Translations under genes and position numbers: made by a program
Source: Malacoraja senta
Lineage: Eukaryota
Reading direction: 5' to 3'
NCBI GenBank assembly: GCA_038087875.1
Contig: CM075990.1
Span: 16,246,001-16,310,000 of the forward strand
Length of the DNA: 64,000 nt
Notes under the pieces: generated by a model
Database searches by the model: none
Told to the model about the DNA's origin: nothing
Seen by the model: only the letters and a program-made list of their open reading frames with translations
Shown here: piece after piece, positions 1 to 64,000 of the stretch
Numbering within the stretch: position 1 is the first letter of the stretch
Layout of the letters: every line of letters starts with the position of its first letter

Positions 1-880
1 CTACAGCGTCTCTTCAAGGCGCCGCAGCAGACGATGAGGGTGAGGGGGATGACAATCACACATGCCACAGTAATCACCACGCCGTTGATCAGCTTCTGGG
101 TCCCACTCGCGTGAGCCACCTCGTCAGTGGAGAAGATCACGCATTGCTCTTTCCTGGGGATGATCCCTTTCACACAGACACACACAATGTACTTGTTCTG
201 CGGCATCAAACCATCAATGGTGATCTTGGTCTTCCCGGGACCCACGTTTATCCTCTTCATGTCCCTTTCACCAAAGGTTGTGTACAAAATGCTAAAAAGT
301 GTGACGTTTGTTGCCTTGGGTGACCGCCAAGCCAATGATACACTGTGATAGGTGCCCCCTATCACTCTGACTGTTCTCACTAAGCAGTCTGCTTCAGGTG
401 TGGTCAATGAAGGTCTCAACGTTACATTGCTGGAATCATCGACACTTCTGCGATTTTCCAACAAGCTGGTAATTTTGGAAGGATTCATCTTCAGGGAAAT
501 AAACTCCGGGGCATTTGTTTCTGGATCCAACTGATCTTGGTGCAGGGTGAAGTAATCCGTCCCACCACTGGAATAGGAGCTCCTAGGCGTCTCTCTGGGT
601 GAAACCGTGTTGGTCAGCATGCTCACGTACTGGGCCATCAGTTTCCTATTGCGTTGGGCAGCTTTCTGATTTCCCCGTTTTCTGGGACATCTCCATCCTG
701 GCGTGCTTTTGATCGGTACCTTTGCCTTGGCAGAGTCAACCACAAGCAGGGACATCATAGCCCCAGATGTTCCTATCAGATTACTGGCTCGACACAAATA
801 TTCACCAGAGTCTTGGTAGGATATATCAGCTAGCCTGAGAGTAGACCCCTTCTGGGTCCTGTTGGTGTAATCCAGTATCA
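1..880 (-). CDS. LRIT1: LRIT1 coding exon 4, partial (end of Ig, linker, fibronectin type III, transmembrane helix); continues beyond window edge
   Basis: tcttgcag| acceptor at 880; open frame VILDYTNRTQKGSTLRLADISYQDSGEYLCRASNLIG...VRTVRVIGGTYHSVSLAW...ITIDGLMPQNKYIVCVCVKG...EQCVIFSTDE...QKLINGVVITVACVIVIPLTLIVCCGALKRRC. Confidence 0.93.
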
Positions 881-2545
881 CTGCAAGACACAATGAATGA
901 ACCATATGCTGTTAAATTCATGGTACAAGGGTCAAGCATTATCTTTTTACTTCAAAGTTGAAATACATCCTTTGTCCTTTCTCATTTGTTTTGCTTTTAG
1001 GAGACCTGATAGAAGTTGATATAAAATTGTGGGAGGCATAGATAGGGTAGACAGTCAGAGTCTTTTTCCCGGCATAGAAATGTCAAATGCAAGAGGGAAT
1101 AGGTTTAACGTGAGAGGAGGAAAGTTTAAAGGGAGGAATGGGGCACTTGTTTTCTGACACAGAGTGTGGTGGGTGCCTGGCAGGAGATTTCAAGGTTGCA
1201 GAAGCTTTTAAGTGGCTTTTAGACAGGCATGTTAGCATGCGCGGTATGGATATGGACCATGTTTAGGCAGATGGGGGATAGCTTAATTTAGCATGGTTGA
1301 TAAAGATACGTGGGTCTGCTCCTGTATTTTACTGTTCCATGTTCAATATTTTGTTTGCATTAATTGTTAAATAAACTTTATAACCCATACTTACAGATGT
1401 GAGCCAATTCTTAAGTTCACAAGCTCATAATCTTAGGAGCAGAATTAGGCCATTCAGCCCATCAAGTCTACTCCATCATTCAATCATGGCTGATCTCTCT
1501 CTCCCTAACCCCATTCTCCTGCCTTCTCCCCATAAACCCTGAAACCCATACTAATCAAGAATCTGTCTATCTCTGCCTTAAAAATACCCATTGACTTGGC
1601 CTCCACAGCCTTCTGTGGCATTCAATAAATAGGATAGGTTCTTCCTTGTTAAAGCCTGAAACTTATTATGTCAAAATACTGTAGATACTACTGTACTATA
1701 ACAACAATTGGTTATTGATCAGTTGAGAACAATTTCCTGCAAGAAATTCTGAACAATGCTCCTTATGGGATAGGTCAAACAGGTGGATAAAACTAGCAAA
1801 TAGTTGTGATTTGTATTTTGTGTGTTCTGCGCAATTGTGTTCAAAGGGGTCATCCCCTAGAACAAATGTCAAGATTTTAAACATTCACCATATTTCATAG
1901 GATACTGCATGTAAATTTAACCTGTATCAGTACTGTGTGAATCAATGATTCTAACTCTGATTTACTGAGAAAGAATGCAAGTTTCAACAGACCCTCAATC
2001 TTGTGAATGGAGACACAAGGAACTGCAGATGCTGGAATGAGAAAAGCACAAAGTGCTGGAGTAGCTCAGCAGGTCAGGAAGCATTTCTGGAGGTAAGTGA
2101 TGTTTCAGGGGTTGAGGCCTTTCTTCAGACTGGGGGGGGTGTGGGGGGCAGGCAAAGCCACGAAAATGATAAGTGGATACAGGTGAGGGAGGTGTTGATA
2201 CAACTCTGTGAATCTTTAACATAACTTTGCCAAATGCACCTCCAGATTCAAGGGCAGTTTCTTATCAGCTGTTATCAGGTGACCTAACCATCCTACCAAC
2301 AACTAGGGAGCAATCCTCAACTACTTTCATATATTCTCACTGGAGACCCTTGGACTATCTCTGATCGGACTTTACCTTGCACTAAATGTTATTCATGTTA
2401 TTCCCTTTATATTGTACCAGTACACTATGAGTGGCTTGATTATAATCATGTATAGTCTGTCCGCTGACTGGTTAGCATGCAACAAAGGCTTTTCACTGTA
2501 CCTCGGAACACGTGACAATAAACTAAACTCAACTCAATCTTACTT

Positions 2546-2685
2546 GGCTTCTTCTTGTTTATGGCGTGCACAGCCTAAAGTTGTAGGACAACTTGTTCTA
2601 TTTGATCTTATTTGATTGTGCACGCCATGTTGATTGCATTCGTCGAAACAGGGCGGACCACGTGAAGGTTGCAATCTCCCACCCT
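2546..2685 (-). mobile_element. Short non-LTR retroelement 3' fragment (RTE-like, (GAA)n tail)
   Basis: cttcttcttg tail on + followed by repeat-like body; family assignment from recall only. Confidence 0.4.
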
Positions 2686-2721
2686 CTTACTTGGCTGCGA
2701 TGCTCTGATACCTACCTGTAC

Positions 2722-3027
2722 CTGTCCCGTTCAGCAGCATGTTATCCGTTCGACTCCAGCTGATAGTCGGGCTGGGAACTCCGGTGGTTGCACAGTGAAG
2801 AGAGACTGTGCTTCCAGGGACTGCAGTCACTTTACCTTCTGCTGCACGGATGCTGGGGCTCTGGCACCTACTCAGCTCAAAGCTGCTAAAGAGAGCTCCG
2901 GAGAGATGTTCAGGCCGGGAGCACTTTAATCCGGGATCCATCAATGTTGCTGTTGGATTGTGCATCTTAACAAAATGAACTAGTTCTGATAACCGGCAGT
3001 CACAGTCCCAAGGATTGTTATGTAATC
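2722..3027 (-). CDS. LRIT1: LRIT1 coding exon 3 (LRR C-terminal cap + first half of Ig domain)
   Basis: ttcaacag| acceptor; GLHNNPWDCDCRL...C..P..L.G...ELSRCQSP...VSLHCATTGVPSPTISWSR...LNGT; 306 nt, phase 1-1. Confidence 0.93.
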
Positions 3028-3265
3028 CTGTTGAAGAGAATATGTTTGCATATTTTCTTAAATGAAACAAAAACACCATGCTGTGCAATATCAGCTGTAA
3101 ATCCATCTATTATAATTTATTTAATGGATTATTTATCCATTGCAGCATGTAGCAAATATTTAACATGAGGCAGAGATTATTTAAAGTGAAAAGGGAACAA
3201 AATCTGCAGCTAAGTCTCCCCAAAACCCAGCACAATTCTCCCCAAAGAAATGCAGTGAGTGGATT

Positions 3266-3578
3266 AGTTTAGTTTAGTTTGGTTTAGAGTTACAGCATGG
3301 AAGCAGGCCCTTCGGCCCACCGAGTCCAATCTGATCACCGTACACCAACACTATCCTACACACGAGAGATGATTTACAATTTTTACCAAAGCCAAATTAA
3401 CCAACAAACCTGTACGTCTTTGGCGCTTGGGAGGAAGCCTGAGCACCCGGGGGAAACCCACAGCACGCAGTCACGGGGAGAAGGTGCAAACTCTGTACAG
3501 AGAGCACCCGTAGTCAGGATCGAACTCAGGTCTCTTGCTCTGTAAGGCAGCAACTCTACCGCTGTGCCACCGTGCCAC
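3266..3578 (-). mobile_element. tRNA-derived SINE (HE1-like elasmobranch SINE)
   Basis: On minus: A box (GGCACGGTGGCACAGCGG), B box (GAGTTCGATCC), CR1-like tail GGGCCGAAGGGCCTG ending in (CTAAA)n; many related copies in the window. Confidence 0.85.
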
Positions 3579-5440
3579 ACCTTGTTACTTAAAAAAAGGG
3601 CTGGAATGGTGGTGCAGAGGCTAACCCTGCTGCCTCAATGCTCCAATGAATTAGGCTTGATCCTGACATTGAATGCTCTCTTCATGAAATCTGTATGTTA
3701 TTTCTGGGACTCTGTCCGTTTATCCAGGTTGCTTCAGTTGCCAAAGCTCTAGAATTCCCTCCTTAAATCTCTTCACCACCCAGTCTAAATTTCTTCCCAA
3801 AATCCTGGCTCCCTGACCAAGCTCCTGTCCCCTGCCCTGGTTTGAATGGTATTAGTTTGATAATCATCTAGTTAGTACTCTTTTGGCTGTGAAATTAAAG
3901 GTCCATAAATGAGTCACTGCTTTGTTGTTAGACTTGGTTATAGTTAGGATGAAGTCTAATATTTCCCAATTATTGTTTTATATTGCAGGATTAAAACTTA
4001 TTACTTCACATTTTTTAATTTTACACTTTGTGTAAAAAATGAGGGCTTCAGTCAGTTAGTGAACTAACACCTGGGATTTTTTTCAACACAATTTTCGTTA
4101 GGGAATAACTACTAATCGATAACTACTAACTACTAGTCTGAAGAAGGGTCTCAACCCGAAAAGTCACCCATTCCTTCTATCCAGAGATGCTGCCTGTCCC
4201 ACTGAGTTACTCCAGCATGTTGTGTCCAACTACTAATCGACGTTAAGTGTGGGTCTCTGAACATATACCCACGGCATCTAACAGTGTGTGTCGAGTTTAA
4301 ACCGAGGCAAGTTGTACATGTCAGCCAGATGCTGTACTTCATCCAGATCAGGGTAATTTGCTTAATTTTATTAAGTTCTTCAGACTTTATTCTTCAGACT
4401 GAAGAAGGGTTTCGGCCCGAAATGTTGCCTATTTCCTTCGCTCCATAGATGCTGCCGCACCCACTGAGTTTCTCCAGCAATTTCTGTCTACCTTCGATTT
4501 TCCAGCATCTGCAGTTCCTTCTTGAACATGTTTAAGCTTGTTATACCCAGGGTAATGGTTGGGTCAAGATAGTCCCAGAAAAAAATTGGAAGTACTCAAA
4601 CTGAGGTCAGGTGAGGCTGCATAAGGCAGGTTCTGGTCTAGTTTGAATTTATAGTGAAATTAATTGGGAATGTTTCAGTTTACAGAAGTACAATAAACCA
4701 GTGCAGGAAGAAAACAGGTAATTGATAATTTGGAAATAAGATGATCTATGCACAAGTATATCTGATCTTCAAATATGCATTCCTACCTGTTTAGTCATCT
4801 TTTTCCAATAGATTGGAAAGTTTACCTGTTTGGTAATGTTTATCCGCTGACTGGTTAGCACGTAACAAAAGCTTTTCACTGTGCCTCGGTACACGTGACA
4901 ATAAACTAAACTGAACAGTTGAGTTTAAGACAGTTTGATAGACCAGTTTAAAGTACATGAACCACAGCTAGGCAACAACTTATCAGTACAGATTTTGGAG
5001 ACTAGTTGAACTTGTGTCACTTCCATGAACACAAGCTGGTTCAGCAACAATGTGGAAATTTGTAAGCAAAGAAAACACATACAAATGTTGCATTGATAAA
5101 AGCTATTATTAACAGAGGGGAAATATTATTTAAATGACAGTTATGAGAGAGGAAGGTGAGGAACTCATTAGGTTGTACCCAGGTGATAATGTTAAGCAGT
5201 AACCCATGTTTAGTCAATTGGGGGATAGTTCACTGAAACATTTCCTACTGGTTGTTTTCTCACAGATGACCATTAGATGGCAGGCTAACCCAGAGATGAA
5301 CCAGCAACTTGCAGAATTGGGACTGGATGAGGAATGATGAACAGAATTGATTTTTTGGGACTGGCTCAATTAAATGAGGTTATTTTCATTTATAGCAGCA
5401 GACAGGAGTTCAAGAAGCTCTAACAGTACATATAAAGTTA

Positions 5441-5667
5441 AGGGCCTGTCCCACTTTCACGACCTAATTCGCGACCTCTGCCGAGTTTGCCCTTGACTCA
5501 TACTCGCAGCATGGTCGTCACGAGGTCGTAGGAGGTCGTAGGTAGGTCGTGATGCTAGTCGTAGGTACTTGTGGCATCAAGTAGGTCGGGGCGTTTTTCT
5601 AGCCTGATGAAAAATGTCCACGAGTAAAAAAGGTCGTGAATTAGGTCGTGAAAGTGGGACAGCCCCT
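5441..5667. mobile_element. Non-autonomous DNA transposon (MITE), probably PIF/Harbinger type
   Basis: Terminal inverted repeats AGGGCCTGTCCCACTTTCACGACCTAATTC / GAATTAGGTCGTGAAAGTGGGACAGCCCCT; flanks TTA/TTT; internal GGTCGT repeats. Confidence 0.75.
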
Positions 5668-6910
5668 TTTGCCAGTTTAGTGCTTTCACCAAAGTCAAAA
5701 TTGACTTAAGTCTGATCTTTAAAATGTTGAAAAGTTCTTTAACAGTTATCTTTACTAAGACAAAATATTGAGTTAGCAAGAAACAAGAGACATTTTTAAT
5801 CAAAACAATTTATAGGGTTAAGTTACTCATATTAATCTGGATGCCTAATGTCAGGGGCATTAGCTTAAGTTGTGGAAGTTTAATTTAAGCGATAGAAGCA
5901 GATACAATTGTGAATTTTAAAAGGCATTTGGTCAGATGTATGGAAAGCAAGGGTTTAGTGGACTATGGGCCAAATACAATCAAATGCCTCTAGTCCAATA
6001 TGCCAGCTTGGTAGGCATGAACAAGGTGGGCTGAATGGTCTGTGTCCATGCTGTACATCTCTATGACTAAAAGCCTCCATGGTAGTTTGAGAATTTAAGT
6101 TCAGTTAACTAAATAACTTGCAGAAATAAAAAGATGGTCTCCATACCATTTGGTTGTCCTAACAGCTCATCTGGTTTGGGGATATTTTTCAAATAAGGAT
6201 ATCTCTACCTGTTGTAGTATATATGCAGTAGCAATTTGTGGATGACTAACTATCTGAATGAGCGGAGAAATGTAAGGGCAATGGAAAAATGAACACTAGA
6301 TGCTGGCCTTCCGATTAACATCCACATCCCACCAGCAAAGTCAAACAATTCTAAGTGACAATGATAGCAAAAAAAAAAAAAAAAAATGTTTAAGCAAAAT
6401 CAAATGAGAATTATAAGTCTTTGTTATTGGTAACCATGCAACTTTTCCAAAATGGTTAACATAATATTAACTGACTGGAGATTTAAAACAATAATTCAGC
6501 TACAAATCTCTTTAAATATAAAATTATTTAGATCCATTATTTGGATGCACCTTTAGAAAGGAGATGAGGATGAATTTCTTTAGTCAGAGGGTGGTGAATT
6601 TGTGGAATTCATTGCCACTGACATCTGAGGAGGCCAAGTCATTAGGTATTTTTAAAGTGGAGATTGACAGATTCTTGATTAGTAAGGGCGTCAAAGGTTA
6701 TAGGGAAAAGGCAGGAGAATGGGGTTGAGAGAGAAAGATAGATCAGCCATGATTGAATGGCGGAGTAGACTTGTTGGACTGATGGCCTAATTCTGCTGCT
6801 CTGGGTTAGGATTGATGAATTGGTTCACGAATGTTTCTATCAAACAATACAATTCGAATTAAAAAATACAATTCGACCAAATATAGAAAATCATCATTCT
6901 TCCTGCTTAC

Positions 6911-7383
6911 CTATGATCAGTTTTGAATGAATGGTGGATAAAATCACTCTGGCCGTGGGAGGAATCACCAGCCACATCGAGATGCCACTGATTGAGAGAG
7001 TCCTCAGCCTGTTATTTGATAAATCCAGATAGGTGATGTTTTTGAAGTAGCTACCTGCTTGAGAGGGGAATGATGAGAGAACGTTGTTATGCAGGTCAAG
7101 GAGCCAGAGACGAGGTAGGTGCGAGAGGGCTTCCCACGGGAAGGTTGACAGTACATTGTCGTTTAGCCGAAGTTCCCTCAGTCTGATCAGACCCTGAAGA
7201 CTCTCCCCACTGAACTCACTGATGGAGTTGAAGGCCAACCTGAGACACTCCAGCCGGGAAGCAGAGGAGAACACCTGTGCGGAAACTTGTCTGACTAATG
7301 TTCGCTGGATCACCAGTGTTAAAGTGTCATCAGGAATGTTACCTGGAATCAAAGTCATTTCTGGATTGTTGCACAGTACAGTC
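6911..7383 (-). CDS. LRIT1: LRIT1 coding exon 2 (leucine-rich repeats)
   Basis: ttttcag| acceptor; LxxLxLxxN repeats (LECLRLAFN, LRELRLNDN, LWLLDLHNN, ITYLDLSNN); G|GTAAGC phase-1 donor. Confidence 0.93.
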
Positions 7384-8653
7384 CTGAAAAGTAAGAAGAA
7401 AGTCTCCTGTTTGTGCACTTAATTTTTCACAGCCTGTAAAACATTTCAACGGTCAGTTAAAATAAGTGAAACCATTGTCGTCACTCATCAACTTTTCAAT
7501 TGTTCCAACTTTCACCCACCCCCTTTTGAAAGGTATTTGAAAGGTACCAGCCAATAACCCCCCATCACCTGTATCCACCTAGCACTTGCCAGGTTTTGGT
7601 CCCCCCTACCCTCTGACACCTCTCTTTTACAGCTTACTTGGAGGCCAGGTGTATAATTTGCCTTACTGGTCAATACAACAAGCAAACAACGAGCACCACA
7701 CATTACAGAAGCAGTTAATGAAGTCCCAACCAGAAACATCACCTATCCATGTTTTCCAGAAATGCTGCCTGACCCACTCAATTACTCCTGCACTTTGTGT
7801 CTTTTCTTTAAACCAGCACCTGCAGTTCTTTTTTTCTACTCGAGCAGAAATGACAGCAAATGCAGTTTAAGGTTCATCTCCACCAGCACTGAGCAATTGC
7901 CTGTGGGTCGATGTCACTGTGTGTGCGTGTGAGAAATGATAGCAGATTTAGGAGCAGGCAAGGGGCAAGTGGAATGATTCCCTGAGCATTTATATTATGT
8001 AGCCCTATCTCTCCAGGAATATTAAGCATTTCTGAAGAATCCTTCAAAGGTCTAATTTGTCACCAAGCCCATTGTCTGCATTCAGCATTACTATGTACCA
8101 TACATTGTGGAATCTAAAGACTCACATCTTAATAAATAGATCACATCATTATTAATCAACAGATAGAAAGTGTACTGGCCATTAAGAATAAATGGATGAA
8201 GAGCTAAATGGCTTTTGACCACGTATTATTGTGATAATGTAAATCTCAATCACACTGACCCCTTGTTTATCACTTTCCAAAATTGACTGTTATCTTGCAG
8301 TTTACCATTTTGCTTAACATTAGAATTCAGTGAATTGTATTATAAAAAAATAAACTATTAAACACCCTGAACAGGAATTAGACCTTTCAAACACAACCTT
8401 GTGTGACAGCATTTTCAGTCTATGAAATATTTTCAAAAATATCCAGGCCAAGTTTATAATCTACCATTCTCCAGAACACATGTATGCTGATATCATTCGG
8501 ATCAGTAAATATAACCATTTTTAAGAGCACAATCAAAATGAACCAGTTTGCACATAATAAATGTTGTGGTACAATACTTGCAAACTGTGCATGTGTTGTC
8601 GGTCAGTTATAACCCCCTCCGTATCCAAGATCAGTGTTAAACTGCTGAGATAC

Positions 8654-8775
8654 CTTGCCTTGAGTTCATCGATGCTGCTGTGGAAGGTACAGGTGCACTG
8701 TGGAGGACACAGGCAGAACCCTACAGCGAGAGAACCAAACCACAACCAGGAACACAACCAAGCGGCAAGCAACAT
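8654..8775 (-). CDS. LRIT1: LRIT1 coding exon 1 (signal peptide + LRR N-terminal cap)
   Basis: ATG at 8775; MLLAAWLCSWLWFGSLAVGFCLCPPQCTCTFHSSIDELKA(R) has a hydrophobic leader and CPxxCxC cap; AG|GTATCT phase-2 donor; joins exon 2 to give KARTVLCNNPEMT, matching LRIT1 KARTVVCNDPDMT. Confidence 0.9.
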
Positions 8776-8918
8776 TTTCCTTGCTGCGCAGGACACGAAT
8801 GATCCAAAGGTCTCTCCGGCTTAATTCCGTTTCGGCAGCATCTCCTGCCGTCGCAGTTCACCGTCCCACAGTGCTCATCTGCCGCAGAGTGAATCCGGAG
8901 ATAAAAAAGGATAGAGGA

Positions 8919-8925
8919 GGATTAA
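8919..8925 (-). promoter_or_regulatory. Candidate CRX/OTX2 (K50 homeodomain) site TTAATCC ~145 bp upstream of the LRIT1 ATG
   Basis: GGATTAA on + strand; LRIT1 is a photoreceptor gene, but a short motif alone is weak evidence. Confidence 0.4.
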
Positions 8926-10464
8926 GGAGGGCTTTTTAGTTATTTTCACTCAGATGCTTATTGCTTCTGCAAACGTGCAATTGACATGTGGCCTGAGAAT
9001 AGCAGGCCAATGTTGTACTCGTGAATGGTGAGCAATAATGTGGATGTCCCATAGATAGACACAAAATGCTGGAGTAACTCAGCGGGACAGGCAGCATCTC
9101 TGGAGAGAAGGAATGGGTGACACTTCGGGTAGAGACCCTTCATAAGAAATTCACTCGGGTCGAGACTCAATAGACAATAGGTGCTGGAGTAGGCCATTCG
9201 GCCCTTCGAGCCAGCACCGCCATTCAATGTGATCATGGCTGATCATCCCCAATCAGTACCCCGTTCCTGCCTTCTCCCTATATCCCCTGACTCCGCTATT
9301 TTTAAGAGCCCTATCTAGCTCTCTGTTGAAAGCATCCGGAGAACCTGCCTCCACCGCCCTGTGAGGCAGAGAATTCCACAGACTCACCACTCTCTGTGAG
9401 AAAAAGTGAGACTCTGTGAGACTCTTCATAAGACATTCATAAAAGGGGTCTCTACCCGAAACGTCACCCATTCCTTCTCTCCAGAGTTGCTGCCTGTCCC
9501 GCTGAGTTCCTCCAGCATCAGTTTAAACCAGCATCTGCAGTTCCTTCCTACACAATGTGGATGTCCCAGTCTTTTATCCATTGATTCAATGCAAGCGATA
9601 GCCTTGGCAGAGAAGATGAAGGAAAATCCCAAGAGATTCAATAATAAAGATGAGAGGAAGGGTAACCCGTAAAGATTCGGCCCCCTTGAGGGTCAGTGTG
9701 GTTGTCTACAGGAGATGAGTGTGGAGTTAAATGAATATTTATTGGATGAATTTACCATGGAGAAAGTCATGGAATTCCTGGAGATAAGGGAAATGAAGGG
9801 TGATACTGGAGCCGCAGATGCTGGCTTACAAATAAAAGACATGGAGTAACTCAGCCCTTCAGGCAACATCTCTGGAGAACATGGAGTGGCAACAGATCCC
9901 GATCAGAACATCACCTATCCGTCTTCTCTACCGTCTAGAGTGGCTTTTGACGAAGAGGGCTACATTGGAGCATGCAGTATGTGTATTACAACAGAGGAGG
10001 TGCTGGTGGTCTTAAAGCAGCTCAAGGTGGTAAATCCCCGGGATCTGAGCACGTATGTCCATGAACATTGTGGGAAGTTAGGGAAGAAATTGTAGGAGTC
10101 CTGGCACAGATATTTACATCATCTTTATTCACGGGTCAGGTACCGGAAGACTGGAGATGGCTAATGTTGTATCTTTATTTCAGAAGCCAAGGGCTGCAAG
10201 GACAAGGCAGAGAACTGCAGGCCTATGGTGTAGAGATCTGCTCACCCAAGCAGAATGCAGGTCATTATGCTTAAAGCGGTGCAGAAAAGATTCATGAGGA
10301 TGTTACTGGGAATGGGGGGCGATTGAGTTATGAGGAAAGGCTGGGAATTTCTTTTCCCTGGAGCACAGGGGATGAGGAGCTGAGAGAAATAAATAAAATC
10401 ATGAGTGTCATAGATCAGGTGGGTAGTCAGTCTTTTTCCTAGAGTAGGGGCATCTATGGTTAGA

Positions 10465-10686
10465 GCGGCACAGTGACACAGCTGGCAGAGCTGCTGCCTT
10501 GAACCACCAGAGACCCGGGTTCGATCCTGACCTCAGGTGCTGTCTGTTTCCCGTCTGCACGTTCTCCCTGTGGCCACGTGGGTTTGCTCCGGGTGCTCCG
10601 GTTTCCTCCCAAATCCTGAAGATATGCGGGTTTATAGATTAAACGGCCTCAGTAAAATTTCCCGAATGTGTCGGAAAGGAATGGGA
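10465..10686 (+). mobile_element. tRNA-SINE 5' part, interrupted by the DIRS element (3' part at 15412-15506)
   Basis: A/B boxes (GGTTCGATCC at 10518); sequence resumes after 15411 with the SINE 3' half and (TAAA)-type tail; the SINE itself sits inside a CR1 fragment. Confidence 0.8.
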
Positions 10687-11239
10687 TAAAATAGTAAGAT
10701 TAAACGAGAACTTACCAGTTTGAAGTTTGATCTGTATTTTATGAGGAGTTACGATGAGGGATTACGTGAAGAACCCGCTCAGTGCGCAGGCGCGGCATAC
10801 TTCCAAGCAGCGGTGTGGAATCACAGATAGACACAGGTATTTGAAGTAAACATAGTAAAGAAAAGGAGACATCAATTTATTAGTTTAATCCATATAATGA
10901 GGGTGGGAGCGGAGGGCACGTAATCCCTCATCGTAACTCCTCATAAAATACAGATCAAACTTCAAACTGGTAAGTTCTCGTTTAATCTTACTATTTTACT
11001 TCGGAGTCACGTGAGTGACTTCGTGAAGATTTCAAAGCTCTGTGATTTCAAACCGTGTAACAGTTTTATTTCACTCACTGCCGAAAGTTCTTGAGGGAGG
11101 AAGTGTTATCGTAATCAACCTATGAATCTGTTTCTCAAGAAACACAAAAGGTAGTTATTAACAATAACAAAATTAAAGTGCTCCCCCGGGCTTAACTTAA
11201 ATATTTGCAGCTTGTAATATTTTGTCTGCAAATAAATCA

Positions 11240-12165
11240 GGTTTCATCAACGGCTTATTATAAAAGTTCTGAATGTCGTTTCCCTCGACCATCCTGCTGT
11301 ATTCAGAATATGGTCAACCGGTACGTCCATTCTGTCGGCCGTTGATGTAGATGCTGCCCTAGTGGAATGAGATTTAAATGTATTAGTATCTATTCCGGCA
11401 GCCTTCAGTACCTGTTTGAGCCATCTTGAAATGGTTTGGCTCGTTACCCGGCCATGAGGTTTCTTGTGGCTGACCCATAAGGCTTTTTCACTCCCTCTGA
11501 TATTGTGGGTTGTGTCTATGTAATGTTGTAGATGGGTCACGACACACAACCGTGGCTCTTGTGGGTAGGCCCGGAATACCACCAGTGGATTAGCTGTTCC
11601 TGGCCTGCTTTGCTTCACCAGACCCTGTATGATGAATGTGATCTGATCTGGGGCGGTCACCATGTTGTCCAGCCTTAACTTGTGTAGTGACTGGACCCTC
11701 TGAGTGGATACGAGTGCCATCAACATGAGCGTCTTTAGTGTAGATTGCTCGAGGCTGAGGGATCTGGCTGGTGGCCATTCCCTGAGGTATGTCAGGACCA
11801 CACTGATATCCCAAATATGGGTATACCTGGGTTTAGGGGCTTGATATCATAAATGCCCTTCATCAGTTTTACCACCAGTGGATGGGATCCCATTGCCTGT
11901 TGTCCTGCTGGTTTGAGATAAGCAGAAAGAGCACTTCGCGCTGTGTTGATGGCACTGTAACTGATCCCTTCATCATGGTGTAGATGGGCCAGGAATTCCA
12001 GTACGTTGGTGGCTGTGGCTGTTGCATACGTTGTCCCTGTTTCCTGGCAGTACTTCTCCCATTTTCTTATGCTGATTCAGTACTGCTTCTTGGTGGATGT
12101 TCAAAGGGATGCCGACATGGTGGTGATGGTTCGTTCGGACAATCCCTGTTCCAGGTAAGATCTAT
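11240..12165 (-). pseudogene. DIRS tyrosine recombinase (stops and frameshifts)
   Basis: SYSAINTARSALS N-terminal part; QRVQSL, KQSR, HSTRAASTS, AGWS..TF motifs; catalytic Tyr lost by a 1-nt deletion. Confidence 0.9.
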
Positions 12166-13068
12166 TCAAAGCCTGCAACCCAGGAGTTTAATTTTCTCAT
12201 GGCATGGGTGGCTTATGCCTGATACTGGGTGAGTTAATAATCCTGGATCACTGGGAAAGACCATTGGTGACTCAACCACCATGTCATGTAGAACCGGGAA
12301 CCATGGCTGTGTAGGCCAGTCGGGCACCATCAAAATTCCAGAAGCAGAGTCCATCTGTATTTTGCGAAGTACCCGACTGATGAGGCAGAAGGGAGGGAAA
12401 GCATAGAAGAAGACATTTCCCCAATCCAGCGTGATGGCATGTATCGCTGCTGCCTCTGGGTCTGGTTCCCAAGCGACATATATAGGTAACTGGTGATTTC
12501 GTCTTGATGCAAATACATCGATATCTGGCGTTCCATACTGCTTAATAACTTTAGCAAATACTTTAGGGTTGAACATCCATTCGATGTTATCATTGAATTT
12601 GCGTGACCTGGTGTCTGCCACTGTGTTTAGCTTACCTGGTAGATAAGTAGCTGATAGCCAAATATGTCTTTCGACACACCATAGCCAAATCACATTGACC
12701 AATTTGTCGCATGATAATGATTTTATGCCGCCCATATGGTTAATATAAGCCACCACCGTAGTATTATCAATCTGTAACCGAACATGCAAGTGCTGCATAT
12801 TAGCTACATATGCTTTTAACCCATAAAGGGCGCCCAACATCTCTAGATAGTTAATGCCCAGTGTCAGTAGTAATGATGACTCTAGGTTAGTCCATCTACC
12901 ACCTGTGCTGGATATGGAGTAAGTTGCTCCCCAGCCTTGAGCACTGGCATCTGTTTGAAGAACTAAAGTAAGGTTAGTGATGATGATAGAGCTGAAACTA
13001 TGCCAAACATTTTCTGCCCACCACTGTAGCTGATATTGCTTCAGTGGGTAATTACATGACACGAACAT
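12166..13068 (-). pseudogene. DIRS RNase H + DNA N6-adenine methyltransferase-like domain
   Basis: TDASAQGWGA, INYLEM, IDNTTVVAYINHMGG, YLPGKLNTVADTRSR (RNase H); IDVFAS, YAFPPF, PDWPTQPWFP (MT domain typical of DIRS1). Confidence 0.9.
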
Positions 13069-13069
13069 C

Positions 13070-13983
13070 GTGACCTGTATGTCGTTTTAGTGCCTGTACC
13101 TTTGCTGTTTGTAAATTTTGATAGTGCAAAGGTCCGCATTGTGTAGCTGGAAATGCTGCTACCATTTTCCCAATCACTCTTGGGACTTGTCGAATAGTTG
13201 GTCCTTTGTTGACCATTAAATAGTTGCATGATTGTGCTAATGCAACCATTTTTATTTTTATTTTTTATTTTTATTTTCCTTTTGGCAAGGTAACAGTCAT
13301 ATGGACTGAGTTAATTGTGAAGCCCAGGTAGTCCATAATAGTGGATGGCTTCAACTTAGATTTATCTGGATGTAGGATGAACCCCAGAGTTTCGAGGAGC
13401 TATTTTGTAGCTGATACTGCTGCCACAGCCAATTCCATCGTTTTCCCTACTATCTGAATATCATCCAGGTATGCCATGACAATATGTTTCTTAGTCTTGC
13501 CATGGCTATTTTCAATATTTTGATGAATAATCTTGGGGCTGAGGTTAGCCCATTGGGCAATGCGTTGTACTGCCTCAGCTGCCCCAACCAGATAAATTGT
13601 AGGTATCTGCAATGATCCTTGTGTATGGGTATTAGATAGTAAGCATCTTTCAGATCAATGCTTGCCATGAAGTATCCTTTGGAAATCAGTTGTTTGGCAG
13701 TAACAACTGTCTCCATTTTGAAATGTATATACTCAACAAACTTATTTAGTGATGTTAAGGCAATGATGATGCGACATCCACCATCTTTTTTGGTTTTATT
13801 TGATACAAATTCCAAAGGTTCATGTTTGGTCTTTTGGATGACCTCTCCACTAATGCTGTTGAGTATATACTTATCACACGTGACAGTAACCCATGCTTCT
13901 TTAAACCAGTGTAATCTCCCCTCTGTTAGTAAAGCACCCTTATTCTCTATATGCTGGCAGGAACCAGACCCACCTACCTCCAT
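13070..13983 (-). pseudogene. DIRS reverse transcriptase (frameshifted)
   Basis: KKDGGCRIII, HFKMET, SIDLKDAYY, YNALPNGLTSAPRLF and AYLDD motifs spread over shifted frames; (TTTTATT)n expansion at ~13248-13277. Confidence 0.9.
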
Positions 13984-14137
13984 GTTCAGTGGTGTTTCTT
14001 TTGTTTCCTGATGTTTTTGTAGGTTTTGCTTGTCTGACGTGCTGGCGATGTTGGGGGGTGGCGCATTTTCCATGGGGTCCGCTGTGGGCCCTGATCTAAA
14101 AAAGATCTTTTGGGGATAAAATGCGGTCCCCGAGCTT

Positions 14138-15237
14138 TCACCAGTCCCATATTGAGGACGTCGACTGGTGGATGCCATGGGGTGCTGCCGCTTGGGTATT
14201 GTAGCTCTTGGTTTGCTCGTCCCAGGGCCTGCCCTCATGAGGCCGAAAGATGTCGCTGCTTCCTCCATGTCCCTCAGTTTTTTGTTGAGGTCTTTCCCAA
14301 ATAACAGAGCATCCGTCTCTGCAGCTGGGGCTCTGCACAACCCAGCAAATTTTGGATTGAGGGCAGGTCTTATGTTTCCCCGCCGGAGATTGTGTATTGC
14401 ACATCAGTGCCAGCACATCCTGCTGGCAAGTATCCATCTCCGTACTTTGCACAGAACGAGCAAAGGCTGTAATGGCCGACGTCCGGAGCCTTAGGATCCG
14501 CTGTAGCTTGATTTCATGGTTACACATGTTTGACCCCACGTGACCCCAGATCTGGCTGTTCACAGTCTTCACTCTGAGGGCCTCACAGTTCTCTGGTGCT
14601 GTATAAAATTCAAGCACCTCAAGAAGTACCTTCTCCTGCAAGGGCTTATTTGACAGATGATTGATGCTGGCCGCCATGTTTGGTTCCAGCGGTCTTCCAG
14701 CACGTGGGGTTGCTACATAGCGGTCCACGACACCCAGCAGCTCTTCCTGCTCCTGCACCCCTTGCATACTGCCGAATTCTTCCGCCAGCCCCTTTCCAGA
14801 CCAGCCCAACCCTGGTCACCAATGCTAGCCTCCAGTAATGAGGGAGCAGAGGGCAGTGCCCAAGACACTGTGGAGGAGGTGCCTGACCTACCTCCTGCGA
14901 GAACGCTCCTTCTGCGTAGCTCGCTGGAGCATCTGCTCCAAGAGCTGTTATAAGCTCTGGCGGCTGTCTCTCCTCCGTGTAGGTGGAGACATGTCCCCAT
15001 CCGACAAATTAGACATTACCGGCCGGTTGCTCTCATGGCTTTGCTCCCTGTCCGCTGTGCAGGCATTAGCGGGACTGGGCTCGGCTCGGTGTCGGGGATA
15101 GCGGAGCGCTCTATGAGCGGTCCTGCCGCCTGTTGCTGCCCCCCTGAGATTAAACGCTCCTCTGGTGGAGTTGAGCTGGGGCAGTTCTGTTGGAGAGTCT
15201 TCTGGTGAGTGTACTTATTTGTTAAGAACACCCACAC
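14138..15237 (-). pseudogene. DIRS gag-like ORF1 (frameshifted)
   Basis: Overlapping ORF pieces (YTAPENCEALRVKTVNSQIW; LLFGKDL) upstream of the RT, as in DIRS ORF1. Confidence 0.7.
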
Positions 15238-16951
15238 TCTCTTTCTCTGTTAGACTTAGTTGAATATACTTACCCAACGGTCCGTTTTTTAAACTGCAGC
15301 CGGAGCGCCTTCCTCCTGCTGCCGCCGCTGTTGCACTGCTGGCGTAATGCCGCGCCTGCGCACTGAGCGGGTTCTTCACGAAGTCACTCACGTGACTCCG
15401 AAGTAAAATAGAACTGGTGTGAAGGGTTGATCGATAGTCGGCACGGACCCGGTGGGTCGAAGAGCCTGTTTCCATGATGTATTTCTCAATTAAATTAAAC
15501 TAAATTAGGGAGGCGAGATTTAAGATTAGAGGCGAAAGATTTAAAAGGGACATGAGGGCCAATTTTTTTTCCATTTTTTAAAGAGGGGTTTAGAGAGAGG
15601 TTAAGAGGGAAGATTTAGAGGGACATGTGCCAAATGCAGGAATATGGGACAAACTCAGACATCTTGTCGGCATGGACATTGAGCCAAAGGGCCTGTTTCC
15701 ATGCCATTGAACTATGACTGTGATTGAATGCAGGGATAACATTCTGTGGCTCAGTTCCATGACAGACTGATTGTATTGGATGGAAAAAGACTCAAGGATA
15801 TGATTGTGGGGCTGATAATCCGTTTCTATGTTGCGTTCTGGAAGAAAATCAATCTTCTTTGTTATTTGCAACAGGAAATTGTCATGGCATCTAAACTTTC
15901 AACCAAAGCAAAAGCACATCTTACGTACTGTTTTGTTCACTCATAGAGTCATAGAATCATGGAGTCATACGGCGTGGGAACGGGTCCGTTGGCCCAACAT
16001 CCCCACACTGACCAACATGTCCCATCTACACTAGTCCCACCTGCATTTGGCCCATATCCCGCTAAACCTGTACCTGTATCTATGTACCTGTCTAATTGTT
16101 TCTTAAATGTTGCGATGGTCCCTGCCTCAACTACCTCCTCTGGCAGCTCGTTCCCTACACCCACCACCCTTTGTGTGAAAAAGTTTCCCCTCTTTTTTTA
16201 ACCCCCAACATTGCGGTTCGTCCATCCCGGCCTTGGGTCACAGTCGGCTGTGGAGGGCAAGTCAATAGACATTTTTAAGACAGAGATTGCCAGATTCTTG
16301 ATTAGTAAGAGTGTCACGGGCTATGGCGAGAAGGCAGGAGAATGGGGTTGAGAGGGAAAGGTAGATCAGCCATGATTGAATGGCGGAATAAACTTGCAGG
16401 GCCGAATGGCCTAATTCTGCTCCGAGAACTTATGTATTTATGAACTTATGAACTACCTACAGTATCCAAAAGCCTCTTAAACACCACTAACGTTTCTTCC
16501 TCCACTATCACCCCTGGTAGCATGTCCCAGGCACCCACCACTCTCTGTGTAAAGATCTAACCCTGCACATCTTAATGGGCCAGAAATTTCAGCGTCAATG
16601 GGAAAGTTGCATGTTTCCCAAGGAGGTAAATAAATATAACCCTGCATTCCCTCTCTCTCCATCCCTCCCCCACCCTAGTCACACCAGCTTTTCAGTCTCA
16701 CCTAGCAACCAGCTAACAATGGCATGTGTCCTTTATCATTGCTACTGTTTTGCATATCTTTCATTCATTTGTTCTATATCTCCCTACATCATCGTCTATA
16801 TCTCTCGTTTCCCTTTCCCGTGACTTTCAGTCTGAAGAAGGGTCTTGACGCGGAACATCACCCATTCCTTCTCTCCAGAGATTCTGCCTGTCCCGCTGAG
16901 TTACTCCAGCTTTTTGTGTCTATCTTCAGTTTAAACCAGCATCTGCAGTTC

Positions 16952-17805
16952 AAAGGTCAGTTTATTGTCACGTGTACCAAAGATCCTATACCGAGCAAGA
17001 TAGTCCACTCGACGAAAAAGATGTAGTACGGTCATGGGCAGATTCATGGGTAATTTAAGGCCCCATTTCCGTAACCGTCTTCCGTCTCCGCACCAAAGAT
17101 CCCATCGCGGAGCAAAGATAACTAGTGCGGAGACGGAAGCCGGTTACGGAAACATCCTCGTAAAAATAAAAGTTATTTGGTAAAAATCTTCTCCATCTTA
17201 ATTTATTAACACAAACTGTTGCCCCGCAACGTTGATTACACTACGAGTCGGGTCGGGTCCGGTTACGGAAATGGATGAAAAAAAGGCCCACGTTCCGCTC
17301 CGTTGCGTACTACACATCAGCCCATTGCATTTAGCAGGAGTGGTCTATCTTGCTCCGCTATAGGATCTTTGACGTGTACCAGTTAAGGTACAGTGATACT
17401 CAAATTACCATACAGCCATACTAAAAAAAAAGCAACAAGACACACAATACATAAAAGTTAACATAAACATCCACCACAGCGGATTCCCCACATTCCTCAC
17501 TGTGATGGAAGGCAATAAAGTCTAATATTTTTCCTCTTTATTCTCCCGTGGTCGGGGCGGACGAACCATCCGCAGTCGGGGCGATCGAAGCCCCCTTGTC
17601 CGGAGCGGTCAAATCTCCCGCGTCGGAGCGGTCAAATCTCCCGCGTCGGGGCGATCGAAGTTCCCGCGTCGGGGTGGTCGAAGCTCTTGCGGTTGGAGCT
17701 CCCGAAGTCGATCGCTAACCAGGGACCGTGAGCTCCACGATGTTAAGGTCCGCAGGCTCCCGCAGTTGGAGCTCCCAAAGTCGGTCTCCAGCAAAGGCCG
17801 CCAAC
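16952..17805 (-). mobile_element. Retroposon with 21-bp target-site duplication, inserted in a Penelope-like repeat
   Basis: TTAAACCAGCATCTGCAGTTC at 16931-16951 and 17806-17826; GTGACAATAAA 3' end on minus; GC-rich ~23-bp tandem units (GTCGGGGCG...) at ~17550-17700; related fragment at ~57938-58103. Confidence 0.8.
16978..17371. mobile_element. hAT-type MITE with 8-bp TSD
   Basis: TIRs CAAAGATCCTATA..GAGCAAGATAG / CTATCTTGCTCC..TATAGGATCTTTG; exact ACGTGTAC duplication at 16970-16977 and 17372-17379. Confidence 0.88.
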
Positions 17806-19099
17806 TTAAACCAGCATCTGCAGTTCCTTCTTACACAACCCTTGATACCTATCCAAATGCGGAGCCAAAGATGTCAAGAGCATTTCTCATGCCCAACTAT
17901 GAAAAGTGAAGACATGGCAAATTGTGCGCAGGAAATTCCAGCCAATGTTGGGCAAGTCAACAACGGTAATTCAATTCTTTAAATGTATGAAACAAAGTGC
18001 TGGAGTAACTCAACAGGGCGGGCACTATCTGTGGAAGGAATGGATAGGTGATGTCAAGGGTGGGGACCCTTCTTCATACCCCATAATGTCACCCATCTAT
18101 TTCTTCCACAGGTGCTGCCTGATGTGTTGGGTTACATTGTGTATTTACACAAGATGCCGGCATCTTCATGTCTCTCTTCTTTGAAAGGATAACTTGATTT
18201 AGAAGGAAAGGGGGTTTCAACATTCAAACTGATCAAACCTTGCCCATTTCAGTCAAGCATTTCCCAACATTCAGTTTTTCTTGGAGACAAACTGGCATGA
18301 AGTAGATGAAGAAAACAGATGACCACCCAAGTTGAAGGAAGTTTTTGATAGTAACAATAAAATCAGTGGTCATATTGTTATGGGTTTGGTGTGAGAAGTA
18401 GTGCATCATGACCTCCTGAAATTGGCCTGGATTGCTTTGAAAGAAGTAGACATTTATATTTAGGCATTCATGCAACAGATAAACAGATTACTTTCTACTG
18501 CAAAATCCCCAGAACATTGACAATAGTTATTCTCGCTAAAAGAAATGGTTGTGGGACCTTTATTCAATCCAACTCACCTTACACTGCAGGATGCCTTCAT
18601 TTTTCTCGGACCTGTTTTCATTTTTATTTTCTAAATTTAAAGTATTTATTTTAGCTCCAGCATCATCATCATTATCATCGGTGAAAACATTAGCGACGCA
18701 GTGGTGCTGGTTTCCGACGGGAACGGTGACGGACGCGCCACACATCTCTGTCCTCCAGTTCTTGCAGACTTCCGCGCTGGAAGTATAGGATTTTGTTGAG
18801 TGTGTGTGCTTTATAATCGTTCCTTACAATGCTGTGTACGACAGTGATCGCAACTTCTACTGAAGTGTGGATGGCCGTTGGCTCGCTAGGAGCTCATCCG
18901 CCCTTTGACAGGTCTTGTTTTTGGTCCTGCTGAGGGTCCACAGCCCCCTCCTCACCTGGCAAACCAGGTGGGAGAGACAGATTAGTCGCCGACTATCCGA
19001 CCATGGAGCAGGTAGCACGGGATTACATGGTACCTCTGGTGGAGGGAACTCCCCCGACCTGACCTGAGCTCCAGCCCATCCCAATTAAGAAAGTTTTCT

Positions 19100-20090
19100 T
19101 TATCATTCGCGTCAGAGGTAGATAAGGTGGTTAAGAAGCCTTTCAGCACTTTGGTTTTCGCCAGTGTACAAGTTGAGTGTGGACGTTGGGATGTTATGCT
19201 ACAGTTGTACACATGTTGGTGTGGCCACATGTTGGAGTATTGTGTTCACCCTGCTGTGGACGTTAGCTGGAGTGAGCTGGAATGAGTCCAGGAAGATGTA
19301 CGAGCATGATGCCAGGACTTGAGAGACCCCAACTACAGGGCAGGCTGGGACATTATTCCATGGAGCGCAGAAGGATGACGGGCGATCTTATAGAGGTGCA
19401 TAAAATCATGAGGGGAATAGATAGGGTGAATGCACATGGTATTTTACCCAGAGTAGGGAATCAAAAATGAGAGGACATACATTTGAGGTGTGAGGGGCAA
19501 GATTTAACGGGAACCTGTGGGGCAATTTTTCACTCAGAGTGTGGAGGGTATATTGAACAAGACGCTGGAGGTGGTAGCTGAGATAGGAACTAAGACAATA
19601 TTTAAAAGACGTTTGGAAAGGTACATGGATAGGAAACGTTAAAAAGAATATGGTCCAAACCAGGGCAGGTGGGACAAGCGTAGTTGGTCAGCTCGGGCAA
19701 GTTGGGCCAAAGGGCTTGTTTCCATGCTGTATGAATCTATGACTAAGAATATGACAAGAGGCATAGATAGGGTAGACTGTCAGTTTCTTTTCCACATGGT
19801 GGAAGCGTCAAAAGCTAGAGGTCCTGGCATTAAGGTGAGAGGAGTGAAGTTTAAAGGAGATGTGCGGGGCAGGTTTTTTTACACAGGTAGTGGTGTGGGC
19901 CTGGAACATGCCTGCCCAGGTGGAGATGGTAGTGACAGATACAATAGTGGGGTTCAAGAAACTAATAGTTGGATATGCAGTGAATGGAGGAACATGGAGC
20001 AGGTTCAGGCAGAGAGACAGTGTTACTTGGCGTCGTGTTCGGCATGGACATTGTGGGCCGAAGGGCCTGTTCCTGTGGTGTACTATGATT
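19100..20090 (+). mobile_element. Two adjacent degenerate CR1 LINE 3' fragments
   Basis: RRMTGDLIEVHKIMRGIDRV-type RT C-terminal remnants and GGGCCGAAGGGCCTG 3' UTR motifs. Confidence 0.75.
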
Positions 20091-20138
20091 GTGTACGTGA
20101 GTGTGAGAAAGACGGATATGTGGAGGGAGCTTCACTGG

Positions 20139-21368
<1,230 letters not shown>

Positions 21369-21613
21369 ATGGCGTGGTGTGGAGGGAGCTTCACTCTGTG
21401 TACCGTTCCGTACATCCGTATACAGCAGGGACATCGTGGTACGAAGGGTCTGTCCTGTGCTGAAGGGTCTGTCCCTGTGCTTTTTGGCCACGAGAGAGAG
21501 AGATGCCGGTCAGGAGTTGGTGTTTATTTGTGGAGCTGACGAGGTGGAGCTGGGTGGGTCCCCTCTCCCCATGGCCCCCACCCCCCACCCCCCCCCTCCC
21601 CCCCCCCTCCCCG

Positions 21614-21875
21614 TCAGCCCGCAATGCTGAGCCGGGCCAGCTGGGTGATGTCCTCGTCGTCCAGCCAATGCCACAGCAGCTGGGCCACATCGTTCCTCTG
21701 CACAAAGACCAGCAGGTCGGCCATCTTGGAGACCAGCGCCGGGTGGAAGAGAGGGCACAGGTTGGGCCTGGGGTCTGGGGACACAGCCCCACCACCGATG
21801 ACAACAGGCGCAGCGGCCCCAGGGAGGGGCTCTCTCCACGCAGCCGGGCCAGGGTGGTCAGCAGCCCAGGGGGCC
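21614..21875 (-). CDS. Putative terminal exon of the same uncharacterised gene
   Basis: Pyrimidine tract + CCAG acceptor (phase 2); APWAADHPG...NLCPLFHPALVSKMADLLVFVQRNDVAQLLWHWLDDEDITQLARLSIAG* with strong GC3 bias in the C-terminal half; AATAAA at 21523-21528 (minus). Confidence 0.5.
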
Positions 21876-22186
21876 CTGGTGGAGGGGGGAGAGGGGAGAG
21901 GGGGGGTCAGAGAGAGGTGACAGACACACATCCAGACTACCGACCCCCCTCCCCCTCTGCCCCTCCCCCACGTCTTCCCCCCCTCCCCCTCCCATATCCT
22001 ACCCAGCCCCCAACCCTCTCCCCATCCCTCTGCCCCTCCCCCAACCCTTCCAGCAGCCCGGGGGGTCACTGTGGAGGGGGGGGGGCAGAGAGAGGTCAAG
22101 GCACTATGCCCCTCCACCCACTCCCTGCCCCAACCCTTACACCCACCCTCCACCCACCTGCGTTGAAGACACAATGATCACGCATG

Positions 22187-22258
22187 TATACACACGCACG
22201 CACACGCACACACGCACGCACACGCACACACACACGCACACACCCACACACACGCACA

Positions 22259-22293
<35 letters not shown>

Positions 22294-22338
22294 CCGCGCG
22301 CAGCGCACACGCACACACACACACACACACACATACAC
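22187..22338. repeat. (CA)n/(CACG) microsatellite, within the putative intron
   Basis: Direct reading. Confidence 0.95.
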
Positions 22339-22342
22339 TCAC

Positions 22343-22544
22343 CCCAGGGTCCGACACCCTACCCTGGGGCACCCGTCAGATGTGGGACACACAGGGTGAC
22401 ACACCCTCCCCACCCTGGGGCACCTGTTATCTCTCTCCGGTTCCTGATCCTCGCGTCTGCCTTCATCTCCATCAACCCGACCCAGACCATGAGGACCGCC
22501 ACTGTGAGGAGACCCAGCGCTCTCAGCATACCCCAACCCGTCAT
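22343..22544 (-). CDS. Putative exon 1 of an uncharacterised small secreted protein (signal peptide, RNRR site, Cys-rich segment); needs one frameshift at a (GA)n run
   Basis: [37 protein letters not shown], then in the shifted frame [30 protein letters not shown], ending at a GG|GTGAGT phase-2 donor. Confidence 0.45.
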
Positions 22545-23173
22545 CTCGTCCCGTCCCTCCCCATCCCACCGTGCCCCATCCCATCAAGGAGACCAGTGGG
22601 GAGGGTGGGGACCGAGGGGGCTCTCTCCCCTCCCCCTCACTCCCCACCCCAGGACCCTGGCATTGTGACCTCAGTCACCCCCTCCTCTCCCCAAAAACTA
22701 GACACCAGTCTGCCAATAATTGTAAAGTATGCAGGGGGCATGTGTATTTGACTGAGCAACTTTGCTGTACATACATCAGTGTACATCATTTGATCAAACA
22801 CATGTTTGATGGCTGTTGAAGACAAGGTCCAATGGAATAAGATTATCATTAAAGCTATCATCAAGAAATAGCTTGGATGTTTTGTCTTTCCGCTGACTGG
22901 TTAGCACGCAACAAAAGCTTTTCACTGTACCTCGGTACACGTGACAATAAACCAAACTCAAAAGAATTGCACCTGGTGATTGCCTGTGTATGAAAGTGAT
23001 AGGTAAACATGGAAATGAAGTGCAGACTACATACAGTCTGCAATCCTCCCCACAACAACTTTGAATTGCGCTTTTGCACAAAGATCTTATTGCAGCTCAA
23101 TGAATACATTTCACTCTCATTAAATCCGACTTAATAACCTTGAGTACGAAACAGTCATGAGACATACTTCTCA

Positions 23174-23235
23174 GGATTACAAAGCGCCTAAACCCCCACC
23201 CCCCCCCCCCCTCTCTCTCTTAGAGTTTATATAAA
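23174..23235 (+). promoter_or_regulatory. RGR proximal promoter: OTX/CRX site GGATTA (23174-23179) and TATA box TATATAAA (23228-23235)
   Basis: TATA ~75 nt upstream of the RGR ATG; K50 homeodomain motif just upstream. Confidence 0.6.
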
Positions 23236-23306
23236 CCACAGGCACATATTCAAGCTCACTATTGTCCTTGCGAAAAAGTACTGCATTCTTGAGAAACAGT
23301 GTAAAG

Positions 23307-23385
23307 ATGGTAGCCACCAATCCATTAACTGAGGGATTCAGTGAGTTGGAACTGTTTGCACTGGGAACTACCCTGTTACTGGAAG
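23307..23385 (+). CDS. RGR: RGR (retinal G protein-coupled receptor) exon 1
   Basis: AAGATGG Kozak; MVATNPLTEGFSELELFALGTTLLLE; 79 nt, G|GTAAAG donor. Confidence 0.93.
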
Positions 23386-23667
23386 GTAAAGAATTGGAGC
23401 ATTACGTTTGATTTTGCAGCTGTCGATGATATAATTGCACTCAGATGTATGTCGAATCATCTTCATTTTCTTCACTGTTTGATATAATATTCAAATGGTC
23501 ACAGTGATAGTGTGATGCAGCTGATGTGTGTGAAGCCATATTTCAGCATTAACAAGGGAGTATTTGGGGTGCATTTAACCTTTGCGTACTGGCAACAAGA
23601 GGAGTACTTGCCTTCCACAACGTCCGTGCCTGTACAAAGCTGGATACAACCAGAGGATAAATCACCA

Positions 23668-23972
23668 AGGGTCGCCACGGTGGCGCAGCGGTAGCGTTGC
23701 TGCCATACAGCGCCAGAGACCCGGGTTCAATCCTGACTACGGGTGCTGTCTGTACGGAGTTTGTACGTTCTCCCTGTGACCGCGTGGGTTTACTCCGGGT
23801 CCCCTCCCACACTCCAAAGACGTACAGGTTTGTAGGTTAATTGGCTTTGGTAAGATTGTAAATTGTCCCTAGTGTGTGGGATGGTGCTAGTGTATGGGGA
23901 TCGCTGGTCGGCGTGGACTCGGTGGGCCGAAGGGCCTGTTTCCACACTCTCTCTAAACTAAACTGAACTAAA
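23668..23972 (+). mobile_element. Full-length tRNA-derived SINE (HE1-like) in RGR intron 1
   Basis: A box GGTGGCGCAGCGG, B box GGTTCAATCC, CR1-like tail ending in CTAAACTAAACTGAACTAAA. Confidence 0.88.
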
Positions 23973-24382
23973 AGACTTTCAGCAGCAGTTGAGTAGGGTT
24001 AATTTGAATTAATGATTGAAAACTATGAGGAGAAAACCTTTGTATTGTAAATGCCCTTAGATATCAATCATTTTCATAATTCCATGGTATTGCATTGCAT
24101 TTGTGCTTTTGTACGTGAGATATTGAATTGGTTTGGAAACAATCTAAATGCTTCAGCTTCCACGTTGAAGCTTCCATGTTTAACCTTCATTGTGCCGAAT
24201 CCTGATGCCTGCTTTGTTCCCTAGATTCAAGTCAGTTGCATCTGCCCTTCAACGGATTGAGGCTGTTTCTGTTTCTCGTCTTAACTAAATAAGATATTTC
24301 CATTACAATTATGTAATCAAATTTGGTATTTGAACCCGCCCTCAGTGTGTTTGTGTGTGTGTTTCTCTGGTCTGCCCCGCAG

Positions 24383-24539
24383 CACTCATCGGACTCCTCC
24401 TGAATGGTTTAACAATCTTGTCCTTCTATAAGATAAAGGACCTCCAGACACCGAGTAATCTCCTCGTCGCCAGCCTGGCTGTATCCGACTCTGGCATCTG
24501 CGTGAACGCGTTAGTCACTGCGTTTTCAACCTTTCAGAG
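24383..24539 (+). CDS. RGR: RGR exon 2
   Basis: ccgcag| acceptor; ALIGLLLNGLTILSFYKIKDLQTPSNLLVASLAVSDSGICVNALVTAFSTFQR; 157 nt; AG|GTAAAC donor. Confidence 0.95.
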
Positions 24540-24690
24540 GTAAACACACTTTGGATCGGAAAGAATTGCGTAGAATGTGCAGCACGGAAGCTAGGCACCT
24601 GGGCAAACTAATCCGGGCCAGAGTTTATGCTGTAGAAAGGAACTGCAGATGCTGGTTTATACTGAAGATAGACACAAAGTGCTGGAGTAG

Positions 24691-25030
24691 AGGGCCTGTC
24701 CCACTTACGGGACCTTTACAGGCGACTGCCGGCATCCGTGATAGGTCACCGAAATTTTCACCGTGTTGAAAATTCAGCAGCGACCAGAAAGACGCTACGA
24801 CTCTATGGAGACCTCTCATGACCACAGGATACCTCTCACGACCATAGGAGACCTCTCTCGACCATACAGGCTGTATGGGGACAGGGGTCGCCTGTATGGT
24901 CGTGAGAGGTCTCCAAAGAGTCGTAGCGTTTTTCTGGTCGCCGCTGAATTTTCAACATGTTGAAAATTTCGGCGACCTATCACGGATGTCGGCAGTCGCC
25001 TGTAAAGGTCGCCTAAGTGGGATAGGCCCT
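24691..25030. mobile_element. Palindromic MITE (Harbinger-like), same terminal motif as 5441-5667
   Basis: ~130-bp inverted arms starting AGGGCCTGTCCCACTTA; splits the GGAGTAACTCAGC motif of a Penelope-like repeat. Confidence 0.82.
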
Positions 25031-26218
25031 TTACTTAGCAGGTCAGGCAGCATCTCTGGAGTGAAGGGATGGGTGACTTTTCGAGTCCACGGGTGACCCG
25101 AAACGTCACCCATCATTTTTTACTTCTGCCTTTGATCTTTAGTTCCCACGGGCTTCTGAGCATCACCCCTGATTTAGTCACTGAAAAAGCCAGCAAGAAG
25201 TTCAAAGAGTAAAAATCATCTGTGCAGAGAATGGTTAATGAGTGAAAAAGACCACTGCTTGGATATGTGCCTGTGTGGCACAAGGACCCAGGCTCAATCT
25301 TGTCTCCCATGCTGTCCATGTGGAGTTTGCTCATTCTCTCTGTACCCATGTGGCTTTCCTTCAGATGCTCCAGTTTCCTCCAACTACCCAAGAATCTGCA
25401 GGTTGATAGGTTAGTGGGCACTGTAAAATATTGCTCATGTACAAATGAACAGGTCCTGTCTGTATGGAGTTTGCATGTTCTCCCTATGACCACATGTATC
25501 TTCTCTGGATGCTCCAGTTGCCTCCCACACCACAAAGACTTGCAGGTTTGCTGTTTAATTGGCCTCTGTAAAATTGCCCCTAATGTATTGGGACTGGTCA
25601 GTAAAGTGGGATAACCTGGTGCCATCATTCTTGCAAAGTTCACAAGTTATAGTAGAATTAGGCCATTCGGCCCATTGAGTCTACTCTGCCATTCATTCAT
25701 GGCTGATCTCTGCCTCCTAATCCTATTTTCCTGCCTTCTCCCCATAACCCTTGACACCCATTCTAGTCAAAAATGCGTCTATCTCTGCCTTAAAAATATC
25801 GACTGACTTGGCCTCCACAGACCCCTGTGGCAATGAGTTCCACAGATTAGCTACCCTCTGATTAAAGAAGTTCCTCCTCGCCTCTTTTCTAAAGGAGCGT
25901 CCAAAGTATTTGATGCCATGATTGTCCTGATCTGCATCTTCAAATGGGCATCTTTCTTCCCATTGTGTACACGTGCATTTTTCAGATCTTTGTGTGTATC
26001 TACAGGACTCAGAAGCGGACTTCAACGTTCACAATTTCATAGCACATCATATCTCTTGCTTAGAGAGTTAGATCTAGCTCTATGGGTTAAAGGGAATCAA
26101 GGGATAGGGGGAGAAATCAGGAACGGGGTATTGATTTTGGAAGATCAGCTGGCTTGAAGGGCTGAATGGCCTACTCCTGCAACTATTTTCTATGTTTCTA
26201 TGTTTACATCTCTCACAG

Positions 26219-26340
26219 GTACTGGCCTTATGGCTCAGAAGGTTGCCAAACACACGGCTTCCAGGGATTTCTGGCAGCACTAGCCAGCATTAATACCTGT
26301 GCGGCAATTGCCTGGGACCGATACCATCTAAACTGCAGCA
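26219..26340 (+). CDS. RGR: RGR exon 3
   Basis: ctcacag| acceptor; YWPYGSEGCQTHGFQGFLAALASINTCAAIAWDRYHLNCS with DRY motif; 122 nt; |GTAAGT donor. Confidence 0.96.
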
Positions 26341-28200
26341 GTAAGTAACGATGGCCATTTTTCGATCAAAGCAAGGGGGACCATGAGAAAGGAAGGTACA
26401 CAAAAATGCTGGAGAAACTCAGCGGGTGCAGCAGCATCTATGGAGCGAAGGAGATAGAAGGGGACGATGAGAAAGACGTTTGCAGATCATAACAAAATCA
26501 GCCACCCGGTTCACAGAGATGAGGAAAGCTTTAGACTAGAGGACAATACAGAAGGGCTGACCATATGATGAATGGAATATCATGTACGTTTTCTGGAGCC
26601 TTGCAAATAGAAAAAATATCTAATTCCCTTGGACGAACAATCAAAAATCGCGAGAGAGTGGTTTAAAATAATTAATTGAAGAATGAGTGAGGAGATGTGC
26701 AGTTGGTTGAGGCAGGGACTATCCCAATGTTTATGAAACAGTTAGACAGGTACATGGATAGGACAGGTTTGCAGGGATATGGGCCAAACACAAGGGCAGG
26801 TGGGACTAGTGTAGCTGGGACATTTTGGTTGGCATGGGCAAGTTGGGCCGAAGGGCCTGTTTCCGCACTGTATCACTCTATGATTCAGGACAAGGAGATG
26901 AGAGAGTTGTAGGTAGCAGGAACCCATGTCTGGAGCTGTTTCCACCAACACTCCAAAGACGGACAGGTTTGTAGGTTAATTGGCTTGGTATAAGTGTAAA
27001 ATTGTCCCTAGTATGTGTAGGATAGTGTTAGTGTGCGGGGATCGCTGGTCAGCGCGGACTATGTGGGCCATAGGGTCTGTTTCCGTGCTGTATCTCTAAA
27101 CTAAACGAAACCATTGGGCCATAGAGCTCGTGCTGGAAAATGGGATTGGACTCAGTATCACTGTTACAACTGGCATAGACAAGATGGGCTGAATGGCCTC
27201 CTTGAGTTTGAGTTTGAGCTTATTATCACATGTGCCGAGGTCCAGTGAAAAGCTTTTGTTGCGTCCTATCCAGTCAGCGGAACGACTTCTGCGTTAGAAC
27301 ATAGAACATAAAGCAGTACAGGCTCTGTGCCAAACATTGTGCCAAGTTAATGTTGTATAATAAATATGATTCTATATTTCAAACCACAAGTTGTACTGAT
27401 TTAATTGATAAAAGCTCTTTAATTTTATTTGTGGCTTGCCTGTTCTTAACTAAATTTGAGGGAAGATTTCAGGAAACTCTTAAACCAAAATTAATTTTCA
27501 TTTTCTTTGCCACTTTAATAAGAGATTTAGATTAGAAAAGACACAAAAAGCTTTAAAAAGTCATGAAAATATCGTGCAATAGTTGCACGTGACAAGTTGC
27601 GTAACGATGCGCCGAGTCTCTTTGAAGAAAGAAAAACAAGTTTATTTATCTGAATGTCGGAGATGTGATTAAACTGCAAATGTGGAGCAAAAGTATTCCA
27701 AATCCATTGAGCCTGTTGATGCTGTGGCCAACTCAACCTTAAAACCAACATCACTGGGGGCTCATTTGAATGCACTCTTCATTGCCAAATTAAAGATTAG
27801 TGAAAGGCTGACTACAGCACATTGTGGAGTTGGTCTTTGCTCGAGTAATCTCTGAATTTATTTTTGCCAAGTAAATGGAAGCTCTCCATCATTTCAATGC
27901 ACTTATTCAACGATGCTTTATCGGGGATGTGAGTCCCAGCACTGAATGCTATTCAGCTCTGTAAACCCTGTGAAAATAATCCCATTCTTTCCCTCAGTTG
28001 ATTGCTAAGGCTGATTTTTTTCATTCATCGCCATCATTCTCCAATCCCTACACACGGGTCCTCATTCTGAATTGCTCCGAATGATAGTTTATACAATTTT
28101 CTAAAGTGAGCATTAAAATTCCAACTGGTACGTCTCAGTTAGACTTAAATTTCCATGCATCTGGATGAAGGAGCATTGATATTTTAATCTTCTGTTACAG

Positions 28201-28354
28201 GGTCAAAATTACAATGGAGCAACGCTATGGTTGTTATACTCTTCATCTGGGCATTTGCTGGATTTTGGTCACTCATGCCTTTGTTGGGTTGGGGTGAATA
28301 TGATTATGAGCCATTGAGAACCTGCTGTACTTTGGACTACTCGAAAGGTGACAG
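28201..28354 (+). CDS. RGR: RGR exon 4
   Basis: tgttacag| acceptor; SKLQWSNAMVVILFIWAFAGFWSLMPLLGWGEYDYEPLRTCCTLDYSKGDR (Glu156); 154 nt; AG|GTTGGT donor. Confidence 0.96.
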
Positions 28355-28494
28355 GTTGGTAAATGATGTTCTTTAGTGTCATTCATTAAAAACCCGAGGC
28401 ACATTGGATGCACTTTAATGTAATTCATTCACAAAAAGTTGCCATGGCTGGCATAGCTAGTATTTATTAGCCATCTCCAATTGTCCTGCAAACG

Positions 28495-29490
28495 TATTCA
28501 GATTCAGATTCAGATTCAACTTTGCTGTCATTGTGCAGTGTACAGTACAGAGACAATAAAATGCAGTTAGCATCTCCCTAGAAGAGTGATATAAATATGA
28601 GCAATAAATAAATCTATTTACGTGCATACAGTCATAGTATTTATTCCTGGTGGGAGGAGTGTCTGGGGGGGGGGGGGGTGATTGGCAGTCACCGAGGTAC
28701 AGTGTTGAGTAGTGTAACCGCTGCAGGGAAGAAGCTGTTCCTGGACCTGCTGGTCCAGCAACGGAGAGACCTGTAGCGCCTCCCCGGATGGTAGGAGGGT
28801 AAACAGTCTGTGGTTGGGATGAGAGCAGTCCTTGGCGGTGCTGAGCGCCCTTCGCAGACAACGCTTGCTTTGGACAGACTCAATGGAGGGGAGTGAGGAA
28901 CCGGTGATGCGTTGGGCAATTTTCACCACCCTCTGCAGTGCTTTCCGGTCAGAGACAGAGCAGTTGCCATACCATACTGTGATACAGTTGGTAAGGATGC
29001 TCTCGATGGTGCAGCGGTAGAAGTTCACCAGAATCTGAGGAGACAGATGGACCTTCTTTAGTCTCCTCAGGAAGAAGAGACGCTGGTGAGCCTTCTTGAC
29101 CAGAGTAGAGGTATTGTGGGTCCAAGAGAGGTCATCGGAGATGTTGACCCCCAGGAACCTGAAGCTGGAAACACGTTCCACCTCCGTCCTGTTAATGTGG
29201 ATGGGGGTGTGCGTGCCGCCCCTAGACTTCCTGAAGTCTACAATGAGCTCCTTGGTCTTCTTGGAGTTAAGGGCCAGGTTGTTGTCAGCACACCATGCTG
29301 CTAGGAGCTGGGCCTCCTCCTTATAGGCCGACTCATGGTTGTTGTTGATGAGGCCAATCACCATTGTATCATCTGCATACTTGATGATGGTGTTAGTACC
29401 ATGTACAGGTGTGCAGTCGTAGGTGAAGAGGGAGTAGAGGAGGGGGCTCAGCACACAGCCCTGTGGAACGCTGGTGTTGGTGGTGGTCCT
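28495..29490 (-). mobile_element. 5'-truncated non-LTR retrotransposon (Rex1/Babar- or L2-related RT C-terminus)
   Basis: PQGCVLSPLLYSLFT, KYADD, KKAHQRLFFLRRL motifs; (GAATCT)n 3' tail. Confidence 0.88.
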
Positions 29491-30417
29491 TAGTTTTAGG
29501 TTAGTTTAGTTTAGAGATACAGCGTGGAATTAGCCCCTTCAGCTCACCAAGTCCACGCCGACAAGCGATCCTCGTACTTTAACACTATTCTACACACCAG
29601 GGACACTTCATAACTCTTTCTACCACAAACCTGTACGTCTTTGGCGTGAGGGAGGAAACCAGGGCACCTGGAGAAAACCCACACGGCTACAGGGAGAACG
29701 TACAAATTCCTACAGACAGCACCCGTAGTCAGGATCGAACTTGGGTCTCTTGCGCTGTAAGGTAGCAACTCTACCGCTAAGCTATCATTTAAACAAAACT
29801 CCAAAAAGGTTTATTTGGTGTAGATTAATAAAAAATAAATATTTTTGGCCTTCAGAAGGCGGCTATGCATTAACACATAGAATGTGACTGGAATCACAAA
29901 TGGGTCAAACAATAAATAGGATGATGACAGGAATTACCTAGTTAAATCTCCAGTTAATCCTCAAGGTGTTGATGTTGGGGATCTTCATGATGGTAATGAT
30001 ATTCTTGTTTGAGGTATTCATCACAGAACCAAACATGTTGGACACCATCTTGGATTTATCATTGCAGAATAAAACTGAGATTAAATTAGATTAATGACCC
30101 GTATCAGACTTGATTTCAGATCTGGACCTAATGTGAATTAGAAACTGCTTTAGTCCGGTTCTAAACTAAAAATATAAAATCATCTTTAGGTTGCTAATTT
30201 TGGATGAAGAGAGGAATGCATGACTTTGGATAATTGAGTTTGCAATAAATAATAATGAGAATATTGTACCAATATGGTCTCACATTCTGTAAAATCAAAC
30301 TATGCCCTAGTATCAGAACTGTATAAACTTAAACATTCTGCAACAACTGTTAGAAATCTTTTAACTTTGTCAAATATCTTGGGAGCCAACACATCATCTC
30401 CATTTTATTTTTTCCAG

Positions 30418-30535
30418 AATCTTTGTCTCATTCTTCATTCCATTGGCCCTTTTCCAATTCGCTCTTCCGCTTTTCATCTTGGTGACTTCTTACCAATCTT
30501 GTGCGAATAAATTCAAGAAAACTGGACAAGTCAAG
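30418..30535 (+). CDS. RGR: RGR exon 5
   Basis: ttttttccag| acceptor; IFVSFFIPLALFQFALPLFILVTSYQSCANKFKKTGQVK; 118 nt; AAG|GTAAAA donor. Confidence 0.93.
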
Positions 30536-32492
30536 GTAAAAAAGCCATGTTTTTTGTTTTAGTTTTAGTTCTAGAGCTACGGCCTTCGGCCCACCGAGTC
30601 CGCACTGACCAGCGATCCCTGCACACTATCCTACACACACGCGGGACAATTTACATTTATACCAAGCCAATTAACCTACAACCTGTACGCCTTTGGAGTG
30701 TGGGGTGAAACCGAAGATCTCGGAGAAAACCCACACGGTCACAGAGAGAACATACAAACTCTGTACAGACAGCACCCGCAGTTTGGATCGAACCCAGATC
30801 ACTGGCACTGTAAGTGCTGTAAGGCAGCAACTCTACTGCTGCACCACCGTGCCACCCCTTATAACCCTAGTAAGAATTCAACAAATAACCTTTAATTCTT
30901 GTCAACACATTTTCAGTTTGAAATTATTTTCTTGACCCTTACTGTAAACAATGTAAATCTCTGAATTTTATCTGACTGAAATTATGTTTCTGGCTCATGT
31001 TTTACATCACCAGTGAATGAAATGACCATTGCTAATAATTCCTAAGTGATTCTTTTGTGAGTACAAAAAAGTTATAGTTACTCCTGAGGAACTAACATAT
31101 TTTTAGTTTAGGATCAGGCATTTCACACAAATAGGTTATCAGATAGTGAATAAAGTTCCCAAAACACTTGCCTGACGAAGGGACTCGACCCGAAACGTCA
31201 CCTATTCCTTCGCTCCATAGATGCTGCCTCACCCGCTGAGTTTCTCCAGCATTTTTGTCTACCTTGCATTTTTTCAGCATCTGCAGTTCTTTCTTAGACA
31301 CAGCCCAAATTATGTCTCTTCTCATTACCTTGTTGCCTCTCTAGAAGGGGCTGGCTAATTGATATATATTGCTTGATGCCATTTGAGCAGTACACTCATT
31401 AAAGCAAATATCAAGGGATGAAATGTCAAGGACAGAGGGCATAGCCTTAAGGTGAGATGGACAAAGTTTAGAGGAGATGTACAGGGCAAGTTTTTTACAC
31501 TGACAATGGCGGATGCCTGGAACCTGGGTGGTGGTGGAGGCAGATATGATGGTGGCATTTAAGAGGCTTTTAGACAAGCACATGCACATGCAGGGAAAGT
31601 AGGGGCATGGATCATATGCAGGAAGATGAATTTGTTTGTTTTTGGTATGTTTGACATTGACATTGAGGGCCAAAGGGCTTGTTGCTGCGCTGTATTGTAA
31701 AAAGCATATAAACTGGAGACACAAGAAAATCCAGATGCTGGAATATTGAGCAAAATACAAAGTGCTGGAGGAACTCAGCAGACCCTATTATGCATTTTCC
31801 TATCCACATCTAACATATGCCACTGGACACTGATTTCGGATCAGAAGTTTGATTTTCCCCATCTTTGAGTTAAATTGTAGGCCCCCTTCTTTTAACAATG
31901 GTGAGTTCAAACAGACACAAAATGGAACCTCATGGGGTAAACAATCATCTTGGCTGCATGCACAATAGTACAGTGTAACATCACATGGTACTCTGCTCCT
32001 GAAATAATAGTCCCATCAACCTCCGTGAACTTCCACCTCATCAAGTTAAAAGTGCTGGACTTTGGAAGCATTTTAGGGTGGATTTTAGGAATTTCTGTTC
32101 ATTGACATTGAGAAGATGAAATATCCCTTTAAGTCCAGTAAGGAATCGATCCTGATAAAGAGGAGGGAAAGTTTCACAGAAAGACTTTTCACTCTACCTC
32201 GGTACACATGGCACTAAACTAAACTAAACCAAACTAAACTAAACTAAACTGAACTAAACTAAAAAAGTAGTGAAGAAATGCTCTGGGATCAGCTGATTGG
32301 GTTGGCCATGGGTCGGCTTTGAATTGTGGTATCGTTAGTGTGAAGCAAAACACATGGTGAAGACAGGGAGCATCTCCAATGTTTCCACAAGGATTCACTG
32401 GTCTGGCACATAAACAGATGCCTCGAGCTTTGTGCGATACAATTGTTTGTTGATTTGAACTATGCTAAACTAATAGTTTTGTTTCTGACCAG

Positions 32493-32606
32493 TTTAATAC
32501 AGGGCTGCCTTTTACAATCCTTCTCATTTGCTGGGGTCCTTATAGCCTTCTGTGCACGTATGCCGTCGTCAAAAATGTTATGGTCATATCTCCAAAAATC
32601 AGAATG
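32493..32606 (+). CDS. RGR: RGR exon 6
   Basis: ctgaccag| acceptor; FNTGLPFTILLICWGPYSLLCTYAVVKNVMVISPKIRM; 114 nt, phase 0-0; ATG|GTAAGT donor. Confidence 0.94.
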
Positions 32607-33424
32607 GTAAGTAAGGGAGTTTCTTGGTATTTTGAGCAGGAAATGTGCACAAAAGAGCCGCAAGCTGGGTTAGATATTTCAGCCCAAGGACCTGGGAGTA
32701 AGTTGATAAGACCATAAGACATAGAAACAGAATTAGGCCATTCGGCCCATCGAGTTTACTCTGTCATTCAATCATGGCTGATTTATCTTTCCCTCTAAAC
32801 CCCATTATCCCGCCTTCTCCCCTTAATCTTTGACACCCTAAATAATCAAGAATCTTTTACCCCCCCCCCCCCCATTACCATAGGATCTAAACCCCCGAAT
32901 TCTCCAGCCAACGTCATTGTGGGGGGAAATTGTATAAAATATTACCGCAGGCCATCTTATTATCGACTTCTCAAGAGCACTTGAGTACGGGACATTAAAC
33001 CAAGATAGGAAATGGCCAATGCTGGAATCTAGAGCAAAAGCCAAACTGCCGGAGGAACTCAGCGGGTCAGGCAGCATCAAAAACGCTGCCTAATCCACTG
33101 AGTTCCACCAGCAGGTTTTTTTTTTTTCCGCAATGGGCAATAAATGCCGGCCTTGGTGACAAAGTTCACATATGATCGAAAAAGTTTAAAGATCCTTTGG
33201 AAGTTATTATTGTAATATTGTTACAGCCGAGAGAGAATTATAATATTAGACTTCAAAACTGAGTAGTAGCAATGCGAAGGAGCTGGTGTATCTTAGTTTT
33301 TGGATGCGTACAGTTGCAGTTTTGGGTTGCTGACTTATATAGGATTGCTGTTTACATTGGTTTAGTAAATTTGCAAACCCGGTTGTAAATAGAACGGTGT
33401 TCTGATCTACTTCTGTGCTTCCAG

Positions 33425-33568
33425 CTTCCAGCCATTCTTGCAAAGACCTCACCCATAGCCAACGCTTTTGTCTACGCACTCAGAAATCCTAATTACAGAG
33501 GAGGGATATGGGCCTTCCTAACAGGACAGAAAATGGAACCGATTGAAACAGATGGGAAAATGAAGTAA
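33425..33568 (+). CDS. RGR: RGR exon 7 (retinal-binding Lys255, stop)
   Basis: cttccag| acceptor; LPAILAKTSPIANAFVYALRNPNYRGGIWAFLTGQKMEPIETDGKMK*; exons sum to 888 nt = 295 aa. Confidence 0.95.
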   Translation, partial: LPAILAKTSPIANAFVYALRNPNYRGGIWAFLTGQKMEPIETDGKMK

Positions 33569-33768
33569 ACAGAATTGTCAATGGGAAACAAACCGAAATG
33601 CAGAGCAAAACTATTCACCCAACCTGTATACTATGTTGCTTTCACAACACCCTACTCCGTAACATGTAAAAAAGTATTTGTATTTCTAAACAACGGGAAT
33701 ATACATGTACACATTTTGGCTCCAAACTTCCTTCAATCCAAAGGATTACAAGCATTTCACTTTGTTTC

Positions 33769-33774
33769 AATAAA
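33769..33774 (+). terminator. Candidate RGR polyadenylation signal
   Basis: AATAAA 200 nt after the stop, followed by T/GT-rich TTTTGTTCTCTTTGTTT. Confidence 0.55.
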
Positions 33775-36700
33775 TGACTTTTGTTCTCTTTGTTTGAGGG
33801 CAAAGAGATATTTGGACACACACATGAACAAGCAGACAAGCACCCGTATCCAGGATCGATCCTGGGTCTCTGGCGCTGTGAGGCAGCAACTCTACTGCTG
33901 CGCCACCATGCTGCCCGTACATTGAGCACTACTGGAAGGATGGCAATATTTGAAATGTGAACCTTTTAGACTGAATGACATCCTTTTCAATCCAAACACA
34001 CAATTTGATTATGCAACACAGAAGAGTCACAACACAACCACATTCAGAAATAATTTGCTGACAGGCAATGTATGTAGATGTAAAATATTAAATTACCTGA
34101 AGATTTATAAGTTAACATAGACATTGTTTGGGGACACTAACTGGAAAACACGTTCTTATTACTTTGAAAAATCAAACTGATACTTTCTTCATTGAGAGGA
34201 TTGTTATGGATGTTATCATCCATAAATACATAGACAACAGGTGCAGGAGTAGGCCATTCGGCCCTTCGAGCCAGCACCGCCATTCAATGTGATCATGGCT
34301 GATCATCCACAATCAGTACCCCGTTCCTGCCTTCTCCCCATATCCCTTGATTCCGCTAGCCCTAAGAGCTCTATCTAACTCTCTTTTGAATGCATCCAGT
34401 GAATCGACCTTCACTGGCTTCTGAGGCAAATTCCACAAATTCAATGATTACAACTGTGGGAAAGTATCATAAACTTATTATGATCATATTAGGAACTGGG
34501 TTCGATCCTGACTGCGGGTGCTTGTCTGTACGGAGTTTGTACGTTCTCCGCGTGACCGCGTGGGTTTTCTCCGAGATCTTTCTCCGAGATCTTCGGTTTC
34601 CTACCACCCTCCAAAGACGTGCTAGCTTGTAGGTTAATTGCCTTGGTATAAAATGTAAAATTGTCCCTAGTGTGTGTAGGGTCGTGTTAATGTCCGTGGA
34701 TCGCTGGTCAGTGTGGACATGGTGGGCCGAAGGACCTGTTTCTCTAAACTAAAACTAAACATAAATTTATTAGCATCCGCAAGCTTTATTGATTGAGCAT
34801 ATACATGTTATGACATCAGTTCACCTCTGTAATATCTGAGGTACAGCATGGAAACATGCCCGTCAGTCCACCAAGTCCATGCCAACCGTTGATCACTTGT
34901 TCACACCAGTTCTATATTATCCCACTTTCATTGTGAACAGGTGATTGATGGTCAGCATGGACTAAGTGGGCCGAAGGTCCTGTTTCCATGCTGTATCTTT
35001 TCATCAATCAAAAATATGTGAGATGCAAGAATGGAAAGGCTGAAATTGAATTGCATTCAATGTTGAGTCCCTTGGGTTGCAACATGCTCAGTTGGGAAAT
35101 GAGGTGCTGTTGCTTGATCTTACATTGGAGTTCATTGGAACCAATGCTCCACAGAACAATGACAGAGAGGTCAGAGTAAGAGTACAGTACAGGTGTAAGG
35201 CAATCATCCAAATGCCATTTGGTTTATCCATTGCAGAAGACATACAACGAGTAATAAATCAGATTCATTTCTAATTTCCAACATCAATGCAATTTTGCTT
35301 GCAGTTTTGAACAACGCATCTCAATTAAATAATGTTACACTGTAAAATAAAACTTACAGTGTGTGTTCGCAGATGAAAATGATGACAGCAAACCCATGCA
35401 AATAAAGGGCAAACAGACGCGTGGCGGAAGTGTCACGGGGAGCCGCGCGGGCCCGATCCACCTGCCGAACAACCACGTCGCCGGCGACCGGAACGCGCCC
35501 CAGTAGGCCCGGCTCGCCCCACAGGCCTCCCAGGGGACTGCAGTGAAGCCGGTTGGCGAGACCTGTTTGGGCCAAAGGAGCCTCAGAGGTGGCGGCGATG
35601 GGAGCCTCGGTGGTGGCAGGAGCCTCGTCGGCAATGGGGCCTCGCGGTCGATGAGCATGAGAGGGGAGGGGAGGTTAATGGGGACCCGGCACGGGGGGAC
35701 TGCCGTGAAGAACAATGGGGGCCCAGCCTGACATGACCGCCTCATAGATAGTAGTTCAGCACTGCTCTCTGGTTGTGGTAGAATGATTCAGTTGCCTGAA
35801 TCATTTTCACACAGAGAGTTGTGAGTTTGTGGAATTCTCTGCCTCAGAGGGCGGTGAAGGCCGGTTCTCTGGATACTTTCAAGAGAGAGCTAGATATGGC
35901 TCTTAAAGATGGCGGAGTCAGGGGATATGGAGAGAAGGCAGGAACGGGGAACTGATTGGGGATGATCAGCCATGATCACATTGAATGGCGGTGCTGGCTC
36001 GAAGGGCCAAATGGGAAGAAATTGTCCCTGAATCTGTGAGTCTTCACACTTCTATACCTTTTGCCTGGTGGGAGAGGGGAGAAGAGGGAGTGGCCAGGGT
36101 GAGGGAGAGGAAGTGTTTTAAATAACTCTAACAAGTACACACCTCACTAGTTTTTACAACACAACACAAACCAGCCAAGCAACTCTTACGCTGCAGTGTT
36201 TTACTGCAACATTTCCATTTTAAGCATCTGAGTTGAAGAGGGTTTAGCATTAGTTTGAATTGTCGGCATTCATAATCTCACAAAAATCCTTTCATAAGTG
36301 GTCTTAGCATTCTGATGGAATTTATAAAAGATTATTTAAACACTTATGTAAACACTAGAGCCATGGAACTATAAATTGTTGTCATCGGACTTTGACCTGT
36401 TAAACTGAAATGCCATTGACTGATGCACCAATCTACATCTATATTTGGGGTTCTCTGTTTATTTACCAATTAACTTAATTTAGACATTGTGATGATGAAT
36501 AATTAAAAACATCTTTTTCATTTGGAATTTTAGGATTAATGATAACCATAGTAATCCTTTTACCGAAGATAGGCACAAAATGCTGGAGTAACTCAGCGGG
36601 GCAGGCAGCATCTCTGGAGAGAAGGAATGGGTGATTTTTCGGGTTGAGACCCTTCTTCAGACTGATCTTTTAATCCTTTAACCTAATCCTTTAACCTTAG

Positions 36701-38023
36701 CCCACCACGGACACCAAAGCACATCCGTTCACACATTAACCCCTCACACTCACAATCACACACCTACGCAGACACACCTCAAACACCTTAAACACACCTT
36801 ACACACACACACAAACTCAAGCCCACCCCAGGCACAAACGCGACCCTCTCTCTTACACTTCCAAACACACAGTACCAACATCAAAGAAACAATGATTAAA
36901 CATTAATAACTAATGTACACCAACATTTATGCATTAATGCATATTTTAAATTGTGATTAATTCAATTGTATAAAACTGATTAAAATCCCTTTGCTAGAGA
37001 TTGTACTGGGATTAATCAGAAACAGAGAGATGACAAGGTAAAGATAGTCTTTCATGTTCCGCTATGCTGACATTGAGTGATAAGAGATGTTTTTACATTC
37101 CTAAACTTCCCCATGGGATACAATTCTGTTCCTTTGGATTAAACAACGGGAAGAACAGAACAGAATATTTTCTCACAACTGGAGGGAACATTTGATGGAT
37201 GATAGACACAATAGAAAGAGCATTCAGAGGCTCGTTTCCATGTGCCTTTTATATAGTACGTAACAGGAGCATATCTAGTAGAAATAAAACAGGAAGTGCA
37301 GCAGGTCAGGCAGCATCAATTAAGAGAGAGTTAGATAGAGCTCTAGGGGCTAGTGGAGTCAAGGGATATGGGGAGAAGGCAGGCACGGGTTATTGATAGG
37401 GGACGATCAGCCATGATCACAATGAATGGCTCGAAGGGCCGAATGGCCTCCTCCTGCACCTATTTTCTATGTTTCTATGTTTCTTCCCAGTTGTTATCAG
37501 GCAACTGAAACATCCTACCACAACCACCAGAGAACAGTCCTAAACTACTATCTACCTCATTGGTGACCCTCGGACTATCCTTGATCGGAGTTTGCAGGCT
37601 TCACCTTGCAGTAGCTGTTATTCCCTTATCGTGTATCTATACACTGTAAATGGCTCGATTGTGATCATGGATTGTCTTTCTGCTGACTGGATAGCACACA
37701 ACAAAAGCTTTCCACTGTACCTCAGTGCACGTGACAATAAACTAAATTGTAAACTGTAAACTGAAAAGAGAAACAGAGTTAACATTTCAGGCCAATGACC
37801 TTTCAGCAGAACACTGATAAGTCATGGAATGACACAGCACAGAAACAGGCCTTTCATCCATGGCAACCAAGATGCCCCATCTAAGTTAATACCATTTGCT
37901 TGTGTTTGGCACATATTCCTCTTGCTGTGCTGGGAGACCAATGAGTTTCGGGCAAACTAAAGAGTGTCTTTCACTGAACTGATGATGATCCAGCAGCATT
38001 TGATGTTCATCTCTGAGTGTGTC

Positions 38024-38691
38024 ATAGAAACATAGAAACATAGAAATTAGGTGCAGGAGTAGGCCATTCGGCCCTTCGAGCCTGCACCGCCATTCAATAT
38101 GATCATGGCTGATCATCCAACTCAGTATCCCGTACCTGCCTTCTCTCCATACCCTCTGATCCCTTTAGCCACAAGGGCCACATCTAACTCCCTCTTAAAT
38201 ATAGCCAATGAACTGGCCTCGACTACCCTCTGTGGCAGAGAGTTCCAGAGATTCACCACTCTCTGTGTGAAAAAAGTTCTTCTCATCTCGGTTTTAAAGG
38301 ATTTCCCCCTTATCCTTAAGCTGTGACCCCTTGTCCTGGACTTCCCCAACATCGGGAGCAATCTTCCTGCATCTAGCCTGTCCAACCCCTTAAGAATTTT
38401 GTAAGTTTCTATAAGATCCCCTCTCAATCTCCTAAATTCTAGAGGGTATAAACCAAGTCTATCCAGTCTTTCATCATAAGACAGTCCTGACATCCCAGGA
38501 ATCAGTCTGGTGAACCTTCTCTGCACTCCCTCTATGGCAATAATGTCCTTCCTCAGATTTGGAGACCAAAACTGTACGCAATACTCCAGGTGTGGTCTCA
38601 CCAAGACCCTGTACAACTGCAGTAGAACCTCCCTGCTCCTATACTCAAATCCTTTTGCTATGAAAGCTAACATACCATTCGCTTTCTGCAC
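38024..38691 (-). mobile_element. Young CR1 LINE 3' fragment
   Basis: Uninterrupted 189-aa RT C-terminus (LVRPHLEYCVQFWSP, LEFRRLRGDLIETYKI, RVVNLWNSLP); (TTTCTATG)n tail. Confidence 0.92.
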
Positions 38692-39995
38692 TGCCTTGTG
38701 TCACTGGGAACACCCTGTAAATCAGAGAGTCCTCAGCTCCATTGTTGTTTGGGATAAACTGTGACTAGCACCCTGGCATATTTTATGGCAGAGATAGATA
38801 GATTCTTGATTAGTACAACTGTCAGAGGTTAAGGGGAGAAGGCAGGAGAATGGGGTTAGGAGGGAGAGATAGATCAGCCATGATTGAATGGTGGAGTAGA
38901 CTTGATGGGCCAAATGGCCTAATTCTACAACTATCATTTATGATCTTGTGGCATTTTAGGCCTTCTTAGCAAATCCATACTCTACAAAGAGGTGGGCAAC
39001 CATCTCCTCTCCAAACCAACCGTCCCAAGGCAACATGCATTTGGAGGCAGACACTGACAGTACACACAGGATCGGACTGGGAAGGCCTCTCTCGCCAGCA
39101 GCCAAGAGAGGTTTTGGTGCTTGTTGGTGAGTTCTGGCGATGGGGGAGTTGGGGGAGTCCAGAACCAGGGGCCACAGTTTAAGAATAAGGGGTAGGCCAA
39201 TTAGGACTGAGATGAGGAAAAACATGTTCACCTAGAGAGTTGTGAATCTGTGGAATTCTCTGCCACAGAAGGCAGTGGAGGCCAATTCACTGGATGTTTT
39301 CAAGAGGGAGTTAGATATAGTTCTCAGGGCTTAAGAGATCAAGGGCTATGGGGAGAAGGCAGGAACGAGGTACTGATTCAGGATGATCAGCCATAATCAT
39401 ATTGAATAGTTGCGCTGGCTCGAAAGACTGAATAGCCTACTCCTGCACCTATATTCTATGTTTCTATTTTTCTATGAGACAGTCCACCAGTCAATCTGGG
39501 CAGTCTACTCAGGGAACCATGTCACAGAACCCACTGAGCCCTTGACCCGCAGTGCCCATGGGATGTGTAACACTCATTCTTACCACAGGCTACAGACTTC
39601 TGATGTCCAGGCCTGGCATTTTCCTGCCCTCGTCATCCTTTTCAGTCTCAGTGTGGGCCTTACTCTGACTAAAATCCAACACTTTGAATGTTGCGGTACA
39701 ACAGACAGTTAATATTAAGATAGACATGCTGGAGTAACTCAGCGAGAGTAACTCCAGCATGTTGTGTCTATCTTCGATTTAAACCAGCATCTGCAGTTCC
39801 TTCCTACTCAGAGAATTAAATGTTAAAGTGAGAAGATGTCTGAAAAGAAATATCTCATACTTAAAGTAACAATCATTTCCAAAACAAATGCAAATATAAC
39901 GCGGTAGAGGGAGCCCCTGGGTGTAAGGATGATGTGGATAGAGTTGCAGTTATCCCATGTCAACACGTTGGGGCGCTAGAGCCTCGCGGAGGTCC

Positions 39996-40016
39996 AGCGC
40001 TCTCCTTGGTCCTGAA
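39996..40016 (-). promoter_or_regulatory. RE1/NRSE (REST binding site)
   Basis: Minus strand TTCAGGACCAAGGAGAGCGCT vs consensus TTCAGCACCACGGACAGCGCC: 17/21 match with canonical spacing, in unique DNA upstream of the cholinergic locus. Confidence 0.75.
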
Positions 40017-43000
40017 TAGACCCAGCGAATAATAGTGCCTTAAAATTACTTCAAATCCTTTTGCATTCTTGGATCATTGGAATTAATTTGTATTGGAAAC
40101 TAATAATACAGAGCTCAGGATTAATAACAACTTTTTAAAATAAACCAATGGATTGTTTTGATCCATCAAAGGAATGTCAAGTCAAACCTGCATGTAACCC
40201 CGAGGGGGCTGACACAAAGTGCTGGAGTAACTCAGCGGGTCGAGACCCTTCTTCAGACTTATACCGAGAACCCTGTTTGCAATTACCCGCAACTTCTCAC
40301 TGAAGTGTTAAAACATTGCAGTTGTAGTTCCCGCTGCATAATATGGTTGCCAAAGACAGCTTCTAATAGCCCATGTACATTAAAGGGAATCAAGGTGAAC
40401 CTAAGGAGAACAGAATATGCGGAAGAATATGCGGTGAGACAAGTAGGGTCGGAGAGAGTAGTGGGATGCATGAATTCTAATACAGACCCCGTCTCTGTAA
40501 CCTATTCCCAGTCAACATCATATAAAATTCCAAGCTATTTACCGAATTTATTTACATTTCACGCCAATTAATTTCCTTTTTCTAAAAAATATCAATGTGG
40601 CTATTAAACTAAATTAACAGTTTATAACTTTAAATATCTCCTGATGTTTTTGACCAGTCCTGTTTAAATTGTCCATTTATCATTAAAATTGGGCTTCTAA
40701 TCTTTATCATCGTAGTTTATTTAGCAGAACTGATGAGAAGCCGAATCGTCGCCCCTTCAACAAGTTGGAAATGTGTCCCGTTGGTGTTTTCTTTTTGCTG
40801 AAATATGGTTATTGTTGTTGGCGAGGGGAGGTGGGGCGGTGGGGAGGGGGGGGGGGGGTTGTTCCACGCCAACACAAAGGCGAGTTAAATGAGTGCGCGT
40901 TTCATCATCGTTAGCCGAGAGGTTTTAATTGTGTCGGCGCTGCTTTGTTCTGAGATCTCGTTAATTGTTGTTGATGATTCGAAGATTTGTGGAGCATTGC
41001 GTCTCCCTATGGGGTCTGTGCGACGAGATAAACAGCGTCGAGAAAGTAGGTGGCAGTGAAATAGGAAAACCAACAGGATATGTCAATGTCATTGCGACAT
41101 TTTTTCTTTTTTTCTAAGTAGCCCAACTGAGACCAGAAACATACGCGTAATCCAACAAGGACTAAATGACAAATTGCATCATTTTTTTGTCGACCCGGGT
41201 TAATTGTGCCCTCTGCTTTTTACTCGGCTGAGATCGCCTTTTCTAAGTGGGCCTGGATTGATTTGTGACAATACTCATGTACCTTCATTACCCTGCTGTT
41301 ATCCAATTATGAGCTCGCTGTGAGAGCCAGTGTGGGCAAAGGGAAACGCCAGTGGGTTATAAACTCGGTGCTCGGTCTGAAAACGGGGAAAGGAAGTGAA
41401 TTTTGTAAACATTTGAATGCACATTTACATTTGCTAATGTCTTAGAAAAAGTGATCTGTGGAACCACAAGTAAAATACCATACACCCGCATCAATTTATT
41501 TGTTTTAAAGCTAAAATGTAGGTCCAGTGGTAATGTGTAGGAAGGAACTGCAGATGCTTTTTTAAACCAAAGATAGATACAAAATGCTGGAGTAACTCGG
41601 CGGGACAGGCACCGTCTCTCCAGAGATGCTGCCTGTCCCGCTGAGTTACTCCAGCATTTTGTGTCCAATAGTAATATGTTGGGTACAAAGTTGTGATTCT
41701 CAATGTCATTTAAAACACAAAATCATGCCTTTCTGCGATCCAGCCTGCACATCTCATGAATCTCGATGTCAATCTAGAATCTATTAATCCAACAATTTGT
41801 GTAACCCGCTATTCCTGGCCTGATCCAGCGCACTCGCTGATTGACACTTCGTTCAATTAGCGCTATGTTTTCTCCTCTGTGCCCATCCGACTTGTCGCCT
41901 CCGTGTTGTCAACGCGAAAGCTGTCTCTCTGATTTCGTACTGGGCAAAATGACAACATGTTGATCGAAATTCACCACACTTTTCTCTCTCTCTCATGGTT
42001 TTGTATGTACCTGTTACCAAAATAGCGAAATTGGACTAAATATTTCTGGAAAGAATTTGGAAACGAACTCAGGGCCGAAGAACAAAATATGTATAAGGGG
42101 TAGAACAAAATAAATGGGCGCCAATTCTTGCGATGTATGCACATGTCCAGACTGTAAGGCGTAACCTTAACTTTAAAAAACATATAACTTTAGGTAATTT
42201 TTTAATCAATAGGCAAGTTTGAAACTTCCACGTGTAAGTATTCTAAATTTCTTGCAAACTCATATTCGCAAATAATATTCAGTTTCGTAGATGTAAATAT
42301 TCGCCAAGTTGATTGCTGCTTTAATAGGTTTTTAGAAGAATCCCGGCCAGAATATAGTGGAAACCGTTCATAATGAGGATAGTATGTTTTGTTTTGCATT
42401 AAAGATTTAGTCCTTTTGCATTTATTTATTCGGCAGTGGATTGATAACTGTGGTTATATTGGATGTTATCAGTCACCCGGACAGGAACCAGCTACAACAA
42501 AATATATTTCTATTTATATTACATTAAAATAAAGGGCCGTGGACGAAGAGAGAGCGACCAAGTCTCTTCAGAATGAAAACAGAAGGGTGGGGCTTAGCCA
42601 AGACCCTGGTGTGAGCTTTAAGAATCTGCTGGGGAAAAGATTTTAGTGTGCAGAGACAAGCAAGCTGATTACTCACTGAAGACATGGGAAACTCGCCTTC
42701 CTGGAGATGGAGAACAAGGTGGGAGCCTGCTGGAGTTTGGAGAAATAGACAAGTCAAAGATGTAATGCGAAGAGGAAGCACAAGGGACAGCAGATGCTGG
42801 AACCCGGAGCAAACAAAAAATCAAATTACTGGCGGAACCAGACAGCATCTATGGAGGGACATGGACAGTCTGCAGAGCTAGTCCAGGTGCTTTGTTTCAA
42901 TCAGAAACATTGACTGTCCATTTTCCTCCACAGATGCTGCGAGGCACAATTAGTCCCTCTAGCAGATTGTTTGTTTTTTCAAATATGAAGATGGGTTTAA

Positions 43001-46000
43001 AATAATAATATATACAAGAGCTAGTTCAGGTCAATAGGAACAGGAATATCAGAAAGTGTCATAGAGTCATAAGGCATGGAAACAGACCCTCTGGTCATCC
43101 CGCCCAGGCCGACCAAGATGGCCCATTCAAGATATACCCATTGGCCCATATCCCACGCCTTTATCCACATACCTGTGCTAATGTGCTATACTAGTTATGA
43201 GCAGCAGAGGTTTGGAACATGTGAAGTTTAATGAAGTTGAAGGACTGTCAAGTGAACTATTGTTGAGGTTTCAAGGCAGGCTGATTGGAAGTGGGTTGAG
43301 GCAGGTTATGTTTGTGATGGAGGTGAATGGTCTTCATGATGGTAAATGGTGTCAGTAGCACCACTTAGGTTAGGTTAGCCACAAAGATTATAATTATCAA
43401 AGGGTATCGAGTCAGCTGTGTGTCCTCAGATTTTGTTATGCCTTCAGCCTTAGTTACCTCATTATGTCTTCCCGACAGATAACAGGAGATAAATTTGAAT
43501 CATCTGAGACAAGGTCGTGGTCAGTTTGTGGAATGTGGTGCTTATGAAAACTGGCTCCATGTCAACAGACAAAGTCAGCAAAGGACATTGCATAGATGGA
43601 GAGTGAGGTAATTAGTTGCGTCTTTCAAACTCCAGGGAAAATAATTCAAGGCCGGGAGAAGAAGCCATTTTAGGAAACTCTCTGGCTGCAAGTGGATGTG
43701 TGTAAATGGAAGGAAGTGAAGGTAGCTCCACCAGGTTGGAGATAGAAGGAACACTTTGGATGAGAATGGTAATGTTGCCTACTGTACGTTGATGTAGTTT
43801 CAGAAGCAATGCTGCACCCTGTATGAAAGCCACAGAAGATTCATTTTGTTGACTTGGAACTTAAAAGCCACTGGGCACCAGCAGGCGAGAATCAATGTAG
43901 TTATTTCATACCAGAAAATGTAACTGCAGATTTATCTGGGAGCGGGTATGGAAAAGTGGGCAGCTCCAGTTTGCCAATTTTTCTGCCTGTATTATCCATC
44001 ATCTGTGGTGACATTCAAGGTATCTATGTTGTGTGTATGAAGGAACTGCAGATGCTGGTTTACATCAAAGATAGACACAAAATGCTGGAGTAACTCAGCA
44101 GGACATGCAGCATCTCTGGATAGAAGGAATGGGTGACTTTTCATGTTGAGACCCTTCTTCAGACCCAAAACGTCCCCCATCCTTCTATACAGAGATGGTG
44201 CCTGTCCCGTTGAGTTACTCCAGCATTTTGTGTCGAACTATGCTGGGTATTTTCTTTGCTCTAATACTGTTGCAGTAATTAGGTCCACAAGTATTAATAA
44301 TACTTCAGGACAACTTCATCAAGTAATGATACTTTTGGCAATGCTTCAGAGCTTTTGCAATCTATTCTTTTGCATACAAAATTACAGACTTGGGTTGTCT
44401 CCAAAAAGTTTTATCTAGTTCAATCTCAGCCTTTGAAGAGATGTGATCCAAAGATCCATCCACTCCACTAAAGGTGAACTGCCTGCCCTAATCTTAAATC
44501 CAAAGTGGAGAATTGTGCACTGTCCTATGTCTGCCCATCTTTATAACTTCATCTATAGTATTTTCACAATATAATTAGTTGAATTTCTATCTTCTGAAAA
44601 TATCTAAATAAAGTAGTGCAATCTTGTGAGTATTGATGGAATATTGCGATGAAAAGCAAAATAGTGGAGATTCTGGACATTTGAAATAAACATAAAAAGC
44701 TGGAAATTGTAATGAAACATTAACTGCTTATTTCATGGACTCAGCCTGGCCTGTCAAATATTTCCTGTTTTATAAGCAATATTACATCTTATTCTGCTTT
44801 AATTTAAAAACAGAATTGTTCATCCAGATTCTTAGCAATGTTAAAAGTAGCACGTTTGATTCAATGTAATTACAAATGCAAAAGTCTAAAGCATTTAAAC
44901 TAAATGCTTTAGACAAAAGTCTAAAACACTTCATAGATGTTCATTTAAATTCCTTTTTACTTAAGCATTGCTCAGTTGCACATGGTCATTTTATGTGAAA
45001 TATTGTGCTTTAAAGTAATTTTAGGGAACAGCGCATCAGTCTCTACTCACTGTTTCATGTAGCAAAAGTATACTATATTAATGGACAGTCTTGCTACAAG
45101 CTGAATGCTTTGCAATTGTGTTTCTCTTCAAAGGCAGACAAGATTATGCATCAATGTGTATAATTTGGTGTAGATGCTTATTTCAAGGCAGCAATGGCAG
45201 CTTATGTAATTTTGAGCATTTCCTGGTTCTGTTTTCCAAATGATAAGGAATAACACCTAATCTTTACAACTCAACGATGGAAGAATGCAGTTACATTAAT
45301 GCGATGACCAGTTACTGCTGGAAGAATAATATCACCATGGGTTTCAATCTAATAGATCTTGGCCAAACAATGGAAAATTGCAAGTTAAAGACAAAATGTT
45401 TCCAAACCGAAACTAGAAACTTCCAGAAACATTAATTGGTGAAGTGTGTGCCCGCATATCTAATGGGATATATGGAAGAAAAAAAGCTTACTTCACTGAG
45501 GAAAGTCCACGAATGCTATAAGCATGTGGCAAAATGTAGAAGCAGATTTATTACACATGTTGGTGGGCTATGCTGCTTTAATGTACAAGCTAGGTTTAGC
45601 TCTTAGAGCTAAGGGAATCAAGGGATATGGGGGAAAAAGCCGTAACGGTGTACTGATTTTGGATGATCAGCCATGATCATATCGAATAGCGATGCTGGCT
45701 CGAAGGGCCGAATGGCCTACTCCTGCACCTATTTTCTATGTTTCCAAGTACAAATAAGTACTTGGACATACAAGTACTTCTTGTAAGTACTGATAGACCA
45801 TTGGAACTGGAGGAACTGTCTGTTTAGTATATAACTCACCTGCTGAAGAATATTTGGTAGTATCTGTTGTACATCTATGTCCATCCGGAATTGCAATTAC
45901 CTGCACAATGTTCTTATAAGAGCGTCACATGCACTGTAGTGGAGCACAGAATCAAAGCTTGTCAATGATGCCTTCATGAGATTTACATTTTGAGAATCCA

Positions 46001-46527
46001 AAATAAAAAAAACTTTGTCCATTTGAATAAAGGAAACTGTTTCTAAATACTGGAACACCACAATATTTTAAATGCACCATCTTACATTGCTCCATGGTAA
46101 AATTACCCTGCGGACGTTCATAGTCTCTAGTGTTCACACATTTTGGCTGTATTTTCTTAAGTGTTTTGCCAATCTCCACAGTGTTCTTGGTTCTTGGTTT
46201 CTTGGTCCTCCAAAATATTCCAAATGGAATTTAAACTGTGTTCAATACATTGCCGATTTTTATTTCATTTGTATGTTTTGAAACATTGTCCAGTTACCCA
46301 CATAATTAATATACAGATTATATTTATTATTATTATTAATATACAGTATATCAAAGCATCCGTCAGTCCTGGAACATGCCCGAGGTTAACACAATTGAAT
46401 TATTTCAAGATCTTTGACATGAAACATTAACTCTGTTTGAGCCTGTGAATATTCAGTATTTTTGTTACTATTTCAGATTTCCAATATCTGTAGATTAAAA
46501 AAAATAATTCACTACCAACTCATTCCC

Positions 46528-47197
46528 TCAAGTCAAGTCAAAATAATTTATTGTCATGTGTCCCAGATAGGACAATGAAATTCTTGCTTGCTACAGCACA
46601 ACAAAATATAGTAAGCATAAATACAGAACAGTCCAGCATAGTTCATGTATATACACATAAATAAACAGATAAAGTGCAATAGGCTGTTATAATTCAGAGG
46701 TTGTTTGATGGCGAGTTTAATAGGCTGATGGCTGTGGGGAAGAAGCTGTTCCTCAACCTGGATGTACCAGATTTCAGGCTCCTGTACCTTCTACCTGATG
46801 GCAGCGGAGAGATGAGTGTGTGGCCAGGATGGTGTGGGTCCTTGATGATGCTGGCAGCCTTTTTGAGGCAGCGACTGTGATAGATCCCTTCGATGGCGGG
46901 GAGGTCAGAGCCGATAATGGATTGGGCAGTGGTCACAACTTTCTGCATTCTTTTCCGCTCCTGGACGCTCAAGTTGCCGAACCAAGCCACGATGCAACCG
47001 GTCAGCATGCTCTCTACTGTGCACCTGTAGAAGTTCGAGAGAGTCCTCTTTGACAAACCGACTCTCCATAATCTTCTCAGGAAGTAGAGTCGCTGATGTG
47101 CTTTCTTTATAATTGCATCAGTGTGCTGGGACCAGGAAAGATCTTTGGAAATATGCATGCCCAGGAATTTGAAGCTCTTGACCCTTTCTACCATCGT
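46528..47197 (-). mobile_element. 5'-truncated non-LTR retrotransposon, same group as 28495-29490
   Basis: VERVKSFKFLG, KKAHQRLYFLRRL, RLRNSFFP motifs; (CTTGA)n tail. Confidence 0.88.
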
Positions 47198-50100
47198 CTC
47201 CTCCAATCTGAAATGGTGATATGGGGAGAAGGCAGGCATGGGGTACTGATTGTAGATGATCAGCCATGATCACAGTGAATGGTGGTGCTGGCTCAAAGGG
47301 CCGAATGGCCTACTGCTGCATCTATTGGCTATTGTCTAAAACAACCAGACTCTCTACTTTGCATCAAGAATCTTGGCCAAGTTTATATCCTTGGTGCCAC
47401 TACCCCTTTGATCTCATAAATTTAAATTTTGCAAACAAGCTCATTAGATGGTACTTTGTCAAAGAGGTTTTTTTTACGTCCAGAAGCGCACATCAATTAC
47501 ATTACCCTTAATAGCACTCTCCATTAGTCCTTCAAGGACTTGATCAAATTAGTCAAACACAATTTGCCATTTAACAAATCAATGTTGGCTTTTAGTTATA
47601 AGGCAATACTACTTCAAATGCCAATTAATTTTTCTCCATGTTATTATATTTTCAGTTTCCTTACCACTGACATTAAATTGGCTGGAGTGCACTTCACCAG
47701 TTTAATTATTCTTGCTGATGTTAAGCAGGGATGCAATATTGGTATGTATCCTGCCTTCCAGTTACCCTTTATCTATTCGGTCCAGTCAAATATCTTTAAT
47801 CTTGAGCAACCTGCGTCATCTTTTCTAGGGAATACAGCTGCAAAGTATCAACTAATTTTCAGCCATGCATTCTACCTCCACGAAAGGTAGGTTCAGTTCC
47901 TTTACCAAACATTCCACCAGTTTTTATGAAACAGTAATACATGACCTCAAATTTCAGCCGATGGCATTAATTTACATTGGCAGACCAGGGTAAAGGGCTG
48001 AACTTCATCAGTCAAAGATGTCTGAGTCAGAAACATAGAGGGAAGGGACACATCAGGAGTAGAACATTTACAAATTGGTTCATAAACCTTGGGTATTTTA
48101 AGGAAACAAGGGGATGTTGAGCAGTTCTGCAGTTTTTGAGATCCTGGAAGAAATGAATGAAGTAGATAGTGGCATTTAAGAGGCTTATAGATGCGAGAGA
48201 GTAATTTATGAGGCTTTGGATATGTACATGGACATAGAGAGATATGGATCATGTGCAGGCAGAGGAGGTTAGGATAGCTTGGCATCATGCTTGGCACAGA
48301 CAATGTGGGCTGAAGGGCCTGCTCCCAAATTGTGCTGTTATTTGTTCTATGTTCCAGAAACTTAATCTGAACAACTCTATTCTGAATTTAATTTCAAACC
48401 CAGATTATTCAAAGGTTCAAAGGTCTTTTATTGCCACGTGTACCAATTAAGGTACAGTGATATTCAATTTCAAATGCCAATCATTTTTTGGGAATTATTA
48501 TCTCCAAAATGGCAGCCATTGATCTTCTAAATTCTAAGAAATATTTATTAATGTAATGTACTCCTTGGCGGCAGGGTACAATCCCAGTAAATTGTCCATA
48601 AAAGACCAATATATGCCTCAGAAATGGTATTTCCAATTCAGAGGTCCATGTCAAGAGGAAATATGTTTAAAGTAGTATCTGGAGTTTGGAGAATGTAAAG
48701 GAGTACCTTCATATGGACACTGACTGTTGGTATTTGTAAATGGGAGAAAATATATAATGCAACAGGATCAAATAGCTACAATTGAGGGATACCCCACTTG
48801 ACAGGTTATAATTAGAGAGAGCTATGTTATTAATATTACATTAGCTAATAGCACAAGGCAACTTCTGTCATCTGAGGAAAATGTTGATACAAGAGTGTAA
48901 TTGCTGGGCAATGTATTCAATAATCATATTGAATTTGGCAATGCCAATTTTTCAAGAGGATTTGGACCAATTGAACCAACAGAGTCTGAAGACCCGAAAC
49001 ATTATCTGTCCATTTCATCCACTGATGCGGTCTGATCCGCTGAGTTGTTCCGGCACTTTGTTATTTGCACGAGTTTGAAATCCATATTTCATATAATGCT
49101 ATTATTGAATTTATAGTTTCATAGCATCCTTTGAATAAGACCTGCCTGCATGTTGCTCATTTTAGAAAGTAATACTGTGGACTTTTCAAATTCAAATGTC
49201 ATCATTCAAGATCACCCATGAAATGTTATTGTGCAATGGAATATTTTGTCAAGTCATGCCTCATACGTTGGTCAATTTATAATGACATATTGATATAAAT
49301 AGCATAATGATATTCAGACTTAGTCATAATTTAATGACATTTTTGTGAATGGCTTGAAGAATGGAAAGGCATTTCAACCAATGATTATGAGTCATGTTTG
49401 CTTTCTGCAATGCCAAGTCCTTTAAATGTTCTATTTTGCAAATGAAGGTAGTGAAAGTGATGACAAGAACATTTATATTAATTATGCACAAGTACTTGAC
49501 CTCACTGAGTCAGAGGAATAATGTGCTGGCCACAGAAAATTTAAAAGCTTACTTACTTTACTTTTGGCAAGCTATGTATGTCAATAAAGTCCCATTTCGA
49601 AAAGTGAGTTGGCCATATAGTTGATTAAAATTGATAAGCAACTCTAGCAGAATGTCATTTCATTTGTATTGAGTCAGGCACAGAGTCAAAATATAGGTAA
49701 GTCACATTGATCTCGTGGTACAGCCTGCTTATTGTTCTCGACAATGTAGGAATGTAGCCATTACACTTTCTATACATCTATACAGCTCACGGGGCAAAAC
49801 ATAAAGAGACGGACTAACTTAACGGGTCAGACAGCATCTGTGGAGAGAATGCACTGTCCACGTTTCAAGTTGGGATCCTTCTTCAGACTGATGGAGTAGG
49901 GAGGAGAAAGCTGGAAAAGAGAGGTGGGGGTGTCAAGTGGAAACCGGTGGAGGGTTCCTGATTAGCAGATGGGTGGACAGAGTAAGCGACAAAGGCTGGA
50001 GATGAAAAGGAGACAAAATGGTGTCAGATAGGGAGAGAAGAGGAGTGAAATGTAAAGCTGGATGGATGGATATGGGTGGAAGGGGACAGGATAAACTCGG

Positions 50101-51682
50101 CATCTAAGAAGGGAATAGACAGGCGACTTTTCGGGTCAAGACCATTCTTAATCTTCAGACTGATTTATTTATTGTTGGGATATAAGTATGAGCCAAGGCA
50201 TGTTGAAGAACCCTGATTTGGGTCTGCGATCTTTTATCTTGGCTTTGAGGGAGCGGGCAAATCTTCCACGTGTTGGAAGGATTGCACTCTCTTAAGTCGT
50301 GCGCTCTAACGGCGAAGATACTGTGCAGAAGCCTCTGGACTGGGATTCGAACCACTATGCTTTCGACACATAATGTATTCCCACCAATGTACAGGCTTGG
50401 CAGATCTGAGTGCTATTGCCCTTATTCGACAGATTCCATGCAGATAAAGGCATCGAGAGCAGTGTGCTGCAAACATTAGAAAGACCCAGAGTGTAACAAG
50501 TCGAGGTGTTCAGGTGCGATGTAGTTATTGTGTCCGTGGGTCGCTTTCTACTTAATGGTGAGCGTTGCTGCACACCAATGTCCTTGATCAACACCAGCCG
50601 CACGACTGGTCGGTCATTTGAGTCCGGGAGGGTCCGGTCCTTGTTTAGTTTAGTTTTAGAGATACAACATGGAAACAGGCCCTTCGGCCCATCGAATCCG
50701 AATTCTCCCAATTCTGTTAGCCCCTTGCTGTCTCCTCCCCTTCCTCAGCCCTCGGGCTGTCTCCTCCCATCACTCAGCCCTCGGGCTCCTCCGCCTTTTT
50801 CCTTTCTTCTCCCCACCCCCCATCAGTCTGAAGAAGGGTTTCGGCCCGAAACGTTGCCTATTTCCTTCGCTCCATAGATGCTGCTGCACCCGCTGAGTTT
50901 CTCCAGCATTTTTGTCTACCTTCGATTTTCCAGCATCTGCAGTTCCTTCTTAAACACCGACCAACCATCACCCGTGCACTAGTTCTATCCTACACACGAG
51001 GGACAGTTTACAGAAGCCGATTAACCTCCACGTTTTTGAAATGTGGGAGGAGACCGGAGCACTCGGGGGAAGCCCACGCGGCCACAGAGAGAACATGCAA
51101 GCTCCACACAGACAGCACCCTTGGTCAGAATCGAACCCGGGTTTCTGGCGCTGTAAGGCAGCAACTCTGCCGATGTGCCACCATTCTAATATTTGCCTCG
51201 CCTTTTCACCCCACTGCGCCAGAAATACAGCCGGCAACTCAACACCGTGAGTCTATGACACTATGGCTCTCTCTGACTCTATTACCGTGCGGTGTAATCC
51301 ATTGGCAACGCGTTCACGGTAAATCACTGTCACGTTTGTTTCCCTGCCTTTCTGTGAATGTTCAGCAGCGCTTTGGTCTTCAATAACTGGGCCCCTCCCA
51401 CCTTGCATGAAAATACTGGTCAGGCATTTGAAGCGAGTGCCTGTGATTCCAAGACCCAAGAGCCAAGAACATTAATGTCAGTGTTGACTGCTGACCCGCC
51501 TAACAAGGAGCCAGCGTTGCCATGTTATTGTGTAGGAAGGAAGGAACTGCAGATTCCTTGGTTTACACTGAAGATAGACACAAAAGGCTAGAACAACTCA
51601 GCGGGTCAGGTAGCATCTCTGGAGCAAAAGAAAAGAGAATCCTTTTCCCCAGAGATACTGCCTGACCCGCCGAGTTGCCATA

Positions 51683-52137
51683 TCAATAGACAATAGACTA
51701 TAGACAATAGACAATAGGTGCAGGAGTAGGCCATTCGGCCCTTCGAGCCAGCACCGACATTCAATGTGATCATGGCTGATCATCCCCAATCAGTACCCCG
51801 TTCCTGCCTTCTCCCTATATCCCCTGACTCCGCTATTTTTAAGAGCCCTATCTAGCTCTCTCTTGAAAGCATCCAGAGAACCTGCCTCCACCGCCCTCTG
51901 GGGCAGAGAATTCCACAGACTCACCACTCTCTGTGAGAAAAAGTGTTTCCTCGTCTCATTCTAAATGGCTTACTCCTTATTCTTAAAATGTGGCCCCTGG
52001 TTCTGGACTCCCCCAACATCGGAAACATGTTTCCTGCCTCTAGCGTGTCCAAGCCCTTAACAATCTTATATGTTTCAATGAGATTCCCTCGCATCCTTCT
52101 AAACTCCAGAGTGTACAAGCCCAGCTGCTCCATTCTC
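51683..52137 (-). mobile_element. CR1 LINE 3' fragment with (TATTGTC)n tail
   Basis: LGLYTLEFRRMRGNLIETYKI motif; tail CAATAGA repeats on +. Confidence 0.88.
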
Positions 52138-52318
52138 CATATCATGGGGGGGGGGGGGGGGGGGGGTTGGTAGATAATCCGACAAAGGTGAAACCAGGGA
52201 TCTAAAGGAAGCACAATACGCCGCAAGCGGGGCTGTTATTTCACGTCTTCAAAGAGTCAGATTCATTCCTGGCCTCTGATGCTACGTGCGTGGAGTTTGC
52301 ACACTCTACTTGGACCGA

Positions 52319-52523
52319 AGGTAGACACAAAAAGCTGGAGTAACTGGCGGGACAGGCAGCATCTCCGGATAGAAGGAATGGGTGACGTTTCGGGTCGAGA
52401 CCCTTCTTCAGACCCGAAACGACACCCATTACTTCTATCTAGACATGCTGACTGTCCCGCCGAGTTACTCCAACATTTTGTGTCCATCGTCGGTGTAAAC
52501 CAGCACCTGCAGTTCCTTCCTAC
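52319..52523. mobile_element. Penelope-like-derived repeat in inverted (hairpin) arrangement carrying a hammerhead motif; representative of dozens of copies
   Basis: AGACACAAAA.GCTGGAGTAACTC.GCGGGACAGGCAGCATC...GGGTGACGTTTCGGGTCGAGACCCTTCTTCAG followed by its inverse. Confidence 0.7.
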
Positions 52524-54118
52524 TTGGACCGAGTCGGTTTTTCGCAGGTATTCCGGTTTCGTCCTACACGAAAGCTGGAGGGTCAATGGGCCAATTCAGT
52601 TACCGTCATTGTGTAGGTGAGTGGTACAATATTGGGGTCATTGGTGAGGCTGTGGCTAGAATAGCCACTGGGGCATTGGATGAGGCGATGGGGTTAGTGA
52701 GGCGGCTGAATGGCACGATTCTGTGTGATGAGGAAATGTGAAACAGAATCGTACACTCAGGAACACGCCTTTCCAGACCCACAGCGTCGCCAAGCGCGGA
52801 AACAGGCCATTCGGCCCACCACGTCCATACCGCCATTTTTGCCTATCTACACGAATCCGATTTGCCTGCATTAGGACCACACCCATCTACCACTGTGTCG
52901 GAGGGGAGAGTGGTGCCGACCCGAAACGTCACCCATTCCTTTCTCCAGAGATGCTGCCTGTCCTGTTGAATTACTGCTGCACTTTGTGTCCAGGCTTCTA
53001 CAATTGTCTATTTAAGTGTCTCTCTAAATGTCTCTTATACCTGATTCCATTATCTCCTCTGGCAGTGTATTCGATATCAAACACTCTCTGCGTTTAAAAA
53101 AATCTTACCCATCGGGTCCATTTTTAGCCTTCTACAACAGACCCTTGGTTTTCATACGGTAGACAAAAGTGCTGGAGAAACCCAGCGGGTGCGGCAGCAT
53201 CAATGCAGCGAAGGAAATACGCAACGTTTCGGGCCGAAACTCTTCCAGCATCTGCAGTTCCTTCTTAAACACTTGTTTTTCATACCCCGTCTTGCGACTA
53301 TCTACCCTCTCTTTGCCTCTGTGGTCTCCGTCAGGTCACTCCTTAGCCTCCTTTGTTTCAGGGGAAACAAGCCCAGCCCATCCAATCTCACCCCATAACT
53401 CAAATATATATTCCGATCTAGTTGCTTCTGACTTAAACGCGTTCATGTGAAATATTTACATCCGCGTTTAAGTGCATCGGATAACATCGGCGTCCGATGA
53501 TGTTACGATGCAAGAGATGGGGGTCTTAATCCCAGTAAGCATAACCAACAGGTCCAAAAGAAAAATACAAATGCTGGAAGAACTCAGACAGCATCTGTGG
53601 ATGAAATGGGCATGCGACGTTTCGGGTCGGGACCCTTCTTCAGATAGATGGAGATGGAGATAGAGAAAGCTGGATAAGAGATGTGGGAGGCGGGACAAGG
53701 CTTGGGAAGTGACAGGTGGATACAGGGATACAGGGGAGCGGGATGGTGGTGCTCTCCCCACTTATCATTTGTCAGGATAGACACTGGAGTGAGCTGGAGT
53801 AACTCAGCGGGTCAGGCAGCATCTCTGGAGAGAAGGAATAGGAGACGTTTCGGGTCGAGACCCTTCTTGAGACTGGGAGTCTGGGGAGAGGGTAACCAGA
53901 GGCATGAAAGGGTACAAGGAACAAATGTATGAAAAAAACAAATGAAAGCCAGCACGGATGATCAAGGAAAGCTGGAGCCCACAATGGTCCATTGTTGGCT
54001 GTGGAAAAGGGAAAAGATGATAACGCGGGAATACGAATAATGGAACTAGTAGAATGCCGAGGGCGGGGGGGGGGAGAGGGAATGCAAGACACATGTCAGG
54101 CTTTGTCTAACCCCCCCC

Positions 54119-54155
<37 letters not shown>

Positions 54156-55189
54156 CTTTTTCACCCCCCCCCCCGCCCCTACTTATTCAGTCTGAAGAAG
54201 AGCCCCGCCCCGAAACGTCGTCTGCCCATTCACTCCATAAATGCTGCCTGACCCGCTGAGTTCCTCCAGCACATTGTGTTTTGCTCTAAGCTCCAGCGTC
54301 TGCAGTTCCCCGTGTGTCCACATGTTTACCTGAGAGTTGGTCTCAATGACACTGCGGGGCGTTTGGCACTGCGGTAGCGATGACATTATTCCCCTGCAGA
54401 ATCACAAGTTAGTTAATATCACTCTGGAAGCAAACTGCGGACAGGTTGACTTTCACCGCATTACAATGTCCATGGCGTTATAAATAAGGTGCAATTAACG
54501 GCGAGTACATTAAATGAAAAGTGGGCACTTATTCAGGGGTCTCGACCCTTCTCTCCAGAGATGCTGCCTGTCCCGCTGAGATTTTTGTGACCTTGTATCT
54601 TCGGTTTAAACCAGCATCTGCAGTTTCTTCCTACACAAATAGCAAGTATACCTGGGAGAAGTTAAACACTGTGCAGATGCTAACTGGAGACACAAGAAAC
54701 TGCAGACACTGGGACCTTGAACAAAACACAGAGTTCTGAAGTAACTGAACGGCTCTAAGGCATCATCTGTCTGAAGCGGGATCGCGACCAGAAAGTCGCT
54801 TGTCCATTCCCTCTTGCCTGGCCCTTCAAGTTCCTCCAACACTTTGTGTTTTGCAAATACTAACAGTTTATGCCAAATCCCTGTATTCCGATAGGAAATA
54901 AATCTGTAGGAAAGAACTGCAGATGCTGGTTTAAATCGAAGATGGACACAAAATGCTGGAGTAACTCAGCGGGACAGGCAGCATCTCTGGAGAGAAGGAA
55001 TGGGTGACGTTTCGTCCCTGTCCCGCTGCCTGTCCCGCTGAGTTACTCCAGCATTTTGTGTCTATCTTGGAAATAAATCTATTCCGTCCTAAAGTACTCG
55101 CAGTGTAAATAGTCGCTGGCTAATCTATACTCTACAGTCCACACTAGGGGTGGGAGGAGGCAGATTTCCTGAAACGTGTCTCCTACACC

Positions 55190-55771
55190 GGACGGTTCCG
55201 CACCAGACCCAATCAGCTGGGTGGGCGTCAGGGGCGGGTTCGGTTGGAGCCACCAGCTGAGGCAGGGAGCAGCATCGAGTCAGAAGCCGGAGACAAGACG
55301 AGGGGATGGGGAGCACGCCGGCTCGTTGGTGTGAATGGACTTCGCCGAGCCCAGAGGAAGGAGGAGCCCAGGGTTGTACAGGTGGGCGGCCGGCACTCGC
55401 CCTCCCACAATCTGCCAATGTGACCGCTCGCTAATCGCCAGCATCTTTCCATTCGTGGACTGAGCCAAGCCGAGCAAGACCGACGACTCCGGCGTCCCCC
55501 CGTCCCCCCCCCCTGTTTGAAGAGTGTACAGCCCCACTCGCCGTGCTGGCGGGAGTTGGATGCCCAGTCCCCGGGACGTGGGAGGCGATGCCCGTGTTTC
55601 CCGGCACCGACCTGCCGCTGCTGCTGCTGATGGTGGTGGTAGTGGAGCCACTTCTCTACCGGGGCTCCGCGTCCAGGTAATAAACAGTGTCCCGTCCGCG
55701 ACACCCGGGGGCCAGCAAAAGGGGAGGGCGAGGATTGGGCCGAAGTTGTGACCGCTCGCCGCTGGACAAGC
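55190..55771 (+). promoter_or_regulatory. CpG-rich promoter/5' leader of SLC18A3 (possibly shared with CHAT)
   Basis: CCAAT 55209-55213, CAGCTG E-boxes, CGTCA half-CRE, GGGGCGGG 55231-55238; high CpG density, repeat-free. Confidence 0.7.
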
Positions 55772-57325
55772 ATGGCTACCACAGCCGTGGTCGGGCTGGC
55801 CAAGTCAGCCGTGGTGAAATTTTCAGACGTGGTTGGGGAGCGGAGTAAACAGATCAGCGGCGCGGTTCACGAACCGAAGCGGCAACGCAAGATCTTGCTG
55901 GTCATAGTATGCATCGCCATGTTACTGGACAACATGCTGTTTATGGTGATTGTGCCCATTATACCGAACTACCTTGAAACTATAAGAACTTACAAACTGG
56001 TGTATCCCCCGTCGATTTCCAACGGAACCAATGGGTCGTTGCTCAACACGACGCGGAAACCGGTCTTGGAGAGGAGTCCAAACCCAAACGAAGACATACA
56101 GATTGGATTACTGTTTGCATCCAAAGCCATCCTCCAGCTTCTATCCAACCCCTTAACCGGCACTTTCATCGACAGGGTAGGGTACGATATCCCGCTGCTC
56201 ATTGGACTCACCATTATATTCTTTTCCACGCTCACGTTTGCCTTCGGCGAGAGCTATGCCATGTTATTTATAGCGAGGAGCATGCAGGGCCTGGGCTCTG
56301 CGTTCGCCGACACTTCGGGGATCGCTATGATCGCGGACAACTACACTGAGGAGTCGGAGAGGAGCAAAGCTCTGGGCATCGCCCTGGCTTTCATCTCCTT
56401 CGGGAGCCTGGTGGCGCCGCCCTTCGGCGGGATATTGTACCAGTTCGCGGGCAAGCGGGTCCCCTTTCTAGTGCTCTCCCTGATCTCCCTGCTGGACGGC
56501 ATCATGTTGCTCATAGTCATTTCACCTTTCTGGAATAGAACACGCCACAACATGCAGCAGGGCACGCCGATCTATAAACTCATGATCGACCCTTACATCG
56601 TGGTTGTGGCCGGGGCTCTCACCACCTGCAACATCCCCCTGGCTTTCCTGGAGCCAACTATCTCAAATTGGATGAAAGAAACAATGAATGCCAGCGAATG
56701 GCAAATGGGACTAACGTGGCTGCCGGCGTTCTTCCCGCACATCCTCGGCGTGTACATCACGGTGAAGTTAGCTGCTAAATACCCTAACTTACAATGGTTT
56801 TACGGAGCTCTGGGCTTGGTCATTATCGGGGCCAGTTCGTGCACAGTCCCGGCCTGCAGGAACTTTGAAGAACTCATCATCCCACTGTGTTTCCTTTGTT
56901 TTGGGATAGCCCTGGTGGACACTGCCCTCTTGCCCACCCTCGCCTTCCTTGTAGATATCCGTTATGTGTCTGTGTACGGTAGTGTGTATGCTATAGCCGA
57001 TATCTCCTACTCTCTTGCTTATGCCCTGGGTCCCATTGTAGCCGGGCAGATCGTCCACAATTTTGGCTTCGTGCAGCTCAACCTCGGCATGGGTCTGGTC
57101 AACATCCTGTACGCCCCTGCTCTGCTCTTCCTGAGAAACGTGTGGCAAATGAAGCCCTCGCTCTCGGAGAGAAATCTCCTACTGGAGGAGGGGCCAAAAG
57201 GACTGTACGACACCATCATCATGGAAGAACGCAAGGCGGCCAAGAAATCTCACGGCAGCTCGGCAGGTCGCCACTCCATGTCCGCAGCGCTGGTTGACTC
57301 CGATCAAGAGGACTCCAGTGAATAG
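55772..57325 (+). CDS. SLC18A3: Vesicular acetylcholine transporter (VAChT), intronless, 517 aa
   Basis: AGCATGG Kozak; [86 protein letters not shown] (di-leucine sorting motif); 12-TM MFS. Confidence 0.98.
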
Positions 57326-57704
57326 ATTGCGCTCGAGTATTATGCATCCGAAACAGTGAGATTCCAAACACTCCAATCTTTCCAGGACAAAACTAAATGT
57401 AATGCAACTTAACTCCGTGATGTACTAGCTGTCTAATATAATCCGGATTCTTCATTTTGTCATATTTGCCGTGCACTACTTCCGTATTATTTATGTAAAC
57501 GCAACGTTCTCGGGTCTTATCGGAACGGAGAAATTGACAAAAAAAAGTGGAAATGTGACAGTCAAGATTCAGCGTTAAAAAGTAAATCTCATTTATTATT
57601 TAAATAATGTCTAGTGCAAAATGTCATCGAATGACTGTGAGTTTTAGGTTATACATCTGTATTAAAAGAACTAAGTGTATTAATTTTTTCAGGGATCTGA
57701 TGGG

Positions 57705-57710
57705 AATAAA
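57705..57710 (+). terminator. Candidate SLC18A3 polyadenylation signal
   Basis: AATAAA 380 nt after the stop; ATTAAA also at 57661; AU-rich elements upstream. Confidence 0.55.
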
Positions 57711-59961
57711 ACAAATACTATGTAGCGAATGCTCCTTATATCGCCCCCATGAGTTGAACTGAGAAAAAAAAACTATGGTGTATTCCTCTCTGCGAATGAA
57801 CCTCTGTCACGGACTATTTTCACCTATATGTGCTGCTATATCATAACTTTGTGTCAGATTAAAGGTTGGAACAAGAGGTGATGAGTAAGTTTCGGTAAAT
57901 TGGTTACGCCAGTGTTCATGCATTCCAAGTAAAGGATTCAAAGGTCTTTTATTGACACGTGTACCAATTAAGGTACAGTGATATGTGAATTACCATACAG
58001 CCATACGAGAAAAAAAAGCAACAAGACACACAACTACATAAAAGTGAACATAATAATCCACCACAGCGGATTCCCCACATTCCTCGCTGTGATGGAAGGC
58101 AAAAAAAAAGGTTGAAGCGCAAAATTAACGCTTTCTGATAGCCGAGGGGACTATTTTAATTATTTTTCTGGACACTATTTTTAAACCATGACAACTTACA
58201 TAAAATGATAAGTAAACGGATAAATACTAGGAGAGAATGTGGACACAGCATTCACTCCGGGTACATTCCAGAACACCCTCAGTACATGTGATTACATACA
58301 TAATACTAATTTTGAACACACGCACAACTATGTTATGTTTCCATAAATTCCAGACTTTTGGGGAATTCCACTTCAGGCGAACAAACCTGGTTTTAATATA
58401 AACGTGAAGATAGACACGAAAAGCTGGAGTAACTCAGCGGGTCAGACAGCATCTCTGGAGAGAAGGAATGGGTGACGTTTCGGGTCGAGACTCACCTGCG
58501 GACCGAAAGTCAGGGGAAAGGGAAACGAGAGATATAGACGGTGATGTAGAGATATAGAACAAATGAATGAAAGATATGCCAACAATTAACGATGATATAA
58601 ACGCAGAACGATGACATTTGAAACGTCATTTGAAACGTCAGAAACGCAGAACTCAACATTTTGCGTTGAGCCTGTGGCATTTTGTTCGGATTAAGGATGA
58701 AAGAAGTTTAGTTCTTTACTAAAATCGGGTGGAAACCCCCTACTCGAAAATTGTTCTCACCTCTAATCCCATTGATCCGAACTCCCCTGTAAACAGCAAA
58801 CCGCGGAGGTATAGCAAAGCCACAAAGGCAAGGTGGAGGGAAAAAAATGATTGTGATTCACGTCCCCCGTGAATGGATTGAGTTTTGAAAAAAAAACATT
58901 GTCCCGACCCAGAACGGTGGGAATTCACTCGATTGCGGTTTTCAATGGGAAATTAAAAATAACATTCAAAAGAATAAATTAAGAGAGCGGTGTGGAAGTG
59001 CAGCCGAGGAACGGAACCGAACCGTAAACACGGATTAACTTCGTTCCCACGGAAGAGCCACTTCTTGGTTCATAGATTGGTGAAAAAATAATAGCTAAAA
59101 ACAGCATATTAATGAATGAGTAAAATAAACGTTCACTCGTCTCGGACTCTGATTCACCTTGGAGTTATTATTGGTTTCATTGGACCCACCTCCGCTGATT
59201 TTTATTCCACAGCCGAAGAAAACGGTTTGCTGAAAGATCTCTTAGCGTGAGCATAATAATACTCAGATTTCACATGCGACAGACACAGCTCTCGTGAGCC
59301 GGGTTGCAAACAGCGACTCACAAGCCCAAATCCACAAACATTCGCACGGGAAACCCCGATAGACACGATGCTAAAAGCGGCTACAAAGCGATCAGCTCTT
59401 GAATGCAGAGACAACACTAATGGGACTCGTTAAAAGTCTTAGAATCAAGATTCAATATGAAATTAAATCTATAATTCACGACAAAGAATGTGATCTTACG
59501 ACATCGAGATTGTGTTTAAAATTCGTCCACACAATGCTATGAAAGTAGATGAACTATTGTTACTAAATTAAATATAAAATATTGCAATAAACGAAAATAT
59601 TTCGAATATTTTTTATTGATAATTGGAACTAATCGAGCATTGCACCGTTTGAGAGGTAGTTTCAGGTATGTAGCGGATGGTTTGGAAATATGTTAACGGA
59701 GCGCACGGATGAGCATTGTCTGTGGAGGTTCAGTGGACACGGTCTGTGTTGGGCTACGCGCGGTTTACAATGGTGACAATTATACGGCCTTTATTCAGAA
59801 CCTGCATCAGTTCGGCAAACTTCAGCGGAGGCAAAAACCGCCCAGAATAACCAGCAACCGTTATCCTCTGCTGTCTGATTGAGCAATCCCTTGTGGGGTA
59901 TGTGAAGCACTTTACCAACTTTTGTCCATACACTTAATTTCTTCAAATTATTGCACTTAGG

Positions 59962-60000
59962 ATGATGCCTATTGGAGACAGGGAACGCCTCAGCTATTCA
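59962..60000 (+). CDS. CHAT: CHAT first coding exon (40-nt exon 59961-60000)
   Basis: ttgcacttag|G ATG ATG CCT ATT ... MMPIGDRERLSYS|GTAAGT; MPI start as in vertebrate ChAT; phase 0 fits the next exon. Confidence 0.8.
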
Positions 60001-61009
60001 GTAAGTCTCTCGGAATAGAATCAACGTTTCAGGTTGATCATATTTCATCAGAAACTACCTCCACCGACGCCAGTGTGTAGGAAGGAACTGCAGATGCCGG
60101 TTTAAACCGAAGATGGAAACAAAAAGCTGGAGTAACTCAACGGGCCAGGCAGCATCTCCGGAGAGAGGAATAAGTGACGTACCAGGTCCGAAACGTCACC
60201 TATTCCTTCTCTCCAGAGATGCTGTCTGACCAGTTGAGTGAATCCAGCTTTTTGTGTCTATCCACCGACGCCAGGTTCTGTAGACGTTACTTTATGGACA
60301 TTTGTTGCTGAGAATTGCATGCATAACCTAGCAGAGAAGGAAAGCCCGCCGTACAAAAGCAGCGTACAAACACCCCTTACCTCTCCACACCGACCCCCCA
60401 CCCCCACCTCTCGCCGCCCAGCCTCAAACTAATAATACTGGCCTCTGTAATGAAAGTGCGTGGATGCTGTGTTGCGTCTGTTGGTGTCGGCTGTAATGCT
60501 GGGCGAATAGGGAAAGGGGGAGTGTTCTGCCCTGTGGAGGGAGAGTATAATCGAGCTCGCTATCCTTCCTGTTCAAGCTCCATCGCTGACACGGTCGGGG
60601 AACTGAGAACGGACTCGAGTTGCGCAGCGTCCAGTTTCCGGTATCTAGTTCCAACCATGGGTCTGAAAGCGGTCTCTCTCTCGAAGCTGCATCCCCTCTG
60701 CTTCCACGTGAATTCCTGAGGCTCGGTAAGTACCAACGCCGATTTCTCACATCCAACTTCGGAAACGACCAGTGCCTGTGAGCTGAACGGAAAGTGATGG
60801 TGGAACTAACTCCGGGGGGTCGGGCAGCATCTGTGGAGGGAATGGACAAGCGCCATTTCGGGCCGGGAACCTTCTTCAGGCTGCGAGATAGTTACTGTAG
60901 TTCCATTTATAGGTTGCGTAAAATTGGGTTATGAATAGATTCGTTAGAGTATCCATTGGGAACCTTTTATTACCCTTTATATCTCTCATTTCCCTTTCCC
61001 CTGACTAGT

Positions 61010-61037
61010 CTGAAGAAGGGCCTCGACCCGAAACGTC
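61010..61037 (+). ncRNA. Minimal hammerhead ribozyme motif (Penelope-type)
   Basis: CTGAAGA-A-GGG(CCTCGA)CCC-GAAA-C-GTC: catalytic core, stem II, palindromic ACGT stem III, GUC cleavage triplet; similar motifs at 31172-31199(+), 50828-50855(+), 52384-52411(-). Confidence 0.55.
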
Positions 61038-61189
61038 ACCCATTCCTTCTCTCCAGAGATGCTGCCTGTCCCGCTGAGTTACTCCAGCATTTTGTTACAG
61101 CTATACAACATGTTGGCGACGCCGCATTTGGAGTATTTTGTTCCGTTTTACTCATTTGGAATTGGGCGGATACGATAACAGCATTTTAA

Positions 61190-61715
61190 AAGACACTTGG
61201 GCAGGTATATGGATATGAAGGATGTCATTAACTTGCTGGAAAGGGTGCAGAGAAAATATACGAAAATGTCGCCAGTACTCGAAGGCCTGAGCTGAACGCT
61301 GGGCAGAGTACGACTTTATTTCTTGGAGTGCAGGAGGCTGAGGGATGATCTTATAGAGCTGTATAAATCCATAAAGGAATAGATGCGGTGAATGCACGGG
61401 GCATTTTACCCAGGGTCGGGGAATCAAGAACCAGAGGGCGTAAATAAGTTTAAAGTGAGAGGGGGGAGATTTAATAGGAACCCGAGGGGCAACTTTTATT
61501 TCACTTTGGAAGTGATTGGTGCATGGAAATAGCTACCAGAGGAGGTAGTTGAAGCAGATGCTGTAACACCATTCAAAAGATAATTTCCCAGGTACATAGA
61601 TAGAAAAGGTTTAAATGGATTTGAGCCAAACGCGGGCAGGTGCGTCTAGCTTAGATGGCGGCACTTTGGACGGTAGGGACGAGTTGGGCCGAAGGGCCTG
61701 CTTCTGTACTGTGTG
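61190..61715 (+). mobile_element. Degenerate CR1 LINE 3' fragment in a CHAT intron
   Basis: GGAGTGCAGGAGGCTGAGGGATGATCTTATAGAG...GGGCCGAAGGGCCTG CR1 signature. Confidence 0.8.
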
Positions 61716-63684
61716 ATCCAATTACTCCACAACGCTTTTGATCCATGTTCCTGGCGCTGGAATATTGACTGATTCACATTCTTCGCTTCAGCCTTCCCTG
61801 TTTTATCCTCAGTTATTTGCATCGGTGTTTACAACTGTTTAACATGCTAAAGATCTTGATGCTGGACGAAGTATTGCGTGGCACATGTTTATTTCCTTCA
61901 ATTTAAGTGTCAGAAAGTGGTTCATGACGGGCAGAGGGCTTACACTTCATTAGCAGGTGGGGAGCATGGTAAAATAAAAGACAACGAAGTATAGGGGGAT
62001 GGGTAAATGTCACACAATATAAAGTGTTAAATGATAGATGAAGAACTGTGATTTACACATGAACGCGCTGGCTATTTGGAAACGTACCCACTTGCATTTT
62101 CTCTTTAATGCAGGAGATATTCGCACCTGTACCAGCGTGCCCGCCATTCACCCGGCGATAACGAGTGGCCGCGACGAGACTATGATAGTTCCGCGTAAAT
62201 CCAATCAGGACTTGATCCGACCCCGATCTCGCAGGAACAGCTATGTATGACAGCTTTTATACACACTGGTCGTTCGGGTGCAGGCGTGAAAGTAACAATC
62301 GTTATCTCATTTGATGTGCGGAAGTTTTATAATGTAACTGTGCAGTTTGACAACCACATGTTTTCACACAGGGTGGAGGAGATGCAACAATCTAATGGTT
62401 CCCCAATGCAGTACAGAGATGCTGATTTTCCCGCTCCACACAGACACGCAATGTAATAACCCCGACCGATAAATTAACTATAGGACCCCGGCCTCACAGC
62501 GCCACGGACACGAGTTCGATCCTGACTACGGTCACTGTCTGTGGGGAGTTTGCACGTTCTCCCTATGACCACCTCCTGTTTCCTCCCACGTCCCAACAAT
62601 GTGCAGGTTGGCAGGTTAGTTGGCCACAGTCATTTGCCCCAAGTGAGTAGGTGAGTGGTGGAACCTGGGTGTAGTTATTGGAGTGTGACATGAATTAGAG
62701 CAGGATTAGTTGCTTGGTGGTTGACAGCGACTCGCTGGGCCTTAGGGCTTGTTTCCGTGTTGTATCTCGCTATGTCTACACTGTGGAGGTTGTAACATCC
62801 CTTTAAGAGTTGTACCGTGGGACCATTGACAATACAATATTACATTGCAAATATTGAACTGGCTGGGCTACATTTTCTGTTGAGAATGGGTAGAGAAAAG
62901 GATGCAAGTTATTTTATTTTACAAAGTACCTTCTTGGTTTAACTAACTACCTTCCGGTACCTTAGGCGCTGACACTGATGTAGAGGGAGAGGGCAAATTG
63001 TTTTGCCACAATCCTGATCAAGAATGAAGAACGAAAATCCCTTGAGAATTTACTAATACTGTTTGTGTTCATATAGTTCAAGCCGTTTTTCGCAGAAATG
63101 CACGGGAGCCTCTATTGAGATTTATGAGATCTGACCTGTTAGAAAACAAACTTGGACGGGGACGTGGATAGGAAAGGTGTAGAGAGACATGAGCCAAACA
63201 CGGGCAAACGGGACTAGTGTAGATGGGGTATCTTATAGTCCGTATGGACGAGTTGGGCTGATGTGTCCGTGCTGTACGACTCCATGCAGACAATGCCCCA
63301 TTATAATCACAAGAAGTTATAAATGATGCACATTTACCAGAACGCAAAGCATAATTTGCCACGAAAGCGACAAAGTCTACAAATATATACACTGTGCTGC
63401 AAGAGAGAGCTAGATAGGGCTCTTAAAGATAGCGGAGTCAGGGCATATGGGGAGAAGGCAGGAACGGGGTACTGATTGGGGATGATCACCCATGATCACG
63501 TTGAATGGCGATGCTGGCTCGAAGGGCCGAATGGCCTACTCCTGCACCTGTTGTCTATTGTCTATAACAATTAACCTGCCTATGGAGCCTGTACAGTTTA
63601 ATAGTTTTCACTGTTCAACATTTTCTTAATCAATCTTCATCATGGTTGTTGAAATGGATTTTATTTTTTTTCTGTAACCTGTAG

Positions 63685-63876
63685 GTGTTGCCCAAATATC
63701 CCGTCCCTTCTCTGCAGGAGACACTGGACACCTACCTAAAATCCGTGAATCACTTGGTCACGCACGAGCAGTACCAAACCACCAAAGCCATTGTGGAAAG
63801 TTTTGGCGCCACTGGCGGGATGGGCGAACTTTTGCAGGAACATTTGGTAAAGCGAAAAGAAAAGAAAGTTAATTGG
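63685..63876 (+). CDS. CHAT: Choline O-acetyltransferase, second coding exon; gene continues beyond window
   Basis: cctgtag| acceptor; VLPKYPVPSLQETLDTYLKSVNHLVTHEQYQTTKAIVESFGATGGMGELLQEHLVKRKEKKVNW; 192 nt; TGG|GTAATG donor; downstream of VAChT as in the cholinergic gene locus. Confidence 0.95.
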
Positions 63877-64000
63877 GTAATGGCAGAACTTCATTCTTTC
63901 AAAGAGATGCGTGCATTTTACTGAATGTGCTCTTCAGAAACAGCTGCGAAGAAAAGACTGCAACAATAAAATTACTTCTGCGATGTGTGATGGATCTTGT

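Follow-up and report, generated by a model that had tools for sequence, protein, structure and literature searches.

What lies between LRIT1 and RGR in this genome, and does the GC-rich kilobase found there contain a gene? The window, by which we mean the whole stretch of DNA analysed (64,000 nucleotides, 16246001-16310000, within a 1.94-Gb assembly), holds both neighbours, with the new gene between them on the minus strand. A small prepro-type protein had been proposed to be encoded here by an unrecognised gene, and this proposal is borne out by a spliced contig, an open frame of 122 residues and codon bias, indicating that a real protein-coding gene is very probably present. A single base lacking from a GC-rich exon of the assembly conceals it within the otherwise well-conserved CDHR1-LRIT2-LRIT1-RGR-SLC18A3 block, leaving a vertebrate protein-coding gene that is apparently absent from protein collections holding the LRIT1 of close relatives. 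The best reading is that of an orphan, fast-evolving secreted ligand, for which secretion, cleavage and function are predicted. Taken as a whole, a transcribed, spliced, single-copy two-exon gene for a secreted, furin-trimmed, helical hormone- or cytokine-like ligand is on balance what we expect this locus to be. The features of the locus are collected in Table 1.

Table 1 Features of the new gene and its immediate surroundings (positions within the window)
Feature	Position	Strand	Evidence and remarks
RGR coding exon 1	23307..23385	+	Open reading frame; neighbour, outside the new gene
Region between the divergent start codons	22545..23306	.	Motif scan and repeat pile-up
Very high-copy short repeat	22877-22962		Between both start codons; repeat pile-up
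Coding exon 1	22424..22529	-	106 nt, phase 1; codon usage and X17 junction
Predicted signal peptide, residues 1-26	22452..22529	-	Cleavage after A-D-A
Predicted basic propeptide RIRNRR, residues 27-32	22434..22451	-	Furin-type R-X-R-R at its end
Intron, GT-AG, 548 nt	21876..22423	-	Removed in X17 contig, retained in X1 contig
Local duplicate of exon-2 acceptor region	22046..22105	-	Own polypyrimidine tract, AG before 22068; no use seen
Coding exon 2	21614..21875	-	Rest of 90-residue mature domain and stop; X17 and X1
Cys codons C67 (21783-21781) and C76 (21757-21755)	21755..21783	-	C-x8-C; disulfide predicted
Assembly one base short	21776..21777	+	G run; frame shifts at codon 69
AATAAA, predicted polyadenylation signal	21528-21523	-	86 nt past stop; sequence only

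Gene structure and read evidence

Reads of 6 of 24 runs were compared with the locus, and two of the four runs tested on 21490-22185 cover exon 2. The contig from run X17 covers 21658-21878 and then carries a 17-nt loose end identical to 22427-22443, at the end of exon 1, a string that occurs once in 264 kb. In this contig, exon 1 ends at 22424 and the sequence continues, in phase 1, at the 21875 acceptor; the CAG common to both sides makes this an exact GT-AG junction, observed in one contig of one run and reaching only 20 nt into exon 1. Run X17 comprises 54 million letters, and its summed depth at the high-copy repeat is about 127, compared to 14 million in X1. Since X17 is small and the high-copy repeat is nearly absent from it, the run is taken as transcript-like, an RNA library type that we infer from its letters and the repeat depth. 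The X1 contig covers 21620-21910, running past the acceptor into the intron, and is genomic.

Over exon 2, the X1 (291 nt) and X17 (221 nt) contigs show no substitution relative to the assembly and one gap each, an extra G behind 21776 that is present in both covering runs at depths of 7.4 (X1) and 53.4 (X17). The two runs are samples of one study, and one of them may be the source of the assembly. The extra G brings the leader and the helical tail into one frame. The sequence alone already pointed to such a structure, with a phase-1 donor at 22423, a Leu-rich frame at the start of exon 2 and a slip of one base near 21776.

The original prediction was correct in proposing that an indel conceals the gene, but not in its position, as the base at fault lies at 21776 in exon 2 and the (GA)n run, from which one GA had been removed, is unaltered in all three runs covering it: the X17 loose end, X10 (contig 22427-22600, no difference from the assembly, depth 2, close to the contig end) and X7. 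Given the junction, the unchanged GA run and the extra G, the earlier repair, donor, phase and Cys-rich segment all fall. X17 is spliced at the GT at 22423 rather than at a donor bordering 22343, making 22423-21876 intron; exon 2 is entered in phase 1 rather than phase 2, with its first 33 codons in another frame up to the break at 21776; and a model of 148 residues from ATG 22529 with six Cys is replaced by a read-supported product of 122 residues with two. A six-Cys, defensin-like product was likewise rejected, since the Cys-rich segment is intronic, the GA run is unchanged and two Cys are left. As described, the sequence has start codons at 22544 and 22529, a hydrophobic leader with RIRNRR behind it, an acceptor at 21875, and a C-terminal frame that stops at TGA 21616-21614, 86 nt ahead of an AATAAA.

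Besides the Cys-rich segment, the intron contains an unused, stronger donor at 22342, a (GT)n tract and the duplicated acceptor block. The donor used (GT at 22423) scores -0.46 compared to 4.66 at 22342 and is the weakest of five candidates. The 22342 donor has the same phase but lies behind an in-frame TAG, and its use would either shorten the product to 56 residues or make the transcript prone to decay. Positions 22424 and 22372 share a 12-nt motif, and a 23-nt micro-exon taken from the acceptor duplicate (22046-22105) would shift the frame. At the 5′ end of the gene, the upstream in-frame ATG at 22544 would add five residues to exon 1, and out-of-frame ATGs occur further upstream at 22663, 22584, 22579 and 22564.

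Codon usage was scored after training on four of six neighbouring segments, two having been dropped as out of frame, and compared with 2000 shuffles. In the model frame, exon 1 scored above all 2000 shuffles (p < 0.0005) with a GC3 of 0.80, the part of exon 2 before the break gave p = 0.0005 (p = 0.07 in the frame proposed earlier), and the part after the break was exceeded by 0 of 2000 shuffles (p < 0.0005). The Cys-rich segment gave p = 0.087. Codon usage independently backs the same three frames as the reads.

Predicted product and processing

Read through the break with the extra base, the gene encodes 122 residues (127 from ATG 22544). The leader has a basic n-region and a 16-residue hydrophobic core, and its best 19-residue Kyte-Doolittle mean is 2.11, from residue 2. 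Signal peptidase cleavage follows the -3/-1 rule, on the basis of which the cut is placed after A26. RNRR at 29-32 is the sole RXXR or dibasic site of the protein, and no dibasic site was found in the product after residue 32. This single RXRR site and the lack of internal dibasic sites give the product the look of a single small secreted domain, and a neuropeptide-type precursor of several peptides was rejected on these grounds.

The mature part has 90 residues (9.8 kDa, pI about 5.5, net charge -2 from 7 K+R and 9 D+E), with 19 Leu, 9 Pro and 2 Cys, and ends in S-I-A-G with the Gly directly before the stop; no N-glycosylation site was found in it. Single-sequence AlphaFold models of two pieces gave two and three helices (mean pLDDT 67 and 68, pTM 0.28 and 0.35), a confidence that suffices for secondary structure only, and the helices are predicted at residues 38-49, 55-65, 81-97, 100-106 and 109-120. 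The search for a solved fold took in one 53-residue model piece (pLDDT 68, pTM 0.35). The hydrophobic moment reaches at most 0.52, a value equalled by 81% of 2000 shuffles (p = 0.81), and 4 of 80 windows exceed the surface-seeking line, so the amphipathic character first ascribed to the tail is not borne out. A protein of the exchangeable apolipoprotein or amphipathic antimicrobial type was rejected because the moment is no higher than that of shuffles; ordinary moments would be as for a globular bundle.

Judged from these features, secretion with removal of a propeptide is likely. Residues 1-26 would bring the product into the endoplasmic reticulum, where signal peptidase would cut after A26, and a furin-type convertase would remove RIRNRR after R32 in the Golgi. 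The C67-C76 disulfide would form, the terminal Gly may be amidated, and one acidic, 9.8-kDa, one-disulfide helical-bundle domain would be released that could bind a cell-surface receptor. Albumin and parathyroid hormone are made in a comparable way, with a signal peptide, then a six-residue basic propeptide with a convertase site, and one mature chain. The new protein is predicted to share this layout, and no similarity of its mature region was found in Pfam or PDB sequences. With an R-X-K/R-R site after the signal, it would belong among furin-processed secreted preproproteins, its cleavage being predicted.

The hydrophobicity of the leader is also enough for a membrane anchor, and basic residues come next. 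If the leader stayed uncleaved, the helical domain would be membrane-attached, possibly as a cytosolic adaptor, and the basic cluster would act as a topology signal. The 19-residue hydropathy of 2.11 and the four Arg within 13 residues past the hydrophobic stretch are consistent with this arrangement, as is what we take to be a loose resemblance between residues 86-102 and the final stretch of death domains. However, A-D-A fits a signal-peptidase site, the second species examined (organism D, below) alters only the X of R-X-R-R, the Cys pair suits an oxidising compartment, and no Pfam family was found at cut-off, and we regard an anchored protein as unlikely.

About equally unlikely is a secreted protein that is no receptor ligand but a structural, lipid-binding or antimicrobial component of mucus, egg case, skin or plasma. 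Such a protein could be Leu-rich (19 of 90 residues) and helical, with a fast-evolving leader and no relatives found, and a mean word depth of 53 in the contig, a figure that cannot rank genes, is compatible with appreciable expression. A moment no higher than that of shuffles and a net charge of -2 argue against the helices of apolipoproteins and antimicrobial peptides.

Comparison with known secreted proteins

For a secreted ligand, the nearest model of how the new protein might work is, by analogy, FAM237. FAM237A and FAM237B (NPGL/NPGM) are ligands of GPR83 that are described as hydrophobic, Leu-rich and helical chains of 80 residues, held by a single disulfide and amidated at the C-terminus; in FAM237A the propeptide is C-terminal, following a Gly and a dibasic site, and the ligand ends in His-Gly-Leu (bioRxiv 10.1101/2022.09.27.509696). 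The new protein resembles them in a general way only, as a helical chain of similar length (90 residues compared to about 80) with two Cys. Compared with FAM237A so described, its propeptide is N-terminal, its Gly is the last codon and its Cys are only 9 apart. Identity with FAM237 was rejected, as the new protein has no dibasic site after residue 32 and no His-Gly-Leu, and no sequence match was found.

GPR15LG (C10orf99) was also considered as a small, fast-evolving, secreted protein from the GHITM-CDHR1-LRIT2-LRIT1 neighbourhood. C10ORF99 is grouped with CDHR1, GHITM, LRIT2 and LRIT1 in amniotes (PMC8892231), and in fishes the gene was mis-annotated as non-coding or left unannotated until a synteny search; it adjoins GHITM and CDHR1, has 3-4 exons and encodes fewer than 100 residues, with a basic mature peptide, a CC-C-C pattern and a C-terminal Leu/Ile-Pro (bioRxiv 10.64898/2026.06.02.729464). 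In contrast, the new gene lies between LRIT1 and RGR and has two coding exons for 122 residues, and the mature part of its product is acidic (pI 5.5), has two Cys and ends in S-I-A-G. Measured against these descriptions, its Cys pattern, basicity and length, C-terminal motif, and location and exon number all differ from those of GPR15LG, and identity with it was rejected.

Copy number, relatives and conservation

The gene is single-copy in its own genome by both DNA and protein searches. No relative was found by word search using pieces of the protein, HMMER searches of the pieces against 1.84 billion representatives returned no relative and one chance match, none of the three coding pieces matched a Pfam family at its cut-off, and PDB sequences held no relative of the mature region. 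Short queries of this kind miss relatives below an estimated 35-40% identity or so, and orphan here means that none was detected. As a control, the collection searched returned LRIT1 at 94-95% identity, and it thus seems to hold the LRIT1 of close relatives without their copy of the new gene. A literature search, with subscription journals mostly outside its coverage, returned nothing on this gene.

The gene is familiar in kind, as a small prepro-type protein, without an assignable family, and it may be young and lineage-restricted. It is conceivable, though we think it doubtful, that it represents, as the first member to be found, a so far unrecognised family of amidated, helical hormones or cytokines that predates the radiation of cartilaginous fishes, a family that would be masked by high GC content, slips in assembly and rapid change. 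If so, synteny should reveal members in the interval from LRIT1 to RGR, as with fish GPR15LG, and an orphan receptor might have the product as its ligand. New families of secreted ligands are seldom found in vertebrates.

A contig from run X7, of organism D, covers 22345-22906 with 39 differing letters. Exon 1 shows no indel among the 31 differences listed, and five of its codons are altered, giving A4L, T9I, N30A and two silent changes. The ATG, the frame, the hydrophobic leader, the donor GT and the RXRR motif (RARR, with only an X position altered) are retained. Eight of 105 nt differ in exon 1 (pN 0.069, pS 0.097), at about the flanking rate, and no significant signal of purifying selection was found in these 105 nt. 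The organism D contig stops at the repeat before RGR, and the gene is likely linked to RGR in that species as well.

If the window were correct for its individual, the frameshift would be a real allele of a polymorphic or decaying gene that is transcribed without being selected, and the original prediction had allowed for recent pseudogenisation. This reading has in its favour that exon 1 lacks a significant purifying signal, that the donor is weak, and that organism A may be another individual than the window's, given its few further differences from the window (2 substitutions in 223 nt and 3 gap letters in 302 nt). However, both covering runs carry the intact form with no other difference, albeit within one study, X17 carries it spliced, and each of the three coding parts has a strong codon bias. 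Nearby, at 23395, 10 nt into RGR intron 1, the assembly is again one base short of all three covering runs, from two organisms (additional G in X1 and X10, A in X7), and this speaks for an error of the assembly rather than a real allele. Assembly is described as introducing false indels into exons rich in GC (PMC9516821). We infer that the base absent at 21776 is an assembly error, and consider a decaying allele improbable.

It is highly improbable that the unspliced or long-exon form dominates, as a 56-residue precursor that stops at TAG 22361-22359 and would release a 24-residue peptide with two Cys and a Gly at its end. Its 56 codons are open, the strong donor at 22342 lies directly behind the stop, and the sole organism D change among those listed in the tail (22419) is silent in that frame. 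Its 20 tail codons, however, show no codon bias (p = 0.27, GC3 0.60), where pieces of 20 codons from the true exons gave p = 0.004-0.025, and the one contig that looks like RNA has its splice at 22424.

Genomic surroundings

The new gene and RGR are arranged head-to-head, as originally described, with the RGR ATG at 23307 on the plus strand and the new ATG at 22529 lying 778 nt apart and diverging. The original prediction also considered a promoter shared with RGR and a transposed origin of the new gene as possibilities. The exon after RGR exon 1 matches 7tm_1 (Pfam), and we take this 7tm gene starting at 23307 to be RGR from its sequence and the gene order. Between the start codons, a TATA-like motif at 23228/23233 and Otx/Crx-like TAATCY motifs at 23179 and 22845 are presumed candidates. 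The repeat at 22877-22962 is present in organism D too and has 12 weaker matches in 264 kb.

On the minus strand, LRIT1 occupies the part of the window below about 8.8 kb, with 16 protein matches at 61-95% identity, the weakest of which is labelled Callorhinchus; judging by these matches, the organism is likely a cartilaginous fish. A frame with a signal-like start at 8536-8820 (minus strand) could represent the first exon of LRIT1. P0002, the nearest LRIT1 in the database, aligns from 7475 downward only, and its annotated start may differ. Exons of an LRIT paralogue and of a cadherin lie 8-31 kb ahead of the window, upstream of LRIT1, and an MFS gene at 55772-57322 is presumably SLC18A3. Between LRIT1 and the new gene, a broken-frame retroelement at 11250-14815 (minus strand) matches Phage_integrase (tyrosine recombinase, E 8.4e-9), with an RVT_1 match below cut-off (E 1.7e-5), and is one that we assume to be DIRS-like. 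Three long, degenerate (GT)n/(CA)n tracts (20139-20722, 21062-21358 and 22190-22342) flank and interrupt the new gene.

The GC-rich island of the original prediction stands out at 66% GC, the highest 1-kb window in 264 kb (mean 43%), and it is CpG-poor (observed/expected 0.39). Other GC-rich spots upstream, L016 1298-1783 (plus strand) and L019 6300-6850, resemble ordinary CpG-island first exons, the former ending in a frame that we take to be an ELOVL6-like first exon.
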